This document shows positions 1 through 64,000 of a stretch of 64,000 nt of DNA, one piece after another. How positions within the stretch are numbered: the stretch's first letter is position 1; every line of letters starts with the position of its first letter. This DNA is from Escherichia coli (GTDB lineage Bacteria; Pseudomonadota; Gammaproteobacteria; Enterobacterales; Enterobacteriaceae): assembly GCF_044324875.1 (NCBI RefSeq), contig NZ_CP172185.1; one strand, written 5' to 3'. Under the pieces are notes generated by a model. The model had not been told where the DNA came from. It saw only the letters and a list, made by a program, of their open reading frames with translations, and made no database searches. The translations under genes and the position numbers were made by a program.

Positions 1-53
1 CATCATAACTCACCAAACAACCAGTCACCAGTTAAGATACATCAAAAAAAAAT

Positions 54-91
54 TACCCATGGGTATTTACTTTTTGGATACCCATGGGTAT
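54..91. repeat. Two copies of the perfect palindrome TACCCATGGGTA (54-65 and 79-90; second extends to ATACCCATGGGTAT 78-91), centres 25 bp apart, each followed by a T-run
   Basis: Read directly from sequence; dyad symmetry typical of a dimeric DNA-binding protein operator. Confidence 0.6.
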
Positions 92-283
92 ACTTTTTTT
101 CATACCAACCCACCCCGCCCCACAGAACGCAGGGCAATACTTCGAGTTACCAGGCAGTGGTCAGGGGTTAAGTAGCCAGCCCGAGGCGTATGAACATGAC
201 GGCAGGGTTTAACTTTAACTATGCAGCAGGTTTTTGTTCCGCTACCCCGGCGTTAAGGGGAAACAGCACTGAGAGAAATCAGT

Positions 284-502
284 ATGCAGAAGCGAGAACC
301 CGTCATCATCTCGCCAGACTATACCGATGATGAACTTTATGAGTGGATGCGCCGGAAAATTCAGGCTGCGCAGGACCTGAAGTGGGCCAATGAAGCCAGG
401 GCTAAGGAGGCTGAAAATCTGTCAGCTCTGGAGCAGGATATCACCAGGCTGGAAAAAGCAGCGGCATTAAGCATTGCCAGAATGATTACATACCCGCGTT
501 AA
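284..502 (+). CDS. Hypothetical small prophage protein (72 aa), predicted helical/coiled-coil
   Basis: ORF with GAGA-type RBS upstream, co-oriented with prophage early genes; no recognised family. Confidence 0.45.
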   Translation: MQKREPVIISPDYTDDELYEWMRRKIQAAQDLKWANEARAKEAENLSALEQDITRLEKAAALSIARMITYPR

Positions 503-946
503 CAGCTAATCAACAAGGCCAGGGTTGGTAATTAATGACTTCTCCACGGGTGAGGTGGAGTGCGTGCGCCGGACACAGACTGGTTAACGTCGCCTGGAGG
601 CACCAGGCACCGCATCAACAAAGTTCACTTCGGTGATGAAAGGTAAGAGAAAATGTTGAATGTAGCTATTGAAAACCAGTACGGGTGGAATTATAGTGCA
701 CCTGCACCTCATAAAGCGGGTGCCGGGATTGCTACCCCGACGTTCACTAACGCGCATAACCGCGCCCAGGCGGTTTTTTTATGCGTAATGCACAGCCACA
801 TTCAGATTATGGTGGGGCGTGCAGGGCAGCCGCAAGGCTGGCCGGGTTCGTTAGTGACCGGTTGTAGCAACCCTGTACGTCTCACCACCCATGAGATTGC
901 TACCTCCGGTGGTGAGTTAATCAAATTCACTAACGAGGCTGCCATC

Positions 947-1501
947 ATGGCTACTATCCCTACCCTTTCTCACCCTGACATAACCATCAAAAACGGTCGC
1001 GCTGTCACTACGTCTATTGCGATCGCAGAGTTCTTTGGCAAGCGCCATGAACGAGTGCTGGATAAAATTCGCAATCTGGACTGTTCAGCAAAATTCACTG
1101 AGCACAATTTTGTGTCGAGCAAATACACCGACTCAACCGGGCGCAAACTCCCTATGTACCAAATCACCAAAAACGGCTTCGTTTTCCTGGTGATGGGCTT
1201 CACGGGCAAAAAGGCCGCTGCATTCAAGGAAGCCTACATTGCCGAGTTCGACCGCATGGAGGAAGAACTGCGCCGGAATAACACCACACCCGCTGACAAA
1301 ATAATCCCGGGTGATGGCCGCACCCTGGTTATCCGCTTCGACGAACACGGCTACATCAAATTCACCGAAACCGTTCCTGATGGCGCACTGGTCTGTACTC
1401 TGGATACTTTCCGTTTTTATCTGGAAAAGCAGGGATGGACTCTCATAAACCGGGGCGCAATTAAAAATATGACCGTCGAGCAGTTGCTGAGTATTAAATA
1501 G
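947..1501 (+). CDS. Phage regulatory protein, Rha family (about 184 aa)
   Basis: Motif TTSIAIAEFFGKRHERVLDKIRNL typical of the Rha N-terminal domain; GAGG RBS before ATG 947; the track ORF 653-1501 is probably over-extended upstream. Confidence 0.7.
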   Translation: MATIPTLSHPDITIKNGRAVTTSIAIAEFFGKRHERVLDKIRNLDCSAKFTEHNFVSSKYTDSTGRKLPMYQITKNGFVFLVMGFTGKKAAAFKEAYIAEFDRMEEELRRNNTTPADKIIPGDGRTLVIRFDEHGYIKFTETVPDGALVCTLDTFRFYLEKQGWTLINRGAIKNMTVEQLLSIK

Positions 1502-1546
1502 TTTTCTGGAATTTCCTTCATATCACAAATTATTAAGGAGATTATT

Positions 1547-1768
1547 ATGATTGCTCATCACTTCGGAACCGATGAAATACCACGCCAGTGCGTCACTCCC
1601 GGCGATTACGTTATTTACGAAGGCCGGACATATATCGCCTCGGCAAACAATATCGAAAAGCAAAAACTTTATATCCGTGATTTCACTACAAAAACATGCA
1701 TTACTGACCGCATGATTAAAGTCTTCCTCGGTCGTGATGGTTTACCTGTAAAGGCGGTGGCATGGTGA
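1547..1768 (+). CDS. Hypothetical small prophage protein (73 aa)
   Basis: Strong RBS AAGGAG 8 nt before ATG; no recognised family. Confidence 0.5.
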
Positions 1769-3990
1769 GCTGTAATAAATAACTGACCCAATACGACATT
1801 CAGCTTAATAAATACATAAGGGTCGATTCTTATATGCCAGCAATGGCAGGGATTCGCACAACCTTAAAACAGCAATGAGGTTTATCAATGAGCACTGATA
1901 AAGAAACTTTTGCGCTATATTGCGAAGCTAAAAATGACAAAGTCAGAAAACGCCTTGGGATTAAAGGTGGTTTTTACTGGACTACAGCAAAAAAATTATC
2001 TGTTGCCATCTCCCGCTGCATTACCGCAATGGATGATAACGATTATGATGAAGACGACTTTAAAAAACCTGTTCGCGTCCATTTGCCCGTTGTTGATGAC
2101 CTTCCACCGGAAGGCGTGTTTGATACCGAATTCTGTAACCGGTATGAAAAAGGCGGCGAAGATGGCATCACAATGATATTTATCGCGCCTCCGCCATCCG
2201 CGCAGGACAAACCAGCCAGCACTGACAACACCAATGTTAATGGCGAAGACATGACTGAGATTGAGGAGAATATGCTTCTGCCGGTTTCAGGTCAGATTCT
2301 GCCTGTTCGCTGGCTGGCGCAACACGGCGGCGAAAAACCAGTAACGCACGTTTCGCGGGATGAACTGCGCTCATTACATAACGCACAGGAAGAAAAACTT
2401 CCCGCCGTTACCGCGCTGGCCATCTCAAATAAAGCAGCGCAACTCGAACCGCTGGAGATTCGGGATTTGTACAAACTGGTGCGGGACACTGACAAAGTTT
2501 TTCCCGCTCCCGTAAATTCAGACCTGGGACTGATGACCTCCTTCATCGAAGCATACCTGGACGCTGACTACACTGATCGTGGTCTGCTTACAAAAGAGTG
2601 GATGAAAGGAAATCGTGTTTCTCGCATCAGTCGCACACCATCCGGCGCTAACGCTGGCGGCGGTATTCTTACCGATCGCGGCGAAGGTTTTGTGCATGAT
2701 AATGCGTCAATGGCATTCGATGTTGCTACAGGAAAACTGGCTCGTTCGATGGATGTGGATATTTACAGCATGCATCCTTCACATACCAGACGTGTTAACG
2801 AAATTATCGCAGAAAATGATCCCTGTTTCTCCGTCTTCCTTAAGGCTTTTCTGAACATGCCAGGCGGGATGGATTATTCCCGCGCCATCGTGGTTGCCTC
2901 CGTGAAAGAAGCACCGGTTGGTATAGAGGCTATGCCCCACCGCGTCACCGAATACCTGAATAAAGTGCTGACCGAAACCGATCATGCCAACCCTGATCCG
3001 GAAATCGTGGATATTGCCTGCGGTCGTTCCTCTGCACCAATGCCGCAGCGTGTAACAGAAGAAGGAAAACAGGATGATGAAAAAAAACCGCAACCGTCTG
3101 GCGCAATGGCAGATGAACAGGCAACTACTAAAACAGTGGAACCGGATACAACTGAACATCATCCGGACACGCAGACGCTGGATGCTCGGCCGCAGGTGAA
3201 TTCTGTTGATGCGAAATATCAGAAACTGCGGGCAGAACTCCATGAAGCCCGGAAAAACATTCCGCCCCAAAATCCTGTCGACGAAGACAAATTGCTGGCA
3301 ACCTCTCGCGGAGAATTTGCTGAAGGGATTAGCGACCAGAATGATCCGAAATGGGTGAAGGGGATTGAAACCCGCGATTCTGTGAACCAGAATCAGCAAG
3401 AAACGGAACAGAACGACCAGAAAGCGGAACAAAACAGCCCAAATGTGCAACGAAAAGAGCCAAAAGCGAAACAATCCGAACCAGTAGCGCAACAGGAACC
3501 GGAAAAAGTCTGCACCGTCTGCGGTCAGAGCGGTGTCGACAACTGTCCTGATTGTGGCGTGGTGATGGGCGACGCAACATACCAGGAAATGTTCGATGAA
3601 GAGAATCAGCCTGAAGTTCAGGAAAATGATCCAGAGGAAATGGAAGGCTCTGCGCATCAGAACAAGGAGAACTCTGGCGGCAATCAGCATCATGCCAGCG
3701 ATAGTGAAACTGGCGAGACGGCAAATCCCTTAATTAAGATAACCAGTCATCACAAATATAAGTCCACAAGCAAAACGTGGTATCACCTGATGATCGACCT
3801 TGAAACAATGGGAACCAACACCAATGCACCCATAGTAGTTATTGGTGCGGTTTTCTTCGACCCGGAAACAGGGGAAATCGGGCCGGTATTTTATATCGTT
3901 ATCAGCCTGACTGACGCAATGAATACAGGGGCTGTTTGAACCGCCCCGGGAATCCTGGAGACTAAACTCCCTGAGAAAGAGGTAAACAGA

Positions 3991-4317
3991 ATGACTAAAA
4001 ATACTCGTTTTTCCCCCGAAGTCCGTCAGAGGGCGATTCGTATGGTTCTGGAAAGTCAGGGCGAATATGACTCACAGTGGGCGGCAATTTGTTCCATTGC
4101 CCCAAAGATTGGCTGTACACCGGAGACTCTGCGTGTCTGGGTACGCCAGCATGAGCGGGATACCGGAGGCGGTGATGGCGGGCTCACCACCGCTGAACGT
4201 CAGCGTCTGAAAGAGCTGGAACGTGAAAATCGTGAACTGCGCCGCAGTAACGATATCCTTCGCCAGGCTTCCGCTTATTTTGCGAAGGCGGAGTTCGACC
4301 GCCTCTGGAAAAAGTGA
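3991..4317 (+). CDS. IS629 transposase OrfA (108 aa)
   Basis: Recognised IS3-family OrfA sequence; stop overlaps orfB start in ATGA. Confidence 0.9.
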
Positions 4318-5204
4318 TGCCACTGCTGGATAAGCTGCGTAAGCTGTACGGGGTCGGACCGGTATGCAGTGAACTACATATTGCCCCGTCAACGTATTAC
4401 CACTGTCAGCAACAGCGACATCATCCGGATAAACGCAGTGCCCGTGCGCAGCGCGATGACTGGCTGAAGAAAGAGATACTGCGCGTATACGATGGGAATC
4501 ATCAGGTATACGGTGTGCGTAAAGTCTGGCGTCAGTTGTTACGGGAAGGAATCAGGGTAGCCAGATGTACAGTGGCGCGCCTCATGGCGGTTATGGGACT
4601 TGCCGGTGTTCTCCGGGGTAAAAAGGTCCGCACTACCGTCAGCCGGAAAGCCGTTGCCGCAGGCGACCGCGTAAACCGTCAGTTTGTGGCAGAACGTCCT
4701 GACCAGTTGTGGGTGGCTGATTTTACTTACGTCAGCACATGGCAGGGGGTCGTCTATGTGGCGTTCATCATTGATGTGTTTGCCGGATACATCGTGGGGT
4801 GGCGGGTCTCATCGTCTATGGAAACGACATTCGTGCTGGATGCTCTGGAGCAGGCGTTATGGGCCCGTCGACCGTCCGGCACAGTCCATCACAGTGATAA
4901 AGGTTCTCAGTATGTATCGCTGGCCTACACACAGCGGCTTAAGGAAGCCGGATTACTGGCATCAACAGGAAGTACTGGTGACTCGTATGACAACGCGATG
5001 GCGGAGAGCATCAATGGCCTTTACAAAGCGGAGGTAATACACCGTAAGAGCTGGAAAAACCGGACAGAAGTGGAGCTGGCCACACTCACGTGGGTGGACT
5101 GGTATAACAATCGACGATTGCTGGAAAGGCTGGGCCATATCCCACCGGCAGAAGCAGAAAAAGCTTATTATGCTTCCATCGGAAACGATGATCTGGCAGC
5201 CTGA
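4314..5204 (+). CDS. IS629 transposase OrfB (296 aa, DDE integrase-like catalytic domain)
   Basis: IS3-family OrfB; overlaps orfA by 4 nt. Confidence 0.9.
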
Positions 5205-5706
5205 GTTCACAGATAAAACACTCTCCAGGAAACCCGGGGCGGTTCAGTTCCTGATGGTGGCACCATCGAATGGTGGCTGAAGCAGTCCAGCGAAGCCAGA
5301 GCTGCCATTTTAACTGACCAGGTAAAAATGAAAGATGCCCTTTTGCGTTTTCGGGAATTCGTCAATGAACACTCCGATGAAAAATTCGTTCAGGTGTGGG
5401 GTAATGGCGCAACGTTCGATAACGCAATTTTGCGCACCTCATACGAACGTCTGGACATCCCCTGTCCGTGGCATTACAGCAACGATCGTGATGTACGCAC
5501 AATCGTTGAGATGGGGAAAATCACAGACTTCAATGCCAGAAGCGTAATTCCATTCGAAGGCGTGCGCCATAATGCTCTGGATGACGCTCTTCACCAGGCA
5601 AAATACGTAACAGCCGCTATACAAAAACTGATCCCGAATCAGGCTGATTTTTAATGTTCAACAGTCGCCAGTTGTCGTTGCTATTCTGCAACTGGCGCGT
5701 TCCGGA

Positions 5707-5985
5707 GTGATAGCCATGAGCGAACAGTACCTGATAACGCTCGATGAGTGGAAACCAAAACGGTTCAGTCTCCCAATAACAAACACTACCCTGGTGAAAT
5801 ATGGAAAACTAGGATACATCGTTCCAAGACCACAAAAAATTCGTGGGCGTTGGCTGATAGATCGCCGGGCAGTATTTGTTGGGCCAGGTGAAACAGGAAT
5901 TGCGCCGGAAATTCATACTGGCGATGATGATGCACTGAAGGAGATTTTAACTCATGTCACCGAGGCCACGAAAAAACAGCACTGA
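5707..5985 (+). CDS. xis: Prophage excisionase-like protein (92 aa)
   Basis: Small basic ORF directly upstream of and overlapping the integrase start by 32 nt. Confidence 0.6.
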   Translation: MIAMSEQYLITLDEWKPKRFSLPITNTTLVKYGKLGYIVPRPQKIRGRWLIDRRAVFVGPGETGIAPEIHTGDDDALKEILTHVTEATKKQH

Positions 5986-7072
5986 CGTAGCCGGTCTTTA
6001 CGAAAAGTTTGATCGCAGAACTGGCAGGGTTTACTACCAGTATAAAAACCCTGTGACTGGAAAATTTCACGGTCTCGGAACAGACAAATGTAAGGCAGAA
6101 AAAATCGCTTCCACAGCCAATCAGCGAATAGCTGCAGCAGAAGCTGAATATTACATGCGCAAAATTGATGAAAGTCCGTCAGCAACAAAACGTCGGGGTA
6201 TCAGATTAAAGGCATGGGTTGAACGATATCTGAAAATACAGGACACACGACTAAAAAATGGAGATATTGCAGCTACAACCCACAAAGAAAAAGCCCGAAT
6301 GGCTGCATACCTGGTTTCCCGTCTGGGAAACCACCCATTGAAAGAACTGGAAGTAAGAGACTTTGCATTGATACTGGATGAGTGGCTGGATAAAGACATG
6401 GTCAGCACGGCGAGAGTAAACCGTGGATTATGGGTTGATATTTATAAAGAAGCACAGCATGCAGGGGAAGTTCCTCCCGGATGGAATCCTCCGGAGGCTA
6501 CCCGTAAACCGATCCCTAAAGTAAGCAGAGCCAGACTCACCCTGGAAGACTGGCAAAAAATTTACAATGCAACGCCTGAAAGGCACTTTATTCGTAACGC
6601 AATGCTTCTTGCAATTGTTACTGGTCAGCGCCGTGATGACATTTGCCACATGCGTTTTTCAGATGTGTGGAACGAACACTTGCATATCACCCAGGGAAAA
6701 ACCGGAATGCGTCTGGCGTTACCGCTTACACTCCGCTGTGATGCCATTGGGATAACGTTAAAAGAAGTTATTGATGGATGCCGAGACAGAATATTAAGTC
6801 CATACCTAATCCATAGTCGGCACCAGAAACAACCAAAACCGATGAGTAAAGACAACCTGAGCGACTACTTTGCCAAAGCACGGGATCTGGCTGGGATAAT
6901 TCCACCAGCAGGAAAAACTCCTCCCACATTTCATGAACAACGCTCTCTATCAGAACGGCTGTACCGTACGCAGGGTATCGATACAAAAACATTACTGGGA
7001 CATAAAATCCAGGCAACCACCGATCGCTATAACGATACCCGAGGTCAGGAATGGGTTAAGTTGGTTATTTGA
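5954..7072 (+). CDS. int: Prophage tyrosine integrase (372 aa)
   Basis: C-terminal catalytic signature HxxR (HEQR) and terminal Tyr (DRYNDTR); N-terminal arm-binding-like region; lies at the prophage/host junction. Confidence 0.9.
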   Translation: MSPRPRKNSTDVAGLYEKFDRRTGRVYYQYKNPVTGKFHGLGTDKCKAEKIASTANQRIAAAEAEYYMRKIDESPSATKRRGIRLKAWVERYLKIQDTRLKNGDIAATTHKEKARMAAYLVSRLGNHPLKELEVRDFALILDEWLDKDMVSTARVNRGLWVDIYKEAQHAGEVPPGWNPPEATRKPIPKVSRARLTLEDWQKIYNATPERHFIRNAMLLAIVTGQRRDDICHMRFSDVWNEHLHITQGKTGMRLALPLTLRCDAIGITLKEVIDGCRDRILSPYLIHSRHQKQPKPMSKDNLSDYFAKARDLAGIIPPAGKTPPTFHEQRSLSERLYRTQGIDTKTLLGHKIQATTDRYNDTRGQEWVKLVI

Positions 7073-7238
7073 CAAACACCATATGGAATATCCGTCACCA
7101 TCTCAGGAAAAAAGTGTTGTAAAATGCGTGGCCTTGTTTTGGGGAAAAGTTTTGGAGAGATTTTGGAGAAAGGAAAAAATTGAATAAATTCAAAATCCTG
7201 AAAGTGCTCCACCTTATGAATAAAAAGGTGGAACTCGA
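7073..7238 (+). promoter_or_regulatory. attR region with three direct repeats TTTTGGRGA (7137-7145, 7150-7158, 7161-7169) and a short open frame ending ...NKKVELE* that overlaps the potC start like the potB 3' end
   Basis: Repeats read from sequence; the phage/host boundary must lie in this interval because int ends at 7072 and potC starts at 7239. Confidence 0.5.
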
Positions 7239-8033
7239 ATGATCGGTCGACTGCTTCGCGGCGGTTTTATGACCGCTATCTACGCGTACCTGTATATCCC
7301 AATCATTATTTTGATTGTGAACTCCTTTAACAGCTCGCGCTTTGGCATCAACTGGCAGGGTTTTACCACCAAATGGTATAGCCTGCTGATGAACAACGAC
7401 AGCCTGTTACAGGCAGCGCAGCATTCACTAACAATGGCGGTGTTTTCGGCGACGTTTGCTACGCTTATCGGTTCACTGACGGCAGTTGCGCTGTACCGTT
7501 ATCGCTTTCGTGGTAAGCCGTTCGTTAGCGGAATGCTGTTTGTGGTGATGATGTCACCAGATATCGTGATGGCGATTTCGCTGCTGGTGCTGTTTATGCT
7601 GCTGGGTATTCAGCTTGGCTTCTGGTCGCTGCTGTTCTCGCATATCACCTTCTGCCTGCCATTTGTGGTGGTGACAGTGTATTCGCGCCTGAAAGGTTTT
7701 GACGTGCGAATGCTGGAAGCGGCGAAAGATCTCGGTGCCAGCGAATTTACCATTCTGCGAAAAATCATTCTGCCACTGGCAATGCCAGCGGTAGCGGCGG
7801 GCTGGGTGTTAAGCTTTACCCTGTCGATGGACGATGTAGTAGTTTCTTCGTTCGTCACCGGACCAAGCTATGAAATTCTGCCGTTAAAAATTTATTCGAT
7901 GGTCAAAGTCGGCGTATCGCCGGAAGTTAACGCGCTGGCAACCATATTACTGGTGCTGTCGCTGGTGATGGTAATTGCCAGCCAGCTTATTGCTCGTGAT
8001 AAAACGAAAGGTAACACAGGGGACGTTAAATGA
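7239..8033 (+). CDS. potC: Spermidine/putrescine ABC transporter permease PotC
   Basis: 264-aa ORF recognised as E. coli PotC. Confidence 0.95.
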   Translation: MIGRLLRGGFMTAIYAYLYIPIIILIVNSFNSSRFGINWQGFTTKWYSLLMNNDSLLQAAQHSLTMAVFSATFATLIGSLTAVALYRYRFRGKPFVSGMLFVVMMSPDIVMAISLLVLFMLLGIQLGFWSLLFSHITFCLPFVVVTVYSRLKGFDVRMLEAAKDLGASEFTILRKIILPLAMPAVAAGWVLSFTLSMDDVVVSSFVTGPSYEILPLKIYSMVKVGVSPEVNALATILLVLSLVMVIASQLIARDKTKGNTGDVK

Positions 8034-9076
8034 AAAAATGGTCACGCCACCTGCTCGCGGCGGGTGCTCTGGCACTGGGCATGAGCGCCGCTCACGCCGA
8101 TGACAACAACACGCTGTATTTTTACAACTGGACCGAGTACGTGCCACCAGGACTGCTTGAACAGTTCACCAAAGAAACCGGTATTAAGGTTATCTATTCG
8201 ACTTACGAGTCGAACGAAACCATGTATGCCAAGCTGAAAACGTACAAAGACGGTGCCTATGACCTGGTGGTTCCTTCAACCTATTACGTCGATAAAATGC
8301 GTAAAGAAGGGATGATCCAGAAGATCGACAAGTCGAAGTTAAGCAATTTCAGCAACCTCGATCCAGACATGCTCAATAAGCCGTTTGACCCGAATAACGA
8401 CTACTCCATTCCGTATATCTGGGGTGCGACGGCGATTGGTGTTAATGGTGATGCGGTGGATCCCAAATCCGTTACCAGCTGGGCCGATCTGTGGAAGCCT
8501 GAGTACAAAGGCAGCCTGCTGCTGACCGACGATGCCCGTGAAGTGTTCCAGATGGCACTGCGTAAGCTGGGCTACTCCGGTAACACCACCGATCCGAAAG
8601 AGATTGAAGCTGCATACAACGAGCTGAAAAAACTGATGCCAAACGTCGCGGCGTTTAACTCCGATAACCCGGCGAACCCGTATATGGAAGGCGAAGTTAA
8701 CCTCGGCATGATCTGGAACGGTTCTGCTTTCGTTGCACGCCAGGCGGGTACGCCAATTGATGTGGTGTGGCCGAAAGAAGGCGGCATTTTCTGGATGGAC
8801 AGCCTGGCGATCCCGGCAAATGCCAAAAACAAAGAAGGCGCGCTGAAATTGATCAACTTCCTGCTGCGCCCAGATGTGGCAAAACAGGTTGCTGAAACTA
8901 TCGGTTATCCAACGCCAAACCTTGCGGCGCGTAAGCTGTTAAGTCCGGAAGTGGCGAACGATAAAACGCTCTACCCGGATGCTGAAACCATTAAAAATGG
9001 TGAATGGCAGAATGACGTTGGCGCAGCCAGCAGCATTTATGAAGAGTATTATCAGAAGCTGAAAGCAGGACGTTAA
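8030..9076 (+). CDS. potD: Spermidine/putrescine periplasmic binding protein PotD
   Basis: 348-aa ORF with signal peptide, recognised as PotD. Confidence 0.95.
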   Translation: MKKWSRHLLAAGALALGMSAAHADDNNTLYFYNWTEYVPPGLLEQFTKETGIKVIYSTYESNETMYAKLKTYKDGAYDLVVPSTYYVDKMRKEGMIQKIDKSKLSNFSNLDPDMLNKPFDPNNDYSIPYIWGATAIGVNGDAVDPKSVTSWADLWKPEYKGSLLLTDDAREVFQMALRKLGYSGNTTDPKEIEAAYNELKKLMPNVAAFNSDNPANPYMEGEVNLGMIWNGSAFVARQAGTPIDVVWPKEGGIFWMDSLAIPANAKNKEGALKLINFLLRPDVAKQVAETIGYPTPNLAARKLLSPEVANDKTLYPDAETIKNGEWQNDVGAASSIYEEYYQKLKAGR

Positions 9077-9133
9077 TTCAGCAAGCGGGCGGTGGTATTA
9101 CCGCCCGTTTTTTATTTAGCAAGGATGTGGCTA

Positions 9134-9595
9134 ATGAGTCAGGACAGTAGAGTTTTCTTTCGTATATTCCTCGGTATCGGTCTGGTACTGATCCTCATTT
9201 CTGTTGTTGTCTTTTATAACCAGTTCACCTATAGCAAAGACGCGATTCATACTGAAGGCGTCATTGTTGATACCGTCTGGCACTCCAGTCATTCTCATCG
9301 CACGGGTAAAAATGGTTCGTGGTATCCCGTCGTTGCCTTTCGACCGACGCCTGATTACACGCTAATTTTCAATTCGAGTATCGGCAGCGATTTTTATGAA
9401 GACAGCGAAGGCGATAAAGTTAATGTTTATTATTCTCCAGGGCATCCTGAAAAGGCTGAGATAAATAACCCGTGGGTTAATTTTTTTAAATGGGGGTTTG
9501 TCGGCATTATGGGCGTTATTTTTATCGCCGTCGGTTTATTAATCAGTATGCCCTCCTCTAAAAAGTCACGCAGGAAACGGAAGTCCCGTCCATGA
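9134..9595 (+). CDS. ymfA: Inner membrane protein YmfA (DUF3592)
   Basis: Recognised E. coli YmfA; start chosen to give 153 aa (track ORF starts at 9092). Confidence 0.8.
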
Positions 9596-10294
9596 AAAAA
9601 ATCATAATACTGCTCAGTTTACTGATACTGCTGCCTCTGACAGCAACCAGTAAGCCCTTAATCCCAATAATGAAGACACTTTTTACGGATGTTACAGGTA
9701 CTGTACCGGATGCTGAGGAGATTGCGCGGAAAGCGGAGCTTTTTCGTCAACAAACCGGGATTGCGCCGTTTATCGTGGTTGTACCTGACGTTAATGAAGC
9801 AAGCTTCAGGCAAAATGGCAAAGCGATGCTGGCGCATGCGTCATCTTCATTGAGTGATGTAAAAGGCAGCGTCCTGTTACTTTTTACCACCCGCGAGCCA
9901 CGGTTAATTATGATAACCAACGGCCAGGTTGAAAGCGGTCTGGACGATAAACATCTCGGCCTTCTGGTTGAAAATCACACTCATGCTTATTTACATGCGG
10001 ACCTCTGGTATCAGGGAATCAATAATGCATTGGCTGTTTTACAAGCACAGATATTAAAACAACCGACGCCGCCACTGACATATTATCCGCATCCCGGACA
10101 ACAGCAGGAGAATGATCCTCCCGGCAGTACCACGATATTAGGTCTTTTTGCCTGGGCAGTTGCATTCATCTTCTTTACTGCATTTTTTTACTACACGACG
10201 CGCCTTAATTATGCATTAAAGTTTGCAGTGGCGATGACTATTGCCAATATGGGTTATCAGGCTTTATGTTTGTACATCGGGTAATGACTCCAAC

Positions 10295-10798
10295 TTATTG
10301 ATAGTGTTTTATGTTCAGATAATGCCCGATGACTTTGTCATGCAGCTCCACCGATTTTGAGAACGACAGCGACTTCCGTCCCAGCCGTGCCAGGTGCTGC
10401 CTCAGATTCAGGTTATGCCGCTCAATTCGCTGCGTATATCGCTTGCTGATTACGTGCAGCTTTCCCTTCAGGCGGGATTCATACAGTGGCCAGCCATCCG
10501 TCATCCATATCACCACGTCAAAGGGTGACAGCAGGCTCATAAGACGCCCCAGCGTCGCCATAGTGCGTTCACCGAATACGTGCGCAACAACCGTCTTCCG
10601 GAGCCTGTCATACGCGTAAAACAGCCAGCGCTGGCGCGATTTAGCCCCGACATAGCCCCACTGTTCGTCCATTTCCGCGCAGACGATGACGTCACTGCCC
10701 GGCTGTATGCGCGAGGTTACCGACTGCGGCCTGAGTTTTTTAAGTGACGTAAAATCGTGTTGAGGCCAACGCCCATAATGCGGGCAGTTGCCCGGCAT
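10295..10798 (-). CDS. insB: IS1 InsB reading frame (expressed as InsAB' by frameshift)
   Basis: 167-aa ORF recognised as IS1 InsB. Confidence 0.9.
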
Positions 10799-10992
10799 CC
10801 AACGCCATTCATGGCCATATCAATGATTTTCTGGTGCGTACCGGGTTGAGAAGCGGTGTAAGTGAACTGCAGTTGCCATGTTTTACGGCAGTGAGAGCAG
10901 AGATAGCGCTGATGTCCGGCGGTGCTTTTGCCGTTACGCACCACCCCGTCAGTAGCTGAACAGGAGGGACAGCTGATAGAAACAGAAGCCAC
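10717..10992 (-). CDS. insA: IS1 InsA
   Basis: 91-aa ORF recognised as IS1 InsA. Confidence 0.95.
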
Positions 10993-11159
10993 TGGAGCAC
11001 CTCAAAAACACCATCATACACTAAATCAGTAAGTTGGCAGCATCACCTGTACATCGATAATAGCTTTGCGATTACCAGAATATCGCCGCTCTGGGCAGGG
11101 CTGATTGGTGTCTGTACGTTTATTGCCGCGTTGTTATTGACGAGTAAACGGTAAAAGAG

Positions 11160-11290
11160 GCAGTAAAGTGTGCGTTTATTATGCCGGATGCGGCGCGAAC
11201 GCCTTATCTGGCCCACAAAACCCGCAAATTCAATTAATTGCGTCCCCTTGTAGGCCTGATAAGCGTAGCGCATCAGGCAATGCTTCCTGC
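11160..11290. repeat. REP/BIME-type palindromic units between ycfZ and cobB
   Basis: GCCGGATGCGGCG...CGCCTTATC and GTAGGCCTGATAAGCG...CGCATCAGGC motifs. Confidence 0.7.
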
Positions 11291-11291
11291 T

Positions 11292-12113
11292 TTATAAGCC
11301 CTTCAGCAACTTTTCAACAAACTCTGGCACCACCTGGCTTGCCGGGCCGTAATATTTCTCGGCAAATTCATTACCGACCTGGCTTGGTTCAAGATTCAGT
11401 TCCACGGTGTGTGCGCCATGCAGTTTCGCTTCGTGAACAAACCCAGCCGCCGGATAAACATGCCCTGATGTACCAATGGCAATGAAAATATCGGCCATTG
11501 ACAACGCCATATAAATTTCATCCATGCCGAGTGGCATTTCGCCAAACCAAACGACGTGCGGGCGCAAGGGTGCCGGGAACTGGCAACAATGGCATTTATC
11601 TTCTGGCGTAACGTCTCCGGTCCAGTCGAGAACCTGACCACTTTGCGAACAGCGAACTTTCAGCAGTTCCCCATGCATATGAATGACATTGGTATTACCT
11701 GCGCGTTCATGCAGGTTGTCGATATTCTGCGTCACCAGCAAAAAGCGATCGCCGAGGGCGTCTTGCAGTTTAGCCAGCGCAAGATGCGCGGCGTTAGGCT
11801 GAATTTCTGGCTGCTGTAGCTGTCGACGACGGGCGTTATAAAACGCTTGCACCAGTTCAGGATCGCGATCGAAACCTTCCGGCGTTGCCACATCTTCAAC
11901 CCGATGTTCTTCCCACAGGCCATCTGCGGCGCGAAAGGTACGAATACCTGATTCCGCAGAAATCCCTGCCCCTGTCAGTACGAGTACTCTTGGTTTTTCC
12001 ATTGCTTCCGGCACCACTTTATCTCTGAAAAAAATACGCTGACGCAAACGCTCGCGCAGACGGCGTTTATTTTTACGAAAACGACTTAACCGATGACCCC
12101 GACGCGACAGCAT
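11292..12113 (-). CDS. cobB: NAD-dependent protein deacylase (sirtuin) CobB
   Basis: 273-aa ORF recognised as CobB. Confidence 0.95.
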
Positions 12114-12128
12114 AGCAACCTCTGTTGT

Positions 12129-13040
12129 TTAATCGGTTAGATGTAGGAAGGCCGCACCACGCATTCCTCCCGCATCACCGTGGCGCGCGCGTTCAATGCG
12201 CGGAACACGAGCTACAGGTAAGAGATGACGAGGCAGCCTGTCCGCCAGTTGCGTTGTGATTGCCGGGAAATTCGATAAGCCACCACCAATGACGACCAGG
12301 TCAGGGTCAACAATGGTCAGGATATTTCCCAGACAAACCGCTAATAAATCCAGATAACGCTCAACGTGCGCCCTTGCCTGCTCATCACCTTGATCATAAA
12401 GCGCAATAATTTCGGGAGCCTGCAACGGTTGATGATAATAGTGTTGATACAGCCACGCAAAACCGCGACCAGACAGATAATTTTCAATGCAGCCATGCTG
12501 ACCACAGCCGCAGCGGCGTAACGGGAAATCCAGCCCCATCATGGTTAACGCATCAACCGGCAGACGCATATGGCCAAACTCGCCGGTAATATAGCTTTTA
12601 CCGGTAATTGGTTTACCGTTGAAAATCAGCCCGCCGCCAACGCCGGTGCCGAGAATCAACCCCATCACTAGTGGATATTGAGTAAATTCATCATCCCAGG
12701 CTTCTGAAAGGGCAAAACAGTTGGCATCGTTATCAAGGCGGACATCGCGATCAAGACGTGCGCTCAGGTCGGCACGCAGCGGTTTACCGCTGGCAGCGGG
12801 GACATTGGCGGCATACAGCGTACCATCTTCTGTTTCCGGCATTCCCGGAATACCGATGCCGACAGAACCTTTACAGCCAAAACGCTTATCGGCTTCAGCC
12901 ACCAGCTCGCACACTGCATCTAAAAATGCGTCATAGCTGTCACGCGGTGTCGGCACCCGCTTTTCCCACTGCAACTGCCGACTGCTATCAAACACGCCAA
13001 GCGCAATTTTTGTTCCACCAATATCAAACCCGTAATACAT
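12129..13040 (-). CDS. nagK: N-acetyl-D-glucosamine kinase NagK
   Basis: Recognised NagK; start set at [11 protein letters not shown] to give 303 aa. Confidence 0.9.
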
Positions 13041-13068
13041 TGCCGCTCCTTGTTTTAATGTACTGCCT

Positions 13069-16317
<3,249 letters not shown>

Positions 16318-16466
16318 TCAATCGACTAAAGGGCCTCATTTTCTCATCGGCCTTGTAGCCTGATCTTTATCTGAAAAATAACCAAATACAGACAGATACG
16401 CATTACACCACGCGACTGGCCCCTCAGGATCAACAGCATGTTAAATAAAAAGAGCGTGTTGTCCTG

Positions 16467-17540
16467 ATGAAACAAAAAGAGCTATGGATTAACCAGATCA
16501 AAGGGTTATGTATTTGTCTGGTGGTGATTTATCACTCGGTCATTACCTTTTATCCGCATATGACCACTTTTCAGCATCCGTTATCGGAAGTCCTGAGCAA
16601 ATGCTGGATCTATTTCAATCTTTACCTTGCACCCTTTCGTATGCCGGTTTTTTTCTTTATATCCGGCTATTTGATTCGCCGCTATATCGACAGCGTACCG
16701 TGGGGAAATTGTCTCGATAAACGCATCTGGAACATCTTCTGGGTGCTGGCGCTTTGGGGCGTGGTGCAGTGGCTGGCGTTAAGTGCGCTGAACCAGTGGC
16801 TGGCACCTGAGCGCGATTTAAGCAATGCCTCCAATGCCGCGTATGCCGATTCCACCGGTGAGTTCCTGCACGGGATGATCACCGCCAGCACCAGTTTGTG
16901 GTATCTGTATGCGTTAATTGTTTATTTCGTGGTATGTAAAATTTTTAGCCGTCTGGCGCTGCCACTATTCGCCTTGTTTGTACTGATGAGTGTGGCGGTT
17001 AATTTCGTTCCCACGCCGTGGTGGGGAATGAACAGTGTGATCCGCAATTTGCCTTATTACAGCCTTGGCGCATGGTTTGGCGCAACATTAATGACCTACG
17101 TTAAAGAGGTGCCGTTGCGCCGCCATCTGCTGATGGCTTCTTTGCTGACCGTTCTGGCGGTCGGTGCCTGGTTGTTTACTATCTCGCTGCTGTTGTCGCT
17201 GGTATCGATTGTGGTGATCATGAAGCTGTTTTATCAATACGAGCAACGTTTCGGTATGCGCTCCACCAGCCTGCTGAATGTGATTGGCACCAACACCATT
17301 GCTATCTACACCACCCATCGCATTCTGGTAGAGATATTCAGCTTAACTCTGCTTGCGCCAATGAACGCGGCACGCTGGTCGCCGCAAGTCGAACTGACAC
17401 TCCTGATGGTTTACCCCTTTGTCAGTTTGTTCATCTGTACTGTTGCGGGCTTGCTGGTAAGAAAACTTTCACAGCGCGCATTCAGCGATCTGTTGTTCTC
17501 CCCGCCTTCTCTGCCCGCTGCCGTCAGTTACTCCCGCTAA
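16467..17540 (+). CDS. ycfT: Acyltransferase family 3 inner membrane protein YcfT
   Basis: 357-aa multi-TM ORF recognised as YcfT. Confidence 0.9.
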   Translation: MKQKELWINQIKGLCICLVVIYHSVITFYPHMTTFQHPLSEVLSKCWIYFNLYLAPFRMPVFFFISGYLIRRYIDSVPWGNCLDKRIWNIFWVLALWGVVQWLALSALNQWLAPERDLSNASNAAYADSTGEFLHGMITASTSLWYLYALIVYFVVCKIFSRLALPLFALFVLMSVAVNFVPTPWWGMNSVIRNLPYYSLGAWFGATLMTYVKEVPLRRHLLMASLLTVLAVGAWLFTISLLLSLVSIVVIMKLFYQYEQRFGMRSTSLLNVIGTNTIAIYTTHRILVEIFSLTLLAPMNAARWSPQVELTLLMVYPFVSLFICTVAGLLVRKLSQRAFSDLLFSPPSLPAAVSYSR

Positions 17541-17667
17541 GCCATCGCCCCAGCCGGGGCGATTCAATTTGCTAAACCATGTCGATTACGGATAATGAAC
17601 AGCATTGCTTATCAGAGATATGCCCCCATATGTTGAGGCATATCCTAACGAGAATCTGACAACCGTT

Positions 17668-20600
17668 ATGCCTGAACAATATCGTTATACGCTGCCCGTC
17701 AAAGCGGGTGAGCAGCGTCTGCTGGGCGAGTTAACTGGCGCTGCCTGCGCGACGCTGGTAGCGGAAATTGCCGAACGTCACGCCGGACCAGTGGTGCTTA
17801 TTGCGCCAGATATGCAAAATGCTCTGCGTTTGCATGATGAAATTAGCCAGTTTACCGACCAGATGGTGATGAATCTGGCGGACTGGGAAACTCTTCCCTA
17901 CGACAGTTTTTCGCCTCATCAGGACATTATCTCCTCGCGCCTTTCCACCCTTTACCAGCTACCGACGATGCAACGTGGTGTACTGATTGTTCCGGTGAAT
18001 ACGCTTATGCAGCGCGTTTGCCCGCACAGTTTTCTCCACGGCCATGCGCTGGTGATGAAAAAAGGTCAGCGCCTGTCACGAGATGCATTACGAACCCAAC
18101 TGGACAGCGCCGGTTATCGCCATGTTGACCAGGTTATGGAGCACGGCGAATACGCCACGCGCGGCGCGTTGCTGGATCTCTTCCCGATGGGAAGTGAGCT
18201 GCCTTATCGTCTTGATTTCTTTGATGATGAAATCGACAGTCTGCGGGTGTTTGACGTCGACAGCCAGCGCACGCTGGAGGAAGTAGAAGCGATCAATCTG
18301 CTGCCCGCGCACGAATTTCCGACCGATAAAGCGGCAATTGAACTGTTCCGCAGCCAGTGGCGCGATACCTTCGAAGTGAAGCGTGACCCGGAACATATTT
18401 ATCAGCAAGTGAGTAAAGGCACATTACCTGCCGGGATCGAGTACTGGCAGCCGCTATTCTTCAGCGAACCGCTGCCGCCACTGTTCAGTTATTTCCCTGC
18501 CAATACGCTGTTGGTGAATACTGGCGATCTGGAAAACAGTGCCGAACGTTTCCAGGCTGACACGCTGGCGCGTTTTGAAAATCGCGGCGTCGATCCGATG
18601 CGTCCACTGTTGCCACCACAATCGCTCTGGCTGCGGGTAGACGAGCTCTTTTCAGAGCTGAAAAACTGGCCGCGTGTGCAGCTAAAAACTGAACATTTAC
18701 CGACAAAAGCAGCGAATGCCAATTTAGGTTTTCAGAAGCTGCTAGACCTGGCCGTTCAGGCACAACAAAAAGCGCCGCTGGATGCGCTGCGTAAGTTCCT
18801 CGAGTCTTTCGACGGTCCGGTGGTGTTCTCGGTAGAAAGTGAAGGTCGCCGTGAAGCACTGGGTGAACTGCTCGCGCGAATTAAAATTGCTCCTCAACGC
18901 ATTATGCGTCTTGATGAAGCCAAAGACCGTGGGCGTTATCTGATGATTGGCGCTGCCGAACATGGTTTTGTCGATACGGTACGTAATCTGGCGCTGATTT
19001 GCGAAAGCGATCTGCTCGGTGAACGCGTTGCCCGTCGTCGTCAGGATTCTCGCCGCGCCATCAACCCCGATACACTGATCCGTAACCTCGCGGAGCTGCA
19101 TATTGGTCAGCCGGTGGTCCATCTGGAGCACGGTGTCGGTCGTTATGCAGGAATGACCACGCTGGAAGCGGGCGGCATTACTGGCGAGTACCTGATGCTC
19201 ACCTATGCCAACGACGCCAAACTGTATGTTCCGGTGTCGTCACTGCATCTGATTAGCCGTTACGCAGGTGGCGCGGAAGAAAACGCCCCGCTGCATAAAC
19301 TTGGCGGCGATGCGTGGTCACGCGCGCGGCAGAAAGCGGCGGAAAAAGTGCGTGATGTGGCGGCAGAATTACTGGATATTTACGCGCAACGCGCCGCCAA
19401 AGAGGGCTTCGCGTTTAAACACGATCGCGAGCAGTATCAGTTGTTCTGCGACAGCTTCCCGTTTGAAACCACGCCGGATCAGGCGCAGGCCATTAATGCG
19501 GTGCTTAGCGACATGTGTCAGCCGCTGGCAATGGATCGTCTGGTGTGCGGCGATGTTGGCTTTGGTAAAACAGAAGTGGCGATGCGCGCCGCTTTCCTGG
19601 CAGTAGATAACCACAAGCAGGTGGCGGTGCTGGTGCCTACCACCCTTCTCGCGCAGCAGCATTACGACAACTTCCGCGACCGTTTCGCCAACTGGCCGGT
19701 ACGTATCGAAATGATCTCCCGTTTCCGCAGCGCCAAAGAGCAGACGCAAATCCTTGCGGAAGTAGCGGAAGGGAAAATCGATATTCTGATCGGTACGCAC
19801 AAACTGCTGCAAAGTGACGTCAAGTTTAAAGATTTAGGCCTGCTGATTGTCGATGAAGAACACCGCTTCGGGGTGCGTCATAAAGAGCGCATTAAAGCGA
19901 TGCGCGCGAACGTGGATATTCTGACGCTTACTGCAACGCCGATCCCACGTACGCTGAATATGGCAATGAGCGGAATGCGTGACCTGTCGATTATCGCCAC
20001 GCCGCCCGCCCGTCGTCTGGCAGTTAAAACCTTTGTCCGTGAGTATGACAGCCTGGTGGTCAGGGAGGCGATCCTGCGTGAAATTTTGCGCGGGGGGCAG
20101 GTTTATTATCTTTACAATGATGTGGAAAACATCCAGAAAGCCGCCGAACGGCTGGCAGAACTGGTGCCAGAAGCGCGGATCGCCATCGGTCACGGGCAGA
20201 TGCGCGAGCGCGAACTGGAACGGGTGATGAATGATTTCCATCATCAACGTTTCAACGTGCTGGTTTGTACAACCATTATCGAAACCGGGATCGACATCCC
20301 GACAGCCAACACCATTATCATTGAACGCGCGGATCACTTCGGTCTGGCGCAGCTGCACCAGTTGCGCGGTCGCGTCGGACGTTCGCATCATCAGGCATAT
20401 GCATGGCTGCTGACGCCGCATCCAAAAGCGATGACTACCGATGCGCAAAAACGTCTTGAAGCGATTGCCTCGCTGGAAGATCTCGGGGCAGGTTTTGCGC
20501 TGGCAACGCACGATCTGGAGATTCGCGGCGCGGGTGAACTGCTTGGCGAAGAACAAAGCGGCTCAATGGAAACTATCGGTTTCTCGCTGTATATGGAGTT

Positions 20601-21114
20601 GCTGGAAAACGCCGTCGATGCGCTGAAAGCCGGACGCGAGCCGTCGCTGGAAGATCTCACCAGTCAACAAACAGAAGTCGAGCTGCGGATGCCGTCGCTG
20701 TTGCCGGATGATTTCATTCCTGACGTGAATACGCGTTTGTCGTTCTATAAACGTATTGCCAGCGCCAAAACGGAAAACGAACTGGAAGAGATCAAAGTTG
20801 AGCTTATCGATCGCTTCGGCCTGCTGCCGGATCCGGCGCGTACCCTGCTGGATATTGCCCGTCTGCGCCAGCAAGCGCAGAAACTGGGGATCAGGAAGCT
20901 GGAAGGTAATGAGAAAGGCGGCGTGATCGAATTTGCCGAGAAGAATCACGTTAATCCGGCCTGGTTGATTGGTTTGCTGCAAAAACAGCCGCAGCATTAC
21001 CGCCTTGATGGTCCGACGCGCCTGAAGTTTATTCAGGATTTGAGTGAGCGGAAAACGCGTATCGAATGGGTACGCCAGTTTATGCGTGAACTGGAAGAGA
21101 ACGCCATCGCTTAA
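17668..21114 (+). CDS. mfd: Transcription-repair coupling factor Mfd
   Basis: Recognised Mfd; start at MPEQYRYTLP gives 1148 aa (track ORF starts at 17605). Confidence 0.95.
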   Translation: MPEQYRYTLPVKAGEQRLLGELTGAACATLVAEIAERHAGPVVLIAPDMQNALRLHDEISQFTDQMVMNLADWETLPYDSFSPHQDIISSRLSTLYQLPTMQRGVLIVPVNTLMQRVCPHSFLHGHALVMKKGQRLSRDALRTQLDSAGYRHVDQVMEHGEYATRGALLDLFPMGSELPYRLDFFDDEIDSLRVFDVDSQRTLEEVEAINLLPAHEFPTDKAAIELFRSQWRDTFEVKRDPEHIYQQVSKGTLPAGIEYWQPLFFSEPLPPLFSYFPANTLLVNTGDLENSAERFQADTLARFENRGVDPMRPLLPPQSLWLRVDELFSELKNWPRVQLKTEHLPTKAANANLGFQKLLDLAVQAQQKAPLDALRKFLESFDGPVVFSVESEGRREALGELLARIKIAPQRIMRLDEAKDRGRYLMIGAAEHGFVDTVRNLALICESDLLGERVARRRQDSRRAINPDTLIRNLAELHIGQPVVHLEHGVGRYAGMTTLEAGGITGEYLMLTYANDAKLYVPVSSLHLISRYAGGAEENAPLHKLGGDAWSRARQKAAEKVRDVAAELLDIYAQRAAKEGFAFKHDREQYQLFCDSFPFETTPDQAQAINAVLSDMCQPLAMDRLVCGDVGFGKTEVAMRAAFLAVDNHKQVAVLVPTTLLAQQHYDNFRDRFANWPVRIEMISRFRSAKEQTQILAEVAEGKIDILIGTHKLLQSDVKFKDLGLLIVDEEHRFGVRHKERIKAMRANVDILTLTATPIPRTLNMAMSGMRDLSIIATPPARRLAVKTFVREYDSLVVREAILREILRGGQVYYLYNDVENIQKAAERLAELVPEARIAIGHGQMRERELERVMNDFHHQRFNVLVCTTIIETGIDIPTANTIIIERADHFGLAQLHQLRGRVGRSHHQAYAWLLTPHPKAMTTDAQKRLEAIASLEDLGAGFALATHDLEIRGAGELLGEEQSGSMETIGFSLYMELLENAVDALKAGREPSLEDLTSQQTEVELRMPSLLPDDFIPDVNTRLSFYKRIASAKTENELEEIKVELIDRFGLLPDPARTLLDIARLRQQAQKLGIRKLEGNEKGGVIEFAEKNHVNPAWLIGLLQKQPQHYRLDGPTRLKFIQDLSERKTRIEWVRQFMRELEENAIA

Positions 21115-21260
21115 TGGTAAATCGGGGGCGTTTCTGCGCCCCCATCTGCAACATTTACAAATTCTTTGCACTTCCCTGCACTATCCGACACTGTCACCAT
21201 CCATAATTCAGGCTTATCTGTTTATTACAATAACCTTATATTTATTATGTATTTTTGGTG

Positions 21261-22220
21261 ATGATCAAAACGCGTTTTTCTCGCTGGCTAACGTTTTTTA
21301 CGTTCGCCGCTGCCGTGGCGCTGGCGCTACCGGCAAAAGCCAACACCTGGCCGCTGCCGCCAGCGGGCAGTCGTCTGGTTGGCGAAAACAAATTTCATGT
21401 GGTGGAAAATGACGGTGGTTCTCTGGAAGCCATCGCCAAAAAATATAACGTCGGCTTTCTCGCTCTGTTACAGGCTAACCCCGGCGTTGATCCTTACGTA
21501 CCGCGCGCGGGCAGCGTGTTAACGATCCCGTTGCAAACCCTACTTCCAGATGCGCCGCGCGAAGGCATTGTGATCAATATTGCGGAGCTGCGTCTCTATT
21601 ACTACCCGCCGGGTAAAAATTCGGTAACCGTGTATCCAATAGGTATTGGTCAGTTGGGTGGTGACACGCTGACACCGACAATGGTGACCACCGTTTCAGA
21701 CAAACGAGCAAACCCAACCTGGACGCCAACGGCAAACATCCGCGCCCGTTATAAAGCACAGGGAATTGAGTTGCCTGCGGTAGTGCCGGCTGGACCGGAT
21801 AATCCAATGGGCCATCATGCGATTCGTCTGGCGGCCTATGGCGGCGTTTATTTGCTTCATGGTACGAACGCCGATTTCGGCATTGGCATGCGGGTAAGTT
21901 CTGGCTGTATTCGTCTGCGTGATGACGATATCAAAACACTCTTTAGCCAGGTCACCCCAGGCACCAAAGTGAATATCATCAACACTCCGATAAAAGTCTC
22001 TGCCGAACCAAACGGTGCGCGTCTGGTTGAAGTACATCAGCCGCTGTCAGAGAAGATTGATGACGATCCGCAGCTGCTGCCAATTACGCTGAATAGCGCA
22101 ATGCAATCATTTAAAGATGCAGCACAAACTGACGCTGAAGTGATGCAACATGTGATGGATGTCCGTTCCGGGATGCCGGTGGATGTCCGCCGTCATCAAG
22201 TGAGCCCACAAACTCTGTAA
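21261..22220 (+). CDS. ldtC: L,D-transpeptidase LdtC (YcfS)
   Basis: Recognised YcfS; LysM-like region and YkuD-type catalytic motif SSGCIRL. Confidence 0.9.
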   Translation: MIKTRFSRWLTFFTFAAAVALALPAKANTWPLPPAGSRLVGENKFHVVENDGGSLEAIAKKYNVGFLALLQANPGVDPYVPRAGSVLTIPLQTLLPDAPREGIVINIAELRLYYYPPGKNSVTVYPIGIGQLGGDTLTPTMVTTVSDKRANPTWTPTANIRARYKAQGIELPAVVPAGPDNPMGHHAIRLAAYGGVYLLHGTNADFGIGMRVSSGCIRLRDDDIKTLFSQVTPGTKVNIINTPIKVSAEPNGARLVEVHQPLSEKIDDDPQLLPITLNSAMQSFKDAAQTDAEVMQHVMDVRSGMPVDVRRHQVSPQTL

Positions 22221-22231
22221 ATCCTGGATAA

Positions 22232-22270
22232 AAAAAATCCCCGCGACACGGCATGTCGCGGGGAAAAAAT
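22232..22270 (-). terminator. Intrinsic terminator for bhsA, in the convergent gap with ldtC
   Basis: Stem CCCCGCGAC/GTCGCGGGG with a U-run on the minus-strand transcript. Confidence 0.6.
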
Positions 22271-22302
22271 CAGCAGTAGCAGGCATTAATGAGGGTTAAT
22301 GC

Positions 22303-22560
22303 TTATTTATAAATTACTGCTGTTCCATGGAGGGTATTTGGACCGGTTACAGAAGTAATACGGAATGATTTTGCGCCCATCTCATCCGCTTTTTGCGCCA
22401 GCTGCTCTTCCAGCGATCCCAGATTTGTCCCCGCGTTAGCACTGATAGTACCGACTTTTTGTTGGCCTTCTGGCGTTGACTGAACTTCGACAGCCGCAAA
22501 GCTGGCAAATGACATTGAGCTTAAAATCGCCGCAGCGATGAGGGTTTTTACGTTTTTCAT
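22303..22560 (-). CDS. bhsA: Multiple stress resistance protein BhsA (YcfR)
   Basis: 85-aa secreted YdgH/BhsA-family ORF. Confidence 0.9.
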   Translation of the reverse strand: MKNVKTLIAAAILSSMSFASFAAVEVQSTPEGQQKVGTISANAGTNLGSLEEQLAQKADEMGAKSFRITSVTGPNTLHGTAVIYK

Positions 22561-22800
22561 AATAGTGGCCTTATGCAGATGAATGACGTCGCAAGCAATT
22601 ACTTAACGATCGACAACTAAATGATAGATGTGATCTGGATCACATACAAGATATTTTTTATAACAATCATTAATTAATTTAAAAATCTTTAAATTTCAGT
22701 TAAATAGAAAGCAATTATTTTTATGGGATCTGGACTGGTGAACGGAGGTGATTATTTTTATAATAACCTTTCATTCACAGTCACCAGGTACAACGGCATC

Positions 22801-23433
22801 ATGGCAACTGACTCAACACAATGTGTAAAAAAAAGCCGTGGCCGCCCAAAAGTGTTCGACAGGGATGCCGCGCTTGATAAGGCCATGAAATTGTTCTGGC
22901 AACACGGTTATGAAGCGACTTCTCTTGCGGACCTCGTCGAAGCGACCGGAGCCAAAGCGCCCACGCTATACGCGGAATTTACCAACAAAGAGGGGTTATT
23001 TCGCGCCGTACTCGACCGCTATATCGATCATTTTGCCGCTAAGCATGAAGCACAGCTGTTTTGTGAAGAGAAAAGCGTGGAGACTGCGCTGGCTGACTAT
23101 TTTGCTGCCGTCGCCAACTGCTTTACCAGCAAAGACACCCCGGCTGGCTGCTTTATGATCAACAACTGCACCACCCTCTCCCCGGATTCCGGAGATATCG
23201 GCAATACGCTGAAATCACGCCATGCGATGCAAGAGCGCACTTTGCAGCAGTTTTTATGTCAACGACAAGCGCGCGGGGAAATCCCGACCCACTGTGACGT
23301 GACGCATCTGGCAGAATTCCTTAATTGTATTATTCAGGGGATGTCGATCAGCGCACGCGAAGGTGCATCGCTGGAAAAACTGATGCAGATTGCCCGAACG
23401 ACTTTGCGTTTATGGCCGGAACTGGTGAAATAA
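22801..23433 (+). CDS. comR: TetR-family repressor ComR (YcfQ)
   Basis: Recognised YcfQ; start at MATDSTQCV gives 210 aa. Confidence 0.9.
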   Translation: MATDSTQCVKKSRGRPKVFDRDAALDKAMKLFWQHGYEATSLADLVEATGAKAPTLYAEFTNKEGLFRAVLDRYIDHFAAKHEAQLFCEEKSVETALADYFAAVANCFTSKDTPAGCFMINNCTTLSPDSGDIGNTLKSRHAMQERTLQQFLCQRQARGEIPTHCDVTHLAEFLNCIIQGMSISAREGASLEKLMQIARTTLRLWPELVK

Positions 23434-23437
23434 GGCG

Positions 23438-23472
23438 CAAAAAAAGCCCCTCAGCCTGAGCGAATGAGGGGC
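23438..23472 (-). terminator. Intrinsic terminator in the comR/ycfJ convergent gap
   Basis: Stem AGCCCCTCA/TGAGGGGCT with a U-run on the minus-strand transcript. Confidence 0.55.
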
Positions 23473-23494
23473 TAAATTGCAGAGTACAGCCTTG

Positions 23495-24034
23495 TTATAC
23501 TTTGTTATTCAAAATCAGTTGCCCGTTGCTATCTAGCGGGATCTGCGTACCCGGATCGCGGTCCACGCGGATTTTGCCCTGCTGATCGCCAATCTTATAG
23601 GTCACATCATAACCGAGCATTTTTTCTGACTTGTCATACACCGTTTTACAACGCTGTTGCGTAGTCGTGTAAGTATCGCTTTCCTGGAGAGAGCCCTGGA
23701 TCTGGTTACCGGCATAGCCACCACCCAGCGCCCCCACAACAGTGGCGACATCTTTACCGCGACCACCACCAAACTGATGCCCTATCACGCCGCCAGCAAC
23801 AGCGCCGAGTACCGACCCGGTAATGCGATTTTCATCCTGCACCGGTCGACGATGGGTCACTGTGACGTTGCGACACTCCTGACGCGGTGTTTTAACCGTT
23901 TCCTTGATTGGGGTTGCAGAAACAACCTGAGCGTATTGCGGGCCACGTTCAAACACGTTCAGACTGGCCACTGCCGCTACGCCCAACGCAGCTGCGACAC
24001 CAATCCCCATACCCGCCAACATTGATTTATTCAC
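23495..24034 (-). CDS. ycfJ: Glycine-zipper outer-membrane-associated protein YcfJ
   Basis: Recognised YcfJ; probable GTG start giving 179 aa (track ORF extends to 24073). Confidence 0.8.
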   Translation of the reverse strand: MNKSMLAGMGIGVAAALGVAAVASLNVFERGPQYAQVVSATPIKETVKTPRQECRNVTVTHRRPVQDENRITGSVLGAVAGGVIGHQFGGGRGKDVATVVGALGGGYAGNQIQGSLQESDTYTTTQQRCKTVYDKSEKMLGYDVTYKIGDQQGKIRVDRDPGTQIPLDSNGQLILNNKV

Positions 24035-24260
24035 GGGAACACCTCCTTCTTTGCTGTTATGCCAATCATGCAAGCGAAGGAGAAAAGCAGCTATCAGACA
24101 GAAGATGAAAAGCGCGGGAATGGCTGGAAATACTTAAGGATTCGGAGGAGTCTGAAGGAATGCCTGATGCGACGCTTAACGCGTCTTATCAGGCCTACCG
24201 CTCGTACCATTTGTCCAGGGCGGATGAGGCGTTTATGCCCCATCCGTCAGTACAAGCCGA

Positions 24261-25565
24261 TTAATGCAACTTCAAACGTGGACGGATAACGCGGTTAATA
24301 CTCCCCACCAGCATCATTAATCCGGTTTTAAAGTAACCATGCAGCGCAATCTGGTGCATTCGGTACAGCGAGATGTATACAAAGCGCGCAATTCGTCCTT
24401 CAATCATCATTGAGCCGCGCGTCAGGTTACCCATCAGGCTACCGACGGTGGAGAAGTTCGACAGCGATACCAGCGAACCGTGATCTTTATACTGATAATT
24501 TTTCAGCGGCTTACCGTTCATCTGCGCCAGAATGTTGTTCATTGCGCAGGTTGCCATCTGATGTGCGGCCTGAGCGCGCGGCGGAACAAATCCCCCTTCC
24601 GGACGCGGGCATGACGCGCAGTCGCCAATAGCGTATATGTCTGGATCGCGAGTGGTTTGCAGCGTCGGTTCCACCACCAGCTGGTTGATACGGTTGGTTT
24701 CAAGACCACCGATATCTTTCAGGAAGTCTGGCGCTTTGATCCCGGCTGCCCACACCATCAGATCAGCCTCAATATATTCACCATCTTTAGTGTGCAGGCC
24801 GCCTTCATCAGCACTGGTGACCATGGTTTGCGTCAGCACGCGAACGCCAAGTTTCGTTAACTCATTATGGGCCGCAGCAGAGATACGTGGCGGTAATGCA
24901 GGCAAAATACGTTCGCCCGCTTCTACCAGCGTTACGTTCAGGGCTTCGTTGGTCAGGCCTTTGTAACCGTAGCTGTGCAGTTGCTTGACCGCGTTGTGCA
25001 ATTCAGCGGAGAGTTCTACACCCGTCGCGCCGCCGCCGACAATCGCAATGTTTACTTTGCCATTCGCGCCCAGGTTGGCGGAGTATTTCAGGAACAGATT
25101 CAGCATCTCCTGGTGGAAGCGACGCGCCTGGTGCGGGTTATCGAGGAAAATGCAGTTCTCTTTGACACCTGGCGTATTGAAATCGTTGGAGGTGCTACCC
25201 AGCGCCATTACCAGGGTGTCATAGGCGATTTTACGTTCCGGAACCAGCAGTTCACCTTTCTCGTCGCGCAGTTCTGCAATAGTGATTGTTTTCGCTTCAC
25301 GATCAATATCAATGACGGAACCCAGCTGGAACTGGAAACCATGATTGCGCGCATGGGCCAGATAGCTCAACGCATCGACGCCTTCATCAAGCGAGCCAGT
25401 CGCTACTTCGTGCAGCAGCGGTTTCCACAGGTGGCTGTGGTTACGATCGACCAGCGTAATTTTGGCTTTTTTCTTGCGTCCCAGCTTATGCCCCAGCTGT
25501 GTTGCCATTTCCAGCCCACCAGCACCGCCGCCGACAATCACAATTTTTTTCAATGGCGTAGTCAA
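24261..25565 (-). CDS. ndh: NADH:quinone oxidoreductase II (NDH-2)
   Basis: Recognised Ndh with FAD/NAD-binding GGGAGG motif; probable TTG start giving 434 aa. Confidence 0.95.
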
Positions 25566-25837
25566 CGTGACCCCCTTAAATTTATTAACCAATTGTTAAT
25601 TAATGGTTATTAACATAGCTCTTAATTAACAACAGGTTACAGCAATGAAAATGTTCTTCGCTAATGAGAATAACATGAATGGTGCATTGGTCATACCAAA
25701 ATTGATGTTAATCAAGTTTTGTTGCTGAAAAGATAGGCGACTTTACCGGGTGAGATCAAAAAACAGAGTTTGTTGTTTATTATTTGAGCGAATTTGTGAG
25801 AGTGATATAGAGTGAGGTGTGTATGGAGGGCGTTCGG

Positions 25838-25960
<123 letters not shown>

Positions 25961-25964
25961 GCAT

Positions 25965-26507
25965 TTACCCGAGGGTTTTGAACGCTTTAATGCGCTGTAA
26001 ATGCGGGGAGATATTCTTGAATTTGTGCGTCTGCTCTTCGTCCCAGACAATCTCGTAATAATGATGCAGCTCTTCAGATGTCCGCTGGCTGTTAAGCGCT
26101 TCATCATTACGCGACAAAATCACCAGGCAACGATCGCGATTCTTCTCACGGAAGTTGGTCACACACTTAGTGGCAATATCGGCATACTCTTCCGGGCGAT
26201 CAATCTTGCCTTCCATGTTCTCATAAGGGAACAAATTAGGGTTGAAGATCACCTGGCGGATGTCGCAAAGAAAACCAATCCGTTCTGCCCAGTATCCGCC
26301 CAAGCCAACGCCGCAAATTAGCGGACGCTCGTCAACGTTCAGTTGCAACATTTTGTCCACTTCTTTAAGCAGATGCTGCATATCATGTTTCGGATGCCGC
26401 GTACTGTAGCTTATCAAGCGTACATCCGGGTCAATAAACTGCAATTGTAAGACTTTCTCGTGGTTACCCGGACTGTTAGAGTCAAAACCGTGTAAATAGA
26501 TAATCAT
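25965..26507 (-). CDS. ycfP: Alpha/beta hydrolase-fold esterase YcfP
   Basis: Recognised YcfP; start at [10 protein letters not shown] gives 180 aa. Confidence 0.9.
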
Positions 26508-26529
26508 CGCTTCCTCACATAAGCCAGGG

Positions 26530-28370
<1,841 letters not shown>

Positions 28371-28390
<20 letters not shown>

Positions 28391-29012
28391 CTTTACCTGA
28401 CCAGATAATTTCACCCGTCTGCACCAGCATCAGCTGCATTTGTAGGGTCGGAGCGTTAACGTTGCCAGAGGCGCTGGAGTACAGCACGTAATGAGCGCCG
28501 ACATTGCGGGCAATGCCTATGGCTTTACTACGGGTACCTAAACTGTCCTGCGGCGACAAACCTAACTGTTGCTTCGCCATCGACAGCTGCTGGGCGGAAA
28601 CCAGGGTAAATTTACCGTTATTAGCCAGCGCATTTCGCAGCGTTTCGGTCGCTTCTGCGGCATTCAGCGAACCGTTAGTACGGTTGTTAATGCTATCAAC
28701 CAGCAGGACGCTACCCGCAGTCACGCCGTCAGCCCCAAGCATCTTACTGACCATCGGCTGCATTGCGCCATTCCAGTCATAATGGCGAATATGCGGCGCA
28801 GGCGGTGCAGTTTGATCTTCGTGCTCAATTGGGCCTGGCTGCTGCGGGATTGTCGGCACCGATGGCACTGTGGGGACAGGCTGTTGCGGCTCGGCTGGTT
28901 GTTCCGGCGCTGGTTTCACTTCTTCTACCGGCGCAGGTTCACGTTGCCCCACACACCCGGCGAGAAACATCGCCAGCGCGGTAATCAAGGCGTAGCGACT
29001 CATTTTTGTCAT
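28371..29012 (-). CDS. lpoB: Penicillin-binding protein activator lipoprotein LpoB
   Basis: 213-aa ORF with lipobox LAGC, recognised as LpoB. Confidence 0.9.
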
Positions 29013-29025
29013 CAAGATTCACCCC

Positions 29026-29403
29026 TTACAAATATAGATAAAGTCTGACTTTGTGCGCCCCCAGAAAATTGGCGCTGCCGTACAGCGTTACCGCCGAATG
29101 TGCGGGAATGGTAACGCTGCGTGGCCTTTCCAGAGGATGCATCTCCAGCCCTCTGGCGTCATACCAGTAAAAACGATAATGAACGGTAACGGGTTCTTGC
29201 CTTTCGTTATAAAGCGTTGAGGATGCTGAAGGTTGAATATCAGACGTCGAAAGGACGGGCTTTTCTGCACTGATGCCCGCAGCCAATAAAGATGACTCCA
29301 TCACCAGCGATTGCTCATCATTCACCGGAATTTCCGGATGTGAACGACAGCCCACCAGCACTAACAACGCCAGAGACACCAGCCCAAAGCATCCTTTTCT
29401 CAT
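29026..29403 (-). CDS. ycfL: Lipoprotein YcfL
   Basis: 125-aa ORF with lipobox LVGC. Confidence 0.9.
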   Translation of the reverse strand: MRKGCFGLVSLALLVLVGCRSHPEIPVNDEQSLVMESSLLAAGISAEKPVLSTSDIQPSASSTLYNERQEPVTVHYRFYWYDARGLEMHPLERPRSVTIPAHSAVTLYGSANFLGAHKVRLYLYL

Positions 29404-29405
29404 CG

Positions 29406-29765
29406 TTACAGACCTTTATGCGCCAGCATTGGTCCCAGCGGACGGCCACCCAACAAGTGCATATGGATGTGGTAAACCTCTTGTCCGCCGTGGCGGTTGG
29501 TGTTCATGATCAGACGATAGCCATCTTCGGCAATACCTTCTTGCTCAGCAATTTTTGCCGCTACGGTGATCATGCGTCCCAGCGCCTGCTCATGCTCAGC
29601 AGACACGTCGTTCACAGTCGGAATGAGGATATTTGGAATGATCAGAATATGCGTTGGCGCTTGCGGCGAAATATCGCGAAACGCCGTTACCAGATCATCC
29701 TGGTAGACGATATCGGAGGGGATCTCACGACGAATAATTTTGCTAAATATAGTTTCTTCTGCCAC
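29406..29765 (-). CDS. hinT: Purine nucleoside phosphoramidase HinT (HIT family)
   Basis: Histidine triad HIHMHLLGG; probable GTG start giving 119 aa. Confidence 0.9.
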
Positions 29766-29783
29766 GACATTTTCCTTTTTCAA

Positions 29784-30098
29784 ATAGCCATGCGTTGCGC
29801 CATGCTACGCCGCGCCACACTGCGAGTATAGAGTATGGTCGAGTTAAACCTGCTCTTTCAACCTTAACTCACGATTTCTTAAGCAAAAAATCGTTTTGCT
29901 GCCGTAGATATCGCCATTATTCCCATTTCTGCCTGCGAATGCGCTGAAAAGACATTCTCTGTTTGGTTTACACGACAAATATGAATGCGTATATTTCTCA
30001 TTTGCATTTACATACAAAATTATTCGCACACTAAATATAACCGCTCATCCCCCTCCTCCGGCATGAGCCTGACGACAACATAAACCAAGAGATTTCAA
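29784..30098 (+). promoter_or_regulatory. fhuE promoter region; Fur-regulated by established knowledge, candidate Fur-box-like AT-rich sequence near 29907-29922
   Basis: Position upstream of fhuE; exact operator not confirmed. Confidence 0.35.
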
Positions 30099-32288
30099 AT
30101 GCTTTCAACACAATTTAACAGGGATAATCAACATCAAACCACCTCCAAACCGTCACTGCTTGCCGCCTGCATAGCACTGGCACTCTTACCTTCCGCCGCT
30201 TTTGCTGCACCAGCCACTGAAGAAACGGTGATTGTTGAGGGTTCAGCCACTACTCCAGTTGATGACGAAAATGATTACAGCGTAACGTCTACCTCTGCGG
30301 GTACCAAAATGCAGATGACTCAACGTGATATTCCTCAGTCGGTCACTATTGTTAGCCAGCAGCGGATGGAAGATCAGCAGTTACAAACTCTGGGCGAAGT
30401 GATGGAAAACACGCTGGGGATCAGCAAAAGTCAGGCGGATTCCGATCGTGCTCTTTATTATTCCCGCGGATTCCAGATCGATAACTATATGGTTGATGGT
30501 ATCCCCACCTATTTTGAATCGCGCTGGAATCTGGGCGACGCACTTTCTGATATGGCACTGTTTGAACGCGTAGAAGTTGTGCGTGGCGCGACAGGCCTCA
30601 TGACCGGGACGGGTAATCCATCTGCGGCAATTAATATGGTTCGAAAACACGCGACCAGTCGTGAATTTAAAGGCGATGTCTCGGCGGAATACGGTAGCTG
30701 GAACAAAGAACGGTATGTGGCGGATTTACAAAGCCCACTCACCGAAGATGGTAAAATCCGCGCACGAATTGTCGGCGGCTACCAGAATAACGACTCATGG
30801 CTGGACCGCTACAACAGTGAAAAGACCTTCTTCTCCGGCATTGTCGATGCTGATTTAGGCGATCTTACGATGCTTTCAGCCGGTTACGAATATCAGCGTA
30901 TTGATGTTAATAGCCCAACCTGGGGCGGTTTACCGCGCTGGAATACTGATGGCAGCAGCAACAGTTACGATCGCGCACGCAGTACCGCACCTGACTGGGC
31001 GTACAACGATAAAGAGATCAACAAGGTCTTTATGACCCTGAAGCAGCGGTTTGCTGATACCTAGCAAGCGACACTGAATGCCACCCACTCCGAAGTCGAA
31101 TTTGACAGCAAAATGATGTATGTCGATGCCTATGTAAGTAAAGCGGATGGTATGCTGGTTGGGCCATACAGTAATTATGGACCTGGCTTTGATTATGTCG
31201 GCGGCACCGGTTGGAACAGCGGCAAACGTAAAGTTGATGCGCTGGATTTGTTCGCTGACGGTAGTTATGAATTGTTTGGTCGTCAGCACAATCTAATGTT
31301 TGGTGGCAGTTACAGCAAACAAAACAATCGTTACTTCAGTTCATGGGCCAACATCTTCCCGGATGAAATTGGCAGTTTCTACAACTTTAATGGCAATTTC
31401 CCACAAACCGACTGGTCACCACAGAGTCTGGCGCAGGACGATACCACACATATGAAATCGTTATATGCTGCCACTCGAGTCACCCTTGCCGATCCGCTGC
31501 ATCTGATCCTCGGCGCACGTTATACCAACTGGCGGGTTGATACGCTGACTTACAGCATGGAGAAAAACCACACCACGCCTTATGCTGGTTTGGTATTTGA
31601 CATCAATGACAACTGGTCGACCTACGCCAGCTATACCTCTATTTTCCAGCCGCAAAATGATCGTGACAGTTCAGGCAAATATCTGGCTCCAATCACCGGT
31701 AACAACTACGAGCTGGGTCTGAAATCGGACTGGATGAATAGCCGTCTGACCACCACGTTAGCCATCTTCCGTATTGAGCAGGATAATGTCGCTCAGTCCA
31801 CCGGTACACCTATCCCCGGCAGCAACGGCGAAACCGCCTATAAAGCGGTGGATGGGACAGTCAGTAAAGGTGTGGAATTTGAACTCAACGGCGCAATTAC
31901 CGACAACTGGCAGCTGACGTTTGGCGCAACGCGCTATATTGCAGAAGATAACGAAGGAAACGCCGTTAATCCTAATCTGCCACGCACCACGGTTAAAATG
32001 TTCACCAGCTATCGGTTGCCTGTCATGCCAGAGTTGACGGTCGGCGGTGGTGTTAACTGGCAAAATCGCGTGTATACCGACACCGTGACACCGTATGGCA
32101 CCTTCCGCGCCGAGCAAGGTAGCTACGCGCTGGTGGATCTCTTCACCCGCTACCAGGTGACGAAAAACTTCTCGTTACAGGGGAACGTCAATAACCTGTT
32201 CGACAAAACCTACGATACCAACGTGGAAGGTTCTATCGTCTACGGCGCACCGCGTAATTTCAGCATTACCGGCACGTATCAATTCTGA
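30099..32288 (+). pseudogene. fhuE: TonB-dependent ferric coprogen/rhodotorulic acid receptor FhuE with an in-frame TAG stop at 31062-31064
   Basis: Track ORFs 30099-31064 and 31113-32288 share one frame across 730 codons; C-terminal Phe typical of an outer-membrane barrel. Confidence 0.85.
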
Positions 32289-32299
32289 ATAACACCTGT

Positions 32300-32329
32300 A
32301 AAAAAGGCAGCCATCCGGCTGCCTTAGTC
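32300..32329 (-). terminator. Intrinsic terminator between convergent fhuE and ptsG
   Basis: Stem AGGCAGCC/GGCTGCCT with a U-run on the minus-strand transcript. Confidence 0.6.
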
Positions 32330-32347
32330 TCCCCAACGTCTTACGGA

Positions 32348-33781
32348 TTAGTGGTTACGGATGTACTCATCCATCTCGGTTTTCAGGTTATCGGATTTAG
32401 TACCGAAAATCGCCTGAACACCAGAACCAGCAACCACTACGCCCGCTGCGCCCAGTTTCTTCAGGCCAGCCTGATCCACTTTAGACACATCAGCAACGCT
32501 GACGCGCAGACGGGTAATACATGCGTCGAGGTTAGTAATGTTTTCTTTACCACCAAATGCAGCAACCAGAGCCGGTGCCATTTCGCTGGTACCTGTCGCT
32601 TTTGCATCTTCAGTCGCATCTTCACGACCCGGCGTTTTCAGATCCAGTGCTTTAATCAGCACGCGGAAGATGGTGTAGTAAACAATCGCATAACCGATAC
32701 CGACGATCGGGAACAGCCACAGTTTGCTGCTGTTACCAGACAGAACGATGAAGTCGATCAGACCGTGCGAGAACGACGTACCGTCACGCATCCCCAAAAG
32801 AATACAGATTGGGAATGCCAGGCCTGCCAGAATCGCGTGGATGATATACAGGATCGGCGCAACGAACATGAAGGAGAACTCGATCGGCTCGGTGATACCG
32901 GTCAGGAACGAGGTCAGCGCCGCGGAGATCATAATACCGCCCACTTTCGCGCGGTTTTCTGGTTTAGCAGAGTGCCAGATAGCAATTGCGGCAGCTGGCA
33001 GACCGTACATTTTGAACAGGAAGCCACCAGACAGTTTACCCGCAGTCGGGTCACCCGCCATATAACGCGGAATGTCGCCGTGGAAAACCTGACCTGCTGC
33101 GTTGGTGTATTCACCAATTTGCATCTGGAAAGGTACGTTCCAGATGTGGTGCAGACCAAACGGTACCAGGCAACGTTCGATGAAACCGTAAATGCCAAAC
33201 GCAACTACCGGGTTCTGGTAAGCAGCCCACTGAGAGAAGGTCTGGATTGCAGAACCAATCGGCGGCCAAATGAAGGACAGCACAACGCCAGTAAAGATGG
33301 CAGCCAGGCCAGAAATGATCGGCACAAAGCGTTTACCGGCAAAGAAGCCAAGATACTCAGGCAGCTTAATACGGTAGAAACGGTTAAACATATACGCTGC
33401 AATCGCACCGGAGATAATCCCTCCGAGTACGCCAGTATCCGCCAGGTGTTTAGAGGCGATTTCTTCAGCAGGTAAATGCAGTACCAGTGGCGCAACCACG
33501 GCCATGGTTTTAACCATGATGCCATAGGCAACAACTGCAGCCAGCGCGGATACGCCATCGTTATTGGTAAAGCCGAGGGCGACACCGATCGCAAAAATCA
33601 GTGGCATGTTTGCAAAGACGGAACCGCCTGCTTCTGCCATAACATGCGATACAACGGCGGGCAGCCAGCTGAAATTCGCGGAACCGACGCCCAGCAGAAT
33701 ACCTGCGATAGGCAGTACGGATACCGGCAGCATCAGCGATTTACCGACCTTTTGCAGGTTAGCAAATGCATTCTTAAACAT
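32348..33781 (-). CDS. ptsG: Glucose-specific PTS enzyme IICB
   Basis: 477-aa ORF recognised as PtsG. Confidence 0.95.
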
Positions 33782-34074
33782 AATTGAGAGTGCTCCTGAG
33801 TATGGGTGCTTTTTTACGTTCTCACGCGTGGCAAGGGGGGAGAGCCTCGCCGTATACAGGGCATCTAAGCGCCCTTTATTTATTACACAGAGTAAAATAA
33901 TTCAGTGCCAATTTGTTTGACGGCTATCACGTTTCAACTTCAGATCATTGGAAAAGTTGCACATTTTGACAAAACATATGTCACAATATTTCAAACGTGG
34001 TTATTCACCGCCCAATTTTCGGCGGTGAACTTTACTCGTTTTAGCCATTAATTACGAGCTTTAAAAAAACTCAT
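33782..34074 (-). promoter_or_regulatory. ptsG promoter and 5' leader (Mlc/CRP control and SgrS target by established knowledge)
   Basis: Position upstream of ptsG; no motifs verified here. Confidence 0.4.
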
Positions 34075-34872
34075 TCAACGGATGGATTGAAGGCGGGAAG
34101 CGTCGATGTGAAACAGACGGGCGAAGTTATCGGTGGTTACCTGCGCCAGTTCTTCAACGGCAACACCTTTCAACACAGCCATGTATTCTGCAACGTCACG
34201 AACCATCGCAGGTTGATTCTCTTTTCCTCGATGCGGAACCGGTGCAAGGTAAGGTGAGTCAGTTTCCACCAGTAACCGATCCAGGGGGACATATCGCGCA
34301 GCATCGCGCAGTTGCTCCGCATTACGGAAGGTCACAATGCCGGAAAAGGAGATGTAAAATCCGAGATCCAGTAATTTACCCGCCGTTTCTCTGTCCTCTG
34401 TAAAACAGTGTAGTACGCCACCGCAATCCGTCACTTTTTCTTCGCGCAGAATTGCCAGCGTATCGGCGCGGGCGTCACGGGTATGGACGATAACCGGCTT
34501 GTTCAGTTCACGACCAATCTGGATATGATGAATGAAGGACTCTTGCTGACGTACTTTAGTTTCCGGCGTGTAATAATAATCCAACCCGGTTTCACCCAGC
34601 GCAACAACGCCCACTTCTGCCGCCAGACGGCGTAAATCTTCTACATCGTAGGGATCATTCTGGTTGAGTGGATGCACGCCACAAGAAAATACGACGTTGT
34701 CACGTTCGCCTACCAGATCCCGCATATGTAAATAACCCGGTAATGTTGTGGCGACTGCCAGACAAAATTTCACATCGCGTGCGGCGGCTTTCGCCAGAAC
34801 GTCATCCACGTCCTTATGCAAAGATTCATAATCCAGACCATCGAGATGGCAGTGTGAGTCGACTAAAAACAT
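34075..34872 (-). CDS. ycfH: TatD-family metal-dependent DNase YcfH
   Basis: Recognised YcfH; start at [11 protein letters not shown] gives 265 aa. Confidence 0.9.
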
Positions 34873-34882
34873 GATGTCTCTC

Positions 34883-35887
34883 TTAAAGATGAGGAACCGG
34901 TAGCACAACGCCCGGTTGCAGGTAATGCTCAATACGCAGTAAAAGATCGGTGATGAGAAGCTCGCGGTTGATGCCTGTGACAGACATTAACTGTTCACGA
35001 ATGTGGCAAACATCCCCCAGTATAGCCTGCAGGCGCGAGGGAGAAAGATGGTTTGCCAGTTCGACGACCAGCCCCGGCACATCAACATTGGTCACCTGCG
35101 CAGCGCCATAATGGCGTTTTAGCGCATCCATCAGCAACGTTGCCAGCCAGTGTAAACGCGCCGGAGCTTGTTCATGATTAAGGGCCGCTAGCAGCGAATA
35201 CCAGTCGCCCGATTGCACGCTATATGCCAGCGCCTGACACAATGTTTCACGAGCCTGCCAGTTATCTCCCTGAAACAACGCCAGTGCCGCGCCAGGCGAA
35301 CCGGCGCTTAAGCGCAATGCGGCAAGTAGTGCATCCTGTGACATTGTCACTTCGCGTGAAAGCCAGGTCACGGCGTACTGTTCCGGCGGCGGCGCAAGGT
35401 AATGCAACCGACAACGACTACGCAATGTTGCCAGTAAACGTTCTGGCTCGCGGGTAGCAAGGAAAAACCACGTTTCTGCTGGTGGCTCTTCAAGCGTTTT
35501 CAGCAATGCGTTAGCCGCGGCGTCGGTTAGTAAGGCAGCATCGGTTACCCAGACAACTTTCGCACCACCTAAGCGTGCGTGCTCACTCAGCTTTTCGGTG
35601 ACCTCACGTACCGCATCAATGCCCAGCGTATTTTTCCCTTTTTCGGGAGCCAGGGTGTAGTAATCGGGATGTGTGCCAGCCTGCATCAACTGACATCCAC
35701 GACAGTGACCGCAACTTTTGTGGCCCTGCGGTTGTTGGCAGAGTAAATAACGGCTCAGGGCGTAGATTAAAGCATCATCGCCCATGCCCGGTAACGCCTG
35801 AATGAGCAGCGCATGGTGACCTCTTCCGGCCTGATAGCTGGCTACCAGTTTTTCGAAATCAGGTCGTAACCATGGATACCATCTCAT
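34883..35887 (-). CDS. holB: DNA polymerase III delta-prime subunit
   Basis: 334-aa ORF recognised as HolB. Confidence 0.95.
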
Positions 35888-36525
35888 GCGTCCAACTCCT
35901 TCACCCAGTTGGTCACGGTAGTGCGGATTGCATCCATCACGGCCTCCAGCGGCTGGGTGGCATCAATGGTATGAATGCTTTTATCTTGTGCTGCCAGTTC
36001 CAGATAGCGGGCGCGGGTGCGATTAAAGAAATCGAAAGACTCTTGCTCAATACGATCCAGCTCGCCGCGCGCACGCGCGCGTTTTAAGCCAACTTCCGGG
36101 GTAACATCGAGATAGAGCGTTAAGTCGGGGCGAAAATCCCCGAGAACAGCATCACGCAATGTTGCCAGCATATGTTGGTCAATACCACGTCCGCCGCCCT
36201 GATACGCCTGAGTGGAGAGATCGTGGCGATCGCCAATCACCCAAGTGCCGTTAGCCAGCGCAGGTTTGATGACCGTTTCTACCAGTTGAACGCGCGCGGC
36301 ATAAAACATCAGAACTTCGGCTTTATCGGTAATGACTTCATCGCCTACCGATTTGATATCCAGCACCAGGCTTCTTAACTTTTCGGCAAGTTGCGTACCG
36401 CCAGGTTCCCGAGTGAAAACCATGTCGCGGATACCCAGTTGCTCGAGCGTCTCAACCACCACGTTACGCGCGGTAGTTTTGCCTGCGCCTTCCAGCCCCT
36501 CAATGACGATATACTTACTGCGCAT
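35884..36525 (-). CDS. tmk: Thymidylate kinase
   Basis: P-loop GLEGAGKTT; 213 aa. Confidence 0.95.
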
Positions 36526-37537
36526 TTTTTTCCTTAAGCACTTTCAGATAATCCTGCACAGACTTGTTATGACTGGCAAGATTGGTATTAAACGTGTGAC
36601 CACCTTTACCATCGGCCACAAAATAGAGATACGGCGTTTTTGCCGGATGCGCAGCAGCCTTCAGCGAATCCGCCCCCGGCGTCGCTATCGCACCTGGAGG
36701 CAAACCGGTAATGGTATAGGTGTTATACGCTGTCGGCGTTTCCAGGTCTGCACGAGAAAGTTTGCCATTATAACGCTCTCCCATCCCGTAAATCACGGTC
36801 GGGTCGGTCTGCAGGCGCATACCAATGCGTAAACGGTTGATAAATACCGAGGCAACCTGATCGCGTTCACTGGCAACGGCGGTTTCTTTTTCGATAATTG
36901 ATGCCATCGTCACCAGCTGGTTTTTATCTTTATAGGGCAGACCGTCCGCACGCCCTTCCCAGGCGCTATCGACCGCTTTCACCATTTTCTTGTGCGCTCG
37001 CTTGAGTAACGCGACATCGGTGGTATTGGCGGTATACATCCAGGTGTCTGGCCAGAACCAACCTTCAATCCACTCTGGGTTTTCCAGTTCAAGTGCCTGC
37101 GCTACGGTGGCGTACTTATCGTCGCTCAGCGTATGCTTGATATACGGGGCCTCACGCAATTGCTTGAGGTAATCGCTCAGACGCATCCCTTCTACCAGTC
37201 GCAGAGGGAACTGTGCTTCTTTACCGCTTTCCAGCAATTTCAGCATCTCGCGCACGGTCATCTGCGGTGTAAAGCGGTAAGTCCCGGCTTTAAAGTGAGA
37301 AAGATCCGGTTCGATACGCAGCAGCCATTGGAAAACCCGTGGGCGATTGATGATCTTATCGGCATAAAGCTGTTCACCGAGCGCCAGACGTCCGGTCCCT
37401 GGCTTCAGGGTAAATATCGTCTCTTCTTTGATAAGCAATTTGCTGTCGGCAAGATGGCGAACCTTCCAGACGCCCACACCAGCGGCGATACCCAGTACCA
37501 CCAGCAATAACAAGATAATCAATAACACTTTTTTCAT
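36515..37537 (-). CDS. mltG: Endolytic murein transglycosylase MltG (YceG)
   Basis: 340-aa ORF recognised as YceG. Confidence 0.95.
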
Positions 37538-37539
37538 GA

Positions 37540-38349
37540 CTAATTCGGGCGCTCACAAAGTGGGGCTAAATATTCATATAACGTTGCTGACGAAAAGGAG
37601 ACATCGCCACAGGCACGTACGGGCATCACTGGCATTAACGCATTACAAATAACCATCTCATCTGCCTGCAACGCCTCCTCCAGCGAGGCTTGCACTTCGA
37701 CAAGCTGATAAGAGGATTGTGCCAGCAAACGGATACAGAATTGTCGCATAATGCCGTTAACACCTGCCTGATCCAGTCGCGGCGTATAAACTACGTTGCC
37801 CTTCCGCCAGAACAAATTAGCCGCACAGCATTCCGTAACCCACCCTTCGCTGTCAAGGACCAGCGCCTCATCAGCGTTTGTCTGCTCAAGATGAGAGCGG
37901 ATCAATACTTGCTCAAGCCGATTAAGATGTTTAATACCTGCAAGATGAGGATTGCGCCCCAGCCGCACCGGGCTTAGCGCCAACGTCATCCCTTCGTTAC
38001 GCAAACGGTCGTAATGTGCGGGATAAACCGTAACGGAGAGAATCCGCGTTGCCGGTCCGCTGTTCAATGTGCTGTACCCTCGCCCGCCACTACCGCGACT
38101 GATCACCACTTTCAGCACACCATTTTGCTGTTCTGCTGCCAGCGTTTTCATCTCTAGTTCAAGCTGAGGCCAGAAGTCACAGGAAATCATCAACCGCTGA
38201 CAAGCATCCTGTAGTCGCTGGATATGCGCCGATAACAAACTGACTTTACCGTCGATAACTCTGGCGGTGGTAAAACAACCATCACCAAACTGCGTTGCCC
38301 GATCGCTTACTGCCAGCGATTCCTGCTTATGACCGTTAATTAAGAACAT
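37540..38349 (-). CDS. pabC: Aminodeoxychorismate lyase PabC
   Basis: 269-aa ORF recognised as PabC. Confidence 0.95.
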
Positions 38350-38468
38350 ACCGGCTCCTTATCAGAGAATTGTTAGTGTGGCAGCATGTTCACTACGGAA
38401 CAAGTCGGAATAAAAGCTAAGAAAAAAGGCCCGCAAGCGGACCTTTTATAAGGGTGGAAAATGACAAT

Positions 38469-39740
<1,272 letters not shown>

Positions 39741-39797
39741 CTAGTGGGACAAAAAGATAAAACTCAGGCGGTCGAACGACCGCCTGGAGATGTTCAC

Positions 39798-40034
39798 TTA
39801 CGCCTGGTGGCCGTTGATGTAATCAATGGCAGCCTGAACGGTGGTGATTTTCTCAGCTTCTTCGTCCGGAATCTCAGTATCAAACTCTTCTTCCAGAGCC
39901 ATTACCAGCTCAACGGTGTCAAGAGAATCCGCGCCCAGGTCTTCAACGAAAGAAGCATTGTTGGTAACTTCTTCCTGCTTAACGCCCAGCTGTTCGCCGA
40001 TAATTTTCTTAACGCGTTCTTCGATAGTGCTCAT
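39798..40034 (-). CDS. acpP: Acyl carrier protein
   Basis: 78-aa ORF with phosphopantetheine attachment motif LGADSLD. Confidence 0.98.
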
Positions 40035-40244
40035 ACTCTTAAATTTCCTATCAAAACTCGCTTTCGCGATGGTTTTCGTAGTGTATAAAATGTTGAAAAA
40101 TTTGCAACTAAATCCCGGCAGGTCTTACCACGATTTTACGTTATTTTGAGGCCTTACCCCCCAATAACGCAAATCATTTTGCACTAATTATTACTCATAA
40201 CCACGCAGACTGCGCGCAACATGAGCATTTTGTGCAAATCGCGG

Positions 40245-51626: not shown

Positions 51627-53270
51627 TTAGCGAATGTTAATCAGCGCATCAAAAATCGCGTTTGCCGTCTGCAGAACCTGCGCATTCGCGAGGTAATACT
51701 GCTGAAAACGTTGCAGATTTCCGTACTCCTCATCGAGATTGACACCGGAAATCGACTGCTGCTGATTGGAAAGCTGCGTCACCACATTACCTTGCGTGGT
51801 GCTACTGGTTTTCAACGTCGCGGTTTTATTACCGATATCACTCACTAACGAGGCATAAGCGTCGTTAAAGGATTTCGCACCGCCCACCGTTTTACTGTTG
51901 CTTTGCAGATCGAGCAGGGCCTGACCGTTGCGGTTGTCGCTATCACCCGCATCTTCTGCGCTCGCCATGGCGATTTTCGCTTCGTCGGTGATTAATACAT
52001 CCATGTTGACGATGGCGTCACTTACCGGTTTCAGTGTGAAGCTGTCGTTAACGGCAGGCGTTCCTGTTAACGTCAACTCCAGACCATCAAATGCCACTTT
52101 ACCGTTGGCATCCGGCGTCACCGTAAAAGTGGTATTACTGGCAAGGCGGGTGACCTGCCACTGATTATTATCGAACGAGATTTTGTAATCTGTCGCCAGT
52201 ACCGCGGAGGCATCAGTTACCGTTGCACCGATCGCAACGTCACCTTTGTTTTTCGTGTTTTGCAGAACCGCGGGCTTACCGATAGCAAAGAAATCTTCAC
52301 CAGCATCGCCGTTAGCATCAAATCCGGCTTTGTGTTGGGTGTTGAAAGCCTCGGCAAATGCCAGCGCCAGTTGTCCAAGCGTATTACGCGTCTGGTCAAG
52401 ATCCTGAGAACGGAATGTCAGAATGCCGCCCAGTGACCCGGAATTCAGTAATTTCTCCGGGATCTCAATATTGCCTGCCGTCCCATCAACATAAGCGACA
52501 GTCGTACGAGAAGGGTCGGCGCTGGAAGGAACTGCCGCAAGTTGCCGCGCCGTACTTCCCTGAACCAGTGAGTAGCCATTGGCCATCGTGATATTATAAG
52601 TGCCACCATCCTGAACGCTGACTTCTACGCCAACAATCTGGTTTAATTCGCTCACCAGTTGATCGCGTTGATCCAGCAGATTGTTAGGTGACGCCCCTGC
52701 CCCCACGCCTGTCAGGCGGGAGATTTGATCGTTCAGGCTGGCGATTTGTTTAGCGTAATTGTTGATCTGATCAACGCTGGCACCTATCGCGATATTGACC
52801 TGTTTGTCCTGGTCGCGCAGATATTGATCGGTGGTTTTAAACTGATTCACCAACCCTTCTGATTTCCCAATCAGCGCCTGGCGCGCTGCCGGGTCTTCCG
52901 CGTTACTCACCAGCGTTTGCAGGCTGGTGAAGAAATCCTGCATCTGTATTGCCAGCGAAGAGGTACTGGTGGAGAGCATATTGTCGATTTTCGACATCTG
53001 CTCATAGCGGGCAGTCAGGCCGCTACTTTGCGTCTGCGCCGCACGTAACTGGTTGGTAATAAACGCATCATACTCACGCTGCACACCAGAAACGTAGACG
53101 CCATTGCCAACCCAGCCGCCAGCGCCCAACGTGCTATTGGCCTGCGTCATAATAGTGGTTTGGCGGGTATATCCGGCAACGTTATAGCTGGAGATATTAT
53201 TACTTGCCGTATTTAACGCCGCCTGGGCCGCGTTCAGTCCGCTCATGGCGTTATTGATCAAGCTGGACAT
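51627..53270 (-). CDS. flgK: Flagellar hook-associated protein 1 FlgK
   Basis: 547-aa ORF recognised as FlgK. Confidence 0.95.
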   Translation of the reverse strand: MSSLINNAMSGLNAAQAALNTASNNISSYNVAGYTRQTTIMTQANSTLGAGGWVGNGVYVSGVQREYDAFITNQLRAAQTQSSGLTARYEQMSKIDNMLSTSTSSLAIQMQDFFTSLQTLVSNAEDPAARQALIGKSEGLVNQFKTTDQYLRDQDKQVNIAIGASVDQINNYAKQIASLNDQISRLTGVGAGASPNNLLDQRDQLVSELNQIVGVEVSVQDGGTYNITMANGYSLVQGSTARQLAAVPSSADPSRTTVAYVDGTAGNIEIPEKLLNSGSLGGILTFRSQDLDQTRNTLGQLALAFAEAFNTQHKAGFDANGDAGEDFFAIGKPAVLQNTKNKGDVAIGATVTDASAVLATDYKISFDNNQWQVTRLASNTTFTVTPDANGKVAFDGLELTLTGTPAVNDSFTLKPVSDAIVNMDVLITDEAKIAMASAEDAGDSDNRNGQALLDLQSNSKTVGGAKSFNDAYASLVSDIGNKTATLKTSSTTQGNVVTQLSNQQQSISGVNLDEEYGNLQRFQQYYLANAQVLQTANAIFDALINIR

Positions 53271-53335
53271 GGAGGTTCCTTATAAGCCTTCAATTACAGA
53301 GTATTATCGGCAGCGACCCGCCGGACTTGAGTTAT
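53271..53335 (-). promoter_or_regulatory. Candidate sigma-28 (class III) promoter for flgKL; GCCGATAA -10 element at 53304-53311 on the minus strand
   Basis: GCCGATAA read on the minus strand with a partial TAAAGTTT-like -35 (TCAAGTCC) 11 nt upstream. Confidence 0.5.
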
Positions 53336-54277
53336 TCAGAACAGATTATCAATGTTCATGCTGTAGGTTTTGCTCACCTTGTCGCTTATCGATTTCATCT
53401 GCTGAATCATGTTGGTGAGTTTGCGGGCATAGTGAGGATCGGTGGCATAGCCCGCGTCCTGTAGGGCCTGCGCCCCCTGCTCCGCACTCGCGGCGGTCGT
53501 CACGGCGGCGTAGCGCGGGTTACGCGTTAACAGCCCAACGTAATCCGACAATGCTTCCAGATACGAGCTGTAGACCCGAAACTTCGCTTTTACTTTCTTC
53601 GCTTCGCCATTTTCATATTCAGTCGTGGTGATTTCAGTGACTGGCCCTTTCCAGTTGCCAGAGGCTTTGACGCCAAACAGGTTATAGCTCGGCTCGCCGT
53701 TTTCACGGCGGATTTGCCGTTGTCCCCAGCCAGATTCCAGCGCCGCCTGAGCGAGGATCAAATGATGTGGCACACCACTTTGCTGGCTTGCCAGTTGGGC
53801 TGGCAGCGAGAGTTGCGCGAGGAATGCTTTACTGTCACCCGGCAGCGAATCATCGTAGTTACGTGGTACGGCCTTTTGCACCAGCTGCGAAAGCGTCTGA
53901 TTTTGATAACGCACCACGGTTTCGAGCGGGAATTTCATCGGTGCTGCTGGCGTGGACTCCTCTGGCAATGGTTGTTCTGGCGTCATCTGTTTAACCATCA
54001 TCTCTGCCAGCCCCAGACCTTTGCCCGCCGTCATCTGTTGAGCAATCTGCTGGTCATACATACTGGTATACAGGCGAGTGTGCTCGCTGCTGAACAGGCC
54101 ATCTTTTGGTAAAGCGTCGCGCATGCTTTTCAACATCATCTGCACGAACATCCCTTCCACCTGGCGGGCCACCGGACGGATATTTGCCGCCGGATCTTCG
54201 CCCGCTTTCGCCTTAAGTTCGTTGAGCGATTGTGCATCCCAGGCCGCACTTGCCAGTAGTTTGCTGTCGCTGATCAT
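53336..54277 (-). CDS. flgJ: Flagellar rod assembly protein / peptidoglycan hydrolase FlgJ
   Basis: Recognised FlgJ; start at MISDSKLL gives 313 aa. Confidence 0.95.
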   Translation of the reverse strand: MISDSKLLASAAWDAQSLNELKAKAGEDPAANIRPVARQVEGMFVQMMLKSMRDALPKDGLFSSEHTRLYTSMYDQQIAQQMTAGKGLGLAEMMVKQMTPEQPLPEESTPAAPMKFPLETVVRYQNQTLSQLVQKAVPRNYDDSLPGDSKAFLAQLSLPAQLASQQSGVPHHLILAQAALESGWGQRQIRRENGEPSYNLFGVKASGNWKGPVTEITTTEYENGEAKKVKAKFRVYSSYLEALSDYVGLLTRNPRYAAVTTAASAEQGAQALQDAGYATDPHYARKLTNMIQQMKSISDKVSKTYSMNIDNLF

Positions 54278-55377
54278 CAGATGATTTCCAGTTTTGCCCG
54301 CAGACATCCCGCACTTTGCATTGATTGCAGTATGGACATCAGATCCATCGGCGTAGCGCCCAGCGCATTGAGCGCACGCACCACGTTATTGAGGCTGGCG
54401 CTGGAACGTACGCTTTGCAGCGAACCGCCGCTCTGGCGTAAATCGATCTGCGTTTGTGGAGTAACCACAGTCTGCCCACCACCAAACGGTGTATCTGGCT
54501 GGCTGACATTGGCCTGGCGATTAACTGTTACTGAAAGATTTCCCTGCGCTACCGCGCAGCTGTCGAGGGTCACTTCGCGATTCATCACCACCGAACCGGT
54601 GCGCGAGTTAATCACTACTTTAGCGTCCTGCGGGGTAACATTAACCTGCATATTCTGGATATCGGCAAGGAAACGGACCTGGGAACTGTTGCCACTTGGT
54701 ACGCGCACCTGAATAGTCCGCGCATCTAACGCGGTGGCGCTGCCATATCCACGCACGCGGTTGATGGTGTCAGCGATTTGCTGCGCCATGCTGAAATCTT
54801 CGTCGTTAAGTTGCAAATTAAGGGTATTCCCGACGCCAAACTGGCTGGGCAATTCACGTTCAATAACCGCACCATTGGTGATCCGTCCACCGTTCAGTTG
54901 GTTCACCTGAACACTGCTACCGCCAGCGGAGGCTCCTGCGCCGCCAACCAGAATATTGCCCTGCGCCAGCGCATACACCTGACTGTCAACGCCCTTAAGC
55001 GGTGTCATCAACAACGTACCGCCACGCAAGCTTTTGGCATTACCCATGGAAGATACCACCACATCGATGGTTTGCCCCTGGCGTCCAAACGGCGGAAGTG
55101 ACGCCGTCACCATTACCGCAGCGACGTTTTTTAGCTGCATATTGGTGCCCGTCGGAACGGTAATTCCCAGCTGTGAGAGCATGTTATTAAGCGTTTGTGT
55201 GGTAAACGGCGTCTGGGTTGTCTGGTCACCAGTTCCATCCAGCCCCACCACCAGGCCATAGCCAATCAGTGAGTTTTGCCTTACCCCCTGAACACTGGTG
55301 AGATCGCGAATACGCTCAGCCTGAGCCGCCGTGGTAACCAGTAAAAGAATTAATGCAGAGAGAAATTTAATCACCAC
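54277..55377 (-). CDS. flgI: Flagellar P-ring protein FlgI
   Basis: 366-aa ORF with signal peptide. Confidence 0.95.
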
Positions 55378-55385
55378 AGCCTCAC

Positions 55386-56087
55386 TTACATTGGTGACAG
55401 GTTGAGGAAGAAACGCTGCAACCAGCCCATATTTTGCGCTTCGTTAATGTAGCCATTGCCTACGTATTCAATGCGCGCATCCGCCACCTGAGTAGACGGT
55501 ACGGTATTGCTGCCGCTGATAGTGCGTGGATTAACTACACCAGAGAAGCGAATAAATTCGGTACCCTGATTAATGGCAATCTGTTTTTCACCCACCACAT
55601 GCAGGTTGCCGTTAACCAGTACCTGGTCAACCGTCACCGTCAACGTGCCGCTAAAGGTATTGCTGGCATTGGCCCCGCCTTTTCCGTTGAACGTGTTACC
55701 ACCGGAGGCTTCGACATCGGCACGAGCGTTACCAAACAGCCCCTGCAAATAGCGCGGCACAGTATCAAAGCCAAAATTAGATTTACCGTCACGGCTGGCA
55801 TTCGCAGAGGAGCTTTTGCTGGCGCTGACGTTCTCCTGCAACACGATGGTCAGCGTATCGCCAATATTGCGTGGTCGACGATCTTCAAACAGCGGTTGAT
55901 AGCCATAGTTAATCGGCTGAGCAGACTGGAAAATAGAACCGTTGGCGACGGGCGTCGGACCGGGAACCGGTTGTGCACTGGTCGCCCCCTGTACCAGCGG
56001 CGTGGAGGGTATCCAGGCGCAGCCGGTTAGTGAAAGCACCAACAAGCTGGAAATGGCATAAGTATGCGCAGAGTTTTTTTGCATGGC
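55386..56087 (-). CDS. flgH: Flagellar L-ring lipoprotein FlgH
   Basis: Lipobox LTGC; start at [10 protein letters not shown] gives about 232 aa. Confidence 0.95.
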
Positions 56088-56136
56088 TATCATCTTCAAA
56101 AATCAGTAAACCGGTGAATCTGCCACCGGTTATGCC

Positions 56137-56937
<801 letters not shown>

Positions 56938-57055
56938 TTAGTGACAAGCAGAGCAGAAGCACGCGACGGTGCGCATTTCCCCTCACCCTAACCTCTCCCA
57001 AAATGGGCGAGAGAATAGTCCGCGCGCTTTTATTGCAATGTCATCAATCGTTTAA

Positions 57056-57811
57056 TTAACTCATCGACAGCAGTTGGTTGGCACGGCCTGCGTTATCATC
57101 GACGCTGCTGATCACCTTCATCTGCATTTCAAAACGCCGCGCGCTGGCAATCATGTCGCTCATTGCCGCAACGGCATTGACGTTACTGCCTTCCAGAACT
57201 CCAGACATCACACGCAAGGTTGGATCTGCCTGCAGTACCGGCCCACGCGTGGCCTGGCTTTCCGCGCTTAAACGAAAAATGCCGTCGTCACCGCGCTGCA
57301 CTTCGCTGCCCGTGGCTTTCACCAGCTTCAGACGCCCCACTGGCGCAACCGTATTTGCCGGATCGCCCGGATTGAGCACCGAGATTGTGCCATCGGCAGC
57401 AATAGTGATTTCCGCCCCTTCCGGCACAGCAATTGGCCCAGCCTCGCCTATCACCGGATGTCCCTGAATTGTCAGTTGCCCGGTGGGATCAACCTGAATG
57501 CTGCCATTACGCGTATACCCTTCGCTGCCGTCAGCGGTCTGCACGGCCAGCCAGCCATCCTGCTGCAACGCAACGTCCAGCGGGCGCGAGGTGTAATCCA
57601 TCTTGCCGGGCGTCATGTCTGCACCCGGCGTTGACGCCGTTACCAGCGTGCGCGTGGGCAGTGAAAGCCCTTCCACCGGCACTGCGCGCAAGGCGTTTAA
57701 CTGCGCGCGAAAACCGGGCGTAGAGGCATTGGCCAGATTACTGGCGGTTACCGCCTGTTGATTCAACGTCTGGCTGGCTGCTCCCATCGCGGTATAAATT
57801 GCGTGATCCAT
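57056..57811 (-). CDS. flgF: Flagellar proximal rod protein FlgF
   Basis: 251-aa ORF recognised as FlgF. Confidence 0.97.
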   Translation of the reverse strand: MDHAIYTAMGAASQTLNQQAVTASNLANASTPGFRAQLNALRAVPVEGLSLPTRTLVTASTPGADMTPGKMDYTSRPLDVALQQDGWLAVQTADGSEGYTRNGSIQVDPTGQLTIQGHPVIGEAGPIAVPEGAEITIAADGTISVLNPGDPANTVAPVGRLKLVKATGSEVQRGDDGIFRLSAESQATRGPVLQADPTLRVMSGVLEGSNVNAVAAMSDMIASARRFEMQMKVISSVDDNAGRANQLLSMS

Positions 57812-57830
57812 TGAGCTATCCCGTCAGCGA

Positions 57831-59036
57831 TTAGCGTAAGTTAACCAGCGTGTTGAGGATCTGGTCCTGGGTTTTGATGGTCTGGGCGTTAGACTGATAG
57901 TTACGCTGAGCAACGATCATATTGACCAGTTCTTTACTGAGATCGACGTTGGACGCTTCCAGCGCACCGTTGGTCAGGGTGCCAAAGTTGCCCGTCCCGG
58001 CTGTCCCTAACAGCGCCACGCCAGAAGATTGCGTAGCGGACCAGACGTTGTCGCCTTCGGATGCCAGACCTTCGTTGTTGGCAAAGTTCGCCAGTACAAT
58101 CTGCCCCAGCAGTTGGGTTTGTTCGTTGGAATAGTTGCCGACAACCGTACCGTCATCATTGATTTGATAACTCACCAGATCGCCCGGTTTGTAGCCGTTC
58201 TGGGTGGTTGCCACAATGTTGTTAGCACCGGTATTTTGCTGCATGGAGTTGAGGAAACTCAGGCTAAACGTGGCGGGATCTGCGCCGTTAATTGCGCCAG
58301 TGGAAATATTCGCTGTTGGATCTGAGGTCAGAACGCCATTGGCATTAAACACCAGTGTTGTCGCTGTCTTCGCAATGCTGTTTGGATCACTACTATCCTG
58401 GGTGTAGACCTGCCAGTTATTATCCCCGGTCTTCACAAAGTAGACGCTCATGTCATGAGCATTACCCTGACTATCGAAAACAGTCACCGAACCTTTTTTG
58501 TTATAGCTATCCGCATTGCTGGCATCAAATGCGTTAACAGAGGGAAGCGGATCACTGGAATTCAGGTTGATCTGCATCGACGCCGTGGTGGTAGTTTTCG
58601 CTGCCATCAGGGTATTCGGAATCGAAATATTGGTCGGATTCGCCCCTTGCTGAATAGTCGGCGGCGTACCGGTTGCCGGGTAACCCGTCAGCTGTAAACC
58701 TTGCATATTCACCAGGTTACGGTTTTCATCCAGCTTAAATTGTCCGTTACGGCTGTAGAACACCGAACCGTTGCTGTCTACCAGACGGAAAAAACCGTTC
58801 TGGCTGATAGCAACGTCCAGACCTCGCCCGGTGTTGGTAGTCGTGCCATCGGTAAAGTCCTGGGTGATACCGGCAACTTTTACCCCCAGTCCCACTTTCG
58901 AACCGGCAAACATATCGGCAAAAGAGGCCGTGCCTGATTTAAAGCCGTAGGTGGCGGAGTTGGCGATATTGTTGCCAATAACATCGAGGTTGGTGGCGGC
59001 AGCGTTTAATCCGCTAACCGCTTGAGAAAAGGCCAT
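57831..59036 (-). CDS. flgE: Flagellar hook protein FlgE
   Basis: 401-aa ORF recognised as FlgE. Confidence 0.97.
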   Translation of the reverse strand: MAFSQAVSGLNAAATNLDVIGNNIANSATYGFKSGTASFADMFAGSKVGLGVKVAGITQDFTDGTTTNTGRGLDVAISQNGFFRLVDSNGSVFYSRNGQFKLDENRNLVNMQGLQLTGYPATGTPPTIQQGANPTNISIPNTLMAAKTTTTASMQINLNSSDPLPSVNAFDASNADSYNKKGSVTVFDSQGNAHDMSVYFVKTGDNNWQVYTQDSSDPNSIAKTATTLVFNANGVLTSDPTANISTGAINGADPATFSLSFLNSMQQNTGANNIVATTQNGYKPGDLVSYQINDDGTVVGNYSNEQTQLLGQIVLANFANNEGLASEGDNVWSATQSSGVALLGTAGTGNFGTLTNGALEASNVDLSKELVNMIVAQRNYQSNAQTIKTQDQILNTLVNLR

Positions 59037-59060
59037 GACTGACTCCTGAAATGTGAAGGC

Positions 59061-59756
59061 TTAAATTATCTGCCGTACTTCGTCGAGGGTGGTGGTGCCG
59101 TAAGTGCCGAGATCCAGCGTATTACCGTTGTTGCCGCGGATCACACCCTGCACCAGAGCAAACTGCAGCGGCTGGGCAACCAGTTGTGTACCACCGTTAC
59201 TGGCGCTAATCGCTACGTTGTAAGAACCGTTCGGCGCAGTGGTGCCGTCAGTCAACGTACCGTCCCAGGTGAAACTGTGGACTCCGGCGGTCAGTTCACC
59301 AATATCAATGGTACGGACAACCGCGCCATTTTTATCGGTGATGGTGGCCGTAACTTTGTCTGCCGCCTGTTGCAGCTCAACACCAAACGGCGTGGTCGTG
59401 GTCACAGCCCCTTCTTCACTGCCGGTTCCCGCAAGAACAGTGGTGCCGGGGATCATCACGCCGTGACCGATCAGGTTACTGGCCTGTAACGACTGGCTGT
59501 TATCAATCTGTCCGGAAATAGATCCGAGCGTGGTATTGAGTTTTTCAATCCCGCTGACCGTGCTGATTTGAGCCAATTGCGACGTCAGCTCGTTGTTTTC
59601 CATTGGATTGGTCGGGTCCTGGTTTTTCAGCTGCGCCACCAACAAAGTCAGAAAACTGCTTTGTAAATCTGCGGCGTTGCTGCCCGTGAGCGAACTACTA
59701 CTGGTGGTGCTGACGCCGGTATTTGTCGGATCGGTGGTGGTTACCGCAATGGACAT
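59061..59756 (-). CDS. flgD: Flagellar hook capping protein FlgD
   Basis: 231-aa ORF recognised as FlgD. Confidence 0.97.
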   Translation of the reverse strand: MSIAVTTTDPTNTGVSTTSSSSLTGSNAADLQSSFLTLLVAQLKNQDPTNPMENNELTSQLAQISTVSGIEKLNTTLGSISGQIDNSQSLQASNLIGHGVMIPGTTVLAGTGSEEGAVTTTTPFGVELQQAADKVTATITDKNGAVVRTIDIGELTAGVHSFTWDGTLTDGTTAPNGSYNVAISASNGGTQLVAQPLQFALVQGVIRGNNGNTLDLGTYGTTTLDEVRQII

Positions 59757-59767
59757 AGTTTTCTCCT

Positions 59768-60172
59768 TTATTGACCGAGCGTAAGGGTTTTCAGCATCAT
59801 GCTTTTCACCGTGTTGAGCACTTCAACATTGGCCTGATAGCTGCGTGACGCCGACATGGTGTTAACCATCTCTCCGACGACATCAACGTTTGGCATTTTC
59901 ACGTAGCCCTTTGCATCCGCCAGCGGATTACCCGGTTCATAAACCAGTTTGTCCGGGGCCTGACTTTCTATAACATCGGCAACCTTTACGCCGCCTGTCG
60001 CAGCACCTGGTGCAGCGTTAACCTGGAATACCACCTGTTTTGCCCGATATGGCTGTCCATCGGGACCGGTCACGCTATCAGCATTCGCCAGATTACTGGC
60101 CGCCACGTTCAGGCGCTGGGACTGGGCAGTTAACGCCGACCCGGCGATATCAAAAATATTCAGCAGTGCCAT
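59768..60172 (-). CDS. flgC: Flagellar rod protein FlgC
   Basis: 134-aa ORF recognised as FlgC. Confidence 0.97.
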
Positions 60173-60175
60173 CCG

Positions 60176-60592
60176 TTAATTTCCGCTCTGTAAAACGTTC
60201 ATCATGCCTTTGATTTGCCCGCTCAACGCGCTAAGGCTCATCTGGTATTGCAGGCTGTTATCGGCAAACTGGGTACGTTCGCGATCCATATCGACGGTAT
60301 TACCGTCAAGCGAAGGCTGGTCCGGAATACGGTATTGCAGTTCTGCGGTAGGAGGCGTCAGCGCCTGCGCCGGAATGTGTTGCGTTGAGGTCATCGTCAG
60401 TGCAACCACGCTTGTTGCATCCCGTCCACGTTGCATGACTTTTTTAAGTTCACTGGCAAAATCGATATCGCGCGCCTGATAACCAGGGGTATCGGCATTG
60501 GCGATGTTTGCTGCCAGCACTTCCTGACGCTGGGCGCGCAGATTGAGCGCCTCTTGTTGAAAACGTAAGGCGGCGTCGAGCTTATCGAGCAT
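60176..60592 (-). CDS. flgB: Flagellar rod protein FlgB
   Basis: 138-aa ORF recognised as FlgB. Confidence 0.97.
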
Positions 60593-60746
60593 ATCTCCTC
60601 CGCAGGTATCAAAATTCTGCCATCAGCTTAAATGCCTTTACGCGCGCGTTATCGGCGGAATAAACGCAAAATGGGTCGCTATTTATGCCGTTGATGGTCA
60701 TTGCGGACAGGTACAATTCACGTTGTAGAAATGGCAGGGGGCGAAA
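60593..60746. promoter_or_regulatory. Divergent flgB / flgA class II flagellar promoter region (FlhDC-dependent by established knowledge)
   Basis: 154-bp gap between divergent flgB and flgA; no motifs verified here. Confidence 0.5.
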
Positions 60747-61406
60747 ATGCTGGCAATAAAACGTAGCGTGGCGATCATCGCGATACTGTTCAGTCCGTTA
60801 AGTGCGGCGAGCAATCTCACATCGCAATTGCACACCTTTTTTAGCGCCCAGCTCGCGGGGGTAAGTGATGAGGTTCGTGTTTCTATTCGTACAGCGCCCA
60901 ATCTACTACCGCCGTGCGAGCAGCCATTGCTTTCGATGAGCAATAATTCCCGCCTGTGGGGCAATGTGAATGTGTTGGCACGCTGCGGTAACGACAAACG
61001 ATATTTACAGGTTAATGTGCAGGCCACAGGAAATTATGTGGTTGCCGCAATGCCCATTGTGCGGGGAGGAAAGCTGGAAGCTGGCAATGTCAAACTGAAA
61101 CGCGGACGGCTGGACACCTTGCCACCGCGTACGGTGCTGGATATCAATCAACTTGTTGATGCCGTTAGCCTGCGCGATCTATCACCCGATCAACCTATCC
61201 AGTTAACCCAGTTTCGCCAGGCATGGCGGGTAAAAGCGGGACAACGCGTCAACGTGATCGCCAGCGGTGATGGGTTTAGCGCCAACGCAGAAGGTCAGGC
61301 GCTGAACAATGCTGCCGTCGCACAGAATGCGCGGGTGCGCATGGTATCGGGACAGGTGGTCAGCGGCGTTGTTGATGCAGATGGGAATATTCTTATAAAC
61401 CTGTAA
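60747..61406 (+). CDS. flgA: Flagellar P-ring assembly chaperone FlgA
   Basis: 219-aa ORF with signal peptide. Confidence 0.95.
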   Translation: MLAIKRSVAIIAILFSPLSAASNLTSQLHTFFSAQLAGVSDEVRVSIRTAPNLLPPCEQPLLSMSNNSRLWGNVNVLARCGNDKRYLQVNVQATGNYVVAAMPIVRGGKLEAGNVKLKRGRLDTLPPRTVLDINQLVDAVSLRDLSPDQPIQLTQFRQAWRVKAGQRVNVIASGDGFSANAEGQALNNAAVAQNARVRMVSGQVVSGVVDADGNILINL

Positions 61407-61411
61407 GCTGT

Positions 61412-61438
61412 TAAAGATTACCCGTCCCTTGCCGATAA
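61412..61438 (+). promoter_or_regulatory. Sigma-28 (FliA) class III promoter of flgMN: TAAAGATT, 11-nt spacer, GCCGATAA
   Basis: -35 at 61412-61419 and -10 at 61431-61438 read from sequence; close match to consensus TAAAGTTT-N11-GCCGATAA. Confidence 0.85.
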
Positions 61439-61481
61439 ATAAGCAACACATGATAAAAGCGCCCTCAATGAGGAATAAACC

Positions 61482-61775
61482 ATGAGTATTGATCGCACTT
61501 CGCCTCTGAAGCCCGTAAGCACCGTTCAACCGCGCGAAACCATTGACGCGGCGGTAACGAACACCCGGGCGGCAAAAACAACCGCCTCCACCAGCACCAG
61601 TGTGACGTTAAGCGACGCGCAAGCAAAACTGATGCAACCCGGCAGCAGTGATATCAATCTTGAACGTGTCGAAGCGTTAAAACTGGCGATTCGTAACGGT
61701 GAACTAAAAATGGACACCGGCAAAATTGCCGATGCGCTGATCAACGAAGCGCAGCAAGACTTGCAGAGTAACTGA
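61482..61775 (+). CDS. flgM: Anti-sigma-28 factor FlgM
   Basis: 97-aa ORF recognised as FlgM. Confidence 0.97.
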
Positions 61776-61779
61776 TCGT

Positions 61780-62196
61780 ATGACGCGTCTTGCAGAGATC
61801 CTCGACCAGATGTCCGCTGTGCTTAACGATCTCAAAACGGTAATGGATCAAGAGCAGCAACATCTCTCTATGGGGCAGATCAACGGCAGTCAGTTGCAAT
61901 GGATTACAGAACAAAAAAGCTCTCTGCTGGCGACGCTGGATTACCTCGAACAGTTACGCAGGAAAGAACCCAATTCAGCAAATAGCGTTGATATTAGTCA
62001 ACGCTGGCAGGAAATTACTGTGAAAACGCAGCAACTACGCCAAATGAATCAACATAACGGCTGGTTACTGGAAGGACAGATTGAGCGCAACCAACAAGCA
62101 CTGGAAATGTTGAAACCGCATCAGGAACCGACGCTATATGGAGCGAACGGTCAGACCTCAACAACCCATCGCGGCGGTAAAAAGATTTCGATCTGA
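61780..62196 (+). CDS. flgN: Flagellar export chaperone FlgN
   Basis: 138-aa ORF recognised as FlgN. Confidence 0.95.
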   Translation: MTRLAEILDQMSAVLNDLKTVMDQEQQHLSMGQINGSQLQWITEQKSSLLATLDYLEQLRRKEPNSANSVDISQRWQEITVKTQQLRQMNQHNGWLLEGQIERNQQALEMLKPHQEPTLYGANGQTSTTHRGGKKISI

Positions 62197-62235
62197 AGAT
62201 TATCTCCGGCCTGCACTGCAGGCCGGAATGCATTG

Positions 62236-63858
<1,623 letters not shown>

Positions 63859-63880
63859 CTACCGCCAGATGTTACAGGGT

Positions 63881-64000
63881 TTATTCACTCATCGCATCGC
63901 GCCAGATCTTGTCAATGATACGTTGCGCCAGCACGGCCTGTTCGCCGGCGGTTTGCGGAACTGTCTGATTTTGCACGCATTCAATGAAGTGCCGCGCACA
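63881..64000 (-). CDS. yceM: 3' end of a minus-strand gene, probably oxidoreductase YceM (MviM); truncated by window end
   Basis: Open frame to the window edge ending ...DKIWRDAMSE*; placement follows K-12 synteny upstream of murJ. Confidence 0.55.
   Translation of the reverse strand, partial: CARHFIECVQNQTVPQTAGEQAVLAQRIIDKIWRDAMSE

Follow-up and report, generated by a model that had tools for sequence, protein, structure and literature searches.

The window, by which we mean the whole 64-kb stretch of DNA analysed here, carries fhuE as a nonsense pseudogene, an ordinary kind of lesion in a known gene. It is probably a recent pseudogene, produced by a single G>A change at 31063 at a Dcm-site deamination hotspot that has been hit recurrently across E. 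coli. The features on which this reading depends are collected in Table 1.

Table 1. Features of the fhuE locus in the window, with the basis of each assignment
Feature	Position	Strand	Basis or remark
fhuE pseudogene, ferric-coprogen/ferric-rhodotorulic acid TonB-dependent receptor	30099..32288	+	729 codons + stop, one interruption
N-terminal ORF, 321 aa: signal sequence, plug, initial part of the barrel	30099..31064	+	ORF list, Pfam
Amber TAG (codon 322) in place of Trp322 (TGG); context gct gat acc TAG caa gcg	31062..31064	+	comparison with intact alleles
C-terminal remnant ORF, 391 aa, barrel only, without signal sequence	31113..32288	+	ORF list; internal ATG = codon 339
Dcm site lost by the mutation (CCTGG in intact alleles, CCTAG in the window)	31060..31064		comparison with intact alleles
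Second CCTGG, overlapping Trp codon W275; intact here, amber elsewhere	30919..30923		amber in 11 complete genomes
CCAGG overlapping Gln686 (CAG), amber-capable; intact here	32153..32157		amber in 0/5426 genomes

Translation of the region 30099-32288 gave 730 codons in one frame, in which codon 322 is the only internal stop apart from the terminal one, in agreement with the earlier note, which had described a single continuous frame broken only by TAG. The annotated fhuE of 5422 out of 5426 complete E. coli genomes aligns to this region without a gap, the identity of the window gene to annotated fhuE being 99.5-99.6 %, and the lesion is thus an in-frame stop rather than a frameshift. The change from TGG to TAG, also proposed in that note, is confirmed by the nearest intact alleles, those of MEW (9 nt apart), ST2747 (11 nt) and MS 69-1 (11 nt), all three of which have TGG at codon 322; the mutation is therefore W322* through G>A at 31063, corresponding to G965A in the gene.

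The window allele lies 39 nt from that of K-12, whose FhuE is identical across residues 37-729 to the protein in PDB 6E4V ('FhuE receptor'), and at the level of sequence the window gene is clearly an orthologue of the FhuE characterised in E. coli. The architecture is that of a plug followed by a TonB-dependent β-barrel: Pfam places Plug (PF07715) at residues 75-175 and the barrel (PF00593) at residues 256-700 of the K-12 protein, and in the window the 321-aa ORF matches Plug while the 391-aa ORF matches TonB_dep_Rec_b-barrel. The conserved gene order hinT-fhuE-ptsG is likewise retained. A complete transporter, however, would need an intact frame, which the amber at codon 322 interrupts, and the stop stands against a sense codon in orthologues that align without gaps. 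On account of this amber codon the gene is classed as a fhuE pseudogene and not as a functional member of the family. The 391-aa C-terminal remnant, which in other assemblies appears as a separate call matching PF00593, is presumed to be non-functional.

The surroundings of the gene are unremarkable. The window is a collinear segment of the E. coli chromosome that begins with the end of a prophage and continues in the order potCD ... mfd ... ndh ... hinT-fhuE-ptsG ... fab cluster ... rne ... flg cluster ... murJ. On comparison with strain MS 69-1, fhuE was the only one of the ~55 chromosomal genes of the window to contain an internal stop, and ycfZ, interrupted by IS1, is the one further gene with damage; the window is neither a decaying Shigella-like region nor a low-quality assembly. 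Since fhuE and ptsG are convergent, no gene downstream should suffer a polar effect. The best matches among complete genomes over 24 kb (MS 69-1, GN02461 and TUM1226) reach 99.3 % identity, and the lineage of the window, missing from the set of 5426 complete genomes, is present among the NCBI and Logan contigs.

The mutated base lies within a motif of known mutability. In the ancestral context, aCCTGGc, G31063 occupies the fourth position of CCTGG, so that both the site (CCWGG) and the change (G>A at the fourth position) are those of a Dcm hotspot. Neither this context nor the recurrence of the mutation across the species had been part of the earlier reading of this DNA. To our knowledge dcm is near-universal in E. 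coli; within the 64-kb window neither dcm nor vsr is encoded, and an active Dcm in the window lineage is assumed here. In one study, each of the three natural isolates examined carried dcm (PMC9911048). Dcm methylates CCWGG, at the second C on each strand, and deamination gives rise to T:G mismatches that are processed by Vsr (PMC2715241). In natural populations the rate of C:G>T:A at the second C of Dcm sites is raised ~8-fold, according to the figure from Cherry 2018 as it is cited in PMC12344412.

Considering this background, the ancestral CCTGG at 31060-31064 would have been methylated by Dcm, with the methylated second C of the complementary CCAGG paired with G31063. Deamination of this 5-methylcytosine would have left a T:G mismatch opposite G31063, and wherever Vsr (very-short-patch repair) did not restore the pair, replication would have fixed CCTAG. 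From the sequence context we infer such a deamination to be the cause of G31063>A. A position of this kind may be expected to mutate faster than ordinary G:C pairs and could in this way have placed the same amber on at least five fhuE haplotypes, while CCTAG, being no longer a Dcm site, would offer no matching fast route of reversion.

The gene itself allows a comparison of codons inside and outside such motifs. The K-12 fhuE contains five CCWGG sites, of which three are amber-capable, namely W275 and W322 (both CCTGG) and Q686 (CCAGG), and its other 13 Trp codons lie outside Dcm sites. When synthetic amber versions of these codons were searched for as exact words among the 5426 complete genomes, with queries of 32-37 nt designed so that every 28-nt seed covers the mutated base, 6 genomes proved to carry W322* and 11 to carry W275*; Q686* was found in none of them, and amongst the two non-Dcm controls W234* was found in one genome and W300* in none. 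The W275* alleles fall into four or more haplotype groups; that of STEC2018-607 is the C2 allele with a single change, and C2 is also parental to the W322* allele of S19-651. Counted as events, the two Dcm Trp codons account for 7-9 against 1 at the two controls (one-sided binomial p 0.01-0.035, Q686 left aside), an excess which becomes weak when Q686 is counted in (p 0.05-0.11, likewise one-sided). With two control codons, the statistical support for an excess at Dcm sites is moderate at best.

Truncated products in the public protein collection were counted as well. In the rare protein background of the window itself, W322* is the sole one present out of seven Trp truncations, and in the background of strain 165 the counts are 5 contigs for W234*, 21 for W275* and 100 for W322*. 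Against the K-12 background each of the ten Trp truncations occurs, with 967 contigs for W275* (one source of which names Shigella flexneri), 117 for W234*, 107 for W322* and 17-57 for the others, the control W234* here exceeding W322*. Clonal sampling dominates the K-12 counts, which may also include proteins cut at contig ends, and these counts lend weak support; the rarer backgrounds of the window and strain 165 are cleaner for this purpose, and the collection as a whole supports the hotspot in part.

Selection for the loss of FhuE, for instance as escape from an agent that gains entry via FhuE or because an unused receptor is costly, could by itself drive the recurrence in the absence of any hotspot. 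Other inactivations of the gene speak for such a role: strain 042 carries Q5* (TAA), insertions of IS1, IS1414 and ISKpn26 are found in fhuE of other strains, W234* occurs as described above, and Salmonella Typhi and Paratyphi A have acquired fhuE pseudogenes independently (PMC2658671). Loss of FhuE is evidently tolerated, and it may at times be advantageous. However, selection acting in this manner should scatter the hits over many disabling sites, whereas 17 genomes carry them at the CCTGG Trp codons and 1 at the controls; moreover, no FhuE-dependent phage or toxin of E. coli came to light in a literature search. As the sole explanation, selection therefore appears unlikely. It is compatible with the hotspot as a second factor, accounting for the persistence of the alleles but not for the choice of the base, and relaxed or positive selection for loss also contributes to the observed pattern. 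A bolder proposal, for which we would hold out little expectation, is that the two CCTGG Trp codons serve as high-rate 'off' switches exploited by selection in some niches, the persistence of the amber on three continents being due to positive selection and not to drift. Were this true, the loss would amount, for instance, to an escape from a phage, bacteriocin or siderophore-borne toxin entering via FhuE, with the hotspot choosing the mutation.

The reading of a recurrent Dcm-site mutation also depends on the carriers of W322* being of separate origin. They were sought by an exact-word search with a 37-nt query that has the TAG at its centre, in which every 28-nt seed spans the mutated base; a longer query of 61 nt was given up in favour of queries of 32-37 nt because non-carriers also matched it, at 98.4 %, which made its matches ambiguous. 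The six complete genomes with the identical TAG are S19-651, CUVET21-37, FDN-11, WWCOL-315, SW070917 and GPEC1240, and in every one of them RefSeq labels fhuE as a pseudogene ('internal stop'). At fhuE they differ from the window allele by 38-42 nt. The sequencing run ERR8703441 encodes the same 321-aa product with an allele 24 nt from that of the window, and altogether the other carriers fall on four further fhuE haplotypes at distances of 24-42 nt from the window haplotype. Each of the four corresponding amber alleles equals an intact allele across all 2190 nt with the exception of G965A, the pairs of amber and intact alleles being CUVET21-37 and strain 165, ERR8703441 and DETEC-S792, S19-651 and C2, and SW070917 and K-12 MG1655. 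The simplest reading of these sequences is that W322* has arisen independently at least five times, the window lineage included.

Alternatively, one ancestral amber allele may have been dispersed between lineages by homologous recombination. E. coli does recombine, and the identity between the window and MS 69-1 is itself a mosaic that varies from 97.4 % to 100 % by gene. Such a history is nevertheless hard to reconcile with four amber alleles that each match an intact allele over 2190 nt bar one base. In addition, carriers are not alike at the neighbouring polymorphisms (-15, +10 and +28 nt relative to the mutated base), and recombinational spread would therefore need the transfer of several tracts shorter than ~40 nt. 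The second Trp codon embedded in a Dcm site, W275, behaves alike. On the strength of the single-base matches to intact alleles and the nearby SNPs among carriers, spread by recombination was rejected as very improbable.

The possibility raised in the earlier note that the TAG is a sequencing error does not hold. The exact 321-aa product is present on 11-12 contigs from independent runs (NCBI and Logan; public protein collection). The contigs of SRR8502383, SRR8502404 and SRR21142071 show 99.97-100 % identity to the window over 3-7 kb; that of SRR21142071 is 100 % identical to it across 5 kb, and those of SRR8502383 and SRR8502404 each differ from it by 1 nt and must therefore come from isolates other than that of the window. 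The amber allele is fixed in a repeatedly sampled lineage.

A specific form of error deserves attention, since the change falls exactly on a Dcm motif and Dcm motifs disturb the nanopore signal (PMC9911048): the TAG may be a sequencing or assembly fault, possibly a nanopore basecalling artefact, in a gene that is in fact intact. However, in nine carrier sequences the 16 CCWGG sites present in 7 kb around fhuE showed a hotspot-type change only at the codon-322 site, the other 15 being free of it. Four carrier genomes of the CUVET type, two from the USA and one each from Thailand and South Korea, share one sequence across the 7 kb, which fits inheritance within one lineage and not an error linked to the motif. 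The W322* proteins of the K-12 background, moreover, stem from several sources, under NCBI as well as ENA accessions. With one altered site out of 16 in the carriers, a nanopore artefact at the Dcm motif was rejected, and together with the independent contigs this makes an error of any kind exceedingly improbable.

With the amber accepted as real, its consequence for the protein can be considered. FhuE imports the fungal siderophores coprogen and rhodotorulic acid, and ferrioxamine B weakly; the residues of its binding pocket are R117, S141, R142, W143, W275, N303, S337, Y341, D343, N373 and W416 (PMC6503915). Translation of the window gene would end after residue 321 and leave the plug and part of the barrel, as the earlier note had predicted and as the Pfam boundaries and ORF matches bear out; the product would also retain the signal sequence. 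Past the stop, in residues 322-729, lie 5 of the 11 coprogen-binding residues (S337, Y341, D343, N373 and W416) and most of the barrel, and a product of 321 residues that lacks them would therefore be no transporter. Uptake of coprogen and rhodotorulic acid is thus predicted to be lost.

In E. coli UAG followed by C is a relatively weak termination context. Such a C follows this stop and the remaining frame is fully open, but that a suppressor tRNA or leaky termination yields useful amounts of full-length FhuE here is hardly credible, as no tRNA gene is found within the 64-kb window, the relatives carry the sense codon TGG so that the stop is not conserved as a programmed or suppressed stop would be, an open downstream frame is expected in any recent pseudogene, and RefSeq calls the identical alleles pseudogenes. 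A low level of readthrough, or suppression by a tRNA encoded elsewhere in the genome, may occur but finds no backing in the relatives.

Some practical points may be made. For annotation, fhuE in this genome is best called a pseudogene (W322*), and should be regarded neither as two genes nor as an error to be 'corrected'. The gene offers a natural example of Dcm methylation shaping loss-of-function alleles, in which one base of a 2.2-kb gene has mutated independently at least five times. Shared ancestry or selection should, in phylogenetics and GWAS, be inferred from identical nonsense alleles at CCWGG sites only once the hotspot has been allowed for. Identical W322* alleles were already known as RefSeq pseudogenes; what is added here is the Dcm-site mechanism together with the recurrence, and the sister site at W275. 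It adds one more case to a well-known class of mutation and leaves the current understanding of FhuE and Dcm unchanged.

Amongst known systems, Salmonella Typhi and Paratyphi A resemble the present case in the independent loss of the same receptor (PMC2658671), although the species and the lesions differ; the host-restriction argument is a feature of those pathogens and is not extended to the window lineage. The excess in fhuE (~7-9 against 1) is of an order similar to the ~8-fold effect in Dcm statistics from genome collections, as far as Cherry 2018 is represented in PMC12344412, but these statistics, as described there, are genome-wide whereas fhuE is a case of a single gene and site. Comparable, too, are the six 'internal stop' pseudogenes of fhuE in RefSeq, which have the identical W322* TAG yet stand on haplotypes 38-42 nt away and are of independent origin, and the W275* allele, in which the receptor is likewise lost by TGG>TAG inside CCTGG but at a different codon. 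A parallel in mechanism is lacI, in which the amber hotspots are CAG>TAG changes within CCAGG that result from deamination of 5-methylcytosine; they were reportedly located at Dcm sites in laboratory selections by Coulondre, Miller, Farabaugh and Gilbert in 1978 and by Lieb in 1991 (the latter being ref. 9 of PMC2715241). As in those hotspots, C:G>T:A at the methylated second C of CCWGG would create TAG above the rate of other sites, with Vsr counteracting it. In fhuE, by contrast, the opposite strand is hit (TGG>TAG in CCTGG), the target is a chromosomal receptor gene, and the hotspot appears as homoplasy among natural isolates.

Truncation of FhuE, the ferric-coprogen receptor, recurs at a tryptophan other than W322. 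Codon 275 encodes a coprogen-binding residue, and an amber TAG at this position (W275*) was found in 11 complete E. coli genomes that fall into at least four haplotype groups; the codon was checked in three NCBI assemblies and TAG was present in each. The W275* truncation was also detected on at least 967 contigs, one source calling the protein Shigella flexneri, and VG888-46E9 carries a further amber, W234*. In E. coli 042, codon 5 of fhuE reads TAA in place of CAA and the RefSeq annotation gives the gene as missing its N-terminus, while four further complete genomes have an insertion sequence within fhuE, namely IS1 in 2017.18.04CC, IS1414 in HSP425 and OZ547038, and ISKpn26 in S1-CAM-01-A. 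The codon 5 change in 042 and these insertions are lesions independent of W322*.

Codon 686 is open to the chemistry proposed for W322*, that is, deamination of 5-methylcytosine at a Dcm site (CCWGG), and none of the 5426 complete genomes searched carries an amber allele there. The absence of such an allele may reflect an effect of the strand, the efficiency of repair, or a nearly full-length barrel being toxic.

The 1341-nt Logan contig SRR12298517 should not be counted as a W322* carrier. It ends at position 31061, one base short of the TAG, and matches the truncated 321-aa product only because it stops there, the stop codon lying beyond its end. The break itself may have arisen from a mixture of G and A at the site in the sample.

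Features of the window, with positions on the strand as given
Feature	Position	Remarks
Lambdoid prophage end	1-7072	directly upstream of potC (7239)
Prophage integrase gene	5954-7072	
Target duplications	10271-10279 and 11048-11056	9-bp direct, TGTACATCG; flank IS1 in ycfZ
IS1 element, 768 bp	10280-11047	near ycfZ 3' end; transposase on minus strand
fhuE codon 275	30919-30923	Trp within CCTGG; intact
fhuE codon 686	32153-32157	Gln within CCAGG; amber-capable

Over 24 kb, none of the complete genomes exceeds 99.3% identity to the window. Against the closest of them, MS 69-1, identity varies from gene to gene in a mosaic manner, being 100% for ldtC, bhsA, ycfL, hinT, acpP and rpmF and 97.4-97.9% for potCD, mfd, flgI and flgE, a sequence pattern that suggests blocks of recombination. 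On comparison of the two strains, ycfZ is interrupted by IS1 past codon 229 of 261 in the window and is whole in MS 69-1.

The prophage end contains genes for a Rha-like protein, an exonuclease, an excisionase and the integrase, and potB is absent from the potC side of the prophage in the window. The same site is occupied by a prophage in MS 69-1 as well. The integrase and excisionase genes of the two are 97-98% identical, and the inner genes show an identity of only 83-87% or are absent; judged by these identities, the two look like different phages, or a mosaic, sharing one attachment site.

Follow-up and report, generated by a model that had tools for sequence, protein, structure and literature searches.

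Class 3 flagellar promoters located inside the flg gene cluster are known from Escherichia coli K-12 and from Salmonella enterica. In K-12, the flgMN and flgKL promoters are counted among eight well-characterized sigma-28 promoters, for which the consensus TAAAGTTT-n11-GCCGATAA has been given (Hollands 2009, PMC2859248). FliA ChIP-seq identified the motif TAAAGATTACCCGTCCCTTGCCGATAAA at flgMN and the motif TCAAGTCCGGCGGGTCGCTGCCGATAAT at flgKL, with scores of 48 and 47 fold-above-threshold, respectively (Fitzgerald 2014, Table 2, PMC4183435), and genomic SELEX with the RpoF (sigma-28) holoenzyme in vitro yielded a signal of 15.0 for the flgA/flgM spacer and of 27.2 for the flgJ/flgK spacer (Shimada 2017, PMC5493296). 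The flgM and flgK class 3 promoters of S. enterica (Kutsukake and Ide 1995; Wozniak and Hughes 2008; Wozniak et al. 2010) have the same element architecture and the same position, and mutagenesis of the orthologous Salmonella flgM promoter showed sigma-28-dependent transcription to require -35 positions (cited in Hollands 2009, PMC2859248). The logic of overlapping class 2 and class 3 operons is also the same in Salmonella as in E. coli. Beyond the flg cluster, the promoters of tar, fliC, motA, tsr, ycgR, yhjH, and flxA possess the same TAAAG-type -35 element, the 11-nt spacer, and a GCCGATAA-type -10 element; these are, however, sole promoters whose genes collapse in a fliA deletion, whereas the dual-regulated flgM and flgK show hardly any change. 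FliA sites at operons with FlhDC-dependent transcription are likewise found at fliDST and fliLMNOPQR, and the -35 element of fliL is of the TCAAG type like that of flgK. At fliA, fliL, and fliD, both promoters overlap in a single regulatory region, whereas the class 3 promoters of flgM and flgK are internal to a longer class 2 unit.

The window, i.e., the whole 64-kb stretch of E. coli DNA that was analyzed, carries the flg cluster between approximately 47 and 64 kb, in an orientation that is reversed in comparison to K-12. On its plus strand, rne (47282-50467) is located ahead of the cluster, followed on the minus strand by flgL (50662-51615; hook-filament junction protein 2), flgK (51627-53270, with the ATG at 53270; hook-filament junction protein 1), flgJ (53336-54307), and the genes onward to flgB (60176-60592). 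The plus strand then encodes flgA (60747-61406, with the stop codon ending at 61406), flgM (61482-61775; anti-sigma-28 factor), and flgN (61780-62196; the FlgK/FlgL export chaperone, co-transcribed with flgM), before murJ follows on the minus strand (62236-63810). The identities of flgA, flgM, flgN, flgJ, flgK, and flgL were confirmed from the open reading frames and the annotation of matching E. coli records; fliA lies outside the window. A 1.7-kb query around flgM finds a match in 5425 of 5426 complete E. coli genomes, the best of which is 99.5% identical, and the 17-kb flg segment shares about 97.9% identity with K-12 MG1655.

Several features of the window are peripheral to the two promoters. 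The flgF-flgG spacer (56920-57055) is unrelated to its K-12 counterpart, having an insert with CTCGCCCATTTTGGGAGAGGTTAGGGTGAGGG where K-12 has a REP-like GCCGGATAAGGCG...CCGGC element; for the K-12 flgF/flgG spacer, a minor RpoF SELEX peak (6.7) has been reported (Shimada 2017, PMC5493296). From position 1 to about 8000, mobile DNA adjoins potD. Among the genes annotated in its best E. coli matches are those for an integrase, an exonuclease, and an IS3-family transposase; Rfam matches are isrK (704-780), a C4 antisense RNA (805-892), and an ALIL frameshift pseudoknot (4272-4388), and only four genomes cover 80% or more of the initial 14 kb. Beside rne, the small RNA SraB (44892-45060, minus strand) and the RNase E 5'UTR autoregulatory element (46921-47257, plus strand) both score above the Rfam gathering score in the expected place. 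Between the convergent genes flgN and murJ, a perfect 11-bp inverted repeat (TCCGGCCTGCA c TGCAGGCCGGA; 62205-62227), which has a T run on neither strand, is probably a 3'-end hairpin common to both.

In front of flgM, direct reading together with a pattern search identifies on the plus strand a -35 element TAAAGATT (61412-61419), an 11-nt spacer ACCCGTCCCTT (61420-61430), and a -10 element GCCGATAA (61431-61438). This arrangement deviates by a single mismatch from TAAAGTTT-N11-GCCGATAA, corresponding to 15 of 16 matched positions, and is situated wholly within the 75-nt flgA-flgM spacer, co-oriented with flgM. An earlier note on this DNA had proposed a near-consensus sigma-28 promoter TAAAGATT-N11-GCCGATAA at 61412-61438, about 45 bp ahead of flgM. 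Its position is correct, the gap between the end of the -10 block and the ATG (61482) being 43 nt, and the wording is borne out by the consensus match as well as by the identity with the mapped FliA promoter of K-12.

The corresponding site of flgK is located on the minus strand, where the same two approaches identify the -35 element TCAAGTCC (53323-53330) and the -10 element GCCGATAA (53304-53311), the latter exactly where a second GCCGATAA upstream of flgK had been proposed. Again, the two elements are 11 nt apart. The site matches 13 of the 16 consensus positions, with all three mismatches falling into the -35 block (5 of 8 matches). It lies within the 65-nt flgJ-flgK spacer, co-oriented with flgK, and the end of its -10 element is 33 nt away from the ATG. 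The CGA core of the -10 element is preserved at flgM as well as at flgK.

Both -35 elements are part of K-12 FliA ChIP motifs, and the two 28-mers of the window are letter-for-letter those of the K-12 flgMN and flgKL operons. The two full intergenic spacers are 100% identical to K-12, and the flgM and flgK promoters of K-12 are flanked by the same genes in the same orientation. While the promoters thus show no difference, the region around them diverges from K-12 by about 2%, and the flgF-flgG spacer of the host is a different one. The two sites are almost certainly the class 3 FliA promoters PflgM and PflgK of E. coli. The class III assignment made in the earlier note is thereby upheld by identity with experimentally mapped promoters; both of these were already known, nothing in them is new, and the published picture is reproduced. 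Salmonella is further removed, differing in the spacer letters, in the flgM -10 element, which is GCCGATGA, and in the leader, which has 52 nt in one locus (L005) versus 36 nt in Escherichia. Two Salmonella loci (L005 and L029) carry TAAAGATT-N11-GCCGATGA before flgM, and L005 carries TCAAGTCC-N11-GCCGATAA before flgK.

How far the two sites stand out from chance depends on the yardstick. When the window is searched for TAAAGTTT-N11-GCCGATAA with up to three mismatches, three places are found, namely those of flgM and flgK and one inside flgD, versus 0.54 expected. The bare GCCGATAA octamer occurs 11 times versus 2.6 times expected from dinucleotide shuffles; under an order-5 Markov model, the expectation rises to 6.5, and 6 of 100 simulations reach 11. 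Enrichment of the octamer was consequently rejected as promoter evidence, because most of the excess is accounted for by higher-order composition. A weight matrix of 28 columns was built from the 23 other FliA ChIP-seq motifs scoring >4 (Fitzgerald 2014, Table 2), with flgMN and flgKL excluded, and its null distribution was taken from 200 simulated windows, equaling 12.8 million positions. The flgM site scores 27.9 bits, which is rank 1 in the window, is reached by none of the 12.8 million simulated positions, and falls within the top of the range of the self-scored training sites (9.1-28.8 bits). The flgK site scores 16.3 bits and takes rank 6; a simulated 64-kb window yields 0.22 such scores on average, so that the flgK site is not singled out window-wide by its sequence and exceeds chance only when its position is considered. 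For a 65-nt spacer and the correct strand, the expectation drops to 6.5e-5. The designation of the flgK site as the weaker candidate is therefore apt with regard to the consensus match (16.3 versus 27.9 bits), but neither with regard to occupancy in ChIP (47 versus 48) nor with regard to in vitro binding in SELEX (27.2 versus 15.0).

It might be argued that one or both motifs are chance matches devoid of promoter activity, most plausibly that of flgK with its 5/8 -35 block. Six positions of the window reach at least 16.25 bits versus the 0.22 expected, four of them, apart from flgM and flgK, being without a K-12 ChIP peak, and the GCCGATAA octamer is common in the DNA of the window. This is countered by the small expectation for the correct strand of the spacer, by the retention of the site in every flgK locus examined, and by a ChIP score of 47 combined with the higher SELEX signal of the two sites. 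In addition, no more than 5 of 77 loci keep the exact octamer upstream of flgB that serves as a control. A chance origin has next to no probability, and for K-12 it is already refuted by binding to the identical sequence.

The control octamer is the GCCGATAA at 60649-60656 on the minus strand, 56 nt upstream of flgB, which was considered as a third FliA promoter and rejected. Its -35 block matches at only 4 of 8 positions, no ChIP peak is present, and flgB is not rescued by FliA (Fitzgerald 2014). At the loci where the octamer is not exact, GGCGATAA, GACGATAA, or AGCGATAA is found instead. It resides within the FlhDC-dependent class 2 region, CGATAA being kept among the loci; it is a coincidental match and as such a useful negative control.

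The flgD-internal site (59358-59332, minus strand) reads CAAAGTTA-N11-ACCGATAA on the sense strand over the codons for DKVTATITDK and scores 17.5 bits. The same 27-mer is present in K-12, where no FliA ChIP peak is found at this site, and 30 of 80 enterobacterial loci pass the threshold. Constraint on the protein could have given rise to this site as a by-product; alternatively, it could act as a very weak promoter within the gene. Three further positions of at least 16.25 bits (27596-27623 and 9497-9524 on the minus strand, 37734-37761 on the plus strand) are without a FliA ChIP peak in the collinear K-12 interval, although 9497-9524 may fall outside this interval owing to the divergence from K-12 at the left end of the window. 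Codon-driven composition may account for the three positions, or they may be very weak intragenic sites.

Conservation was assessed on 80 loci, which were anchored on the FlgM protein in order to keep the search independent of the promoter; 79 of them were usable for flgM. They are from Citrobacter, Salmonella, Enterobacter, Buttiauxella, Lelliottia, Leclercia, Cedecea, Kosakonia, Phytobacter, Atlantibacter, Yokenella, Trabulsiella, other Escherichia species, and further genera. Upstream of flgM, TAAAG[AG][AT][AT]-N11-GCCGAT[AG]N is found in all 79 usable Enterobacteriaceae loci, with both TAAAG and GCCGAT being invariant in the 75 distinct upstream sequences that these loci provide. The spacer measures 11 nt in 79/79 loci, yet its letters vary freely, with a per-column identity to the window of 0-70%. 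Upstream of flgK, TCAAGT[C/T/A][C/T]-N11-G[C/T]CGATAA occurs in 45 of 45 directly anchored loci, again with unconstrained spacers; over 63 distinct sequences, one of them misaligned, TCAAGT is 90-100% conserved per column. A scan of 1.43 Mb of related DNA on both strands, requiring at least 5/8 matches in the -35 element, at least 7/8 in the -10 element, and an 11-nt spacer, returned 236 sites, of which 142 fall at the positions of the two promoters (79 for flgM, 63 for flgK), 30 are at one flgD position, and the rest are scattered. Within E. coli, an identity to the window of at least 99% is found for the two segments with the promoters in 5286 of 5425 and 5378 of 5424 genomes, while the surrounding 1.7 kb is at least 99% identical in only 589 of the 5425 matching records.

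Since conservation alone cannot name the ligand, the blocks could in principle be kept for another reason, for instance as an RNA element in the read-through transcript or as the site of another protein, their sigma-28 likeness being incidental. Other blocks in the vicinity are indeed invariant as well, one of them being CCCTCnATGAGGA, which surrounds the ribosome-binding site of flgM. The conserved columns are, however, exactly the two sigma-28 elements with a fixed but unconstrained gap of 11 nt, at two unrelated loci; FliA ChIP-seq and holoenzyme SELEX peaks coincide with the same sequences, and the mutagenesis of the Salmonella flgM -35 element (cited in Hollands 2009) points in the same direction. 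Published binding data already contradict such an explanation, which is deemed very improbable in comparison to recognition by FliA.

With recognition by FliA as the preferred reading, the flgK -35 element deserves comment. Its core differs from the consensus at the second position (TCAAGT versus TAAAGT), and to this extent it may be called degenerate, as was done in the earlier note. The core TCAAGT with its non-consensus C nevertheless recurs without exception in the 45 directly anchored loci from many enterobacterial genera, at least 90% of which also keep the preceding C. Retention of the non-consensus C across genera may point to selection rather than mere degeneracy. The flgK -35 element might be deliberately sub-optimal, for instance to tune when flgKL is expressed in relation to the remaining class 3 operons, or might have a second function such as an overlapping signal, but this is a speculative and rather unlikely proposition.

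Both promoters are preceded by class 2 transcription units. The divergent flgA/flgB class 2 (FlhDC-dependent) promoter region (60593-60746) is identical to that of K-12 at 153 of 154 positions, and the center of the K-12 FlhDC ChIP peak (1130152 in NC_000913.2, Fitzgerald 2014) maps to approximately position 60682 of the window. No terminator-like site was found on the coding strand of the flgA-flgM and flgJ-flgK spacers; a sigma-70 promoter reading of both spacers was rejected, as no sigma-70-like promoter is present on the relevant strands. Class 2 transcription would read into flgM and flgK because no terminator intervenes, and with the FlhDC region upstream, the two gene pairs qualify as parts of dual class 2/class 3 overlapping operons. 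This overlapping-operon picture (flgAMN/flgMN and flgB-L/flgKL) is the published one: in K-12, the overlapping flgAMN and flgMN operons have been confirmed, and read-through from flgB-J into flgKL has been detected by RT-PCR (Fitzgerald 2014, PMC4183435).

How much the class 3 promoters contribute is a separate matter. Overexpression of fliA in an flhD deletion restores expression of flgM and flgK, but not of flgA and flgB (Fitzgerald 2014, PMC4183435). In the fliA deletion of K-12, expression changes from 451 to 318 for flgMN and from 318 to 138 for flgKL (Table 2 of the same study); the mRNA changes of flgM and flgK are modest and not significant, and according to the authors FliA contributes little to dual-regulated transcripts under the conditions of the study (Fitzgerald 2014, PMC4183435). 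Expression independent of the class II promoters, as postulated in the earlier note, hence exists as a capacity, whereas in wild-type culture the loss of fliA has only a modest effect. From this modest drop it follows that the class 3 share in standard culture is small and that class 2 read-through dominates under K-12 laboratory conditions. It is accordingly quite conceivable, albeit not the favored view, that PflgM and PflgK are genuine FliA promoters of minor physiological weight, with most transcription coming from flgA/flgB read-through and the class 3 promoters mattering only at high free FliA, during swarming, or in the repair of sheared filaments. The expression values, the assessment by the authors, and the lack of terminators between flgA and flgM or flgJ and flgK speak in its favor. 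On the other side, ChIP occupancy is high at both sites (48 and 47), the elements do not vary across dozens of genera, which implies selection, and levels of FlgO, which is processed from the flgL 3'UTR, depend on sigma-28 (Melamed 2023, PMC10578931). A minor role would refine rather than replace the explanation of the two sites as class 3 FliA promoters. In the window, a homologue of the FlgO small RNA is found in the flgL 3'UTR (50585-50659, minus strand; 98.7% identity over 75 nt to K-12 flgO, NC_000913.3), and its end has a terminator hairpin and a T run.

The start site of flgM can be approached from the fusion of Romilly 2020, which comprises flgM nucleotides +1 to 105 and ends after codon 23; subtraction of 69 from 105 gives a leader of 36 nt. 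This would place +1 at the A in position 61446 of the plus strand, 8 nt after the -10 octamer and within the span of 7-10 nt set as a test in the earlier note, the placement being derived indirectly from the description of the fusion. In 57 of 66 distinct sequences, the flgM leader starts with AC at that offset. For comparison, the numbering of the aer promoter implies a start 6 nt after the octamer (Hollands 2009, PMC2859248), versus 8 nt for flgM. By analogy, the flgK transcript should start near 53295-53297.

The predicted flgM leader (61446-61481, plus strand) was compared among loci L002-L081. It is 36 nt long in Escherichia and 36-38 nt in a few Buttiauxella, whereas Salmonella, Citrobacter, Enterobacter, and the majority of the remaining genera have leaders of 50-59 nt, in which the additional 17 or so nucleotides contain small hairpins of differing sequence. 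At the flgM ribosome-binding site, CCCTCAATGAGGA (61462-61474, plus strand) is nearly invariant (CCTCnATGAGGA) in the 75 distinct upstream sequences. The possibility that the class 3 leader of flgM contains a conserved RNA structure was considered and rejected: RNAalifold gives only an invariant 4-bp CCUC/GAGG hairpin, which takes in Shine-Dalgarno bases, with zero covariation, covariation being impossible because these bases never vary. Single-sequence folds of the leader are no better than those of shuffles (z-scores of -1.6 to +0.6), and a conserved structure is without statistical support in loci L002-L081. The shorter leader of Escherichia might alter a class-3-specific translational control of FlgM, an idea that has to be regarded as improbable to the same degree as that of a selected sub-optimal flgK -35 element.

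Summarizing, the locus would operate as follows. RNA polymerase containing FliA would recognize the -35 element (TAAAGATT or TCAAGTCC) and the extended -10 element GCCGATAA, exactly 11 nt apart, and would initiate a few nucleotides downstream. Both promoters are embedded in longer class 2 operons, i.e., flgAMN and flgBCDEFGHIJ extended into KL, which are driven by FlhDC and sigma-70 from the region 60593-60746, giving each gene pair two inputs. FlgM would keep FliA inactive until the completed hook-basal body exports FlgM and thereby frees FliA. Freed FliA would then fire PflgM, resulting in more anti-sigma factor, which constitutes negative feedback, and in the FlgN chaperone; it would equally fire PflgK, resulting in FlgK, FlgL, and the 3'UTR-derived FlgO. 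This timing logic is that of the established Salmonella/E. coli flagellar hierarchy. Judging from the sequence, both promoters would be active in this strain. They are textbook regulatory sites, and current understanding is unchanged by them. The class 3 flgM promoter closes the feedback loop between FliA and FlgM, through which the expression of flagellar genes is tied to assembly, and the class 3 flgK promoter supplies the junction proteins and FlgO after hook completion.
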